This document shows, in pieces, positions 1 to 41,513 of a DNA stretch of 41,513 nucleotides. Positions within the stretch are counted from its first letter, which is position 1. Each line of letters begins with the position of its first letter. The notes under the pieces were generated by a model that was not told the origin of the DNA, did not search any database, and worked only from the letters and a program-made list of their open reading frames with translations. Source of the stretch: Candidatus Iainarchaeum sp. (lineage in GTDB: Archaea > Iainarchaeota > Iainarchaeia > Iainarchaeales > JAFCCJ01); the NCBI GenBank assembly GCA_043816965.1, contig JBDRHK010000031.1, positions 1 through 41,513 of the forward strand, written 5' to 3'. Both the position numbers and the translations under genes were made by a program.

Positions 1-1
1 T

Positions 2-1219
2 GTTGCAGGTGCGGGTGAAATTCACATCTCTGAAAAGGATGGGCAATTTACTGCAGGGGATGTGACTGTAAAGGAAGGGGATTGGCTAACACTTGACGGT
101 GCAAAGGGAGAGGTTTACAGTGGAGAATTGAAACTTGTTGAGCCTGAAATGACTAGTGATTTTAAGGAATTAATGAGCTGGGCCGATTCTGTGAGAAAAT
201 TGAAGGTCAGAACCAACGCAGATAAGCCGGAGGATGTTAAGGTTGCCAGGGAATTCGGGGCCGAGGGAATAGGCCTTACAAGAACTGAACACATGTTTTT
301 TGAGGGGGAGAGGATTAGGGCTGTAAGGGAGATGATTGTCGCAAAGGATGTTGAGGCGAGGAAAAAGGCCCTTGCAAAACTTGAGCCAATGCAGAAAGAG
401 GATTTTAAGGGAATTTTTAAGGAAATGGACGGTTTCCCTGTTACAATCCGCTTGCTTGACCCGCCATTGCACGAGTTTTTGCCGAAGGAGGAAAAGGATA
501 TTGAGGCAATTTCCAAGGAATTGGGAATCAGCGCAGGGGAACTTAAGAAAAAGGTGGAGTTCCTCCATGAATTCAACCCGATGCTGGGGCACAGGGGCTG
601 CAGATTGGGAGTTACCTATCCTGAAATCACCGAAATGCAGTCAAGGGCAATATTTGAGGCTGCACTGGAATGCCAAAAGGAAGGGATTAAAGTCTTCCCT
701 GAAATTGAAATTCCTTTAGTGGGGGAAGTTAACGAGCTGAAAAACCAGAGGGAGATTGTGGAAAGGATTGCAGAAGAAACCGGCGCAAAAGGAAAACTGA
801 AATACAAGATAGGGACAATGATTGAGCTCCCTAGGGCCTGCCTAACTGCAGATGAAATTGCAAAAGAAGCTGATTTTTTCTCATTCGGAACAAATGACCT
901 GACACAAACAACTTTCGGCTTTTCAAGGGATGATGTTGGAAAGTTTGTTCCAGAGTATATTGAAAAAGGAATCTTTAAGGAAGACCCGTTTAATGTGATT
1001 GATAGAGAGGGTGTCGGAAGCCTGATGAAGCAGTGCATTGAATTAGGGAGAAAAACCAAAAAGGATTTGGAGATTGGAATCTGCGGCGAGCATGGCGGGG
1101 AACCCAACAGTGTTGAGTTCTGCCACCAAATTGGTTTGGATTATGTTTCCTGCTCCCCATTCAGGGTGCCAATTGCAAGATTGGCTGCGGCGCAGGCTGT
1201 TTTGAAAGAGAAGAAATAG
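2..1219 (+). CDS. ppdK: Pyruvate phosphate dikinase, C-terminal part (5' end outside window)
   Basis: Frame is open from base 2. Motifs GAEGIGLTRTEHMFF, TIRLLDPPLHEFLP, NPMLGHRGCRLG, FSFGTNDLTQ and GICGEHGG are typical of PPDK. Confidence 0.96.
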   Translation, partial: VAGAGEIHISEKDGQFTAGDVTVKEGDWLTLDGAKGEVYSGELKLVEPEMTSDFKELMSWADSVRKLKVRTNADKPEDVKVAREFGAEGIGLTRTEHMFFEGERIRAVREMIVAKDVEARKKALAKLEPMQKEDFKGIFKEMDGFPVTIRLLDPPLHEFLPKEEKDIEAISKELGISAGELKKKVEFLHEFNPMLGHRGCRLGVTYPEITEMQSRAIFEAALECQKEGIKVFPEIEIPLVGEVNELKNQREIVERIAEETGAKGKLKYKIGTMIELPRACLTADEIAKEADFFSFGTNDLTQTTFGFSRDDVGKFVPEYIEKGIFKEDPFNVIDREGVGSLMKQCIELGRKTKKDLEIGICGEHGGEPNSVEFCHQIGLDYVSCSPFRVPIARLAAAQAVLKEKK

Positions 1220-1759
1220 CTATTTTCCCCAGCCAAATGGGTTTCCAAAAAGCCCGAGAATTGAATCCGTGATTCCGTAAACCACTCCGCCGGCCTTTAC
1301 GCCGACTTCCTTTATTTTTCCGCCCATGCCCAGGCCCTCATACTCTATCATTCCACTGTTCAATGCATTGACCAACTCACCAACAGAATCAGATGATCCC
1401 TTAATTTTATCAATTGTGCTCTCCCTGACAGAAACATTCATTGTCGGCCTTGGGAGAAAACTATTGTAGAGTGTCAGGAGTTTCCCTTTTTTTGTTACCG
1501 CGCCAAATTTCCTTTTTTTGCCATCATTCATTGTAAGCGTTATATTGATTCTTTCAGTTTCAAAAATCCCAATTACAAAATCCGGCACTTCGTCCAGATT
1601 GGCATTAACCTGGTCAACAAATTCCTGCTTTAATTCCTCACCAGAAAACGCCTCATCAAGCATCTTGCTTTCTTCCATTGTAATAAGTCCTGTAACTGTC
1701 AGTGCAGATACATTAACTAGAATACAAAGAAGAATTCCAAAAACCAGGGTTTTTTTCAT
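1220..1759 (-). CDS. Secreted hypothetical protein
   Basis: 179-aa ORF with an N-terminal signal peptide (MKKTLVFGILLCILVNVSA). Converges on and abuts the ppdK stop. Confidence 0.75.
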   Translation of the reverse strand: MKKTLVFGILLCILVNVSALTVTGLITMEESKMLDEAFSGEELKQEFVDQVNANLDEVPDFVIGIFETERINITLTMNDGKKRKFGAVTKKGKLLTLYNSFLPRPTMNVSVRESTIDKIKGSSDSVGELVNALNSGMIEYEGLGMGGKIKEVGVKAGGVVYGITDSILGLFGNPFGWGK

Positions 1760-1807
1760 ATTAATAATAAGGAGTTCAATGTTTTTAAGTATTATGTTAT
1801 GTAGAAG

Positions 1808-3199
1808 TTATGATGTTATTTGCCTTTTTATTCCGGTATTCAGCAATTCAAGAAATTTGTCTTTGCTTTCGGCAGGAAATTTGCAGCCGGCCGCAATCTT
1901 GTGCCCACCGCCCTGAGCACCTTCCCCCAATTCTGCACAAACTTCCTTGAACGCCATCCCCAGATTCAGGCCCTTATACACCAATTCTTTAGTCCCGCGC
2001 CCGCTAACCTTTACACTTCCGTCCTCATGCCTTGCAAATGCAATAACTGGTTTGCTTGATTCAATAGTGCCAGAACCATAAAGCATTCCTGCAACAATTC
2101 CCACGATTGAATCCTTTATTTCCTCCCCTGCATCAAAGAAATAAAATGCCTCCATTTCCTCAAGCCCCCTTTCCTTCATCATCTCAATCCCTTCCCTTAA
2201 CTGCTTCCTGTGCTCCACAAGGAGGGAGAGGGCTTTTCCATACTCCTCTTTCCTATCACCCATTGCCACAGCCAAGCCGATTTCCGCCATGCCATGGCGA
2301 CCGCATGAATTCATAAGCGTGGCAAATTCCTTTGCATCACTTAGGGGGCTTTTCCTATCCTCCTTCACCAAAGTGTAAATTTCCCCAATCAGTTCCTTGA
2401 TTTTCCATTCAACAACATTATGGGAATGCATATGGACAATGAGTGCTGAGGTGAGTTTCTTTTTTTCCTCGGCGCTTAAATCAATGTAACTTCTCCACTG
2501 CTCATTCTGCCTGAGTTCTATTCCAAGCCTGTTGAGAAATTTTATGCATTTCTCCTCATCGGCGGTAAGTTCAGGAATTATCGGATTAGAGGAGAACATA
2601 AGAAATTGAGTAAGCGGCCTTGAGATTCTCCCATACAGCCTCAAATCATTCCCGCTTTCCATAAATCCATTGGCAACCGCCTCCTGCAGAATTTCCGCAT
2701 TCATCCCCCTTAATTTTCCTGAAAAGTCCTGCATATCCCCAACCGCGCCAACTATTGCAAGGGGAGCAAGGAACTTGTTTTCAGAATCATATGTTTTCGC
2801 AAAAAGATATGCCATCCCTGCACCGCTGATTTCATTCCCGCCGTCAATCCCAAAATGGAATGGGTTTATGTGGAATTTGTGTTCAACATCAACAGGCTGA
2901 TGGTGGTCAAGAACAAAAAAATTATCCCCAAATTCCTTTTTCAGTTCCTCTAATTGCCCTGAGCCAAAATCAACGAAAATATAATTCTCCCCCAGACCTT
3001 TAATCTCCTCAAATGTTTCCGAGTAGAGCTGCTTTACCGCTTTGCACTTCAATTTCTTTTCATCTCTTTGCAATGCCTTTGCAACTATCGCTCCAGCACT
3101 TATTCCGTCGGCGTCGTAATGGTGAATAACTGCAAAATCGTCCCTTGCCCTAATCTCTGAGGCGAATTCCTGCAACTTTTCCTCTAATTTTATATCCAT
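1808..3199 (-). CDS. RecJ-like DHH/DHHA1 phosphoesterase (GAN/HAN-type exonuclease)
   Basis: Motifs HYDADG, VDFGSG, LDHH, GAVGD and C-terminal GGGHxxAAG. Start taken at ATG 3199 (MDIKLEE). Confidence 0.9.
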   Translation of the reverse strand: MDIKLEEKLQEFASEIRARDDFAVIHHYDADGISAGAIVAKALQRDEKKLKCKAVKQLYSETFEEIKGLGENYIFVDFGSGQLEELKKEFGDNFFVLDHHQPVDVEHKFHINPFHFGIDGGNEISGAGMAYLFAKTYDSENKFLAPLAIVGAVGDMQDFSGKLRGMNAEILQEAVANGFMESGNDLRLYGRISRPLTQFLMFSSNPIIPELTADEEKCIKFLNRLGIELRQNEQWRSYIDLSAEEKKKLTSALIVHMHSHNVVEWKIKELIGEIYTLVKEDRKSPLSDAKEFATLMNSCGRHGMAEIGLAVAMGDRKEEYGKALSLLVEHRKQLREGIEMMKERGLEEMEAFYFFDAGEEIKDSIVGIVAGMLYGSGTIESSKPVIAFARHEDGSVKVSGRGTKELVYKGLNLGMAFKEVCAELGEGAQGGGHKIAAGCKFPAESKDKFLELLNTGIKRQITS

Positions 3200-3303
3200 A
3201 AAAGAATTGGGTTTTGAATCATTTATAAAGGGTTTCAGGAGCTTCTTTCCGATGCAAAAACCACCTCTTTTAACCACTTTCCAGCAAATCTTTTTTGGTA
3301 GAT

Positions 3304-4596
3304 ATGGGTTTTCTGGATAACTTGTTTGGGAAGAGGGAAAAAGAAACCAGGGTAATGGATATTTCCGAGGCAGAGGAACTTATCCAAAAAAGAAAGCTGG
3401 AGGTTTCCAAAAAGCTCGAGCGAGAAGTTTCCGGTAAATTCTCCGAAATAAAGCACCTGATTCTTGAGGCAGGGAGGGAACTGGATACATTTTCCAAAAG
3501 GGATATTGAGGCAGAGGAAGGCCATAAAAGGCTGAGAAAAATTGTTACAACCTCCAAAAAAAGCATGGTTAACCAGATGAATTCCCTGCTCCCTAAACTC
3601 CAGCCACCTGAAGAGAGGGATATTGAATCTGTGAGGAACTACTGCCTAAACGCAAACAACATTCTTGAAAGGGAAGTGTCCTCTTTTGGCAAGAACATAA
3701 GGATTTCCGGCCTGGTGTTAAAGGATGAGGTGAAAAACCTGGGCAATTATATCCAGGAGCTTGGGAAAACCTTTAAGCTGCTGCAGGAAATGTTCAGCAA
3801 AAGCGGGTTTGATGATTTTGAAAATGCATCCGCAAAAATTGGGGATCTGAAAAACTCATTGAATGACGAGAAAAATTTGGCCAAGAATAAGGAACAATTG
3901 GAAAAAACGATTAAGGAGCTCGGGAAAAGTGCCGCTGAAAAAGAAAGGGAAATCGCCGAAATGGAAATTTCTGACGGGGCAAAAGGGCTGGAGAAAAACC
4001 GTGCCAGGCTTTCAGGGCTTGTCAATGAGAGAAAGGCACTGAAGGAAAAACTGATTAATCTCCTTGCCTCGGTTGACAGGCCGATGAAAAAATTCCAGGG
4101 CCTGGTTGAATCAGGGAGATTTGTCCTGAATGAGCGGGAAAAGAACATGCTAAACCAGTATCTTTCCAACCCCCTTCTTGCCGAAAAGCAGGACCTTAGG
4201 GGAGAGATACTTAAGAGTCTCCTGATAAATATGGAGAACTGCATAAAAGACGGGGCAATTATACTGAAGGACAAGGAAAGGGGCAAGAGGCTGGCGGCAT
4301 TGCAGAGGCTTATTGAGTATGATTTCTACTCTGAAATTTTCTGGAAAAGCAATGAGATTGCATCTGAACTGAACTCCATTGAAAAGGAGATGGAAAATAA
4401 CGCATTCCAATCAAAGATTAGCTCCCTGGAAAGAAATCTTCGAGAGATTAATGTAAAGGCAGGGGACGCTAAATCCGAGGCAGAAACTGTTGGAAGAAAA
4501 CTAAGCCTGCTTAAGGATTATGTTGGCAGGAAGAAATCACTGGCGGAAAATTCAATTTCAAAAATTAGCGGGGAGAAAGTACTGTTAAGGGCCTAG
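3304..4596 (+). CDS. Long coiled-coil hypothetical protein
   Basis: E/K/L-rich heptad-like sequence, amphipathic N-terminus MGFLDNLFG, no Walker A motif. Confidence 0.75.
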   Translation: MGFLDNLFGKREKETRVMDISEAEELIQKRKLEVSKKLEREVSGKFSEIKHLILEAGRELDTFSKRDIEAEEGHKRLRKIVTTSKKSMVNQMNSLLPKLQPPEERDIESVRNYCLNANNILEREVSSFGKNIRISGLVLKDEVKNLGNYIQELGKTFKLLQEMFSKSGFDDFENASAKIGDLKNSLNDEKNLAKNKEQLEKTIKELGKSAAEKEREIAEMEISDGAKGLEKNRARLSGLVNERKALKEKLINLLASVDRPMKKFQGLVESGRFVLNEREKNMLNQYLSNPLLAEKQDLRGEILKSLLINMENCIKDGAIILKDKERGKRLAALQRLIEYDFYSEIFWKSNEIASELNSIEKEMENNAFQSKISSLERNLREINVKAGDAKSEAETVGRKLSLLKDYVGRKKSLAENSISKISGEKVLLRA

Positions 4597-5291
4597 TCCA
4601 GCCTGAACATCTTATCGCAAAACTGGCTTATTGTCTGCATTGTTCCCTTGTATTCCTCAGTGTCCATCATCAGAAGAACCCCTTTTGCCTCTGCCCCATT
4701 TATGAGGGAAATAAGGTTATGGGCCATTTTTTCAACAGGGTCGGATTTATTGTAAACAAGAAGTGTTGAGATTGAATCAAATATCAAAAAACCCTTTCCG
4801 CGTTCAATCTCATCCAGCCTTTTTTCCGCAACCAACATAAGCTCGGTGAGTTCTGTTGCAGAGTTGATAAAATCAACCCCTGGCTTTCCCGCATTTTCCT
4901 CCCCAATATTTGAAATCATGTCTATAAAGTGCAGATTATCGGCGTCCAGTTTCTCCTGCTTAAGCTCGGCTTTGATATTGTCATATCTCTTGTTTATGGT
5001 TATGTAAATCCCTCTCAAGCCTTCCCTTGAAATAAGCCTCCGGAATAAGGCCCTCCTCGCCCCCTGATAATTTGATGGCTTTACAACCACCAGGACAACA
5101 TAGTTGTCAGGCAAATCATTCATATGGGTATCAAGGGCCAAATCCATCTTCGAGCCTTGGGAGAGGAGCTTTTCCAGCCCCTCCTCAGTTATCGCATTCT
5201 TCTCAGGCCTTGTTCGCCTGTATTCCTTTGAATCAATGATGTCCAGATCTTTAGAATCAAGAATATCGGAGTTTTTATCTTTCGACATCAT
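4593..5291 (-). CDS. Degenerate KaiC/RecA-fold protein lacking a P-loop
   Basis: GIYIT, HFID and Walker-B-like LIFDSISTL elements but no GxxxxGKT. Overlaps the adjacent KaiC-like gene by 4 bp. Confidence 0.7.
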   Translation of the reverse strand: MMSKDKNSDILDSKDLDIIDSKEYRRTRPEKNAITEEGLEKLLSQGSKMDLALDTHMNDLPDNYVVLVVVKPSNYQGARRALFRRLISREGLRGIYITINKRYDNIKAELKQEKLDADNLHFIDMISNIGEENAGKPGVDFINSATELTELMLVAEKRLDEIERGKGFLIFDSISTLLVYNKSDPVEKMAHNLISLINGAEAKGVLLMMDTEEYKGTMQTISQFCDKMFRLD

Positions 5292-6022
5292 TCTACATCC
5301 TCATAAAGCTGGCCTTTGGAAAGGACCACTATTCCCTCAGGCGTAATCTTTATCGGCTTTAGTTCCTCGGCAATTTGTGTGTTCCGCATTTTTAACACAC
5401 CAATGCTCCTTATGAAACGGTTCTTTATCTTGGTGTGGTAAAGAAGAACCACCCCATCGGCAACATATTCCTCCAAGCCATACAAAGATGCTGTTTTATC
5501 CAGCGCAATCTCATTTGTTATTATTGTCGTGCACCCGATTCTTTTCAGCATCTTCCCAAGCGAAACAATTCTTTTCCTCGCATCCAGCTCCCTGTCAAAA
5601 AAAAGCTTGAAAATAACCCCTGGGTCTATTACCACCCTCTTGGCACCAACACTTTTTATTGTGTCCTCCACCGTATTTTTCAATCTTTCAAAATCATAGA
5701 GCTCAATTGCGATTATTTTTAGTTTTCCCTGGTCAATCAGTGTTTTGAAATCCCAGCCAAATTCTGACGCACCAAAAACAATGCTCTCAATGGTCTCCTC
5801 CAGGGAAATGTATACCCCATTCTCGCCCTGATTTACTGCCCCTTCATTAAGGAATTGCCAGCACATAACTGTTTTTCCGCTTCCCGGGTCGCCGCTCAAT
5901 ACAACGAGATTTCCCTTTGGAATCCCCCCGCCAATAAGCAGGTCAAGGCCTGGAATGCCGGATTTTGTGCGTTCCACATGCCGGCTTATAGTTTTTAACT
6001 CTTTTCCCTCTTTTTCAGCCAT
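5288..6022 (-). CDS. Single-domain KaiC/RAD55-like ATPase
   Basis: SGIPGLD, Walker A GDPGSGKT, SLEE, RVVIDP, EEYVADGV, KMRNT. Confidence 0.9.
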   Translation of the reverse strand: MAEKEGKELKTISRHVERTKSGIPGLDLLIGGGIPKGNLVVLSGDPGSGKTVMCWQFLNEGAVNQGENGVYISLEETIESIVFGASEFGWDFKTLIDQGKLKIIAIELYDFERLKNTVEDTIKSVGAKRVVIDPGVIFKLFFDRELDARKRIVSLGKMLKRIGCTTIITNEIALDKTASLYGLEEYVADGVVLLYHTKIKNRFIRSIGVLKMRNTQIAEELKPIKITPEGIVVLSKGQLYEDVE

Positions 6023-6127
6023 AGAACCACTAATATAGATTATAGTTATTAATTTTAATGGTTTTGCAGGATATTGAATGAAAGGGTTAAATACAAGAAA
6101 TATGATTATGATTGTGGAGATGAAATT

Positions 6128-6385
6128 ATGGTTGAGTGGTTTCAGTATGTTTCTTTTGTGGTGCTTTCTGTGGCGCTTGCCTCGATGTTTATGGCATACA
6201 GAAAAAACAAGGAATGGCAGTGGATTTTCTTCGGGTTTTTCTTTTTCTTCCTTTCGTCATTCATAATTCTTCTGCAGGAGCTCGTTATGTGGGATGGAAT
6301 GGTTTTGCTTGAGCACCTCTCAAGGATTATTGCCTCAGGCCTGTTCCTTTACGCAATCTACAACTACAACAAGGGGTGGATTTGA
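6128..6385 (+). CDS. Small integral membrane protein (~3 TM)
   Basis: Three hydrophobic segments. ATG 6128 follows a GGAG-like site. Coupled to the next gene by TGATG. Confidence 0.7.
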   Translation: MVEWFQYVSFVVLSVALASMFMAYRKNKEWQWIFFGFFFFFLSSFIILLQELVMWDGMVLLEHLSRIIASGLFLYAIYNYNKGWI

Positions 6386-6744
6386 TGGCTTTAGCTTTTC
6401 ATCCTGAGGCCTTGCTGTTTGGGCTGGGGCCAATCCTCCTTCTTCTCTGCATACTTTACATAAGAAGGATTCTAAAAAAAGAGAGCTCCCTTGCGCTTGT
6501 AAAGCAGATATTCTGGACAATGATGCTTCTGGTTTTTGTAATAATGTTCTTCATATATTTCCTTGATTTCCTGCAGTTGGCCTTTGACCAGGAGCTCTTC
6601 TACAATCTGGACTATGCACTTGAGGAATCGCTTGTGATTATTGCGGCAACGCTCTGGCTCTGCATAAGCCTAATAGTCCTGAAAATACTTGTAATCCTGC
6701 CCTCAAAGAAAATCCGCATTCCAAGGATAAGGATAGAGGTGTAG
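6385..6744 (+). CDS. Small integral membrane protein (~3 TM)
   Basis: Hydrophobic segments with a basic C-terminal tail. ATG overlaps the upstream stop codon. Confidence 0.7.
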   Translation: MALAFHPEALLFGLGPILLLLCILYIRRILKKESSLALVKQIFWTMMLLVFVIMFFIYFLDFLQLAFDQELFYNLDYALEESLVIIAATLWLCISLIVLKILVILPSKKIRIPRIRIEV

Positions 6745-6746
6745 AA

Positions 6747-7352
6747 GTGGCAAGGCCTAGAAGGGCGGTGGTGGCAAAGCTTGATGCCGGTTCGATTAAG
6801 GAGCCAAGCGAGGGCATACGGAGGAAAGTGGCAAAAGCTGTGGGGAAGCAGACCCTATTCCTGATTTCCTCCGCGAATTTCTCGGAAACCGTGCAGATGC
6901 TTGTGAAGATTATAACCAATGAAATGGTGCATGAGGCAATCTATCTTTCAACCCATGACTCTTTTCGATTTCTAGCGAATTACTTCAATGATGAATTGGT
7001 GGACATAAACAAAATTTCGTTCATAGACTGTGTTTCAAAAACCATGGGCATTAGGGTGGTGAATGAAAGGATTTTCCTCGTGGATTCCGTAAGCAACCTT
7101 GGCAGCATTGATTCAGCAGTATCGAATCTTATGGCGCTTTTGAAAGGAGAGGACAATTTCTTCATTCTTGACTCAATAGAAGGGCTGGTAATAAGCAATT
7201 CCGAGAAGGACTCAATTGATTTTATCGGGCAGATTGTATCAAAGATGCGTAATCTAAAAATGACGGGAATATATTTTGCAATAAAGGAAGAAAGGGACAG
7301 CCGAATGATTCAAAAGCTGGAGAAAATATTTGAGCAGGTAATTGAAATCTAA
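6747..7352 (+). CDS. Degenerate KaiC/RecA-fold protein lacking a P-loop
   Basis: AIYLS, SFIDCVS and FILDSIEGL. Same architecture as 4593-5291. Confidence 0.7.
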   Translation: MARPRRAVVAKLDAGSIKEPSEGIRRKVAKAVGKQTLFLISSANFSETVQMLVKIITNEMVHEAIYLSTHDSFRFLANYFNDELVDINKISFIDCVSKTMGIRVVNERIFLVDSVSNLGSIDSAVSNLMALLKGEDNFFILDSIEGLVISNSEKDSIDFIGQIVSKMRNLKMTGIYFAIKEERDSRMIQKLEKIFEQVIEI

Positions 7353-7364
7353 TTTGGTGAAAAT

Positions 7365-8390
7365 ATGGGCAATGAAAAGAGGAAAATTGATGTCGGAAAA
7401 ATAATTGGCAGCGGAGGAAGTGAAAAAAATGGCCCTGCCGAAGAAAAGAAAACCGGCGGGGATGAACTAAGGGAAATGCTGACTATTTCCCCTATGAGTA
7501 AAACAATTGCTGAAGAGACTGCTCGAAAGGCACTGCCTCAGGAAGATGCCACAGGGACAAAGAAAGAGGATGTGGAGGGCAAGCTCGAGAGGAAACTTGA
7601 GGAGATGGAGGAGAAACTTAACAGGCTGCAGAGAACGCAAGTAGCTGCATCCCCCGCACCGGTGAGCAGGGAAGAATCCAAAAACGGGGAAAAATTAGAG
7701 CGTGTCCCTTCAGGCATAACCGGCCTTGATGAACTTATTGATGGGGGTTTTGAGAGGGGTTCCACAATCCTTGTTACAGGCGGGGCAGGAACAGGAAAAA
7801 CCACCATCGCCATGCAGTTCCTCTACTACGGGGCAATGATGTATAACGAGCCAGGAATTCTAATTTCCTTTGAGGAAACCAAACAGTCACTTTACAAGCA
7901 CCATGCAGAATTTGGCTGGGATTTTGCCGAACTGGAAAAAAGAAACCTTTTCCAGATACTTGAGTACAAGCCGCACCAGGTAAACAATCTTATGGAACAG
8001 GGCGGGGGGCCAATAAGGGACGCCATAAAATCCCTCGGGGCAAAAAGGCTGGCAATTGATTCAATAACCTCCTATGGCCTGCTTTTCAGGGATGACTATC
8101 AGGAAAGGGAAAGCATACTTGATTTTTTTGACCTGCTGAAAAAGTGGGGGTGCACGTCAATTGTGATTAGTGAAATGCCGCCAAAAGTTGCCGAGGTAAA
8201 AGAGGGGAGTGTTGGTTTCCTAACAGACGCAATTATTTCCCTTTACTATTCCAAGGATGCGGAAAGGGATGTAAGGGTTCATAGTTTAGAAATTCTTAAA
8301 ATGCGCGGAACAAAACACACCAACAAGGTCTGTGCACTGACTTTTGAAAAAAATGGCATTGTCATCTATCCTGACATCGAGGTTTTTTAA
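7365..8390 (+). CDS. KaiC/RAD55-like ATPase with N-terminal charged/coiled-coil extension
   Basis: SGITGLD, GGAGTGKT, SFEE, LAIDS, KMRGT, preceded by a ~110-aa charged N-terminus. Confidence 0.9.
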   Translation: MGNEKRKIDVGKIIGSGGSEKNGPAEEKKTGGDELREMLTISPMSKTIAEETARKALPQEDATGTKKEDVEGKLERKLEEMEEKLNRLQRTQVAASPAPVSREESKNGEKLERVPSGITGLDELIDGGFERGSTILVTGGAGTGKTTIAMQFLYYGAMMYNEPGILISFEETKQSLYKHHAEFGWDFAELEKRNLFQILEYKPHQVNNLMEQGGGPIRDAIKSLGAKRLAIDSITSYGLLFRDDYQERESILDFFDLLKKWGCTSIVISEMPPKVAEVKEGSVGFLTDAIISLYYSKDAERDVRVHSLEILKMRGTKHTNKVCALTFEKNGIVIYPDIEVF

Positions 8391-8430
8391 CCAGGAGAAG
8401 GTTTAAAAAGAAATAATCCTTCCCATCTTA

Positions 8431-8682
8431 TTGGTGTTAAATTTGAATTCCCTGTTAAAGCAGACACTTAAAGTTGCCCTTTTCTTGGGGGCCGGGGTTC
8501 TTCTTATTGCGCTCTCAATCCTTAGTTTTATACAGGGACTTTTATGGCAGCTGGAGGCCAACTTTGTTCAGGCATTCCTTGATTACTTTGTCGCCATACT
8601 CTGCATTGCAATAGACTACTGGATTTTTATGAGGGCCAAAGAGGCCTTCAGGATCGCAGAATATTCTGAATTGCATGCTTAA
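8431..8682 (+). CDS. Small 2-TM membrane protein (paralogue of 19097-19327)
   Basis: Two hydrophobic helices. Aligns without gaps to the 19097-19327 product. Confidence 0.7.
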   Translation: MVLNLNSLLKQTLKVALFLGAGVLLIALSILSFIQGLLWQLEANFVQAFLDYFVAILCIAIDYWIFMRAKEAFRIAEYSELHA

Positions 8683-8757
8683 CTTTTAATTAAACCCAAT
8701 TTCTGCTTTAATTAAATATTTAAACCACTTAATGCCTTTATTAGTGGTTGTGATTCT

Positions 8758-11271
8758 ATGAAAGCCCAAACCTCAATTGAGATGCTGATAATTGTTGCAG
8801 TATCTTTAGTGGTTTTAGTAGCTGTTGTTGCATTTGCAGGGGACCAAATTGGAACCATTAACCAGCATACAGATTCTGACAAGGCACAGAAGAGTGTTGA
8901 GGACCTGAGGGATGCGGTTAGGGAGGTTTATGCCGAGGGGATGGGGGCGAAAAAACCTGTTTTCATTGAAATTCCCCATAGCATCGATCCAACTCGCACA
9001 GGGCTTGAGGGGGAGGCGATTGTAATAAATATTGCCGGGAGTGACTTCATTGCAGAAACAGGAATCACGCTTGCGGGAAGCATTCCAACCGAGCCTGGCG
9101 GGCACAATGTCTGGGTAGAGGCAAGGGAGGGATTTGTTTTCATTGGTTTGGGAAAAATCTCGCTTGATACGGAATCGGTTTATGTCACAATGCCGCAAAG
9201 CAGCAATGCAAGTGACAGCATATTGGTGACAAACAATTCAGGTTATGGGGTGGATGTTTTTGTTTCAACAGTTTGGCCGCATTCAGATGTAACACTTAAT
9301 CCAACCCCTGCCAGCTTTTCAATTATTGACGGCGGTTCTGGAACAATTGATTTGGCTTTCAGTTCCTCTGGCGCCGCGATCGGCAATTACCCCGGCACCC
9401 TGGAAATAGATGTTGCAATCCCTGATGGCGATGAAAATTTAAGCATCCCCCTGAATGCTGAGGTTTTGGTCGGAAGCGGCGGTGGTTCTCCACTTGCGCT
9501 TTACGCTGGAACATGGAGCAGCAGCACAGTCGGCGGCGGAAGTGATAGTGCCGGCTTCCAAGCCTGCAACAGCTCTGATTCCGCACTGAGCACAGTTTCA
9601 TTTGCAAATTCAACAGGCGATGCTGGCGATTGGGTCGGCGCCATAAGCACTATTGCATCAATAGCCGCACAGAGCTGTGAGAATTTCAACATAATCTACA
9701 CAGTTCCGGGTGGCACAAGCAGCGGCCTGCATACCGGGACAGTGACCGCCACAGATGCCGCAACAAACGAGGATTCTGTTTCACTGCAAATAACAATTGA
9801 GAGCCTTGCAGCGGCCTTCAACTTTTCATGGTCAGGCGCCTCCTTCAACGGGCCTGGAAACAGATTGCAGAATTGGCTTATTGAAAATACCGACACAGAA
9901 GACCTAACCATCACAAGAATTATTGTCTGGGACTGGAACGAGGCTGATTTGGACGATGCCTTGGTTAATGATGTGCGCATGAATGATGTTGATTTGCTCC
10001 CAGGCGGAACCTACTCGGCCGGGGAATGGATTGACATCACGGATTTCACGATTCCCGCGAGCACAAGCTACCAGAGCAACAACAATTACATAAGATTTTC
10101 AAGCAGGGCCAATGAGGACGGCGAATACTTCCGCATTACATTTGAATTCAGCGATTCCTCCACTTATACTACTGCTGTTTTCGAAACTGTTGATAGCACT
10201 CCGCCGGTTATTCTGCTGGAATTGCCAACAAATGGGCATGATGAGGATACTAACTCAACCATACAATTCGATTACGAGGTAAGTGATGCAACATCCGGGA
10301 TTGCCTCGTGCTCATTGATACTTGATGGTTCAGTAGACCAGACGGATAATTCAATTACTGAAGATACAACTCAATCATTCGTTAAGGATTTGGGCAACGG
10401 CTCTTACACTTGGGATGTTAACTGCACAGATGATGCCGCAGGGAGCAATGAAGGGACAAGTGGGGAGAATAGGGATTTGAATGTAAGCGTCCCCCCAGAC
10501 ACTACCCCGCCAGTTATTATACTCGAATCCCCGGCCGCAGGATATGAGGAGGATTCAAATAGCTCGATACAGTTCGATTATAATGTGACAGATGCCGCAT
10601 CAGGAATTGCTTCATGCTCATTGATACTTGATGGCGCTGTTGACCAGACAAATAATTCAATTACTGAGGGAACAACACAATCATTTGTAAAAACCATGAG
10701 TAATGGCACTTACACTTGGGATGTTAACTGCACAGATGATGCTCCGGCTAGCAATCAGGGAACTAGTGGGGCGGCTAGGGCGCTAGATGTTAACATTGTT
10801 GCCGTGCTCGGCTATATCAGCATTGCTTTTGACAATTTCGATTCCGGTGGATGGGGCGGCGGAACAGGCTGGCTAGGGACATGGTATCATTCAGGCGACT
10901 CCTCTGTAACCACATCAGGAACCGCATACTCCCCAGCATACCATCTTAGGCTGAGAAGGGCAACAGGCTATGCCGACAGGAGCGTTGACCTTTCAGCAGC
11001 CATCACTCCAAGAATAAGGTTCTGGGCCAAGGCGAATAGCTTTGAATCCGGAGAGGAAGCATATCTCTTAGTTAGCGATGATGATTCAAACTGGACTGTT
11101 GTATATGCTTGGGTTAATGGTGATGATGACAATATATATCATTATTACGACATCCCTCTTGACGGAATCCTGCTCTCAAGCACATTTTGGATTGCGTTTG
11201 ATGCAGAAATGAGCAATAACCAGGACCAGTTTTATGTTGACGACCTTAATATAGTCGGGCTCAGCTCTTAG
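8758..11271 (+). CDS. Large pilin-like adhesin: class III signal peptide plus Ig-like repeats
   Basis: MKAQTSIEMLIIVAVSLVVL (class III signal). S/T/G/D-rich beta-strand body with two ~102-aa DxTPPVI...SCSLILDG...YTWDVNCTD repeats. Confidence 0.88.
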   Translation: MKAQTSIEMLIIVAVSLVVLVAVVAFAGDQIGTINQHTDSDKAQKSVEDLRDAVREVYAEGMGAKKPVFIEIPHSIDPTRTGLEGEAIVINIAGSDFIAETGITLAGSIPTEPGGHNVWVEAREGFVFIGLGKISLDTESVYVTMPQSSNASDSILVTNNSGYGVDVFVSTVWPHSDVTLNPTPASFSIIDGGSGTIDLAFSSSGAAIGNYPGTLEIDVAIPDGDENLSIPLNAEVLVGSGGGSPLALYAGTWSSSTVGGGSDSAGFQACNSSDSALSTVSFANSTGDAGDWVGAISTIASIAAQSCENFNIIYTVPGGTSSGLHTGTVTATDAATNEDSVSLQITIESLAAAFNFSWSGASFNGPGNRLQNWLIENTDTEDLTITRIIVWDWNEADLDDALVNDVRMNDVDLLPGGTYSAGEWIDITDFTIPASTSYQSNNNYIRFSSRANEDGEYFRITFEFSDSSTYTTAVFETVDSTPPVILLELPTNGHDEDTNSTIQFDYEVSDATSGIASCSLILDGSVDQTDNSITEDTTQSFVKDLGNGSYTWDVNCTDDAAGSNEGTSGENRDLNVSVPPDTTPPVIILESPAAGYEEDSNSSIQFDYNVTDAASGIASCSLILDGAVDQTNNSITEGTTQSFVKTMSNGTYTWDVNCTDDAPASNQGTSGAARALDVNIVAVLGYISIAFDNFDSGGWGGGTGWLGTWYHSGDSSVTTSGTAYSPAYHLRLRRATGYADRSVDLSAAITPRIRFWAKANSFESGEEAYLLVSDDDSNWTVVYAWVNGDDDNIYHYYDIPLDGILLSSTFWIAFDAEMSNNQDQFYVDDLNIVGLSS
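10192..10800 (+). repeat. Intragenic tandem duplication, two ~306-bp Ig-like units
   Basis: Units start at 10192 and 10498. Long identical DNA blocks such as TACACTTGGGATGTTAACTGCACAGATGATGC occur in both. Confidence 0.85.
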
Positions 11272-11282
11272 GGGTTAAGAAA

Positions 11283-11675
11283 ATGAGTAATATGCAGGGC
11301 CAAATTTCAGTCGAATTCCTGATAATCCTAATCGTCCTTTTCCTGGTCCTTATTTTTTCGGTCTGGGTTTCGGGAGTTAAGGGCAAGGAAGTAAATGATT
11401 ACAAAATTAATGAGTCGGCAAAATTGGCCGCATTCAACACAGCAACAGCAATAAACGGGGCATATCTCGCGGGAGATGGCTTTGAATCTGTTGTTGAAAT
11501 GGATAGCTTTGGGTTTGATTTCAATATTTCAGTAGAGGGAAGTGCGGTTGTTGTTTCCTGGGAAGATAAGTTTGTTGATTATCCGATTTTAACAGACAGG
11601 GTTGTTTTAGGAGACATTGCTTTCGGGGAAATTGCCGCAATCAGGACAATTGATGGGAATGTTTTTTTGGGCTGA
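11283..11675 (+). CDS. Pilin-like protein (class III signal)
   Basis: QGQISVEFLIILIVL motif. Confidence 0.85.
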   Translation: MSNMQGQISVEFLIILIVLFLVLIFSVWVSGVKGKEVNDYKINESAKLAAFNTATAINGAYLAGDGFESVVEMDSFGFDFNISVEGSAVVVSWEDKFVDYPILTDRVVLGDIAFGEIAAIRTIDGNVFLG

Positions 11676-11685
11676 GGGGAGAGAA

Positions 11686-12195
11686 ATGGACAAAAAAGGG
11701 CAGATAATTTCAAATGACCTGATTTTCGGGCTGTTGATTTTCATTTTTGTCCTCTCCCTGTTTTTTGTTTCATATAATTTGCTTCTCATCAGGAGTTTTA
11801 GCTATGTGCAATTTGAGGATATGAAAATTGCCTCAGTTCCGGCCATGCAGGCACTGGCGCATTCCCCTGGCGAACCAAACAACTGGGAGGAGTTTGGTGA
11901 TTTGAATAACGTTAGTTCAATTGGCCTTGTTTCCTCAAGAAATGATTTGGGCCAGGCAAAGATAGATATGATTCAGGATTTTAATGCCCTTCATTACTGG
12001 AAAATAAAGGAATTGCTGGGAATTGCAAAATATGATTTCCATGCAGAGATAATAAATCTGCAGGACAACCAGCAGCTTGCGGAATTTGGCATTTCCCCAG
12101 ACCAAAACGCATTGGTGAGCTCAAGCACAGCCATATCCAACTTAGATGGGAAGAAGGTAAAGATTTTGCTGAAGGTGTTCCAAAATGGGGGGTAG
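11686..12195 (+). CDS. Minor pilin-like protein
   Basis: MDKKGQIISNDLIFGLLIF, then SPGEPNNWE...SIGL. Start at ATG 11686. Confidence 0.85.
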   Translation: MDKKGQIISNDLIFGLLIFIFVLSLFFVSYNLLLIRSFSYVQFEDMKIASVPAMQALAHSPGEPNNWEEFGDLNNVSSIGLVSSRNDLGQAKIDMIQDFNALHYWKIKELLGIAKYDFHAEIINLQDNQQLAEFGISPDQNALVSSSTAISNLDGKKVKILLKVFQNGG

Positions 12196-12619
12196 GGGCT
12201 TTTTTATTTCAACAGATGGCTTGATTGCGCTTTTTGTAATGCTTGTTATATTCATTGCAGCCGCAGGCTATATGGGGCAGGCAAGTTCAACCTCAGTGGA
12301 ATCACTCAACCTCAAAAGATTCTCGATGGACTCGATTTCAACTCTTGAAAAAACTGGGGATTTGGAGGATGCTGTATTGCAGGACAAAACAACAAAAGTA
12401 AGGCAGTTCCTTAACAAACTCCCCAATTCTTATTGTGCAACAATTAACATTTACGGCAGCAATGATTTGAATTCTGCAGTTATGTCTGTTACAAAGGGGG
12501 GCTGCAAAAAAGCCTCAGGGGAAACCGCCTCAATAACGCGCTCTTTCATAGTGAGGAATGGCAGTGACCTGAACTTCTTCACCGCACAGATGAATATGTG
12601 GCACGGGGTGAGTGCATGA
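12185..12619 (+). CDS. Minor pilin-like protein
   Basis: RGFFISTDGLIALFV class III-like signal. Confidence 0.82.
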   Translation: MGGRGFFISTDGLIALFVMLVIFIAAAGYMGQASSTSVESLNLKRFSMDSISTLEKTGDLEDAVLQDKTTKVRQFLNKLPNSYCATINIYGSNDLNSAVMSVTKGGCKKASGETASITRSFIVRNGSDLNFFTAQMNMWHGVSA

Positions 12620-13482
12620 ACAGGGGTTTTATTCTGGCAATAAGCACAGTGCTAATAGCCCTCTTCCTCCTTTCCTTCTCGGCAATTTATCTGGAAAATA
12701 GCAACGAGAGAAATTCAACTATTTCTGCCTCATTTTCGCCGCTCAAGGCAGGCTTCATAGTGGATGATATTGAAAATGACTTCAACTGGCTGTTGGGAAC
12801 TGAAATCGATATAAATCAGGGGGCGCATTTAACCTCAATCTACATTTATGACAAAATTCCCTCAGACCAGAACAAGTATAGGGTTATTGATTATGCGGAC
12901 TTTATAGAAACAGGTTATGCCGGAAAGCAGAATGCGGCAATTGATTTGAATGTGGATTCCGCCGCTGATGGGAGAAGCGAACTTGAATTCTGGAATGGCT
13001 TAGAATACGACTATGGTTATGAGGGGAGCAACCAAATAGATTTTTTTGTTTCAGGGGAGGACACCAATGCCCTGACCTACGACATCTATGTTTTGGTTAA
13101 CAAATCCTCAGCATACTCTGTTCCCTGGGCCTGGGATTCGGGGGGAGATGTAAATGTAAACCTCAACTATGTTGATTTAAATGCCACTGCAACCGTGAGC
13201 TATTCTGGAAAACTGGACTCCTCAATTGCGAACAGTTATGAATTCGATTACTCCCTTTCGGGAGGGGACACATTCACAATTGCTATCGGCTCAATTGCGG
13301 GAAATTCGCGCGCCCTGCGGTTCAGCGAAAATTTTTCCGTGTCTGATGCAAGGGCTGAAATTAGGGTAAGAATGGACCAGCCCTCAATCCAGAGAAGGGC
13401 ATTTGCAGAATACCCTGTTGATTTGAATTATTCCCAATTGGATGTGAATTATTCCTCAAGAATTAGGCTTTGGGGAGGATAG
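12616..13482 (+). CDS. Minor pilin-like protein
   Basis: MNRGFILAISTVLIALF. ATGA overlap with the previous gene. Confidence 0.8.
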   Translation: MNRGFILAISTVLIALFLLSFSAIYLENSNERNSTISASFSPLKAGFIVDDIENDFNWLLGTEIDINQGAHLTSIYIYDKIPSDQNKYRVIDYADFIETGYAGKQNAAIDLNVDSAADGRSELEFWNGLEYDYGYEGSNQIDFFVSGEDTNALTYDIYVLVNKSSAYSVPWAWDSGGDVNVNLNYVDLNATATVSYSGKLDSSIANSYEFDYSLSGGDTFTIAIGSIAGNSRALRFSENFSVSDARAEIRVRMDQPSIQRRAFAEYPVDLNYSQLDVNYSSRIRLWGG

Positions 13483-13524
13483 CGAAATTTTATTAATAAG
13501 CAAGTGATAATATAAGTGGTTTTT

Positions 13525-15420
13525 ATGAAAACAATTGATGGCAAGAAAATTATCGCGACAAAGGGCAATGCTGAGAAGGAAAACCTCCTGGGCCACCCGG
13601 ATAAATGGAGCTTTGACCCTGAAAAACTGAAAAGGGCCGAACCTGATTCTGTTAAAACCAAGGGCAAGCCATCCCCAATTGTTGAAACAAAAATTGAAAA
13701 GATGATGAATCTCCTCCAATCCAGAAAGACTGTTGATTTTGCCGAGCTTTCCAGGGAACTGGGCATTTCGCAGGAAAGTGTTGAGAATATCGGCAAGGTT
13801 ATGGAGAAGCATGGCCTGGTCGATGTAAAGTATCCTGCAACAATGATACATGGCCCGAAGATTGAATTCAAGAAAGGATTGACGGTAAAGGAACGAAAAG
13901 AGGACAGCGGCGCCATTATTGAAAGATATTCATTAAATGTTGATTTTGTCCCTGCTGAGGTCAGGATTGTGCAGAGCAAGGAGGAGGGAAGGGCTTTCTA
14001 TGACATTTCACTCTCTATCTTGGGCCCATATACCGAACTTTTCTTTGAGGAATTGAAAGAGGATATTGCTGAAAAAATTCCTTTTGAGATTGTTGAGATA
14101 ACTGATTATGTGAAAAATCAGGACCTCAAAAAGAAATTCTTTGAAATTTCCAAAGCCGAACTGGGAAAATATATTGCGGGAGATAGTGAAAGAAACATCA
14201 ATCTCCTTGCAGGAACACTGCTGCACTCAATGTATGGTTTGGGAAACCTTGAACTCCTGATGTCTGATAATTTCCTTGAGGAGGTTGCAATCAACTCCTC
14301 AAAAACCCCTGTTGCGGTTTATCACAGAACCCATGGCTGGCTGAAAACAAATGTCTTTTTAGGGAGCGAGGATGCCATCTCAAACTATTCCTCACAAATC
14401 GGGAGAAAGGTGGGGCGGGAAATAAATACCCTCAACCCAATCCTTGATGCCCACCTTCTTTCAGGGGACAGGGTTAATGCAACCCTTGCGCCTATTTCCT
14501 CATCAGGAAATACCCTTACAATAAGGAGATTTTCAAGAAGGCCATGGACAATAATTGACTTTATTGGCAAGAGCCATGCAATGAGCATTGAGATGGCCGC
14601 ATTGCTGTGGATGGCAATGCAATATGAGATGAGCATTGTTGTTGCAGGAGGAACTGCCTCAGGGAAAACCTCCGCACTGAATGTCCTCAGTTCTTTCATC
14701 CCCAATTACCATAGGATAATTTCAATAGAGGATGTAAGGGAAATAATGCTTCCTGAAACATTGAAATGGAACTGGGTTCCCTTAAGCACAAGGACCCCAA
14801 ACCCTGAAGGCATGGGGGAAGTTTCCATGCTTGACCTTATGCAGGCTTCTTTGAGAATGCGGCCTGACAGGATTATCTTGGGGGAAATAAGGAGGAGAAA
14901 GGAAGCTGAGGTTCTCTTTGAGGCCATGCACACGGGCCACAGTGTTTACTCAACAATCCATGCAAATTCCGGACAGCAGGTTTTGAGGAGATTAACAGAA
15001 CCGCCAATAGAAATTCCTCCACTCGAGGTTGAGGCCCTGGATCTTTTGATTGTGCAGTACAGGGACAGGCGAAGCAATGTCAGGAGAACTTATGAAATTT
15101 CTGAAATTGATAGTGGTGTAAGCGAGCAGCAGATGTCTATCAACAACATCTACCGCTGGAGGCCTAGGGAGGACAGTTGGGATAAGGTTAATGAGCCGAC
15201 AAAACTCATCCAGACCCTTAATCTCCACACAGGAATGACCACCCAAGAAATAAGCAGGGATGTTCTCAAAAGGGCAGAAATTCTAAGCTGGATGGTCGAA
15301 AATAAGGTTGATTCCATTGATTTGGTTGGGCAGATGATGAAGCTCTATTATTCAGATGAGGACAGTGTTGTCCATGCTGTTGAGAAGAACTATCAGGCAA
15401 AAAGAATTCTGGAGATGTGA
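13525..15420 (+). CDS. Type IV pilus/Tad assembly ATPase (VirB11/CpaF family) with N-terminal winged-helix-like extension
   Basis: GGTASGKT, SIEDVRE, LRMRPDRIILGEIR, His box HTGHSVYSTIHA. Confidence 0.93.
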   Translation: MKTIDGKKIIATKGNAEKENLLGHPDKWSFDPEKLKRAEPDSVKTKGKPSPIVETKIEKMMNLLQSRKTVDFAELSRELGISQESVENIGKVMEKHGLVDVKYPATMIHGPKIEFKKGLTVKERKEDSGAIIERYSLNVDFVPAEVRIVQSKEEGRAFYDISLSILGPYTELFFEELKEDIAEKIPFEIVEITDYVKNQDLKKKFFEISKAELGKYIAGDSERNINLLAGTLLHSMYGLGNLELLMSDNFLEEVAINSSKTPVAVYHRTHGWLKTNVFLGSEDAISNYSSQIGRKVGREINTLNPILDAHLLSGDRVNATLAPISSSGNTLTIRRFSRRPWTIIDFIGKSHAMSIEMAALLWMAMQYEMSIVVAGGTASGKTSALNVLSSFIPNYHRIISIEDVREIMLPETLKWNWVPLSTRTPNPEGMGEVSMLDLMQASLRMRPDRIILGEIRRRKEAEVLFEAMHTGHSVYSTIHANSGQQVLRRLTEPPIEIPPLEVEALDLLIVQYRDRRSNVRRTYEISEIDSGVSEQQMSINNIYRWRPREDSWDKVNEPTKLIQTLNLHTGMTTQEISRDVLKRAEILSWMVENKVDSIDLVGQMMKLYYSDEDSVVHAVEKNYQAKRILEM

Positions 15421-15423
15421 ACC

Positions 15424-16326
15424 ATGAGAGTCAGATTCATGCTCTTCTCCATTGAACAGTCCAAAAAACTAAGCAGGCGCCTGATTTTTATCGGCCGCTC
15501 ACTTTCAAGGCTGTTTCATGGGCTTAAATATGACCTTCCAAAGGCCGGTTTTGATATTGAAGCCGCCCCCTATCTCACCGCCGCCTTTTTCTCAGCTGCG
15601 ATTTATGGAGTTCTCTTCACCTTATTTATTGTTGCCCTGATGTTCTGGAGGTCATTTCTCCCTGGAGGCGTCCCTCTTCTGAATGAAGATTTTATGTTTG
15701 CCTCTTTAGTCGGTTTCCTTTTCTTCTGTATCGCCCTTATCCTTCATGCAATCTATCCGGGAATAATCTCCAAAAATATTGCCTCAAACATAGACCGGAG
15801 TTTGGTTTTTGCTTTGAAAAGCATGAGGATTCAGGTAAGTTCGGGGGTGAGTTTGTTTGATGCCATGGCAAACATTGCGAAATCGAATTATGGCGCAATT
15901 TCCAAAGAGATGGGGCATGTTGTAAAGGAAATTCGCTCCGGGATGTCTGAGGCAGACGCCATCGAGAAACTGGCCCTTAGCAGCAACTCCGACTACTTGA
16001 AAAAGACGAGCTGGCAGCTCCTAACCTCCCTGAGCAGCGGGGCCTCTTTAAGCGGGGCACTAGACTCTGTTGTGGAGATGATTACAAATTTCCAGTCAAG
16101 GTCAATAAAAAATTATGCAGGAGAGCTGAATATGTGGATTCTTCTATATCTTCTCCTCGCCGCCGCACTCCCTTCATTAGGGATTGCATTTTTTGTTGTC
16201 CTTTCCTCAATTGCGGGGGGAGCAATAGACTCCTTTATTTTGATTATGATTGTTGCTTTCGCATTTGTGATGCAGATTATTTTAATTGGGTTTGTAAAGA
16301 CGCGTGTTCCGCAGGTGTTGGCCTAG
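15424..16326 (+). CDS. TadC/T2SS-F family membrane platform protein
   Basis: TM helices and the SSGVSLFDAM...YGAISKE pattern. Follows the ATPase. Confidence 0.88.
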   Translation: MRVRFMLFSIEQSKKLSRRLIFIGRSLSRLFHGLKYDLPKAGFDIEAAPYLTAAFFSAAIYGVLFTLFIVALMFWRSFLPGGVPLLNEDFMFASLVGFLFFCIALILHAIYPGIISKNIASNIDRSLVFALKSMRIQVSSGVSLFDAMANIAKSNYGAISKEMGHVVKEIRSGMSEADAIEKLALSSNSDYLKKTSWQLLTSLSSGASLSGALDSVVEMITNFQSRSIKNYAGELNMWILLYLLLAAALPSLGIAFFVVLSSIAGGAIDSFILIMIVAFAFVMQIILIGFVKTRVPQVLA

Positions 16327-17328
16327 ATGCTTAACAGAATTGCAGCAAGGATAAGTGATTTTCTTCCCCAGAAAATTAAGGATGATAAGATCAGGCCCCT
16401 GCTTGAATTTGCAGGCAGCCAGGAGGATATGGATAGCTGGCTTGGAAAAAGAATGTTTCTGGCATTTCTGTTTGCAGCCATTGGTTTTTTGCTTCCCTTA
16501 ACTATCGGCCCATTTATGGAGGGGCTTAACCTGCCAATCAGGATTGTCTTAAGTTTTTTTCTCATGGTTCTTTTCTTTGTTTTTGTTCTCTTCCTCTACT
16601 TCCTGAACCTTTACTATGTGATTGAAAATAGGGCCTCTATTGTTGAGGCAATACTCCCTGATTTTTTGCTTCTTGTCACCGCCAACCTAAGGGCGGGCAT
16701 GACTCCCTTTGCGGCATTTCGGGGAGGGGCAAGAACTGAATTCGGGCCGCTTGCAGAGGAGGTTAAAATCGCAGCCTCAAAATCTTTGGGAACTTCCTCA
16801 TTCAGCGATGCCCTGAAAACACTGTCCCTGCGTATAAGGAGCAGGTCGCTGAAAGAAACCGTTTCCTTTTTCAGCCATGCCCTGCGTGCAGGGGGGCATC
16901 TTGCAAAACTGCTTGAGACAACCGCCCTTGACTTGAGGAAAACACAGGAAATGAGAAAGGACCTTGAGTCCAGCACAAAGATGTATGTGTTGTTTGTTGT
17001 TTTTGTGGTTGTTATTGCAAGCCCTTTGCTAATGGCGGTCAGTGTTCAGTTTATTGACATGATTACCGCAATAATAGAGCAGTCCCCTTCCACAGCTGGA
17101 AGCCCGTACAACCCATTCCCTTCGGATTTTGACATAAGTGTTGAATTTATGAGAAACCTTTCCTATGCCCTCTTCTTCGGGAATTCCCTACTCGCAGGAA
17201 TTTTCATTGGAACATTAAGTGATGGGAAAGGCCTGATGGGATTGAAATATTTCCCAGCCATACTGATGGCGTGCTTTTTGGTGTTTTTTGTGGCGGAAAC
17301 AATTCTCCCATTCATTGTGAATGTCTAA
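16327..17328 (+). CDS. TadC/T2SS-F family membrane platform protein
   Basis: LPDFLLLVTANLRAGMTP, EFGPLAEEV, GGHLAKLLE. Confidence 0.9.
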   Translation: MLNRIAARISDFLPQKIKDDKIRPLLEFAGSQEDMDSWLGKRMFLAFLFAAIGFLLPLTIGPFMEGLNLPIRIVLSFFLMVLFFVFVLFLYFLNLYYVIENRASIVEAILPDFLLLVTANLRAGMTPFAAFRGGARTEFGPLAEEVKIAASKSLGTSSFSDALKTLSLRIRSRSLKETVSFFSHALRAGGHLAKLLETTALDLRKTQEMRKDLESSTKMYVLFVVFVVVIASPLLMAVSVQFIDMITAIIEQSPSTAGSPYNPFPSDFDISVEFMRNLSYALFFGNSLLAGIFIGTLSDGKGLMGLKYFPAILMACFLVFFVAETILPFIVNV

Positions 17329-17336
17329 AAACGCAT

Positions 17337-17507
17337 TCACTCCAACAAATAATCCTGTTTGCATTTCTCGCTGCAAAATCTCCTGGCGTAAATGTTGCCA
17401 GTAGATTCTATGGGCCCCCTGCAACTCATGCATTTCTTTGCGGGAGAATGTGCATAGTTGTAATTCCTTTCAATGCTCTCAATTGTTTCAAGTTTCAATA
17501 ACCCCAT
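17337..17507 (-). CDS. Small Cys-rich metal-binding protein (TRASH/zinc-ribbon-like)
   Basis: CMSC...FCSEKC. GGAGGGG precedes ATG 17507. Confidence 0.65.
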   Translation of the reverse strand: MGLLKLETIESIERNYNYAHSPAKKCMSCRGPIESTGNIYARRFCSEKCKQDYLLE

Positions 17508-17569
17508 TAATACCCCTCCCATAAAGGATTTGCTAAAATAATTGATATAAAAAATAATAAAAATGATTG

Positions 17570-18241
17570 CTATTGGGAAATAGCCCCTAAAAGGTCGGCA
17601 ATGTCCCTCAATTCAAAATCAGCCTTAATTCCGTCCGAGGGAAACATCTGGCCATATTTTGCCAGCGCGGTTTTCATCCCCAGCTTCTTTGCCCCCGCAA
17701 TGTCCCTCCCAGGATTGTCACCAACAAAAAGAATTTCTTTTGCCGGAATTCCCAACTTCTCGATTGCCGCCTCAAACGGAAGTCTGCTTGGCTTTAACTC
17801 CCCGGTATCATCCAGAGTTACAACCACATCAAAGAAATCAGTTAGGTTCATCTCACTCAGCCTTAACCAAGCCCTCATTTTTGGGGCATCGCTTACAACC
17901 CCCAACCTAAATCCCTTTGTCCTCAGGGAAATCAGCGTGCTTCTAACATGGGGGTATGGGGACAGGAAACCCATCTGCACCCTGCGATAGGCGGTTACGG
18001 CATTTGATAGGATTTTATAATCAACCTCTCCCTGGACCTCCGCCAAAAACCTCTGGAAAATTTTCTGGTCCTCGATTCCGTGGACATCATACAACTCGAA
18101 AAGTTTATTATATGCCTTTTCCTGCTCCATCTCAAGGCCGGAATCAATCATTGCCGAGATAGCCGCTTCACAACTCATCTTCTTCATCTTCATGAAATCA
18201 ATGAGTGTGTTGTCCAAATCAAATAAAACTGCTTTTAGCAT
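17570..18241 (-). CDS. HAD-superfamily hydrolase (subfamily IA)
   Basis: LFDLDNTL, VVSD, KP, FVGDNPGRDIAGA. Confidence 0.92.
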   Translation of the reverse strand: MLKAVLFDLDNTLIDFMKMKKMSCEAAISAMIDSGLEMEQEKAYNKLFELYDVHGIEDQKIFQRFLAEVQGEVDYKILSNAVTAYRRVQMGFLSPYPHVRSTLISLRTKGFRLGVVSDAPKMRAWLRLSEMNLTDFFDVVVTLDDTGELKPSRLPFEAAIEKLGIPAKEILFVGDNPGRDIAGAKKLGMKTALAKYGQMFPSDGIKADFELRDIADLLGAISQ

Positions 18242-18278
18242 ATTAAATTTATAGGGCATTAGGTTTAACACTTTTATC

Positions 18279-18989
18279 CTATCTTTTCTTGGCAGCAGCG
18301 CGCTTAGTTAAATCAGGCCTATAATCTACTCTACGGTTTCTAATGACCCTTGCTTGGGCTCGGTCTATTTGGCGATATTGTTCAAAGCTACGGGCATGCC
18401 GGTGTGGCTTTTCAGCTCTGAAATTGGTTTTGAGTTTAACAATCTCCCATTCCTTGAACAAGATACTGAAAAATCCTTCAATAGCATAGTGTGTGAACTG
18501 TTTTTTGAATTTCGAGCTAATCACCCTATGAAGTGCAGGCATGCTAAAGGCCCTGATTCCTGAGTTCTCATGCGCCAACCCAATAAATTTCCTCGGGTTC
18601 TCCGGGTCCCTTTCAACCACCCCTCCGATAAACATTTTAATTTTCCTAGATATTGTTGCCTGCTCGGCTTTCTCAATCATTTCAGACAAATCTTTTTTAG
18701 GGACTGCCACCATGTCCGCATCCAAACTTACCACAGCCGTTGCCTCTAGCCTGGCCGCCGCTTTCATCCCAGCATAAATGGCATTCGCCTTTCCAAAATT
18801 CCTGGGCAGAATTACTACTTCGCATCTCTTCGACCTCGCAATTTCCGCGGTCTCGTCAACCCTGCCATCAACCACAACAATTATTTTCGCATCAATTCCT
18901 GTTTGCTTTACCAAATCAATGGCCCTGCCAATTAGTTTTGCTTCCCTGTAAGCAGGAATTATTATTGCTGGTTTTGTGTTGGGGGGCAT
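18279..18989 (-). CDS. GT2-like glycosyltransferase with basic C-terminal tail
   Basis: IIIPAYRE, VVVDG, NFGKANA, DAD. Confidence 0.8.
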   Translation of the reverse strand: MPPNTKPAIIIPAYREAKLIGRAIDLVKQTGIDAKIIVVVDGRVDETAEIARSKRCEVVILPRNFGKANAIYAGMKAAARLEATAVVSLDADMVAVPKKDLSEMIEKAEQATISRKIKMFIGGVVERDPENPRKFIGLAHENSGIRAFSMPALHRVISSKFKKQFTHYAIEGFFSILFKEWEIVKLKTNFRAEKPHRHARSFEQYRQIDRAQARVIRNRRVDYRPDLTKRAAAKKR

Positions 18990-19026
18990 AGTTAGAATAA
19001 GAGGTGGTGAAATTTAAATGTTTAGG

Positions 19027-19054
19027 GGACTAAATAAATACTGTTATGTAGAAG
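19027..19054. other. Candidate dif-like Xer recombination site (11-6-11)
   Basis: GGACTAAATAA-ATACTG-TTATGTAGAAG. The inner 8 bp of the arms are inverted with 7 of 8 matches. Lies ~0.6 kb upstream of xerA. Confidence 0.4.
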
Positions 19055-19096
19055 GTAATATTTTATACTCCTTGGCACATAATATTGGCGGTTTTT

Positions 19097-19327
19097 ATGG
19101 AAAACACATACAAAATGTTTGTTAAGTCGGCATTTTTCTTTACTGTTGGCGTTATCCTCGCGTCCCTGTTTGCATGGACATTAGTTACAGGGATCTTAGC
19201 CCATATTGGGGGAGATTCCACCCTAGCATTCTCCCTTTATTTCGTCGCTTGGCTCTCAGGAATTGCTGCATTGAGCCTGTATTGGCAGGCAAAGAACCTT
19301 TTCCATTACGCGAAAATTTCTGAGTAA
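19097..19327 (+). CDS. Small 2-TM membrane protein (paralogue of 8431-8682)
   Basis: Two hydrophobic helices and shared AFxxYFVA and AKxxFxxAxxSE motifs. Confidence 0.7.
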   Translation: MENTYKMFVKSAFFFTVGVILASLFAWTLVTGILAHIGGDSTLAFSLYFVAWLSGIAALSLYWQAKNLFHYAKISE

Positions 19328-19329
19328 AA

Positions 19330-19545
19330 TTAGCTCTTTAGATCCTTTTTTGGTTTGGCCTTCTCATCAGCCTCACCATAAAATACCTCATCAAATTCCT
19401 CTATATCCTCTTCCTCTAGGCCCAGCCCCTTAAGCTTCTCATTGTGGTCTTCAACAGTCATCTGGTCAAATTCCTCCCTCCAAATTTTGTCTTCCGGTTT
19501 TTCAGGGAGCGGGCGCCCTTCTTTCTTTCTTCCACCTATCGCCAT
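19330..19545 (-). CDS. Small highly charged hypothetical protein
   Basis: 71-aa ORF filling the gap between convergent and divergent neighbours. Confidence 0.55.
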   Translation of the reverse strand: MAIGGRKKEGRPLPEKPEDKIWREEFDQMTVEDHNEKLKGLGLEEEDIEEFDEVFYGEADEKAKPKKDLKS

Positions 19546-19628
19546 AAGAAAATTCTGTCAGCAAAAACTTTATTAAAATTACCGCTGCCGCCATCAAACT
19601 TATTAACCCGAAAAGCACACCTATTCAT

Positions 19629-20486
19629 ATGGTGTCTGAAGAAAAGATGGCGGAAGAACAGGCTGACCAGGTGAAACGATTCACGCAGGAATTGGTTATT
19701 GCCGGCTATTCTCCGAGAACGGTTGAGATGTATGTGCTCTATGTAAGGGCGTTTCTAAAGTTTCTTAAAAAAGATGCTGATAAGGCGGAACGATCAGACG
19801 TTGTTTCGTTCCTCGCTGAGATGAAGGAGGAGAAGCATTCCTCCAACGCAACCCTCGCCCTTGTACACGCATCATTAAAATTCTTTTTCCATAATTTTCT
19901 GAGGAAGAAAATTATTGAGGAAATTCGCGTCCCTAAACGGGCAAAAAAGCTGCCGACTGTTCTCACTAAATACGAAATAAAGGATTTATTCAAGGCGGCA
20001 GGCGCCGGGCGAAATCGTTTGGTTCTTGAGTTCCTCTATTCCTCCGGAGTTCGTGTAAGTGAGGCAGTTAAAATTAGTGTTGATGATTTGGATCTGCGGG
20101 AGCACATTGCGAGAGTTAGAGGGGGTAAGGGAAACAAAGACAGGGTAATAATTCTCTCAACGCAATGGGTTAAGGATTTGAAAAAGTATTTGAAACATAA
20201 GAAAATTAAAAGCGAATATGTTTTCTCAAAAAAGAACGGGAAACCAATTTCAGTTGACACTATCCAGAGAATAATTCGTGAGGCCGCTAAGAAATCTGAT
20301 ATTAGAAAACACGTCACCCCCCACTCCATGCGCCACTCTTTTGCAACCCACCTTCTCGAATCAGGGGAGAATATCAGGAAAATCCAGGAGTTGCTCGGGC
20401 ATAGCAACCTATCCACCACCCAGATTTACACCCAGGTTTCAACTGAGGAGTTAAAGAAGGTTAAGTCCCCTTTTGATTCGATGTGA
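19629..20486 (+). CDS. xerA: XerA-type tyrosine recombinase
   Basis: N-terminal YSPRTVEMY, then catalytic R (GVRVSE), K (GKGNK), HxxR (HSMRH), LGH and Y (TQIYT). Confidence 0.88.
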   Translation: MVSEEKMAEEQADQVKRFTQELVIAGYSPRTVEMYVLYVRAFLKFLKKDADKAERSDVVSFLAEMKEEKHSSNATLALVHASLKFFFHNFLRKKIIEEIRVPKRAKKLPTVLTKYEIKDLFKAAGAGRNRLVLEFLYSSGVRVSEAVKISVDDLDLREHIARVRGGKGNKDRVIILSTQWVKDLKKYLKHKKIKSEYVFSKKNGKPISVDTIQRIIREAAKKSDIRKHVTPHSMRHSFATHLLESGENIRKIQELLGHSNLSTTQIYTQVSTEELKKVKSPFDSM

Positions 20487-20656
20487 GGGGGGCCTTACTT
20501 CCACTACTTCACTTTAAATTATGTATCTCCCTACTTCAATTTCGTTTCCCTTTAAAATTCAAACAACCAATTATGTAGAATTAGCCCTAAACCTAAAGAT
20601 TTAAATAGTTGAAGCCACTTATTAATTTAGATTTTCAAAATTGGGGGGTGATTGTG

Positions 20657-20938
20657 ATGACTGTGAGACTATCAAAACTTTTCGGAATGGACATCTATAC
20701 CAACGACGGAGACTATAAGGGGAAGGTTTTTGATTTGGTGATTAACCTTGAAAAGGGCAGGTTAGAGACTATAACAACTGAGGCCCTTAAAGCCAGGTCA
20801 AAACAAGAGGCTAAGAAGATAATAAATGAGAAAAGCATCCCTTACAAAAATGTCAAGGCAGTAAAAGACATTGTTGTTGTTAGTACTTCTAAGCAGGCAG
20901 ATGAAGAGCCAGATCCACACGCAAGAAGGCGCCATTAG
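20657..20938 (+). CDS. PRC-barrel domain protein (possible CdpB-like cell-division factor)
   Basis: RLSKLFGMDIYTNDGDYKGKVFDLVINLEKG...IPYKNVKAVKDIVVV is the archaeal PRC-barrel pattern. Confidence 0.85.
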   Translation: MTVRLSKLFGMDIYTNDGDYKGKVFDLVINLEKGRLETITTEALKARSKQEAKKIINEKSIPYKNVKAVKDIVVVSTSKQADEEPDPHARRRH

Positions 20939-21075
20939 CCGCCTTTCCTGCCTTCTTTTTCTAATTTTTAACCTAAACACTAGTTAGTTTTAAATTAATT
21001 TCTTATGTATTAGTATTATACATAAGCATTGTTTAGATTATAGAGAGAGTATTAGTGGAAGTGCGGGGTGTTTAA

Positions 21076-21654
21076 TTGGTTTCAAAAGGCTTTTTTATCC
21101 AATATAAATTTATTCTTCCTGAAACCATCAAGCACGCATCTTACACCTACCAAAAACTTTTCCGCGCAATTTATGGCTACACGCAAAACGTAACAAAATC
21201 CAACGGAAAAACATACCACTACCACCGTAAAGGGGTACTCTCAGACATTCCTTACCTTAGGCCAGGTAAGAATTGTGTTATAATTCCAAAAGAGGCGTTT
21301 AACCCCTTAGTTAGTTTTTTCAAAACCGGGAGAAACCCAACACATTACTGGAGGGGCAAGGGCGACTGGAAAGCAGTCTATTACATGGATGAAAAGAACC
21401 TTGAGAATGATGCAATTATCAAGGCATTGGAAGGGCTTCTCAATAGGAGCTTTGTTCTGACAACCTCTAATGAACACGAAACCATTTATGAGGAAATGCT
21501 AGCGTCTTCTGGGGGCGTAACTGATAAAAACTACAAAAAAATCCTCCTTGACGAATCTGAAAAAATAGTCTCCTTAGAATGGTTTAGGGAGAACTATTCA
21601 AAATCCTCAAAACTAGTCAAATTCTACCAAGCCCACAAGGCATTGAAAGCCTAA
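21076..21654 (+). CDS. Hypothetical protein
   Basis: 192-aa ORF with TTG start after a GGGGTG site. Contains an FRAIYGY...YHRKGVLSDIP segment. Confidence 0.7.
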   Translation: MVSKGFFIQYKFILPETIKHASYTYQKLFRAIYGYTQNVTKSNGKTYHYHRKGVLSDIPYLRPGKNCVIIPKEAFNPLVSFFKTGRNPTHYWRGKGDWKAVYYMDEKNLENDAIIKALEGLLNRSFVLTTSNEHETIYEEMLASSGGVTDKNYKKILLDESEKIVSLEWFRENYSKSSKLVKFYQAHKALKA

Positions 21655-22091
21655 TTAGATTTCTTCTTTTCCGTACTTTCAGATGTTGCCTTGCTTGTTT
21701 CCTTATCTGCGGATTTCTCCTTCTTCCCTGATTTAATTTTTATAAGCAAATCCCTCTTCCTCCATTTTTTCTTACCCCCGGCACTGGTTGATTCCAATAG
21801 GCCTAGATCAACCATGGTCTTAATATATGGGTAGAGGCTCCGCTCATTCTTATATTCAATCCCAAAAAGCTCGAGAATCCTTCGCCTAATCTCATCCATA
21901 GAAACCCATTCTTCAAAACCAACAACACTTGAAATATGAAACGCCTGGGTGTGGTCAAGAAGGGAGAGATAATCCCAAATAGTGTGGATTTCCTCAACCA
22001 CCTCTTCTTCATGATCATAAATTTTCTGCGGCTGTTCTGGCTTCTCTAGCCCTAGTAAATATTTAAGCCTAGTCAGTAATAAAGAAAGCAT
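21651..22091 (-). CDS. Winged-helix DNA-binding protein
   Basis: WVSMDEIRRRI...SLYPYIKTMVDLGLLES..GGKKKWR pattern with a basic tail. Start uncertain (22091 or 22112). Confidence 0.7.
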   Translation of the reverse strand: MLSLLLTRLKYLLGLEKPEQPQKIYDHEEEVVEEIHTIWDYLSLLDHTQAFHISSVVGFEEWVSMDEIRRRILELFGIEYKNERSLYPYIKTMVDLGLLESTSAGGKKKWRKRDLLIKIKSGKKEKSADKETSKATSESTEKKKSN

Positions 22092-22119
22092 TTGAATCAC
22101 TTTTGTAATCAATATTATG

Positions 22120-22174
22120 GTAGTAATTACTTAAATACTTTACCTTAACGACCTAAAAAGAGGGTAATTACTAC
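22120..22174. promoter_or_regulatory. Paired palindromic boxes flanking the promoter of the wHTH gene
   Basis: GTAGTAATTAC (22120-22130) and its exact reverse complement GTAATTACTAC (22164-22174). Each contains the palindrome GTAATTAC. Confidence 0.5.
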
Positions 22175-22234
22175 GGTATTTCCGTCTATCGCCTAAAAAA
22201 CAGGGCGGGTGCTGGCTAAATGTGTGAAATTAGA

Positions 22235-22441
22235 GGAAAATGCTGCAAAAAGTGAGTGGTATTTTGAGGGCTAAAACCCCTAAAAATTATTTTTTAGTTA
22301 AAAGTGAGTGTATTTTGGCCTAAAATACAGAATACGCGCTCTAGCGGCTAAAAAGTGAGTAGTTGAAACAGAAGAAAATAGGGGGCGTGGGAAAATGCTG
22401 CAAAAAGTGAGTGTAAATAAATGTAAAAAACAAGGGGCGTG
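22235..22441. repeat. Phased degenerate direct repeats (~52-bp period), core AAAAGTGAGT
   Basis: GTGAGT cores start at 22252, 22304, 22355 and 22407. The 24-mer GGAAAATGCTGCAAAAAGTGAGTG is exact at 22235 and 22390. Confidence 0.8.
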
Positions 22442-22479
22442 AAAAAAGTATAGAAACATCCGGGAAAAGTAAGGAGGTA

Positions 22480-22554
22480 TAGCGAGAGGAGGATTTGAAC
22501 CTCCGACCTTCGGGTTATGAGCCCGACGGGCACTCCTGGCTGCCCCATCTCGCT
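22480..22554 (-). tRNA. tRNA-Met(CAT), initiator
   Basis: AGCGAGATGGGGCAGCCAGGAGTGCCCGTCGGGCTCATAACCCGAAGGTCGGAGGTTCAAATCCTCCTCTCGCTA: A1-T72 pair, three consecutive G-C pairs in the anticodon stem, no intron. Confidence 0.95.
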
Positions 22555-22708
22555 GTTATTATTACATATGTAATGGTTTTTTATTGAAATCCATTAAATT
22601 ATTCCAGGTATTTCACAGTAAATTGGCAAATAGAATTGAAATAATGCGTTTCGGGAGGGGGCAACATCTTTGGGTGAAAAAAAGCAAACTGTCCAAGATT
22701 TTGTGTTT

Positions 22709-23242
22709 TTAGACGATCTTTCCAAGCTCCAATGCCTCCTGTTTCATAATATCTATCCTTTTATTCAGGAGCGAGACCTGCTTTTTGTTATCTATGGAAC
22801 CTAATGCCTTTCCGCATTCAGGGCATTTAAACACATATTCTGCGGCAATTTCAAAAGGAAAGCTACTACACCCCTTTTTACAGGCAAAAAAGGAGTATGT
22901 TGATTCAAAATTCATCTGCGCCTCCAATTTTTTGATTTTTTCAGCTTGCTGCTCAAGAATGAGCTCAGCAATCCGTCCTGACCGGATCTCCCAAGTATAT
23001 GAATACCACCCAGTTTTATTGTTCCTGGTCTTCTGATAGCAGGCAATCCCCCTATAATGGAGCCTGTTAAGGATGGTTCTAATTTCAGTTATTTTCAGAG
23101 GGAGTTTTTTCCCTATTTCCTCATCAGTTACTGCCTTCTTCTTTTTGTCCACAATCTGGACAAGATCTACTGCAAACTTACCTCCAACAGTCTCAAGAAA
23201 TTCTTTTGTAATTAAAAAGTTGACAACGTTTATCTTTCCCAT
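22709..23242 (-). CDS. tfe: Transcription factor E, alpha subunit
   Basis: TDEEIGKKL...IRTILNRL...GWYSYTW winged helix plus a CxxxC...CPECG zinc ribbon. Confidence 0.88.
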   Translation of the reverse strand: MGKINVVNFLITKEFLETVGGKFAVDLVQIVDKKKKAVTDEEIGKKLPLKITEIRTILNRLHYRGIACYQKTRNNKTGWYSYTWEIRSGRIAELILEQQAEKIKKLEAQMNFESTYSFFACKKGCSSFPFEIAAEYVFKCPECGKALGSIDNKKQVSLLNKRIDIMKQEALELGKIV

Positions 23243-23284
23243 ATTAACTTCTCTTTGATAAACAAATAAAAACAGATTCCTAAT

Positions 23285-23809
23285 TTAGCTCTTAATTACT
23301 CGTTTCCCTTTCTTTTCAGGAACGATTTCCACCTTCGCGCCCTTAAATTTCAATTCTAACTCATTCCCCTGAAAATATTCGTGCAGGAAAACGGCAAGTG
23401 CCGCAATTTCAGAATGTGGTTGTGTGGTGACTGAAATATTAAAATCAGCCAGTTCATAAACTTCCTTCACAACTTTTTGGCTGCCTAAAATCAAAAGCAC
23501 CTTATTTCCCCTAATTTTCCCAATCTTCTTCTGTAATGGCTCACCATACATCGTTGCATGAACCGCCAAATAGCCCTGTTTTTGGTATTTTTTAACAACC
23601 TTTCTCCAGGAATCCACAAACTCAACTGCAAACTTCCCGCCCCATTTATCTCTAATCCGGGAAATCCCATCAATAATTGACTCATCCTCTGCTCCCTGGA
23701 TAATTATCCTCTTCGCGCCAAATGCCCTGGCCACAAGGCCACAATGGGTGGTAACCCTATAGTCCCTGACAATGCGGTGGCCATATCTTAGTACAATAAC
23801 CTCTTCCAT
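23285..23809 (-). CDS. trm56: tRNA (cytidine-56-2'-O)-methyltransferase
   Basis: VLRYGHRIVRDYRVTTHCGLVARAFGA, HATMYG, GSQKV, QPHSEIAALAVFL. Confidence 0.95.
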   Translation of the reverse strand: MEEVIVLRYGHRIVRDYRVTTHCGLVARAFGAKRIIIQGAEDESIIDGISRIRDKWGGKFAVEFVDSWRKVVKKYQKQGYLAVHATMYGEPLQKKIGKIRGNKVLLILGSQKVVKEVYELADFNISVTTQPHSEIAALAVFLHEYFQGNELELKFKGAKVEIVPEKKGKRVIKS

Positions 23810-23873
23810 AAGGGAATATTGCCCTCACTTAAATTTAAATTGATTCCTTACCCAATTCTTCTTCGGTGAGCAA

Positions 23874-25157
23874 GTGTTAGATATCAACCTTTTGAGGGAG
23901 AACCCTAAAACAGTCCTTGATGATTTGAGGAAAAGGGGAGACGAGGAAAAAGAGAAATGGGTAGATGAGGCCGTAAAAAAAGACGAAGAATACAGGAAAC
24001 TTCTCCAAGACTCCCAGCAGCTGAGGAAGAAAAGAAATGAGATTACTTCTGAAATTGACAAACTGCGCAGGGAGAAGAAAGACACAAAAAAAAAGATTGA
24101 GGAAGCAAAAAAAATCCCTGCCCAAATTAAAGAACTCGAGAAGAAAACCGCCGCCCTGAAAGAGAGAATTAATTTCCTCCTTATGCGCCTGCCAAACATA
24201 ATGCATAAGTCAGTCCCTGTTGGAAAGGACGATTCTGAAAATGTTGAGATTAAGAAATGGGGGAAGCCTGTTAAACCAAAATTCAAGATGAAACCCCATG
24301 GGGAATTCCTGCAGGAAAACGGCCTTGCAGATTTCGAGCGTGCGGCAAAAGTTTCCGGCACAGGATTCTATTTCCTTATGGGTGACCTTGCCCTGCTTGA
24401 ACAGGCAATAACCCAATTTGCAATAAAACATTTAGTGAAGAAGGGATATACTTTGGTTGAACCCCCCCTGATGATAAGGAGGGAGGCATATGAAACAGTG
24501 ACTGATTTGGGTGATTTTGAAAGTGTTATGTATAAAATTGATGGGGAAGACCTCTACCTAATCGCAACTTCCGAGCATCCAATGGGCGCAATGTACATGA
24601 ATGAGATTATTGATGAGGACAAACTCCCCATAAAGTTCGCAGGAATTTCCCCTTGTTTTAGGAAGGAGATTGGCGCCCATGGTGTCGACACCAGAGGAAT
24701 CTTTAGAGTACATCAATTCAACAAGATTGAGCAATTCATTTTCTCAAAACCTGAAGATTCCTGGAAACTCCATGAGGAACTCCTGAAAAACGCAGAGGAA
24801 ATCTTTCAGGCGCTTGAAATCCCTTACCGCGTCGTATCTATCTGTACAGGCGATATTGGGACAGTTGCTGCAAAGAAGTACGACATTGAGGCATGGATGC
24901 CAAGAGAGGGAGAGTATAAGGAAGTTGTGAGCTGTAGCAACTGCACAGCATACCAGGCGGTCAGGGGAAACATAAAAATCCGCAGGAAAAACGGAGATAA
25001 GGAATATGCCCACACCCTGAATTCAACCGCAATTGCAACATCCCGCGCAATAAGGGCAATAGTTGAAAACTTCCAGGAAGAAGACGGAAGAATAAGAATC
25101 CCAAAAGCCCTGCAGCATTACATGGATGGGAAAGAGTTTATTGGCGGGAAGAAATAG
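23874..25157 (+). CDS. serS: Seryl-tRNA synthetase
   Basis: MLDINLLRENP, coiled-coil arm, LIATSEH, CFRKEIG..G.DTRGIFRVHQF, SCSNCT, HTLNSTAIA. Confidence 0.97.
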   Translation: MLDINLLRENPKTVLDDLRKRGDEEKEKWVDEAVKKDEEYRKLLQDSQQLRKKRNEITSEIDKLRREKKDTKKKIEEAKKIPAQIKELEKKTAALKERINFLLMRLPNIMHKSVPVGKDDSENVEIKKWGKPVKPKFKMKPHGEFLQENGLADFERAAKVSGTGFYFLMGDLALLEQAITQFAIKHLVKKGYTLVEPPLMIRREAYETVTDLGDFESVMYKIDGEDLYLIATSEHPMGAMYMNEIIDEDKLPIKFAGISPCFRKEIGAHGVDTRGIFRVHQFNKIEQFIFSKPEDSWKLHEELLKNAEEIFQALEIPYRVVSICTGDIGTVAAKKYDIEAWMPREGEYKEVVSCSNCTAYQAVRGNIKIRRKNGDKEYAHTLNSTAIATSRAIRAIVENFQEEDGRIRIPKALQHYMDGKEFIGGKK

Positions 25158-25183
25158 CGTTACTCCCTTAATGAGGCCATCGA

Positions 25184-25564
25184 ATGGACAAGCAAATAAA
25201 AAAAATCCCCTCAATTAAAGAACTTGAAGACAGATTGGCCCAAATACTAGATGGCCTAGCATATTATGATTTCCATCTTAAGGCGAAAAGATTGGTCGAA
25301 AATAAGCCGGTCTTCGAATTAATAGATAACTTTGCGGATACATTACTTGAACTTAGGGATAAAGGAAGAAATGTAAGGATTGACCTTACACACTGGTCAC
25401 CACAACTTGTTACTGCATTAGAATTAAATGAAAAGGTCGGGCACCAGATTTCTCAAATGAACTTAAAAGTAAAATTATTAGAAAAACGCGAAAGACAAAA
25501 TGCAGAGGCCTTCTGGAAAAAAAAGCCAAGGAAAATAGGCAGAAGTCACTTTCCTAAAAAATGA
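25184..25564 (+). CDS. Hypothetical protein with basic C-terminus
   Basis: 126-aa ORF between serS and the tRNA, visibly AT-richer. No recognised motif. Confidence 0.55.
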   Translation: MDKQIKKIPSIKELEDRLAQILDGLAYYDFHLKAKRLVENKPVFELIDNFADTLLELRDKGRNVRIDLTHWSPQLVTALELNEKVGHQISQMNLKVKLLEKRERQNAEAFWKKKPRKIGRSHFPKK

Positions 25565-25668
25565 GAGTAAAACTAAGTGTTCTATAGATGAGATAAATAG
25601 CGCGATTTTCCTCTGAGATTCTATTGGAAAAGATTTAAAATCCCTTGTAAACCCTTTATTGTAGTAAC

Positions 25669-25827
25669 GGGCCCGTAGCTCAGTCTGGCAGAGCAGCGGA
25701 CAGATGCCAGCTTAACCAAATTGATGGTTTTGACTGCTTCTGGCTGAACCTTTTAACAAAAGGCCAGACTGATTAACGTCTTTTGAAAGAAAGCCGCGTG
25801 TCGAGGGTTCGAATCCCTTCGGGCTCG
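25669..25827 (+). tRNA. tRNA-Lys(TTT) with two introns (30/31: 25700-25748; 37/38: 25756-25791)
   Basis: Exons 25669-25699, 25749-25755 (CCTTTTA) and 25792-25827 give a 74-nt cloverleaf with anticodon stem GCGGC/GCCGC and G73. Both introns form BHB motifs. TTTAAAA box at 25634. Confidence 0.92.
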
Positions 25828-25911
25828 TTACACGGCTATCTCCGTGTACACGATGGCCTCCCCTTCGGGAGACCTAGCTCGGCCTAACGGCTTCGCCAAT
25901 AGGTGCCAAGC

Positions 25912-27537
25912 ATGGAAAACAAGGAAAACAGGGAAGCCCATTTCTGGGCAGAGAAAATCGCTGATGACGTGATTAATCGCGAGAAATTTCATTTCACTGG
26001 TGGCAAAATCCCGAAAATGAAGAAATGGACAGTTAAATCCTCTTCCTCCCTCTCCGGCGTTCTCCACATAGGGAGATTAAGTGATCTGATAAGGGGGGAG
26101 GCGGTCACAAGGGCGCTTCAGGAAAAAGGATTTCCTGCGGAATTCATTTATGTAACTGAGGACATGGATCCGTTAAGAAAAGTTCCTGAGGGAGTTCCTA
26201 ACGAATTTGAGAAATACATCGGCTTTCCTGTCAGCGACGTTCCCGATCCTGAAGGATGCCACGAGAGCTATGCAAAGCATTTCCTTGAAAAATTCCTGAA
26301 TGTTGTAAATGAGTTCATGCTAATTGAACCTAAGATTTATTCTATGAGGGAAGAATACAAGAAAGGAAATTTCACAGAACAAATAAAAATCCTGATGAAG
26401 CACGCCGACGAAGTGAAGGAAATAATCGACTCCCAGAAGGACACAAAAACAGAATCTTCATGGGTTCCTTTCAAGCCAATCTGCGAAAACTGCGGAAACC
26501 TCCAGACAACAGAAATCACAAAGGTTGAGGGGGACAAGGTCCATTACGTTTGCAAGGATTACAAATTTGAGAAATTCACGGCAAAAGGCTGCAACTATGA
26601 GGGCGCAACTGACCTAAACAAACCAAGCGGGAAACTTGCATGGAAAAGCGAGTGGGCGGCGCAATGGATGAGATGGAATGTCTGCAGTGAGGGGGCAGGA
26701 AAGGAATATGAATCTAAAAATTCAGCTTTCTGGGTCAATGCAGAAATTTGCGAAAAAATCCTGAAATTCCCAAAACCTGAACCAATTTTCTACGAACACT
26801 TATTGATTGACGGCGTAAAGATGTCCGCCTCTGTGGGAAATGTAGTTTACCCTGCTGACTGGCTAAAGGTCTCAAGGCCAGAAACTTTAAAGTATCTATA
26901 TATGAAAAGAATAAACAAGGCAAGAAGTTTCTCCTGGAAGGAAGTCCCGCTCCTGGAACTGGAATTAGACCGCTCCCTGCTGGCAGACGTTTCTGATAAG
27001 GAAGGGGCAAAAATGAGAAAAGTGGCAGACTATTCCTCAGTCAAAGGGAGAAAATTAATTCCCCTGAAAGCAGACTACTCCACAATATCATTCCTGACGC
27101 AGACAATTCCTGATGGTAAAAAAGTGATTGAAAAACTAAAAGATTTGGGGAAAATTTCCGGAAAAGAATCAAAAGAAGAGATGAATTTCATCACTGAAAG
27201 GATTGATAAATCAAGGGAATGGATTCAGAATTTCGCGCCTGAAGAGGCAAGGTTCACAATACTGGAAACTGTTTCTGATGAGGTGAAAAAGAAACTTAAA
27301 GATAATGAAAAAAAAGCACTTTCCCAAATCCCCGGAATTTTAAAGGAAGGAATCAGCGAGGAGGAGTTGGGCAAGAAACTATTTGATATTGCGAATGAAA
27401 ACAAGATCCCCCCTAAAGAATTCTTCAAAGTATCCTATCTGGTTCTCCTAAACCGGGAGCGGGGCCCCAAATTAGCCACTCTAATCCTCGGAATTGGAAT
27501 TGACCGGTCAAAAGCGATTTTTGGGCAGCTGAAATAA
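25912..27537 (+). CDS. lysS: Class I lysyl-tRNA synthetase
   Basis: HFWAEKIA, SGVLHIG (HIGH-like), DMDPLRKVP, PICENCG, KMSAS (KMSKS-like), RGPKL. AGGTG precedes ATG 25912. Confidence 0.96.
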   Translation: MENKENREAHFWAEKIADDVINREKFHFTGGKIPKMKKWTVKSSSSLSGVLHIGRLSDLIRGEAVTRALQEKGFPAEFIYVTEDMDPLRKVPEGVPNEFEKYIGFPVSDVPDPEGCHESYAKHFLEKFLNVVNEFMLIEPKIYSMREEYKKGNFTEQIKILMKHADEVKEIIDSQKDTKTESSWVPFKPICENCGNLQTTEITKVEGDKVHYVCKDYKFEKFTAKGCNYEGATDLNKPSGKLAWKSEWAAQWMRWNVCSEGAGKEYESKNSAFWVNAEICEKILKFPKPEPIFYEHLLIDGVKMSASVGNVVYPADWLKVSRPETLKYLYMKRINKARSFSWKEVPLLELELDRSLLADVSDKEGAKMRKVADYSSVKGRKLIPLKADYSTISFLTQTIPDGKKVIEKLKDLGKISGKESKEEMNFITERIDKSREWIQNFAPEEARFTILETVSDEVKKKLKDNEKKALSQIPGILKEGISEEELGKKLFDIANENKIPPKEFFKVSYLVLLNRERGPKLATLILGIGIDRSKAIFGQLK

Positions 27538-28870
27538 TTTTCTATTTTTTATTGAAAATTTTTGTGCCCGACAAATTTATATATAAGAAACAACATACTG
27601 GTCTGCATGCCTTTTAGCATGAAAAGCCCGGTTCTGGTTCCTGCTTTGGTAATTGTGGTGGTTCTGCTTGTTGCAATTATTTTAGGTTTATTGGTGCTGC
27701 CGTTGATTTTAGGTGATGGCCAACCAGTTCCTGGGGAACAAGAAAAAAAACCAGGGGAGGATTATGTGGCTCCAGAACCCCAAGATTGGGAAAACCCAAA
27801 AGGCACAGGGCTCACTGATGGAGGTGTCCCCATAGACCCAACTACTGGGGAAGTTGGAAGTCCATCTGCTAATCTTTTTTACTCAAAGAATTGCGGTGCA
27901 GGGCAGGCCATCCAGGGATTTGATTTGCAATCTTCCCAAAACCCGACATGCGTTTCAATAGAAAGCGGAAGATCTGGCACGGGGGATGTAATCAGTCCTC
28001 CTCCAGAAACCGGTGGAGACGAGCCAACAGGCGGTTCTGAAACACATTTCTCCAAAATTTGTGGTCCTGGGGAAGCGATTCAGTCGTTCAGCTCAGACCC
28101 CCTAGAAAACCCGACATGTGTTGAGGTTCCCTCTGAGGCAGGAACAACAATAGTTGAAGGCGAAGGCGTAACAATAGTTGACTATTCATGGAATTTAAGT
28201 GCAGATGGCTCAGAATCAGTAATAGATAATGGAGAAACTGTTGAGATTGAAGCAGGGGCGGGAATTTTGGTTTATAAGGAAGGAAATACTGTAAGCATCA
28301 CTGCAACAGAAGCTTTTGCAAAGTCTGTTTCATACATGAATGATTTCAAGCTTGTTGAGGCAAAGAAATTTCCAAACGAAATTAATGTTTCAGATGGACT
28401 CTCAGTAGGCCTGTTAGGAACTGGCGGAATTGACGTTTCCATAGATGAATCAGAAAACAGAGTCATAATCTCAAACACCAAACAATACGAGTATGGCACA
28501 TTCAAGGCAACATGCAATTCATCAGGCGTTGTTAACAACGACCCTTATGCGACCAGCCCTAGTGGTTTAATACATGTTGGGCAGTGCACTTCACAAGTAG
28601 TTTTGGTTTATTGCGAAAACGATGACGCAAAAATAATAAGTTATGGCGGCACCTGTGGAAACGCATATATTAAGGGCATCTACCCATATAGGCGAACAGA
28701 GCCCGCAGATAGCTGGCAGGACTTTGGGGGGATAGATACTGTCGAGCTAGAATGCAGTGCTGCAACTTCCAAAACCGTCTTTATAACCTGTATGAGAGAA
28801 AAGGCCTAATTTTTACTAAATTAAAGAATAATTTAGGTCAAAATCGATTTTTGGGCAGCTGAAATAATTT
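27506..28870 (+). mobile_element. Single-gene insertion bounded by 35-bp direct repeats of the lysS 3' end
   Basis: GGTCAAAAGCGATTTTTGGGCAGCTGAAATAATTT (27506-27540) vs GGTCAAAATCGATTTTTGGGCAGCTGAAATAATTT (28836-28870), one mismatch. The repeat is certain; mobility is inferred. Confidence 0.65.
27607..28809 (+). CDS. Membrane-anchored Cys-rich fibre/adhesin-like surface protein
   Basis: N-terminal TM helix, Pro/Gly/Glu linker, two SKxCGxGxAIQxF...NPTCV repeats, beta-rich middle and Cys-rich C-terminal domain. Confidence 0.75.
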   Translation: MPFSMKSPVLVPALVIVVVLLVAIILGLLVLPLILGDGQPVPGEQEKKPGEDYVAPEPQDWENPKGTGLTDGGVPIDPTTGEVGSPSANLFYSKNCGAGQAIQGFDLQSSQNPTCVSIESGRSGTGDVISPPPETGGDEPTGGSETHFSKICGPGEAIQSFSSDPLENPTCVEVPSEAGTTIVEGEGVTIVDYSWNLSADGSESVIDNGETVEIEAGAGILVYKEGNTVSITATEAFAKSVSYMNDFKLVEAKKFPNEINVSDGLSVGLLGTGGIDVSIDESENRVIISNTKQYEYGTFKATCNSSGVVNNDPYATSPSGLIHVGQCTSQVVLVYCENDDAKIISYGGTCGNAYIKGIYPYRRTEPADSWQDFGGIDTVELECSAATSKTVFITCMREKA

Positions 28871-28928
28871 CATTTCGCACCGGAAACCCACTCCCGAAAT
28901 CAATTAAGAAGGGAATAAACTTATTTTT

Positions 28929-29801
28929 TTGATGCGAAAGTTGTCCCCGCTACACGTAGAACAAATCCGAAATCTTAGGAAAAATGGATTGGCGTACAAA
29001 AAGATTGCCAGAAGATTGCAAATAAGCCCTTCAACAGTCAGCAAATATTCAAGAAACATAATTCTGTCTAGAGAAAAGAAAAAACAACTAGAGGAAAACC
29101 AAAGTAAAAACCGACAAAAATTTGCGTCCAATTATGCTAGAGAGAAGCCAATTAAACTACCAAAGTTTGATGAAAATTTCGCTAATTTATTAGGCCACTT
29201 ATTTTTTGATGGATCAGTTAGTTATCATAATGGAAAATTTGTTTTATCATATACAAACTCATCTAAAAAAGCCATTAATTCCTTTAATAAAAAAATAGAT
29301 TCTTGTTTTGGATTGACGCCTTCAAAGATTTATAAAGTGAAAGGCAAAAACACAGATTGGTTTATGGCACAGACCTATTCAAAAAAAGCGTATTCTTATT
29401 TGAAATCAATTTCATGCTCATTCAGTACGTCTGAAGGAATCGGAATTCCGAAAGAAATAATCAATTCTAATTTTTCAATGAAAGCATCTTTCTTAAGGGC
29501 CTTCTGGGACGATGAAGGAAGCATATCTAACACAAGCGAGCTAACAGGCACATCCAATAGTGAGAAAATGATTGATGATTTAATAACAATCCATAAAGAA
29601 TTTGGAATCATTTGTTCAAAATATAGGCAAGTTAAAGAAATGGGGAAAGATATTTTTCACCTTAGAATTAATGGGAATGAAGATAACTTTTCCAGATTTA
29701 TTGAGAAAATAGGGTTTGAGCATGCAATTATAACAAGAGGCCATCACATAGGAAAGTATAAAAAAGATGTATTAAGGAAATCTATGGGGAGATACCGATA
29801 G
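28929..29801 (+). CDS. Free-standing HTH plus double-motif LAGLIDADG endonuclease-like protein
   Basis: N-terminal HTH (GLAYKKIARRLQISPSTVSKY) and motifs ANLLGHLFFDG and SFLRAFWDDEG. Visibly AT-richer than flanking genes. The stop codon lies inside the tRNA 3' half. Confidence 0.88.
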   Translation: MMRKLSPLHVEQIRNLRKNGLAYKKIARRLQISPSTVSKYSRNIILSREKKKQLEENQSKNRQKFASNYAREKPIKLPKFDENFANLLGHLFFDGSVSYHNGKFVLSYTNSSKKAINSFNKKIDSCFGLTPSKIYKVKGKNTDWFMAQTYSKKAYSYLKSISCSFSTSEGIGIPKEIINSNFSMKASFLRAFWDDEGSISNTSELTGTSNSEKMIDDLITIHKEFGIICSKYRQVKEMGKDIFHLRINGNEDNFSRFIEKIGFEHAIITRGHHIGKYKKDVLRKSMGRYR

Positions 29802-29871
29802 GTCGTGGGTTCGAATCCCTCCGGGCTCGTTCTGGGCCCGTAGCTCAGTCTGGCAGAGCAATCGGCTCTTA
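29794..29871 (+). tRNA. Circularly permuted tRNA-Lys(CTT): 3' half 29794-29829, linker TTCT, 5' half 29834-29871
   Basis: 3' half ACCGATAGGTCGTGGGTTCGAATCCCTCCGGGCTCG precedes 5' half GGGCCCGTAGCTCAGTCTGGCAGAGCAATCGGCTCTTA. Stems ATCGG/CCGAT and GGGCCCG/CGGGCTC pair. The flanks form a BHB at 37/38. Confidence 0.85.
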
Positions 29872-29913
29872 GCCACGCTTTAAAAGACTTAGTAGTAAGA
29901 AATTAATAGTAAT

Positions 29914-30077
29914 GGGAAGGTAGCTCAGTCTGGGAGAGCACATGATGGGAACAAGTCGATTCCTTTAATGGTTTGGTTTTTCTCATGTGAAGCTGAAGAT
30001 GGGCAGCAGTATTTTTACTAATGCTCTGCTCCCAGCAGCTGACCATGGTGTCGCGGGTCCAAATCCCGCTCTTCCCA
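29914..30077 (+). tRNA. tRNA-Phe(GAA) with two introns (30/31: 29945-29991; ~37/38: 29999-30041)
   Basis: Exons 29914-29944, 29992-29998 (GCTGAAG) and 30042-30077 give 74 nt with stems GGGAAGG/TCTTCCC and CATGG/CCATG. Intron 1 has a strict BHB, intron 2 a relaxed motif. TTTAAAA box at 29879. Confidence 0.88.
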
Positions 30078-30142
30078 ATTTTAATTTTTTTATAATTTAG
30101 TTTAAATTAACTTCTTTTCACAATTCGTGGGAGGTTTGTTTC

Positions 30143-32320
30143 ATGCGAAAGGCCCCTATCTTTGTTTTTTTGATTCTTCTTTTTGCCGGCGCATTTGCAA
30201 TCGATGCACCTGTTGTAAGCAGCTCAAAATATCCTGTTCAGGGGGATTGGTATAGCGATGCATATGCGCAGTTCAGCTGGGAGCAGGGGGACGCGACATC
30301 ATTCAGCTATGTATATGACACCAATCCAGATACAATCCCGGATAACGTTGCCGAAACCACTGAACCAACCGCCTCATTGCCCCCAAAAATCGACGGCGAC
30401 TGGTATTTCCACATAAGGGCAAAAAAAGGGAGCGAAATCAGCGACACAACAACCTACCACATAAAGCTTGACATAACTAAACCCTCCCCCCCAACAAAGG
30501 TTAAAGTCGAGCCAACTGCAGAGGGATATTTGAGGGTGACCTGGAATGAGGCAACTGACATACATTCAGGTGTGGCATCATATAAGATATACAGAAGCTT
30601 CCTGACAAATTTTGATGTAAGGGACACAACCACGTTGGTGGTGGCAATGACCCAGGAGGGCACGAGCTTTGTTGATGAGGATGTCCTTGAAAACAGGGTT
30701 TATCACTACAAGGTGCAGTCAAGGGATGTGGCAGGCAATCTTGGCTCCATAGGCGCCGAGGCTGTTGGAAGGACACTAGGTTTCTGCGATATAACCATCT
30801 CCATTGACATGGCAATAACTGACGGCGAAAAACTTGAGATTGAAGTAGAATCAACAAATGGGGATATGAGATATGCCTCTATGGCGCTAATTCTTCCTGA
30901 CGGGACTGAAAATATTCTGGTTGAAAGGCAAATTCAAACCACGACAATGTCCAAAGAATTTGATTTATCCCAAACCGATGAAGGTTTGTTAAGAGTACGG
31001 GTCAACTCAGAAGACAGCGCAGGCGATGACTGTTTGGGTGAAGAGGAACTTTATTTCGATACCATTAACCCGTCTATTGAGATATTAACCCCGACAGGAA
31101 CAGAAAAAATCACGGAAATGGTTAAGGTTGAGGCAACAGCCACAGACACAGGAACTGGTGCCTCAGGAATTGAAAAAGTTGTTTTTTACAGGAAAGAGGG
31201 GGAGGAATGGGTTGAAATCGGCGAGGGGGTTGGCGAGGGCGACAGCTATGTCTTTGATTGGAACAGCTTCAATGCCCCAAATGGCAGGTATTTATTTAAG
31301 GCAGAGGTTATTGACAGGGCCGGAAATATAGGTGATGAAGAATTCCTGATAAATGTTGAAAACACCGCATTCATCAGGGCCCAGGCAGAAACCGCAATCT
31401 CTGCCGCAGAATATGGCAAGGCATCCGCGAATGAATTTGTTGCGCAGCTGGCAAATCAGAATATCGATTCAAATAATCTGATGGAGTTCCTTTCATGGGC
31501 AGATTCAAATCTAATGAAGGCCCAGGACCTTTATGATAAGGGATTTTATTTTGAGCGGGCCAAGGAACATGCTGAAACAGCAACGAAAATGTTCCTTCAG
31601 GCAAAAGAAAAAGTTAATGCCGAGAGCTATAAAACCGTAAAGAACGTGTTTGGTGATGAGCAGCTTGTTCAGGTGCTTAACTCTGCTGGTTTGCAGAAGC
31701 ACCTGCTAGAAGATTCCGCGGCAATGATTAAAAGATTTGGCGCGGAAAGAAAGATGAGAATCCTGAAAGTTACTGACTTTGATGAAACATATTACCTCGC
31801 CAATATCATAATTTCGATTAAAAACAATGACAAGGATGAACTTAACCTAAAACTAATAGAAATTATCCCTAAGGGAGTGGCAGAAAATACCGGGGCAATT
31901 GAAACTAATTTCCCTTTTGACGTGCTGAAGGAAGACCCGATAATTGTATTTTCCCCAGAAACTATTCTCTATGGCAAGCAGATGGAAATCAATTATGGTT
32001 TTGGCGGGGTTATGGATAAGGCCGCAGCCGATGATTTGATTGCCCAGGAACTTGCAGGCAAATACTCTTCCCCGCCAATTCTTCTCGATTCCTCTGTAGA
32101 AGTAACCCCGTCCACAATTTCTGTGCCCCTGTTTGACATTGACATCTCAGGCATTTTGTCAGGAGTCGATATCGGAATTATTCTTATTGTAGCGGTTGTA
32201 ATCATAATTTTTGTGCTGATAGTGGTTGTGATTGTTGTTGCGCTGATTATCGGGGTATTCTTTTTCTTGAAAAGCAAAAGAAATTCAAGGCAAAAGGACT
32301 TGAAAGACTTTTTAAGGTGA
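30143..32320 (+). CDS. Secreted, C-terminally anchored surface protein with FnIII/Ig-like domains
   Basis: Signal peptide, WYFHIRA, YHYKVQSRDVAGN, DRAGN repeats, C-terminal TM helix and basic tail. Confidence 0.85.
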   Translation: MRKAPIFVFLILLFAGAFAIDAPVVSSSKYPVQGDWYSDAYAQFSWEQGDATSFSYVYDTNPDTIPDNVAETTEPTASLPPKIDGDWYFHIRAKKGSEISDTTTYHIKLDITKPSPPTKVKVEPTAEGYLRVTWNEATDIHSGVASYKIYRSFLTNFDVRDTTTLVVAMTQEGTSFVDEDVLENRVYHYKVQSRDVAGNLGSIGAEAVGRTLGFCDITISIDMAITDGEKLEIEVESTNGDMRYASMALILPDGTENILVERQIQTTTMSKEFDLSQTDEGLLRVRVNSEDSAGDDCLGEEELYFDTINPSIEILTPTGTEKITEMVKVEATATDTGTGASGIEKVVFYRKEGEEWVEIGEGVGEGDSYVFDWNSFNAPNGRYLFKAEVIDRAGNIGDEEFLINVENTAFIRAQAETAISAAEYGKASANEFVAQLANQNIDSNNLMEFLSWADSNLMKAQDLYDKGFYFERAKEHAETATKMFLQAKEKVNAESYKTVKNVFGDEQLVQVLNSAGLQKHLLEDSAAMIKRFGAERKMRILKVTDFDETYYLANIIISIKNNDKDELNLKLIEIIPKGVAENTGAIETNFPFDVLKEDPIIVFSPETILYGKQMEINYGFGGVMDKAAADDLIAQELAGKYSSPPILLDSSVEVTPSTISVPLFDIDISGILSGVDIGIILIVAVVIIIFVLIVVVIVVALIIGVFFFLKSKRNSRQKDLKDFLR

Positions 32321-32327
32321 AAAATTT

Positions 32328-33383
32328 TTGAGTCTTGGCAAATATCTTAAAAAATCCGCTTCAGAAACAGACAAGGCCATTGAAAAAATCCTCCCAAAAA
32401 AAGCAGGGAAGAAATGGCTTGAGCAAATTGTGGGCAAAACAAGATTTCAATTGGATTCCAAGGCAATAAACAACTCTGTTTCAAAACCAATCTGGGATTT
32501 TCTAAAAAGGGGTGGAAAAAGGTGGAGGCCGGCTCTGATGCTGCTTTCAATTGGCGCTGTTGGCGGAAAACCATCAAAATTCAGGGAGTTTGCCGCAATC
32601 CCGGAATTAATCCATACAGGAACAATAATAGTCGATGATGTGGAGGACAATTCAACCATGAGGCGGGGAAAGCCCTGCCTGCACTGCCTTTATGGCCGAG
32701 ACCTTGCAATTAACGATGGAAATCTCCTTTACTTTCTTCCCCTCTCCCTTATTTACAAGGGCAGTAAAATTCCAAACAGGACAAAGGCAAGGATTTATGA
32801 TTTTTATGCCGAGGAATTGCTGAAGCTTTCCATTGGGCAGGCACTTGACATTTACTGGCATCAGGGCCATGCAAGAAAAGTGACTGAAAGCCAGTATCTG
32901 CAGATGTGCGAATTCAAGACAGGGACTTTGGCGAGATTTTCAGCAAAGCTCGGCGCCCTGCTTGGGGGAGGGACTGAAAGGCAGATTAATGCCTTGGGTA
33001 ATTTTGCGGCAATGATAGGCGTCGGCTTCCAAATTCAGGACGATATTCTTAATATTGCCCCCTCCCAAGGATGGGGGAAGGAGTTGGGTGATGACATAAG
33101 CGAGGGCAAGAGAACATTGCTGGTTCTCCACGCCCTGCGGAAAGCCGCCCCAAGAGACAGGAAAAGGCTTCTAAAAATACTGGACATGCAAACCAAAAAC
33201 AGGAAACTTGTAAAAGAGGCGATTTCAATAATCAAAAAATATGGCTCGATTGATTACGCAAAAAATATGGCGAGAAAACTCGTAAAGGACAGCTGGATGG
33301 AACTGGATTCTGCTCTGAAGAAAAGCGCACACAAAAAAAGAATTAAGGAGTTTGCGGATTTCCTGATTGAAAGGGAGATTTAA
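32328..33383 (+). CDS. Polyprenyl diphosphate (GGPP-type) synthase
   Basis: GGKRWRP, DDVED...RRG (first Asp-rich motif), GQALD, KT, FQIQDD, DISEGK. Confidence 0.93.
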   Translation: MSLGKYLKKSASETDKAIEKILPKKAGKKWLEQIVGKTRFQLDSKAINNSVSKPIWDFLKRGGKRWRPALMLLSIGAVGGKPSKFREFAAIPELIHTGTIIVDDVEDNSTMRRGKPCLHCLYGRDLAINDGNLLYFLPLSLIYKGSKIPNRTKARIYDFYAEELLKLSIGQALDIYWHQGHARKVTESQYLQMCEFKTGTLARFSAKLGALLGGGTERQINALGNFAAMIGVGFQIQDDILNIAPSQGWGKELGDDISEGKRTLLVLHALRKAAPRDRKRLLKILDMQTKNRKLVKEAISIIKKYGSIDYAKNMARKLVKDSWMELDSALKKSAHKKRIKEFADFLIEREI

Positions 33384-33384
33384 T

Positions 33385-34137
33385 TTAGGTGTCCTCGTAC
33401 TCTTCCTCGATTTTGTGGATAACCACTCCCTTCTCGGTAATTTCAATGGGGTGCAAATCCTCCGAGTGCTTTGTCGCCCTCAGTTTTCGAACATGCATTG
33501 TCCTGTTTGACTGGGTGCCTATGCCCATGTAGTGCAAAACTATCACCCCATCAACAACATATTCCTCCACACCGTATTTTCCGTATTTATTTGCCCCCTC
33601 CTGCACTTCTGAGGTGAGAATTGAGGTCACACCAATCCTCATCAATAAATAACTAAGCTTTAGAATGGCCTTCCTGATTTCATTAGGGCCGTCGAAATTG
33701 AAGCCGAGCGCAGGAATAGAATCAATAACAACCCTCTTTGCCCCAATCCTTTTTGTCACATGCATTATTTCCAGAAGCAGTTTATCCAGGTCAAAACCTG
33801 TTGCTGGCATTGAAAATTCCTCCTCGGAGGGAATTCCAATCTTTGCAATGCTCCCGTCAATAATCTGAATCATCTTTTCCTCTTCAAGCTTTCTCAAATC
33901 CCAGCCAAACCTGGTTACGTCCTGCCTTATCAGGTCAGGCCTCTCATCAAGGGTAACATAAACCCCTGGCTCAGAAAACATCTTTGCCCCGTTGTAAAGG
34001 TACTGCATCGAAAAAATTGTCTTTCCTGTTCCACACGCACCTGAAACAAGGATTGTTCTTCCCTCTGGGAAACCGCCCTCAATTAAATCATCTAGTCCAG
34101 GAATGCCTGTAGCAACACGCTTCAATAAAATCACCAA
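33385..34137 (-). CDS. Single-domain KaiC/RAD55-like ATPase
   Basis: TGIPGLD, GACGTGKT, RVVIDS, YGVEEYVVDGVI, KLRAT. Confidence 0.92.
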   Translation of the reverse strand: MVILLKRVATGIPGLDDLIEGGFPEGRTILVSGACGTGKTIFSMQYLYNGAKMFSEPGVYVTLDERPDLIRQDVTRFGWDLRKLEEEKMIQIIDGSIAKIGIPSEEEFSMPATGFDLDKLLLEIMHVTKRIGAKRVVIDSIPALGFNFDGPNEIRKAILKLSYLLMRIGVTSILTSEVQEGANKYGKYGVEEYVVDGVIVLHYMGIGTQSNRTMHVRKLRATKHSEDLHPIEITEKGVVIHKIEEEYEDT

Positions 34138-34182
34138 AATAAATTAACACTAACTACTATTTATACCTAATTGATAAGGGCC

Positions 34183-34869
34183 TTATCCCCTTAATTCATA
34201 TTTTTTAAGAATTTTTGCAAAACTGTCAGAATCCAGGTATTGAGTAACAGCAATAAGCACAATGGCCCGCATAAACTCATTTCCCTCATGGCTGTTATTG
34301 CATCTTGAACACAATTCCTTGTCAGGGAGAAGATTAACCACGCCCGTGTCCTTGGAATTTTTCAATTTCCCGCCATAGAATGAGTCAAGAAACCCACCCA
34401 AAACAGAAAAAATATTTTTAAGGTATTTTGGGTTCTTCTTAATAAGTTGCCCGATTTCCTCATTGAATTCATGGGAAAATTTTATATCTCCCCAGGGATT
34501 TTCTATCTCGCCTTCTTTCCTTGTAGAATAGCCTGAATAGTATTCGCAGGGCTCGAAATAGATTTTAGGGGATTTTCCCGATTTCCTGTATTCCCCGCTA
34601 ATCTCCCTGGAAGGCCGCCCGCGCTTTTTCATATGCACCCCTTTCTTTACCCCGTAAACAAAGCCTGCCCTCTCAAGCTGCTTAATTGCGTTGTAAACAG
34701 TTGAGGGGGACTCGTGCAGTTTCTCGCTTAGGGCATTCACAGTCATCCCCTCATGCCGGGAATGCCTTATGGCTTTCATAATCTGCCAAACGGCCTCTGT
34801 TTTCAGTATATCGGCAACCTTATCTGATGAGACCGGCAAAAAGCTCAGATATTCCTTACCCATAAACAA
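34183..34869 (-). CDS. Winged-helix transcriptional regulator with a C-terminal CxxC..H motif
   Basis: MTVNALSEKLHESPSTVYNAIKQLERAGFV...RGRP, then CSRCNNSHE. Confidence 0.8.
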   Translation of the reverse strand: MFMGKEYLSFLPVSSDKVADILKTEAVWQIMKAIRHSRHEGMTVNALSEKLHESPSTVYNAIKQLERAGFVYGVKKGVHMKKRGRPSREISGEYRKSGKSPKIYFEPCEYYSGYSTRKEGEIENPWGDIKFSHEFNEEIGQLIKKNPKYLKNIFSVLGGFLDSFYGGKLKNSKDTGVVNLLPDKELCSRCNNSHEGNEFMRAIVLIAVTQYLDSDSFAKILKKYELRG

Positions 34870-35114
34870 TCTAAATTATTGTAATGCGTGATTTTTATAT
34901 TTCTATGCTTCCAAAGTTATATAATTACAGAATTTTAGAAGTTTATAATAATTGCAAGCATAATTGTTCTGAACTATAAATATTTTTTGAACAAACAAAG
35001 GTATTAGAGACCCAAACAGGGAAAAATCGAAAAAAAAAGAAAATAAATGCGAGAAGAATCACAATTATAAATCTTTAGATGTTATTAATATGAGGCTTTG
35101 TGAGGTGTATGTGA

Positions 35115-36350
35115 TTGAATAAAAAAATTTTAATTTTGCTTTCGATTTTGCTGCTTTCGGTGGCGGTTTCAGGGGCGGACATTGACCGTTTGCTAAAGGT
35201 AAATGGGAACTATTCCTATTCCCCTGCAAACCCCTATGTCGGTGATGTGGTTACTTTAAACGCGTCACTTGAAAACATTGGAAACAGAAATGCCGCAACC
35301 GGCATAAAAGCCGAACTCTTCCTTAATGGCAACTATTTCGAGCCGATTGATGTTGTGGAGGAGATTGGAATAATCCCTCCGGGCCAGACTTTCCCGGTTT
35401 TCTTCCAGTACAGGATTAAGGACAATGCCTATACCGGAATTTACAAATACAAAGTAAACCTTACCTTCTTCAATGGCCAGCAGGAGATAACATACACAAG
35501 TGACCTCAATCTCTTTGTGACAGAATGCTATGTTCTTGATATTGAGAACATAGTTCTTGACAATTACTCCCCCCACATAGGGGAAAGGTTCAATGTCGAT
35601 GCCAGGGTTAAAAATACCTGCTTCAACAATGTGCGCGATGTCATTGTGGAGCTTAAGCCCGTGACAAATTCAACCTTCAACCCATTTATCCTGCGCTCAA
35701 GTTCAACAATCAGAATTCCCCTAATAGGGCCGGGAGAATCAAAGCCGGTTTCATTTTCCCTCCAGCCAGGTGAAGACACCAATCCAGGGCTGTATGTCTT
35801 CAGCATAGCTGCAAACTGTGTTGACTGTACGCAAAGCTACTCCAATAACTTTTCATTTGAAGCAAGAGGGGAACCAGACCTTATTTTTTCAGGAATTGAG
35901 ATTTCAGTAAACAACCCGCTTGGGGACAAGAGGATAATGCAGGGAATACCCTTTTCCCTTTCAGTCCAGCTGGACAACATAGGCACAGAAACCGCAAAAA
36001 AAATTGCCGTAAAAATAGAAGTTGATGAGGGCATAACCGGAATAAAGGAAGCCTACATCGGAAATCTTGATGAAGATGGTTCCGGTGCAGCGATATTTGA
36101 CCTTGATACGTCCCTCTTTGCAAAATCAGGGGAGCATGTGGCAATAATCACTGTTTCATACCTTGATGAACTGGGCGAACCTCAAGAATTTTCTCAACCA
36201 TACACAGTTTATGTAGCTGAGCAAGCACCAACCTCTCCACTTGTGTGGATTTTAATCCTTATTCTGTTAATCGTTGTGTTGGTGATAGCCTACTTCATAA
36301 TCAAGATGGTTTTGAGGCAGATGGCAATAATTAAGTCACAGTCGCGATGA
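35115..36350 (+). CDS. S-layer-like multi-Ig-domain protein associated with ABC exporters
   Basis: Signal peptide, repeated LENIG/LDNIG and PGES motifs, C-terminal TM helix. First gene of the ABC operon. Confidence 0.8.
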   Translation: MNKKILILLSILLLSVAVSGADIDRLLKVNGNYSYSPANPYVGDVVTLNASLENIGNRNAATGIKAELFLNGNYFEPIDVVEEIGIIPPGQTFPVFFQYRIKDNAYTGIYKYKVNLTFFNGQQEITYTSDLNLFVTECYVLDIENIVLDNYSPHIGERFNVDARVKNTCFNNVRDVIVELKPVTNSTFNPFILRSSSTIRIPLIGPGESKPVSFSLQPGEDTNPGLYVFSIAANCVDCTQSYSNNFSFEARGEPDLIFSGIEISVNNPLGDKRIMQGIPFSLSVQLDNIGTETAKKIAVKIEVDEGITGIKEAYIGNLDEDGSGAAIFDLDTSLFAKSGEHVAIITVSYLDELGEPQEFSQPYTVYVAEQAPTSPLVWILILILLIVVLVIAYFIIKMVLRQMAIIKSQSR

Positions 36351-37483
36351 TTAAATTATCATTCCTTAACCTGTTCAGGAGAAAGAGCAGGACCTTTCTC
36401 ACCCTGCTTGCAATAGCGGTGGGTGTGGCATCAATAATTGTCCTGGTTTCTATCGTGGACGGGGTTGTTGCCGACTTTACCGAGGTTTTTGAGCAGTTTC
36501 AGGGAATTATGGTGCTGGAAAAAGGGGCATCTGATACCCCCTTCTCAAAAATTGACCGTTCTTTCGAGGCGAAACTTGAAAAAATAAATGGGGTGAAAGT
36601 CGCAATTCCTGAAATTTGGGTCTTGCCCAATAAGATTGATGGGAAAATACCTGAATTTTCACTTTCAACAGTTATGGTTTATGGCCTGGACATAGACAAA
36701 TATCTCGTCTCCTCAGGAACCGGCTGGATTGCGGATGTGGAGAAGGGCAGTTTTATAAAAAACAGCGATACAGACGGTGTTGTAATTGGGAAAAAAATCG
36801 CAGAAGATTATAAAAAGTTTATAGGTTCTGTAATTGACATAGACGGCAAAAAGTTCAGGGTAAAGGGAATTTTTTCCGGGCAGTCAGAATTCATTGAAGG
36901 GGTAATTGTAATGCCGCTTGACTCCGCCCGTGAATTGACCACGTTGGATGCCGACAAGGTGAACAGCTTTACAATAGGCCTCACCGACCCGACCAAGGAC
37001 AAGGAGATTGCCGAAAAAATAGAATTCATTTACAGTGATGATTTGCAGGCACTCTCAATGTCGCAGTACTCTGAGGAGTTTTCCAGCATTTTTGGCAGCC
37101 TCCGGCTACTTGTTTGGGCGATTGCAGCAATCGCCGCGATTGTTGCAGGTGTGGGAATAATTAATACAATTCTAATGAGCATTTTAGACCGAACTGCGGA
37201 GATAGGCACATTAAAGGCAACAGGCTGGACCAATGAAAATGTTTTCATAATGATAATGTATGAGGCGCTTTCAATAGGGATATTGGGAGGAATAATCGGG
37301 ATGATTTTGGGATTTGCAATCGACCTGTTTTTGGCATCCCTTTTAAACATAAATTTCCTGATTACTTTTCCCCTTCTGTTACAGGCCTTTTTGTTTGCAT
37401 TGTTTATAGGCCTTATTGCGGGAATTTATCCCGCATACAGGGCAGTAAAACTCGATCCAATAGAAGCTATAAGGAGTGGTTAG
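36347..37483 (+). CDS. ABC transporter permease (MacB/FtsX family)
   Basis: RRKSRTFLTLLAIAVG, GIINTILMS..DRTAEIGTLKATG, YPAYRAVKLDPIEAIR. Confidence 0.93.
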   Translation: MIKLSFLNLFRRKSRTFLTLLAIAVGVASIIVLVSIVDGVVADFTEVFEQFQGIMVLEKGASDTPFSKIDRSFEAKLEKINGVKVAIPEIWVLPNKIDGKIPEFSLSTVMVYGLDIDKYLVSSGTGWIADVEKGSFIKNSDTDGVVIGKKIAEDYKKFIGSVIDIDGKKFRVKGIFSGQSEFIEGVIVMPLDSARELTTLDADKVNSFTIGLTDPTKDKEIAEKIEFIYSDDLQALSMSQYSEEFSSIFGSLRLLVWAIAAIAAIVAGVGIINTILMSILDRTAEIGTLKATGWTNENVFIMIMYEALSIGILGGIIGMILGFAIDLFLASLLNINFLITFPLLLQAFLFALFIGLIAGIYPAYRAVKLDPIEAIRSG

Positions 37484-37484
37484 A

Positions 37485-38177
37485 ATGATAGTTGCTGAAA
37501 ACATCACTAAAGAATACAAAATGGGGGAAGTAATTGTCAGTGCTTTGGCAGGGATTTCAATTAAAATTGAAGAAGGGGATTTTGTTGTTATAGTTGGCCC
37601 AAGCGGCTCGGGTAAAAGCACGTTAATGCATATTCTTGGCGCATTAGACCACCCGACCTCAGGAAAAATATTCGTTGATGGTGAAGACATTTCCAAAATG
37701 GATGATTGGGAGCTTGCAATGCTGAGAAGGAAGAAGATTGGCTTTATTTTTCAGAACTTCAATCTAATTCCCACACTAAATGCACTTGAAAATGTGGTGA
37801 TTCCAACAGAGCCTCTCTCAGGAGATAAATCAGATTATGACAAGAGAGGAATTGAGCTCTTGAAAATGCTTGGCCTGGGCGACCGCTTATTGCACAAGCC
37901 AAGCGAACTTAGTGGCGGGCAGAGGCAAAGGGTTTCTATTGCAAGGTCCCTGATAAATAACCCTGAGGTTATTTTTGCTGATGAGCCCACAGGAAACCTT
38001 GATACTGCAACAGGCAAGCACATAGTTGAAATAATGAGAAAACTTAACAGGGAAGAAAAGAAGACCTTTGTGATAGTAACCCATGACCAAAGCCTCCTGG
38101 ATTTTGCAAACAAGCAAGTTTTCATAAGGGATGGAAAGATAGAGAAACAGGTAAAAAAGAAAGAAATTAAGAAATAG
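37485..38177 (+). CDS. ABC transporter ATP-binding protein (LolD/MacB type)
   Basis: GPSGSGKS, LSGGQRQR, ADEPTGNLD, VTHD. Confidence 0.96.
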   Translation: MIVAENITKEYKMGEVIVSALAGISIKIEEGDFVVIVGPSGSGKSTLMHILGALDHPTSGKIFVDGEDISKMDDWELAMLRRKKIGFIFQNFNLIPTLNALENVVIPTEPLSGDKSDYDKRGIELLKMLGLGDRLLHKPSELSGGQRQRVSIARSLINNPEVIFADEPTGNLDTATGKHIVEIMRKLNREEKKTFVIVTHDQSLLDFANKQVFIRDGKIEKQVKKKEIKK

Positions 38178-38192
38178 GGCAAGTGATGAAGA

Positions 38193-39344
38193 ATGCTCGG
38201 AATATCTTTTTCAAATATAACAAAAAGCAAGACACGCACCCTCCTTTCACTGATTGGCATCGTAATAGGGGTGGCGGCAATTATTGTAATGGTTGCAACA
38301 GTGCAGGGCCAGCTTGAGGAGATTCAGGATGTTTTCTCCAAGGTGCAGGGCATTAGGGTAACCCCGGTAAATTTAATGCAAACCTTTGTTCCAAGCCTGG
38401 ACCTTGAATGGGCTGATAAGCTGGAATCAATAAGGGGGGTTAAGGTCGCGGTTCCCATTATTTCCGGAATTTTGACCTCAGTAGATGGCAAAGACATAAC
38501 CTTAAGCCCGCTAAAGTTTATTGCCCCGGACCCATATAAATTTGCAAGGGCAGGTGATGTGGGAATTGGCGGGGAGGTTCCGAGAGATAAAGGAAGGACA
38601 TTGGAAGTTGGGGATACGGGGGTTGCAGTGATAGGCGCAAGCATTGCTGATAATTTTGACAAAACCGTTGGAAGCACGATAAAGCTCCAGGAAACAAAAT
38701 TCCGGGTTGTAGGCATATTCTCTTCAGGCTCAGCCCTTTTAGATGGCCTTATTTTAATAAGCCTGGAAGACGGCAGGAAACTTTTGAAAGCTGATGCTGG
38801 CAAGGTAAGTGCCTTTGTGGTTGCCGCAAATAACCCTGAAGAAGAGGCAAAAGTTGCCAGGCTTATTGAGTTTCGGTATGGTGAAGAGGTTGCCGCAATC
38901 CAGACCAACAGCCTTGCAGACCAATTCGGCGAATTTATTCTTATTTTTGAGGCATTGGTCGGGGCAATCGCCGCAATCGCCGCAGTTGTAGCAGGTGTCG
39001 GCATAATAAACACCATGCTGATGAGTGTTGTTGAAAGATTCAAGGAGATAGGTGCTTTGAAAGCAACCGGATGGACCAATGACAGTGTGTTGAAAATGAT
39101 TCTTTATGAATCGATTTTGATTTCTATTATCGGGGGCCTCTTAGGGGCGATAATTGGAGTTTCAATTTCAGTGCTGATTGACATCAGTTTTGGATTAAGG
39201 GTTTCTTTCACATTGGCAGGGGTGCCCTATTTATTGATTGTGATTGCATTCCTTTTCGCGGTTTTTGTCGGGCTTATAGCTGGCCTTTATCCTGCATGGG
39301 TTGCCTCAAATATGGATCCTATTGAGGCGCTGAGGGCAGAATAA
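38193..39344 (+). CDS. ABC transporter permease (MacB/FtsX family), second paralogue
   Basis: RTLLSLIGIVIG, GIINTMLMSVVERFKEIGALKATG, DPIEALR. Confidence 0.93.
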   Translation: MLGISFSNITKSKTRTLLSLIGIVIGVAAIIVMVATVQGQLEEIQDVFSKVQGIRVTPVNLMQTFVPSLDLEWADKLESIRGVKVAVPIISGILTSVDGKDITLSPLKFIAPDPYKFARAGDVGIGGEVPRDKGRTLEVGDTGVAVIGASIADNFDKTVGSTIKLQETKFRVVGIFSSGSALLDGLILISLEDGRKLLKADAGKVSAFVVAANNPEEEAKVARLIEFRYGEEVAAIQTNSLADQFGEFILIFEALVGAIAAIAAVVAGVGIINTMLMSVVERFKEIGALKATGWTNDSVLKMILYESILISIIGGLLGAIIGVSISVLIDISFGLRVSFTLAGVPYLLIVIAFLFAVFVGLIAGLYPAWVASNMDPIEALRAE

Positions 39345-41240
39345 TTACCTTGACACTTCCAGAATTCCTTTCACAGACCTAAGTTCGGAAACCACTTTCT
39401 CCAGATGCTTGAGATCCTTAATTTTCAGCCCGAACTTGCAGTTTGCATACCCTGTTTTAACAGACTTTGCATTCGCAGAAGTTACAAATATGCCATTTTT
39501 CGAAAAGACAGATAAAAGATCGCTAAGCAGCCCAACCCTCTCCTCCCCCCTCACCCTCAACTCAACAGCATAATCCCCCTTGACCCCGATGCCCCAGTCC
39601 ACCTTAACCCCCTTTTTAATATTCTCCTTTTCCAGCTCCTCACAATCTGCCCTGTGCACAGAGATCTTTCTTTTAGTTGTTATGAATCCAGTTATCTCAT
39701 CTCCGGGCACAGGGCTGCAGCATTTTGCAAGTTTTACCTTGCTGTCATGCTTTTTGATTGTAATGGCCTTAATATGCTTTTCCTTAACCCCCGGTTTCTT
39801 CACACCCAGATGCAGCTTTTGCCTTATCTTGTTTTTTGCCTTTGAGGTCTTCACAAATCCCAACCAGCTTGTCTTTGGCTGCTGTTTGGCGGAGGTAATT
39901 ATTTCAACAAGGTCGCCATTGTCAAGCTCGTGGTTTAATGCAACCGCCTTTCCATTGACCCTTGCCTGCTGGCAATGGTTGCCAATATCGGAATGCACGG
40001 CATAGGCAAAATCCAGTGCAGTTGCGCCTGTTTGGAGCTCAACAACCTCTCCCTTCGGGGTCAGCGTAAATATGTCGCTCTCGAAAAAATCCACCTTAAG
40101 GGAATCTTTTTCATTGTTCTTTGACCCCTTTCGCCATTCCAGTAGCTCCCTTAACCATGTCAGTTTCCGGTCATATTTATCCTCTTTTGCCCTTCCTTTG
40201 TAGAGCCAGTGCCCGGCAGCCCCGAATTCAGATATCTGGTGCATCTCTTTAGTCCGTATCTGGATTTCAATAGGCTTTCTCCCCGGGCCTATGACTGCAG
40301 TATGCAGGGACTGGTAAAGGTTTGACTTGGGCTTTGCTATGTAATCATCAAATTCTCCTGGCAATGGTTTCCAGATGGAATGAATTATGCCCAAAATCTC
40401 GTAGCACTCCTCAACAGAGCCGGTTATCACCCTTACTGCGATAAGGTCATAGATTTCCTCAAATGAACTGTTTTTCCTTTGCATCTTGTTGTAAATGCCA
40501 TAGACATGTTTTGCCCTGCCCTCAATTGTTACGCTTATTTTCTTTTCCTTTAATTTTTTTTCCAAAATGGATTTTACCTTTGTGATCTCCCTCATCCTTT
40601 CCCGTTCTCCGCCCTTTATTTTTTTCTGGAGGCGGTTGAAAACATCAGGTTTCGAATTCTTGAGCCACAAATCCTCAAGTTCTGCCTTAATTCGCTGGAC
40701 CCCAAGCTTATGGGCCAATGGCGCGTAAATCTGGTCTGTTTCTTCAAGAAGTATTTTTTGCGATTCTTTCGGGATAACCTCGAACCATCGCATATTGTGC
40801 ACAATATCTGCCAATTGAATAAGCACCAGCCTGAGGTCTTTGGTCATTGCCAGAATTATCTTTTTTGTCTGGTCTGTTCCCTGTTCCATGTTTCCTGAGA
40901 GGTAACTAAACATAAACTTGTCCAGTTCGGCAACTATGTTTGCAACTTCGCCCCCTACGGATTCGGAGATTTCCTTTTTGCTTGCACCATGACTTAGGAC
41001 ATTATGCACCATGGCGGCGGCAACAGTTGTTGAATCGGCATTCACCGAAACCAAGATTTTCGCAACCTCAAAATTATGCAACATCAGTGGCTTATCCCTG
41101 AGGTCCATAATTCCACTAAGTTTTAGGCATCCGAAATCATAAGCCCTTTCCAACAGGGCCACATCCATCTCGGGACGGGATTTAGCCAGCTCCCCGAGGT
41201 TATTTTTCCTATCCAATCCCTCAACATCTGCGGATGCCAT
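39345..41240 (-). CDS. Long RelA/SpoT homologue (degenerate HD, synthetase, TGS, ZFD, ACT)
   Basis: YAPLAHKLG, GRAKH, DLIAVRV, DYIAKPKSNLYQSLHT, EIQIRT, TPKG...DFAYAVHS (TGS), CCSPVPGD...HRADC (ZFD), C-terminal ACT. Confidence 0.93.
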   Translation of the reverse strand: MASADVEGLDRKNNLGELAKSRPEMDVALLERAYDFGCLKLSGIMDLRDKPLMLHNFEVAKILVSVNADSTTVAAAMVHNVLSHGASKKEISESVGGEVANIVAELDKFMFSYLSGNMEQGTDQTKKIILAMTKDLRLVLIQLADIVHNMRWFEVIPKESQKILLEETDQIYAPLAHKLGVQRIKAELEDLWLKNSKPDVFNRLQKKIKGGERERMREITKVKSILEKKLKEKKISVTIEGRAKHVYGIYNKMQRKNSSFEEIYDLIAVRVITGSVEECYEILGIIHSIWKPLPGEFDDYIAKPKSNLYQSLHTAVIGPGRKPIEIQIRTKEMHQISEFGAAGHWLYKGRAKEDKYDRKLTWLRELLEWRKGSKNNEKDSLKVDFFESDIFTLTPKGEVVELQTGATALDFAYAVHSDIGNHCQQARVNGKAVALNHELDNGDLVEIITSAKQQPKTSWLGFVKTSKAKNKIRQKLHLGVKKPGVKEKHIKAITIKKHDSKVKLAKCCSPVPGDEITGFITTKRKISVHRADCEELEKENIKKGVKVDWGIGVKGDYAVELRVRGEERVGLLSDLLSVFSKNGIFVTSANAKSVKTGYANCKFGLKIKDLKHLEKVVSELRSVKGILEVSR

Positions 41241-41322
41241 ATATATTTCTCAATGCGGCAATTTTTTAGGTCTTTTCATTTCACATTAGATATATATATT
41301 ACTTCGATATTTAGTTCAAACG

Positions 41323-41513
41323 GTGAATTATTTGGATTTTTTGGTTATTCTGTTTGCGTTAGTCCTTACCGCAGTCCACTACTTCTCAGAAAGCTATTCA
41401 AAGCATGTTGAAAAATGGCACTCTGAAATAATTTCCTTCTCTGCAGGCTTGTTCATCGCGTTCATTTTCCTTTACATCCTCCCTGAGGTTTTCGGCGGTG
41501 TTGAAATTCTGGG
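41323..41513 (+). CDS. Membrane protein, ZIP-transporter-like N-terminus (3' end outside window)
   Basis: Own translation from GTG 41323: MNYLDFLVILFALVLTAVHYFSE...IISFSAGLFIAFIFLYILPE. Frame is open to the window end. Confidence 0.6.
   Translation, partial: MNYLDFLVILFALVLTAVHYFSESYSKHVEKWHSEIISFSAGLFIAFIFLYILPEVFGGVEIL

Follow-up and report, generated by a model that had tools for sequence, protein, structure and literature searches.

How a tRNA gene comes to be written with its halves in reverse order, and whether it can still work in that form, is the question raised by a locus in Candidatus Iainarchaeum sp. (contig JBDRHK010000031.1; the window, that is, the whole stretch of DNA analyzed, comprises 41,513 nucleotides). 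A preliminary description of this DNA had reported a LAGLIDADG endonuclease ORF running into a permuted tRNA gene with a BHB motif at position 37/38, and had proposed an inside-out intron as its origin. Upon re-reading the sequence, we confirmed the coordinates as described, along with the permuted tRNA, its BHB at 37/38, and the overlap with the ORF. As to the explanation, the evidence on balance favors a genuine, probably functional permuted tRNA-Lys(CUU) gene that arose from rearrangement at an endonuclease-linked locus, and not from an intron-borne ORF.

Results

Structure of the permuted tRNA-Lys(CUU) gene

The locus consists of the following features.

28877-28899, + strand: promoter-proximal motif GCACCGGAAACCCACTCCCGAAA, 23 nt, upstream of the endonuclease ORF (genome-wide motif search)
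28929-29801, + strand: free-standing HTH plus double-motif LAGLIDADG homing endonuclease gene, 290 aa (ORF, Pfam, and alignment)
29756-29766, + strand: TATA-like GTATAAAAAAG, predicted promoter of the permuted pre-tRNA, proposed from its spacing, within the ORF (codons G-K-Y-K-K-D)
29785-29793, + strand: BHB leader strand, UGG (H3), GGAG (H2), and AU (bulge), hand-built from the sequence, also codons M-G-R
29794-29829, + strand: tRNA-Lys(CUU) 3′ half, positions 38-73 (A38 to G73; sequence, and ARAGORN on the re-ordered halves)
29830-29833, + strand: intervening sequence TTCT, 4 nt, between G73 and G1 (sequence)
29834-29871, + strand: tRNA-Lys(CUU) 5′ half, positions 1-37 (G1 to A37), ending in the anticodon loop CUCUUA (sequence and ARAGORN)
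29872-29875, + strand: BHB trailer strand, G (third bulge nucleotide) and CCA (H3), hand-built from the sequence

Neither ARAGORN nor the Rfam tRNA model called the gene in its native order. When the halves were re-ordered and joined, ARAGORN returned a tRNA-Lys(ctt) of 74 nt with a standard cloverleaf. The locus thus shows what defines a permuted tRNA gene, namely a 3′ half that precedes the 5′ half on the same strand, a short spacer, and a canonical cloverleaf upon rebuilding. The junction lies at 37/38, CCA is not encoded, and GCCACG follows directly 3′ of the 5′ half (A37 is nucleotide 29871). We then compared the halves with the tRNA-Lys(CUU) of a sister genome of the same genus (G001; the present genome is G000, the other G-numbers denote genomes of the order, and L-numbers mostly metagenome loci). 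The anticodon stem is ATCGG/CCGAT here versus CCTGG/CCAGG in G001, and the three differing pairs are all compensated across the halves; nucleotides 29801-29829 of the 3′ half are 100% (29/29) identical to the 3′ part of the G001 gene. The endonuclease ORF starts with TTG, with an ATG at 28932, and its stop codon TAG occupies 29799-29801; since the 3′ half begins at 29794, ORF and tRNA overlap by 8 nt.

YrlA is a permuted tRNA-like module, and the Rfam YrlA model (RF02553) matched 29797-29863 with 40.5 bits (E 5e-7). Taking a score above the gathering threshold and a bacterial Ro-associated context as the mark of YrlA, we rejected this identity because 40.5 bits falls below the threshold of 69 and the model fits ordinary tandem tRNA junctions as well. 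The permuted order was seen in this genome only, both among 10 pattern-matching genomes (of 196) and among the best 12 loci of a YrlA-model search of 151 genomes, 11 of these 12 having been looked at.

Leader and trailer could be paired by hand at the junction into a BHB of the hBHBh′ form with a 4-bp central helix. In this structure, H1 is AUCGG/CCGAU, the 4 bp of H2 pair C32-U35 with GGAG (29788-29791), the 3 bp of H3 pair CCA (29873-29875) with UGG (29785-29787), and the bulges, U36 A37|G and A U|A38, have 3 nt each. A 4-bp H2 together with a 3-bp H3 occurred in 208 of 200,000 window-derived random leader/trailer pairs (0.1%). The BHB was absent from the minimum-energy folds of four windows around the gene, and the BHB/cloverleaf fold is about 8 kcal/mol worse than the minimum-energy fold (−29.9 versus −38.1 kcal/mol). 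The TATA-like GTATAAAAAAG is located at −38 to −28 from A38, within coding sequence. It is the predicted tRNA promoter because TATA-like boxes have this spacing, approximately −38 to −27, upstream of the majority of the 31 further tRNA genes tabulated in this genome. Transcription starting about 25 nt past this box would leave a leader of only 4-9 nt, with H3 partly or wholly missing.

For the maturation of the tRNA we propose the following course. A transcript from within or upstream of the ORF 3′ end would carry leader, 3′ half, UUCU, 5′ half, and trailer in this order, and leader and trailer would pair with the anticodon region to form the BHB. The splicing endonuclease would cut at 29793|29794 and 29871|29872, RtcB would join A37 to A38 to give a circle, UUCU would be removed by RNase P and a 3′ nuclease following the scheme for circular intermediates given in the available part of a review (PMC3978253), and CCA would be added. 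The last approximately 65 nt of the ORF would double as a promoter-like element and splice-signal leader, and if ORF and tRNA share one transcript, the BHB cut would remove the stop codon of the ORF.

Genomic neighborhood

The permuted gene is flanked by the following features.

25669-25827, + strand: tRNA-Lys(UUU) whose two introns flank an 8-nt micro-exon of the anticodon loop (exons 25669-25699, 25749-25756, and 25793-25827)
25903-27537, + strand: lysS, class I lysyl-tRNA synthetase, synteny anchor with G001 (ORF and synteny; named by eye from the sequence)
28836-28870, + strand: repeat of the terminal 35 nt of lysS, with 1 mismatch to the first copy at 27506-27540
29877-29888, + strand: GCTTTAAAAGAC, TATA box of tRNA-Phe, the gene that follows
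29914-30077, + strand: tRNA-Phe(GAA), whose two introns flank the micro-exon GCUGAAGA (exons 29914-29944, 29992-29999, and 30043-30077; Rfam tRNA, 38.1 bits)

The first 27 nt of tRNA-Lys(UUU) are identical to the permuted 5′ half, and its G001 orthologue is intron-less and matches at 64 of 64 aligned exon positions. The halves are not the junction of an ancestral tandem Lys(UUU)-Lys(CUU) pair, a reading rejected because in this genus tRNA-Lys(UUU) precedes lysS and differs in its T arm. The two lysS-end copies flank a 415-aa ORF (27562-28809) for which no NCBIfam match was found. tRNA-Phe(GAA) is 88% identical to its G001 orthologue. In G001, tRNA-Lys(CUU) is in normal order with two introns; the LAGLIDADG gene there is a different one, with the tRNA gene on its other side. 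The site that this tRNA gene occupies in G001 is empty in the present genome. GCTTTAAAAG was also found in G001, within the 3′ end of that genome's own LAGLIDADG ORF.

Probable requirement for the permuted gene, and its predicted processing machinery

The assembly comprises 109 contigs and is 86% complete. No second tRNA-Lys(CUU) was found in it; none of the T arms otherwise unaccounted for had a Lys-type acceptor, and none of six continuous CUU anticodon-arm candidates lay in tRNA context. A normal tRNA-Lys(CUU) could be located in the unassembled 14%. AAG accounts for 44% of the Lys codons in 285 long ORFs. RtcB is present in this genome, and neither EndA (PF01974, even at E up to 10) nor RNase P RNA (RF00373) was found in the 86%-complete assembly. 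Because both occur in five of five relatives, including G001 where both are at contig ends, we read this absence as assembly incompleteness.

Contigs from two other runs, one of which may be the source sample, were also compared with the locus; no RNA run was among those listed as containing 29300-30100. A 180-nt contig of run X1 spans 29772-29950 with 2 changes. A 151-nt contig of run X3 (depth 4) spans 29746-29863 and joins the region upstream of the ORF to approximately 29734, with the permuted tRNA kept; the changes in X1 and X3 are all outside the tRNA halves. The preliminary description had supposed the ORF to be hard to delete. This is contradicted in part: judging from this one contig, about 840 nt of the ORF can be lost, and its last approximately 65 nt are kept.

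tRNA remnants beside LAGLIDADG genes

Eight of the 13 free-standing LAGLIDADG genes in this genome abut tRNA genes, and two of these loci carry tRNA remnants. At the first (C81), a different tRNA-Thr allele and a LAGLIDADG gene take the place of the 5′ part of the resident tRNA-Thr, of which a 35-nt 3′ remnant is left that is identical to G001 at 35 of 35 positions. An acceptor-complement search for a 5′ partner of this orphan half was uninformative; the half was explained through the intact tRNA-Thr orthologue in G001. At the second (C66), a tRNA-Leu 5′ remnant with its promoter is followed by a LAGLIDADG cassette and a complete tRNA-Leu. Because the dead C81 remnant is as fully identical to G001 as the permuted 3′ half, the 29/29 identity of the latter is no proof of selection. 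In a repeated two-hairpin module at C40 and C89, Rfam matched only the tRNA, besides one partial tRNA-like match.

The replaced tRNA-Thr allele at C81 is 79% identical to G001. Orthologue pairs adjacent to an endonuclease gene, five in all, had identities of 0.79-1.00 to G001, which overlaps the non-adjacent range; the lowest true orthologue pairs were Thr (0.79) and Gly(CCC) (0.82), which at five adjacent pairs is a trend only. Several Leu and Asp rows of this comparison were without an orthologue among the 30 G001 loci fetched. None of the 30 G001 tRNA loci examined had a LAGLIDADG ORF within 1.5 kb, the known Lys/Phe case having been seen separately as a control.

Could the two halves, then, be non-functional debris of endonuclease-linked rearrangements, with AAG read by an unassembled tRNA-Lys(CUU) or through wobble by tRNA-Lys(UUU)? 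The remnants at C81 and C66 set a precedent, and since the order ancestrally has its Lys-Lys-Phe genes in tandem clusters, a 5′ end coming after a 3′ end is commonly encountered. The halves, however, stop precisely at 37/38, and their anticodon-stem strands are complementary. The BHB lies outside the minimum-energy fold, as debris would allow, but arises in just 0.1% of random flanks, and the TATA spacing is that of most other tabulated tRNA genes. Likewise, the incomplete assembly and the missing EndA and RNase P RNA are consistent with a dead locus, whereas the empty G001-type resident site, the 44% share of AAG, and the persistence of the arrangement in a strain devoid of most of the ORF, with all X1 and X3 changes outside the halves, argue for a working gene. 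We therefore consider debris unlikely and a functional permuted gene the better reading.

A family of free-standing endonucleases at tRNA gene borders

In Pfam, the 290-aa protein matched HTH_38 at residues 3-39 (E 4e-7) and LAGLIDADG_3 at residues 184-262 (E 2.6e-13), and it has the two motifs of a double-motif LAGLIDADG protein, LLGHLFFDG (D94) and FLRAFWDDEG (E196). The catalytic motifs D94 G95 and D195 E196 G197 are invariant in 10 of 10 aligned sequences, and a profile made from the endonuclease alignment matched intein endonuclease domains in the PDB. Upstream of the ORF, the GCACCGGAAACCCACTCCCGAAA motif is one of 31 copies genome-wide at up to 5 mismatches; it precedes LAGLIDADG genes and also radA, nurA, and ham1, as indicated by Pfam on 14 downstream ORFs.

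Scanning genome contigs with the single endonuclease protein gave no matches, and the scan was rerun with the endonuclease alignment. The family is patchy, occurring in 14 of 196 genomes of the order. All 12 informative Iainarchaeales homologues (39-54% identity) are free-standing outside complete, unpermuted tRNA genes, none being in an intron, and in all 12 the end of the ORF is 0-153 nt away from a complete tRNA gene or within it. The partner is tRNA-Lys(CUU) in G129, G126, G130, and G120, tRNA-Lys(UUU) in G002 and G179, tRNA-Phe in G111, G042, and G138, and tRNA-Met on the opposite strand in G043, G132, and G128. The metagenome loci L074-L081 and L084 are likewise free-standing outside normally ordered tRNA genes. 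In the closest homologues, G129 (54%) and L074 (52%), the ORF is followed after 9 to 23 nt by tRNA-Lys(CUU), and that of G129 has a single intron at 37/38, the position of the permutation junction. The tie of the homologues to tRNA genes is strong. Furthermore, frames run into the adjoining tRNA in G002, G120, G043, G132, G128, L081, and L083; overlap of stop codon and tRNA is a habit of this endonuclease family. As expected of free-standing genes next to their target, the ORF is intergenic, abuts a conserved gene, and is variably present among close relatives. The endonuclease is a member of a mobile family at tRNA gene borders, with predicted site-specific DNA cleavage and homing.

Signs of mobility are indirect: 14 of 196 genomes have the gene, the copies in G130 and G179 are degraded, and the GC content of the ORF is low (32% versus 43% for the window).

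An endonuclease ORF between the 5′ and 3′ exons of one host gene was found only in a distant homologue. The gene for this protein (L063, a Nanoarchaeota MAG; 28% identity, E 1e-17) is contained in an intron of 693 nt at 37/38 of tRNA-iMet, whose joined exons gave tRNA-Met(cat) in ARAGORN; no group I intron or other Rfam family was found there at E up to 0.1. Because of this locus, an ancestor of the form 5′ half-intron(endonuclease gene)-3′ half is not an absurd idea. The inside-out intron proposal holds that the ancestral endonuclease resided in a 37/38 BHB intron of tRNA-Lys(CUU), of which GCCAC would be the start and whose former 3′ part the ORF would occupy, and that the gene was then circularly permuted, through a tandem duplication whose outer halves were lost or through a circular intermediate re-opened within the intron. 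It accounts for the ORF abutting position 38 exactly, for a leader and trailer that form a BHB like intron ends, and for a 5′ half devoid of the 30/31 intron, unlike its G001 orthologue. Against it, an ORF inside a tRNA was seen neither among the 12 informative homologues of the order nor among the metagenome loci of at least 40% identity. Moreover, the closest homologues consist of the ORF and then a whole tRNA, G001 is unpermuted, no tRNA 5′ half or remnant was found upstream of the ORF in the window, and what precedes the ORF is the genome-wide promoter motif directly after the lysS remnant, which is not intron-like. An intron-borne origin is thus quite unlikely, and the similarity of GCCAC to the CGCCAC after the L074 stop codon is too short to be used.

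A chimeric join of two tRNA-Lys copies in this fragmented 109-contig assembly, conceivable because tRNA genes share long identical stretches, is very improbable, as the separately assembled X1 and X3 contigs cross the junctions. Of the two runs, one could be that of the source sample.

Rearrangement at an endonuclease-linked locus remains our preferred origin of the permuted gene. The ancestor was most likely an endonuclease-linked tRNA-Lys(CUU) with a 37/38 intron that was then rearranged, probably not one with the endonuclease gene living inside the intron; the route could have been either a duplication whose outer parts were later lost or an endonuclease break that was repaired incorrectly. 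Leader, trailer, and ORF-upstream region gave no significant alignment to the introns, spacers, and loci of relatives; what matched was coding sequence common to both, the TATA box of tRNA-Phe, and the motif found across the genome, none of which dates or orders the rearrangement or favors one route.

Discussion

Intronless homing is carried out by free-standing homing endonuclease genes beside a conserved target, such as phage T4 seg and mob. Like these, the genes described here are intergenic, abut highly conserved genes, and are patchy among close relatives; they also have an apparently replaced flanking allele (tRNA-Thr at C81) and a foreign-looking base composition. The T4 enzymes are GIY-YIG or HNH, whereas ours is a LAGLIDADG protein with an N-terminal HTH and predicted homing, on an archaeal chromosome and with tRNA gene partners in either orientation. 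LAGLIDADG ORFs also occur inside archaeal rRNA-gene BHB introns (I-DmoI type). With these and L063 it shares the superfamily (LAGLIDADG_3) and the tie to BHB signals; unlike them, it lies upstream of both halves and is not flanked by exons, with only its last 9 nt in the BHB.

As far as the available parts of the sources go, permuted genes are described for tRNA-iMet and tRNA-Tyr of Thermofilum pendens (Chan et al. 2011, PMC3218864) and, as type II, for algae (Soma 2014, PMC3978253). As in those genes, the 3′ half of the present gene precedes the 5′ half on the same strand, and only a few nucleotides separate the two (4 nt here, versus 1 and 7 nt in T. pendens). Leader and trailer form a BHB, a single promoter, predicted in our case, would lie ahead of the 3′ half, and a circular intermediate is expected. 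In T. pendens, a crenarchaeon, the junction is at 59/60 and CCA is encoded, whereas here the junction is at 37/38, as in algal type II, CCA is not encoded, and the host is a DPANN (Iainarchaeales-like) archaeon. The leader also differs from those of the described permuted genes in being protein-coding sequence of a homing endonuclease gene. Archaeal permuted tRNA genes are documented in the available parts of PMC3218864 and PMC3978253 for one crenarchaeon only, with junctions at 59/60, and a literature search combining permuted tRNA with DPANN found none covering both among the papers listed. With this case, permuted tRNA genes would be known from a second archaeal lineage and with the canonical 37/38 junction. 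It would also add a near-contemporary comparison, with an unpermuted sister and a population variant without most of the ORF.

Split and intron-bearing tRNA genes have been proposed to resist integrative elements (Randau and Soll 2008, as cited in the available parts of PMC3978253 and PMC3218864). The present loci resemble the targets of such elements in that tRNA genes act as landing sites, incomplete tRNA copies remain (C81 and C66), and a disrupted tRNA lies beside a mobile gene. They differ in having no integrase and no att-type direct repeat, the candidate agent being a homing endonuclease. The available part of a 2026 preprint (10.64898/2026.10.13.758758) reports no general arrival route for Asgard tRNA introns; for the origin of tRNA introns and of split and permuted genes, the present locus offers a concrete candidate agent at the scene.

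A wider reading, which we put forward tentatively and regard as possible but doubtful, is that free-standing LAGLIDADG enzymes directed at tRNA genes are, through their breaks and the ensuing repair, a main driver of tRNA gene disruption in these DPANN archaea. If it is true, repair would replace tRNA alleles, leave half-genes, favor anticodon-loop introns, and have produced the permuted tRNA-Lys(CUU), an allele that would survive because the endonuclease target is no longer continuous DNA. The 3′ end of the ORF would have been recruited to act as tRNA promoter and BHB leader, and tRNA processing would cut the stop codon off the endonuclease mRNA, throttling expression. Because one motif is common to the endonuclease genes, radA, and nurA, the endonuclease and the recombination machinery, on which the endonucleases would depend, may switch on together. 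The 13 free-standing LAGLIDADG genes, eight of them at tRNAs, the remnants, and the replaced allele make it directly testable, by cleavage assays, whether mobile elements drive tRNA fragmentation. The locus points to homing endonucleases as a candidate cause of disrupted tRNA genes.

Anatomy of the permuted tRNA-Lys(CUU) gene

In the archaeal assembly that contains the window (1.34 Mb, 109 contigs, 86% complete), the 3′ half of a tRNA-Lys(CUU) precedes its 5′ half at the end of a homing endonuclease gene, with the following layout:

28929-29801, +, endonuclease ORF, 290 aa
29794-29829, +, tRNA-Lys(CUU) 3′ half, inside and after the ORF end: A38-CCGAU-AGGUC-GUGGG-UUCGAAU-CCCUC-CGGGCUC-G73
[quoted passage not shown]
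29834-29871, +, tRNA-Lys(CUU) 5′ half: GGGCCCG-UA-GCUC-AGUCUGGCA-GAGC-A-AUCGG-CUCUUA
directly after the 5′ half, +, 6-nt trailer GCCACG, the first element past it being the TATA box of the tRNA-Phe(GAA) gene

The preliminary description had placed the ORF end inside the tRNA 3′ half, and this was confirmed: the stop codon TAG lies at 29799-29801 and the overlap is 8 nt. In native order the gene was called neither by ARAGORN nor by the Rfam tRNA model. Once the halves had been sliced into the usual order, ARAGORN gave tRNA-Lys(ctt), 74 nt long and folded as a standard cloverleaf. Both G2·U71 and the U50·U64 mismatch of the reconstructed tRNA recur in the tRNA-Lys(CUU) gene of the same-genus sister genome G001. 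Furthermore, the Rfam YrlA model, a T arm-acceptor-D arm module, matched 29797-29863 (E 5e-7, score below threshold), an independent sign of the permuted order from a model that also matches ordinary tandem tRNA junctions. When 151 genomes were scanned with this model, 11 of the 12 best loci lay outside the window's genome and were all tandem clusters, with about 29 weaker matches outside this count. A search for T arms with a Lys-type 5′ end no more than 40 nt behind them gave matches in 10 of 196 genomes; besides the permuted gene, the nine others were Lys(UUU)-Lys(CUU)-Phe tandem clusters of the ordinary kind or similar ones.

A modeled splice signal at 37/38

Pairing by hand placed positions 32-35 (CUCU) with GGAG at 29788-29791 in a 4-bp central helix, flanked on either side by 3-nt bulges (U36-A37|G and A-U|A38) and closed by the anticodon stem on one side and by CCA (29873-75) with UGG (29785-87) on the other. 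As modeled, the leader and trailer thus form a canonical hBHBh′ bulge-helix-bulge (BHB) structure at 37/38. The 4-bp and 3-bp helices arose together in 208 of 200,000 random leader/trailer pairs drawn from the window. The full BHB structure was calculated at -29.9 kcal/mol versus -38.1 kcal/mol for the predicted minimum-energy fold, so thermodynamic prediction alone gives the BHB no preference.

Possible need for the gene, putative promoter, and processing machinery

No second tRNA-Lys(CUU) was found elsewhere in the assembly. A T-arm scan left only five tRNA-like orphans, every one accounted for (three intron-bearing tRNAs, the permuted gene, and a remnant on contig C81), and none of six continuous CUU anticodon-arm candidates stood in tRNA context. 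Across 285 long ORFs, 44% of the codons for Lys are AAG. At most of 31 other tabulated tRNA genes, a TATA-like box lies about 38-27 nt ahead of the mature 5′ end; the TATA-like GTATAAAAAAG at 29756-29766, within ORF codons G-K-Y-K-K-D, sits 38-28 nt ahead of A38. The ligase gene RtcB was found and carries an intein. Neither EndA nor RNase P RNA was found in the assembly; because both are present in all five relatives and lie at contig ends in the sister genome, their absence is read as an assembly gap.

The endonuclease and its homologues

The ORF product combines an N-terminal HTH (HTH_38/HTH_7) with LAGLIDADG_3 in Pfam, and both LAGLIDADG motifs, LLGHLFFDG and FLRAFWDDEG, were invariant in an alignment of 10 homologues, acidic residues included. 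The alignment profile matched intein endonuclease domains among solved structures. The conserved core stops at ...GHxIGKxKKxVL, beyond which tails vary, and the tail KSMGRYR of the window protein is of ordinary length. The GC content of the ORF is 32% versus 43% for the window.

Homologues at E up to 1e-25 occurred in 14 of the 196 genomes of the order, the window's genome included, and none was found in G001 at this threshold; the named relatives are Candidatus Iainarchaeum/Diapherotrites MAGs of the DPANN group. After exclusion of G108, whose 3′ flank is cut by a contig end, 12 of the 13 others were informative, and in all 12 a whole tRNA gene in normal order lay at the frame end or within it.

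tRNA neighbors of the homologues in genomes of the order
G129: tRNA-Lys(CUU) directly downstream, 9 nt away, with a 37/38 intron
G126: tRNA-Lys(CUU) directly downstream, 1 nt
G130: tRNA-Lys(CUU) directly downstream; ORF frameshifted
G120: tRNA-Lys(CUU) directly downstream; frame reaches into the D loop
G002: tRNA-Lys(UUU); frame crosses the 5′ half
G179: tRNA-Lys(UUU), two copies with a broken ORF between
G111, G042, G138: tRNA-Phe(GAA) downstream and tRNA-Lys(CUU) upstream
G043, G132, G128: tRNA-Met(CAU), opposite strand, tail-to-tail

Metagenome loci L074-L081 and L084 showed the same contexts, and L083 adds tRNA-Thr(UGU) as a partner. Short-word BLAST of both halves against all of these loci returned only the normal 5′-to-3′ order. 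Distant homologues from Woesearchaeota and Aenigmatarchaeota MAGs and from L061 (Nanoarchaeota MAG) had no tRNA in the fetched flanks. The exception was L063 (QMVD01000060.1, another Nanoarchaeota MAG), where an initiator tRNA-Met at 1107-1874 is interrupted at 37/38 by a 693-nt intron that encodes a 205-aa LAGLIDADG homologue without HTH. A 9-bp helix closes this intron, no group I intron signal was found in it, and its two exons, once joined, were called tRNA-Met(cat).

The corresponding locus in the sister genome

G001 has the order intron-less tRNA-Lys(UUU), lysS, 34 nt, normal tRNA-Lys(CUU), LAGLIDADG gene, tRNA-Phe. In the window the site corresponding to that of the G001 tRNA-Lys(CUU) is empty, and the lysS-end remnant runs straight into the ORF promoter region. 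Relative to the G001 order, the tRNA-Lys(CUU) has thus changed sides with respect to an endonuclease gene and has been permuted. The window 3′ half is identical over 29 nt to the 3′ part of the G001 gene, which has two introns enclosing micro-exon GCUCUUAA; the anticodon stem is AUCGG/CCGAU in the window versus CCUGG/CCAGG in G001, three pairs differing on both sides.

The G001 endonuclease gene (C28:1252-1905, minus strand; 205 aa, two motifs) differs from the ORF, is closest to the C81 gene of the window's genome (phmmer E 5e-25), and contains the tRNA-Phe TATA box in its 3′ end. In the window, tRNA-Lys(UUU) (25669-25827) and tRNA-Phe(GAA) (29914-30077) each have two introns, at about 30/31 and 38/39, that set the anticodon loop apart as an 8-nt micro-exon (CCUUUUAA, GCUGAAGA); this double-intron layout also occurs in G001 tRNA-Lys(CUU) and several relatives (L074, G111). 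The lysS 3′ end forms a 35-nt direct repeat with one mismatch (27506-27540 and 28836-28870), flanking a 415-aa ORF (27562-28809) that matches no NCBIfam family, is missing from the same position in G001, and looks like an insertion with target duplication.

LAGLIDADG genes at tRNA borders

Pfam LAGLIDADG_3 had 29 matches in the 1.34 Mb, made up of 12 intein-like loci in frames of 846-1649 aa, one of them RtcB (C42:31153-33972), and 13 free-standing loci. At eight of these 13, the end of the locus falls inside a tRNA gene or no more than 27 nt from one, the partners being Gly(CCC), Arg(UCG), Val(GAC), Leu(GAG), Leu(CAG), Thr(GGU), Ile(GAU), and the permuted Lys(CUU). Of the remaining five, three end 0-20 nt before genes that, judged by eye only, are dnaK-like (C71), metG-like (C5), and thiolase-like (C103). 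In G001, a LAGLIDADG ORF lay within 1.5 kb at none of 30 fetched tRNA loci, the Lys/Phe locus serving as positive control.

The 23-nt sequence upstream of the ORF (GCACCGGAAAC.CAC.CCCGAAA, 28877-28899) is not ORF-specific: 31 copies with up to five mismatches occur in the genome (e.g., C50:9164, C22:19727, C4:13949, C35:4489), nearly all just ahead of a TATA box and start codon. Among 14 downstream ORFs, Pfam identified nine LAGLIDADG_3, RadA, NurA, a Ham1-family and a radical-SAM/HhH protein, with one unmatched; intein-bearing large genes are also preceded by the motif. The motif may serve as operator for a recombination/repair regulon in which the endonuclease genes take part.

Other recurrent elements were observed. 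A two-hairpin module of about 70 nt (…GCGAGC…hairpin…GUCGUGU-hairpin), with no Rfam family match among the copies tested, occurs at C90:~11225-11284, C70:~1536-1595, C19:~15855-15914, the C40/C89 ends and, reversed, at 25830-25900 of the window. It lies directly 5′ of some tRNAs, which then have no TATA box, and in reverse orientation it follows others; about 10 copies of the 23-nt motif also have it in front of them. Several LAGLIDADG genes (C5, C15, C25, C86) are preceded by a small ORF with ...NPENLTDRELW... The tRNA-Arg(UCG) gene abutting a LAGLIDADG gene is 94 nt with a 20-nt intron (C22:31124-31217) versus 74 nt and none in G001 (C41:11706-11779), the exons being 96% identical.

Two loci appear to illustrate the effect of LAGLIDADG genes on tRNA genes. 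At C81:8538-9345, a G001-type tRNA-Thr(GGU) promoter region is followed by these features:

8538-8611, a different tRNA-Thr(GGU) allele (79% identity)
8593-9234, minus, opposite to tRNA-Thr, 213-aa LAGLIDADG gene
about 9310-9345, 35-nt 3′ end of the old tRNA-Thr, beginning near position 43 and 100% identical to G001

Judged from these sequences, the resident gene was apparently replaced and its old 3′ end left behind. At C66:165-1795, the promoter and 5′-most ~22 nt of one tRNA-Leu (about 203-224) lie upstream of a LAGLIDADG cassette of small ORFs, the 23-nt motif, a 356-aa LAGLIDADG ORF (676-1746), and a whole tRNA-Leu(CAG) gene with an intron.

That the two halves in the window are likewise debris is a serious rival reading, as this genome does contain dead tRNA pieces. 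Nor does the match of the 3′ half to G001 argue for selection, as the C81 remnant is equally identical.

Population variants

Contigs from three sequencing runs, one of which may be the source sample, were compared over 29300-30100. A 180-nt contig of run X1 spans 29772-29950 with two changes, both in the spacer ahead of tRNA-Phe. Run X2 gave ORF pieces of ~95% identity with six synonymous and six non-synonymous changes, those within catalytic-motif codons being synonymous only. Run X3 gave a 151-nt contig of depth 4 that matches 29746-29863; the 33 letters ahead of this match are made up of the ORF upstream motif and, after it, 29734-29745 in diverged form. The X3 allele is without ~840 nt of the ORF and retains the TATA-like box, leader, and permuted tRNA.

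Origin and significance

The simplest account would see in the ORF a mobile, free-standing member of a homing endonuclease gene family living at tRNA gene borders, and in the permuted gene the working copy of tRNA-Lys(CUU). The gene that was permuted would have stood at a locus occupied by an endonuclease and had a 37/38 intron, as has the tRNA partner of the closest homologue, in G129. Either duplication and loss, the standard model (PMC3978253), or faulty break repair could account for the change. The preliminary description instead proposed an intron-borne ancestor of the endonuclease gene; this is conceivable, as L063 shows that intron-borne genes of such kind exist. No close relative supports this ancestry for the ORF.

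In the available sections of two reports (PMC3218864, PMC3978253), archaeal permuted tRNAs are two T. pendens genes, with a 59/60 junction, 1 and 7 intervening nt, and encoded CCA; the window gene has a 37/38 junction and the 4-nt TTCT. Among the papers listed by limited full-text searches, none described a permuted tRNA in DPANN, an archaeal tRNA whose BHB intron holds an endonuclease ORF, or an archaeal free-standing homing endonuclease linked to a tRNA gene; nor did these searches give a report of a tRNA intron like that of L063. The permuted gene by itself is a known type of gene; what is unusual is its link to so many endonuclease genes lying next to tRNAs. If the permuted gene is indeed the working copy, the last ~65 nt of the ORF would serve three purposes, as protein tail, promoter-like box, and BHB leader, which fits the retention of those nucleotides in the X3 allele, and BHB cleavage at 29793|29794 would take the stop codon off the ORF in any transcript that it shares with the tRNA.

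Follow-up and report, generated by a model that had tools for sequence, protein, structure and literature searches.

The window analysed here, a stretch of 41,513 nucleotides that is the whole of contig C31 of the MAG G000, carries in succession a tRNA-Lys(UUU) gene, a lysyl-tRNA synthetase (LysRS) gene, an open reading frame termed ORF415, a gene for an HTH-LAGLIDADG protein, a tRNA-Lys(CUU) gene whose halves are encoded in permuted order and a probable tRNA-Phe(GAA) gene. The tRNA-Lys(UUU) gene (25669..25827, forward strand) is interrupted by two bulge-helix-bulge (BHB) introns (25700-25748 and 25756-25791) and is called Lys(ttt) by ARAGORN once spliced by coordinates. It is followed by the gene of a class I LysRS (25903..27537, forward strand; Pfam tRNA-synt_1f, 3.7e-91), the synteny anchor of the comparisons below, and by ORF415 (27562-28809), which codes for a membrane-anchored product of 415 amino acids and lies between the LysRS and LAGLIDADG genes. 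The HTH-LAGLIDADG gene (28929..29801, forward strand) codes for a protein of 290 amino acids (Pfam LAGLIDADG_3, 2.6e-13; HTH_38, 4e-7); its last 8 bases overlap the 3′ half of the permuted tRNA gene, and its 3′ end includes the TATA-like box and the leader described below. The tRNA gene on the far side (29914..30077, forward strand; Rfam tRNA model, 38.1 bits) bears an intron, seen as a 99-nt insertion, lies 42 nt downstream of the permuted gene and has a TATA box of its own (29879-29886); it is probably a Phe(GAA) gene because relatives have Phe(GAA) at this position of the cluster.

The permuted tRNA-Lys(CUU) gene

Reading of the sequence and a covariance model agree that the tRNA's 3′ half lies upstream and the 5′ half downstream on one strand, with a linker of 4 nt between them. 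The 3′ half (29794..29829, forward strand) covers tRNA positions 38-73 and has no encoded CCA; after A38 it consists of the 3′ strand of the anticodon stem (CCGAT), the variable loop (AGGTC), the T arm (GTGGG/CCCTC), the 3′ strand of the acceptor stem (CGGGCTC) and the discriminator G73. The intervening sequence TTCT (29830..29833, forward strand) separates G73 from G1, and the 5′ half (29834..29871, forward strand) covers positions 1-37 (GGGCCCG, TA, the D arm GCTC/GAGC, A26, ATCGG and CTCTTA). All 7 positions of the acceptor stem are paired, one of them as G-U; in the anticodon stem ATCGG pairs with CCGAT at 5 of 5, and the T stem holds a single mismatch, T50-T64. Halves, linker and coordinates had been given in a preliminary description of this DNA, every listed base of which is borne out by the sequence.

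When the halves are rejoined by coordinates, ARAGORN calls a tRNA-Lys(ctt) with a canonical cloverleaf, in agreement with the isotype first proposed. The rejoined tRNA is identical to the Lys(CUU) tRNAs of 11 relatives at 58-65 of 74 positions (78-88%), with no internal gaps. When the Lys(CUU) tRNAs of 13 relatives are used to build a covariance model, it matches the two halves separately and in reversed order: the 5′ half at 29834-29891 (26.2 bits; E 1.4e-6 over 6 kb and 3.2e-4 genome-wide) and the 3′ half at 29791-29829 (17.9 bits). Since the second half of the tRNA is encoded before the first, its RNA must be cut, ringed and reopened to work. Standard tRNA finders overlook this gene, as the preliminary description had anticipated: ARAGORN reports one tRNA gene in the window, which is not at the permuted locus, and of the matches of the Rfam tRNA model, two in the window and 29 genome-wide, not one falls on the permuted locus.

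Promoter and bulge-helix-bulge

A TATA-like box, TATAAAAA (29757..29764, forward strand), lies within the 3′ end of the LAGLIDADG reading frame and is a candidate promoter. It scores 7 of 8 against TTTAWAWR, the box that precedes tRNAs of the same genome, and its start precedes A38 by 37 nt and the first base of the BHB by 28 nt. Among 31 tRNA genes examined, 28 have a box scoring at least 7; the distance from its start to the mature 5′ end is 31-41 nt in 20 of these 28 and exactly 35 nt in 8. At the level of the motif, no TTTAWAWR-like box stands at tRNA spacing upstream of the 5′ half, so the promoter spacing would fit the 3′ half and not the 5′ half. Between the trailer and the Phe promoter, the sequence contains neither an oligo-T run nor a terminator.

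Other ways of joining the halves were considered and rejected. For a giant intron holding the LAGLIDADG reading frame, no matching 5′ half is present in 28760-29000, and the only other Lys-like 5′ module, at 25669, was discarded as partner of such an intron, having a different anticodon stem and a 3′ exon of its own. A split (trans-spliced) tRNA was rejected because the halves lie 4 nt apart and the 5′ half is not preceded by a TATA-like box at tRNA spacing.

The sequences that flank the two halves form a BHB at the 37/38 junction, and all the pairs proposed in the preliminary description are present in the same register. The leader (29785..29793, forward strand) comprises TGG (29785-87), GGAG (29788-91) and, at 29792-93, bases one and two of the 3′ bulge, and the trailer (29872..29875, forward strand) comprises G29872, the third base of the 5′ bulge, and CCA (29873-75). 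The outer helix pairs TGG with CCA; the central helix pairs GGAG with CTCT (29866-69) through three Watson-Crick pairs and one G-U; and the bulges, of 3 nt each, are 29792-94 and 29870-72. The BHB counts 4 central, 5 inner and 3 outer pairs, and its register is the one canonical in Archaea for a splice at 37/38 (the base-by-base listing of the modelled structure contains 27 pairs). A complete central helix (4/4) together with a complete outer helix (3/3) arose in 0.10% of 2,000,000 draws of random genomic flanks, a chance of about 0.001. As read from the sequence, the ordinary introns of this genome have central helices of 3-4 pairs and outer helices of 2-8, a range within which the permuted BHB falls. 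Its weak spots are the outer helix, of just 3 bp, and the G-U pair in the central helix, and the start site predicted from the TATA-like box could land inside the outer helix.

Thermodynamic folding alone shows no preference for the permuted model. MFE folding of 29783-29878 yields another structure in which the BHB is not recovered; the permuted cloverleaf with BHB has -29.9 kcal/mol against an MFE of -35.5, that is, 5.6 higher, and the z-score against shuffled sequences is only -0.78. tRNAs frequently fold by MFE into other structures, and this result was therefore given little weight.

Host genome and tRNA supply

The genome is 1.34 Mb long in 109 contigs (42% G+C, 86% completeness, 1.4% contamination). 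Its LysRS is 91% identical to its nearest match, on contig C28 of a genome labelled Candidatus Iainarchaeum (G001), which upholds the initial assignment of the DNA to a probable DPANN archaeon; further relatives of this LysRS are labelled Iainarchaeum or Woesearchaeota. The locus is also matched by marine and marine-sediment metagenome runs, and no RNA run was among those listed for 29500-30200.

The permuted gene is the sole Lys(CUU) gene in this 86%-complete assembly, where a second one had been suggested as a point to check. ARAGORN on the whole genome finds 32 tRNAs and no Lys; among the 4 contexts listed for the CTCTTA loop, only that at the permuted locus is tRNA-like; and the Lys covariance model gives 24 matches in the genome, none of which is a contiguous Lys tRNA. 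A loose scan of the genome for T arm and acceptor returned 166 rows, mostly noise, among which only the pair on C31 has by eye a tRNA-like 5′ module. The AAG codon accounts for 8325 of 18935 lysine codons (44%) in 461 long open reading frames. The tRNA-Lys(UUU) present in the genome might read AAG, and the 14% of the genome left unassembled could harbour a normal Lys(CUU) gene.

Among the enzymes that could process such a transcript, RtcB (on contig C42), RNase Z (above cut-off) and an archaeal CCA enzyme are encoded in the genome. EndA was not found in this assembly (86% complete), and it scores above the Pfam cut-off in 18 of the 21 genomes searched, including G001, whose copy is truncated by a contig end, and not including G000; the endonuclease is nevertheless implied by the many BHB introns of G000. 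The archaeal RNase P RNA was likewise not found in the assembly (86% complete), being present in 9 of 13 genomes searched, again with G001 included and G000 not.

Occurrence of the junction in metagenomes

The permuted junction exists in nature and was not created by the assembly. Contigs from four public runs were aligned to 29500-30200, none of which covers all 701 bases, and the junction, for which the preliminary description had called for a check against misassembly, is present in unitigs of two of the runs. In run X1, a 180-nt unitig spans 29772-29950; its 2 differences fall outside the gene, both of them in the spacer ahead of the next tRNA. X1 is possibly the source sample of the MAG and thus may not be independent. 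In run X3, from a different study, a 151-nt unitig covers 29746-29863 and has the same junction. Upstream, this unitig differs from the window in that sequence from upstream of the LAGLIDADG gene is joined directly to about 29734. That strain therefore lacks about 0.85 kb of the LAGLIDADG reading frame and has nonetheless retained the permuted gene together with its leader and TATA-like box.

Comparison with relatives

Across the order, the Lys(CUU), Lys(UUU) and Phe(GAA) genes form tandem arrays in which the spacers are short; of 11 loci inspected, 6 have all three, and further loci do so as well. The same-genus genome G001 is syntenic with the window and has an intron-less Lys(UUU), LysRS, a normal-order Lys(CUU), LAGLIDADG and an intron-bearing Phe. 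Two introns interrupt its Lys(CUU) gene, one at 30/31 and the other at 37/38 (our own parse, based on BHB scores). The T arm and acceptor of the 3′ half are 100% identical over 29 nt to those of this normal gene, including the T-T mismatch at 50/64 against which the preliminary description had cautioned, and the mismatch is thus not a sign of decay. The anticodon stem reads ATCGG/CCGAT here and CCTGG/CCAGG in G001, so that three pairs differ, all of them compensated. L033, a more distant Iainarchaeum MAG with a LysRS of 54% identity, carries in this order LysRS, a normal Lys(CUU) without introns, an HTH-LAGLIDADG gene (314 amino acids) and Phe. The LAGLIDADG protein of the window shares 45% identity with its counterpart at the corresponding position of L033 and 24% with the 212-aa protein of G001. 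The arrangement of G001 and L033 indicates that the order Lys(CUU), LAGLIDADG, Phe is ancestral.

In the window, the ancestral slot has been vacated (28837..28871, forward strand): promoter and tRNA are gone, and the 34-nt end of the LysRS gene, here in a second copy, abuts directly what in G001 and L033 is the downstream flank of the tRNA. This 34-nt segment is duplicated around the 1.3-kb insertion that holds ORF415. ORF415 (27562-28809) belongs to no Pfam or NCBIfam family and has a single weak PHROG match (E 0.049), so that it offers no recombinase to explain the rearrangement. At the other end, about 100 extra bases, with the permuted gene, follow the LAGLIDADG gene and precede the Phe promoter. 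The normal-order orthologue in the sister species and the emptied syntenic slot show that the permutation is recent and took place within the genus. The event is so recent that even a dead copy could still appear intact.

The order was also scanned with the Rfam model of YrlA, a bacterial RNA discussed below, on 151 genomes (G000 included); this model sees only layouts in which T arm, acceptor and D arm are contiguous. It matched 35 of the 151 genomes. Among the best 30 of the 41 matches listed, 10 show, in permuted order, a T arm together with an acceptor pair of perfect complementarity; nine of these are junctions of intact tandem Lys genes and the tenth is the permuted locus, so that in the best 30 of 41 matches no other permuted tRNA was found among the 150 further genomes. 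Conservation of the permuted order in relatives, which the preliminary description had proposed to look for, is thus not found beyond the level of strains: G001 and L033 have the normal order, and the scan of 150 other genomes gave no further case. A scan of genome contigs for the junction pattern gave no matches, and its sole match in metagenome contigs (L018) was rejected as belonging to an unrelated bacterial YrlA cluster.

Proposed maturation and alternative readings

The locus is in our judgement likely to be a functional gene for tRNA-Lys(CUU), circularly permuted with the junction at 37/38, in an archaeon of the Iainarchaeota (DPANN). In algae, permuted tRNAs mature by cleavage of the BHB and ligation into a circle, after which the intervening sequence is removed by RNase P and RNase Z and CCA is added, as outlined in the portion of the review available to us (PMC3978253). 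By analogy, a comparable pathway probably operates here. A single transcript, driven by the box at 29757-64 and starting at about 29784-29787, would contain the leader, the 3′ half, UUCU, the 5′ half and the trailer. The acceptor, D, T and anticodon stems would form across the linker, and leader and trailer would pair as a BHB, which the splicing endonuclease would cleave after 29793 and after 29871. RtcB would then ligate A37 to A38, giving a circular RNA of 78 nt in which the acceptor stem is closed by G73 and UUCU. RNase P would cleave 5′ of G1, RNase Z or exonucleases would trim to G73, and the CCA enzyme would add CCA, yielding a tRNA that could serve in translation. In an alternative sequence of events, the linker would be cut first, leaving two annealed halves and leading to an identical product.

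It is rather unlikely, in our estimate, that the gene is instead a non-functional relic of a recent rearrangement near the LAGLIDADG gene, AAG being read by Lys(UUU) or by a normal Lys(CUU) in the unassembled part of the genome. The youth of the event, with the sister species in normal order, would suit this reading, as would the restriction of the layout to a single genome of the order in the scan of 150 others, the presence of tRNA-Lys(UUU), the 86% completeness of the assembly and the failure of MFE folding to favour the BHB model. Debris, however, would hardly be expected to combine two independent deletions ending exactly at 37/38 with an in-register BHB (chance 0.001) and a well-spaced box, and the strands of the anticodon stem still match through the three compensated differences from G001. 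The ancestral copy, moreover, is gone while AAG makes up 44% of the lysine codons, and the strain that lacks about 0.85 kb of the reading frame retained box, leader and gene.

YrlA (RF02553) is a bacterial Y-RNA-like RNA that needs a Ro-binding helix and an Rsr/Ro60 partner. Like the permuted locus, it has T arm, acceptor-like stem and D arm in one strand, and because of this shared order of arms its model detects the permuted locus: YrlA is the best Rfam match there (40.5 bits, E 2.2e-7) and the only YrlA match of note in the genome. The tRNA-like RNA might accordingly be thought to have another role, as a YrlA-type Y-RNA-like module or, since the LAGLIDADG reading frame terminates inside the 3′ half, as an RNase P/Z signal by which the LAGLIDADG transcript acquires its 3′ end. 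This is very improbable: the match scores below the 69-bit gathering threshold, is confined to model positions 23-85 of 114 and leaves out the Ro-binding helix, whereas a true YrlA (at the metagenome locus L018) reaches 76.5 bits over positions 1-114. No TROVE/Ro60 gene was matched in the 86%-complete genome. Unlike YrlA, in addition, the locus encodes the whole of a Lys anticodon arm, divided precisely at 37/38, and it is orthologous to the tRNA-Lys(CUU) gene of G001.

A chimeric join inside a tandem Lys-Lys-Phe cluster, conceivable in a 109-contig MAG given that the near-identical tandem Lys genes of relatives could confuse assemblers, is scarcely credible, because collapse of a tandem would give a chimera in normal order and not a 3′ half beside a 5′ half with unique flanks, and because the same junction stands in unitigs of two other runs from different studies, one of them with a different upstream flank.

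Relation to known disrupted tRNA genes

Permuted tRNA genes are very rare, and the tRNA-Lys(CUU) gene described here is probably a real and functional member of this known kind; the mechanism is already known and the lineage is new. In the literature examined, permuted tRNA genes of Archaea are described only from one crenarchaeon, Thermofilum pendens. Its two cases, in the available part of PMC3218864, are the iMet and Tyr genes, which have their junction at 59/60, encode CCA and contain linkers of 7 nt and 1 nt. The present gene resembles them in being archaeal, in having its 3′ part upstream on one strand with a short linker (4 nt), in the BHB at the junction, in the single upstream promoter (here a candidate) and in having been overlooked by standard tRNA finders; the logic of promoter spacing also led to the T. 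pendens cases, according to the same text (PMC3218864). It differs from them in that its junction is at 37/38 and not in the T loop, in that it has neither the encoded CCA nor the canonical intron found there, and in its host, a DPANN (Iainarchaeota) MAG instead of a hyperthermophilic crenarchaeon. An unpermuted sister orthologue is not described for the T. pendens genes in that part of the paper (PMC3218864), whereas G001 provides one here.

Permuted genes with a 37/38 junction (Type II) are known from green algae, a nucleomorph and Cyanidioschyzon merolae, as listed in the consulted portion of the Soma 2014 review (PMC3978253). The gene of the window shares with them the junction, the BHB of leader and trailer, the lack of an encoded CCA and the same proposed circular route; Type II genes, however, are eukaryotic and of other isotypes, and intervening sequences range from 1 to 74 nt across all the known cases covered there. 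Circular intermediates of Type II genes were shown by RT-PCR (PMC3978253, same portion), whereas the present locus is known from DNA alone.

The same isoacceptor is disrupted in another way in Nanoarchaeum equitans and Staphylothermus, where, as reported in the available text of PMC3218864, tRNA-Lys(CUU) is split and its parts are joined at 30/31. Joining there also depends on a BHB and on splicing endonuclease and ligase, and one intron of the G001 orthologue, that at 30/31, occupies the same position as this join. In the split genes, as described in that text, the halves come from separate loci, whereas here they are 4 nt apart and reversed, with the join at 37/38.

The preliminary description knew of no permuted tRNA in DPANN archaea, and the literature examined gave none either, its coverage being weak for subscription journals so that this is no proof of absence; within that literature, the present gene is the first permuted tRNA found for DPANN and the first archaeal one with a 37/38 junction. 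Two further papers (PMC5829648 and PMC8450103) mention permuted tRNAs only in general terms in the parts available, and in the first of them incomplete tRNA sets of DPANN genomes are noted and hidden disrupted genes suspected (PMC5829648). The permuted layout is hereby extended to DPANN and, within Archaea, to the 37/38 junction, and the 'missing' tRNA-Lys(CUU) of a MAG is explained by a permuted gene. tRNA inventories of such MAGs, and inferences on completeness or auxotrophy drawn from them, need permutation-aware searches.

Origin of the permutation

Unusually, the sister species has the orthologue in normal order, and an outgroup and a polymorphism among strains are available as well, so that the origin of this permutation can be studied comparatively. 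The leader can be aligned to the homologous LAGLIDADG gene ends in L033 and G001, and a 183-nt unitig of run X3 comes from a normal-order relative in which the intron end is the same six bases; the leader may thus derive from either source, the end of the LAGLIDADG gene or the end of a 37/38 intron. The tandem Lys-Lys junctions of the order and the shared six-base intron end fit a model of duplication and loss. On such a model, the birth of a permuted tRNA would have been caught within one genus, through a second copy, a permuted arrangement with intron-derived or recruited BHB flanks and the loss of the original, the new copy being sited about 100 nt into the end of a LAGLIDADG endonuclease gene and next to the Phe gene of an old Lys-Lys-Phe cluster, a scenario that we put forward tentatively and hold to be possible but doubtful. 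Repair of an endonuclease-induced break may have driven the rearrangement. If the birth within the genus were true, the locus would offer the first stepwise comparative record of a permutation arising, and it would mean that a DPANN set of endonuclease, RtcB and RNase P can mature a circular pre-tRNA with a 4-nt linker. The 3′ strand of the anticodon stem could also be imagined to have been recruited from LAGLIDADG coding sequence, a curiosity that consists of a two-residue match.

Other tRNA genes of the window

The tRNA-Lys(UUU) gene (window 25669-25827), which was wrongly called by ARAGORN as Val(aac), carries two BHB (bulge-helix-bulge) introns, the first (25700-25748) at Sprinzl position 30/31 and the second (25756-25791) at 37/38, leaving a micro-exon of 7 nt between them. 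The pattern is the opposite in the same-genus sister genome, G001, where tRNA-Lys(CUU) contains two introns and tRNA-Lys(UUU) none; there has thus been a turnover of introns between the two sister species.

At 29914-30077 lies what is probably a tRNA-Phe(GAA) gene, with an insertion of about 99 nt and a CTGAAGA loop at 29993-29999; ARAGORN did not find it when run without an intron model. Its first putative intron forms a good BHB at 30/31 when folded by hand, and no strict BHB was found for the second by the BHB/intron solver.

The HTH-LAGLIDADG gene and the insertion after LysRS

The HTH-LAGLIDADG gene (28929-29801) codes for a protein that retains acidic residues in both LAGLIDADG motifs; the homolog encoded by G001 has no HTH part and shares only 24% identity with it. 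In a unitig from X3, a public sequencing run from another study, the region upstream of this gene is joined to approximately position 29734, and the gene appears to be variably present or absent across strains.

A 1.3-kb insertion that is not present in G001 lies between two direct copies of a 34-nt segment from the LysRS 3' end (27507-27540 and 28837-28870; 33 of 34 positions identical). This insertion contains an ORF of 415 aa (27562-28809), cysteine-rich and with an N-terminal membrane anchor, for which a family match was not found.

Loci outside the window

In the source genome, the Pfam alignment of RtcB (C42:31153-33972) is interrupted by about 1.5 kb, probably an intein, within a single open frame of 984 aa. 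On the minus strand of C10 (2484-2863), a 5' module resembling that of a tRNA lies 380 nt from a T arm and acceptor that match it; together they may represent a tRNA whose introns would total about 300 nt, a locus found by neither ARAGORN nor Rfam. One and the same T arm and acceptor, of the Val(UAC) type, is present both at C40:101-228, close to a contig end, and near position 7119 of C89; this recurrence may reflect a repeat, or a tRNA at which the assembly was broken.

The metagenome contig L018, which has a higher G+C and was taken to be bacterial, was matched by the junction pattern scan because the first of its three tandem YrlA-like RNAs (1453-1986; 76.5, 29.6 and 43.9 bits) has the same acceptor and T-loop motif as the permuted tRNA-Lys(CUU); these RNAs are unrelated to the permuted gene.
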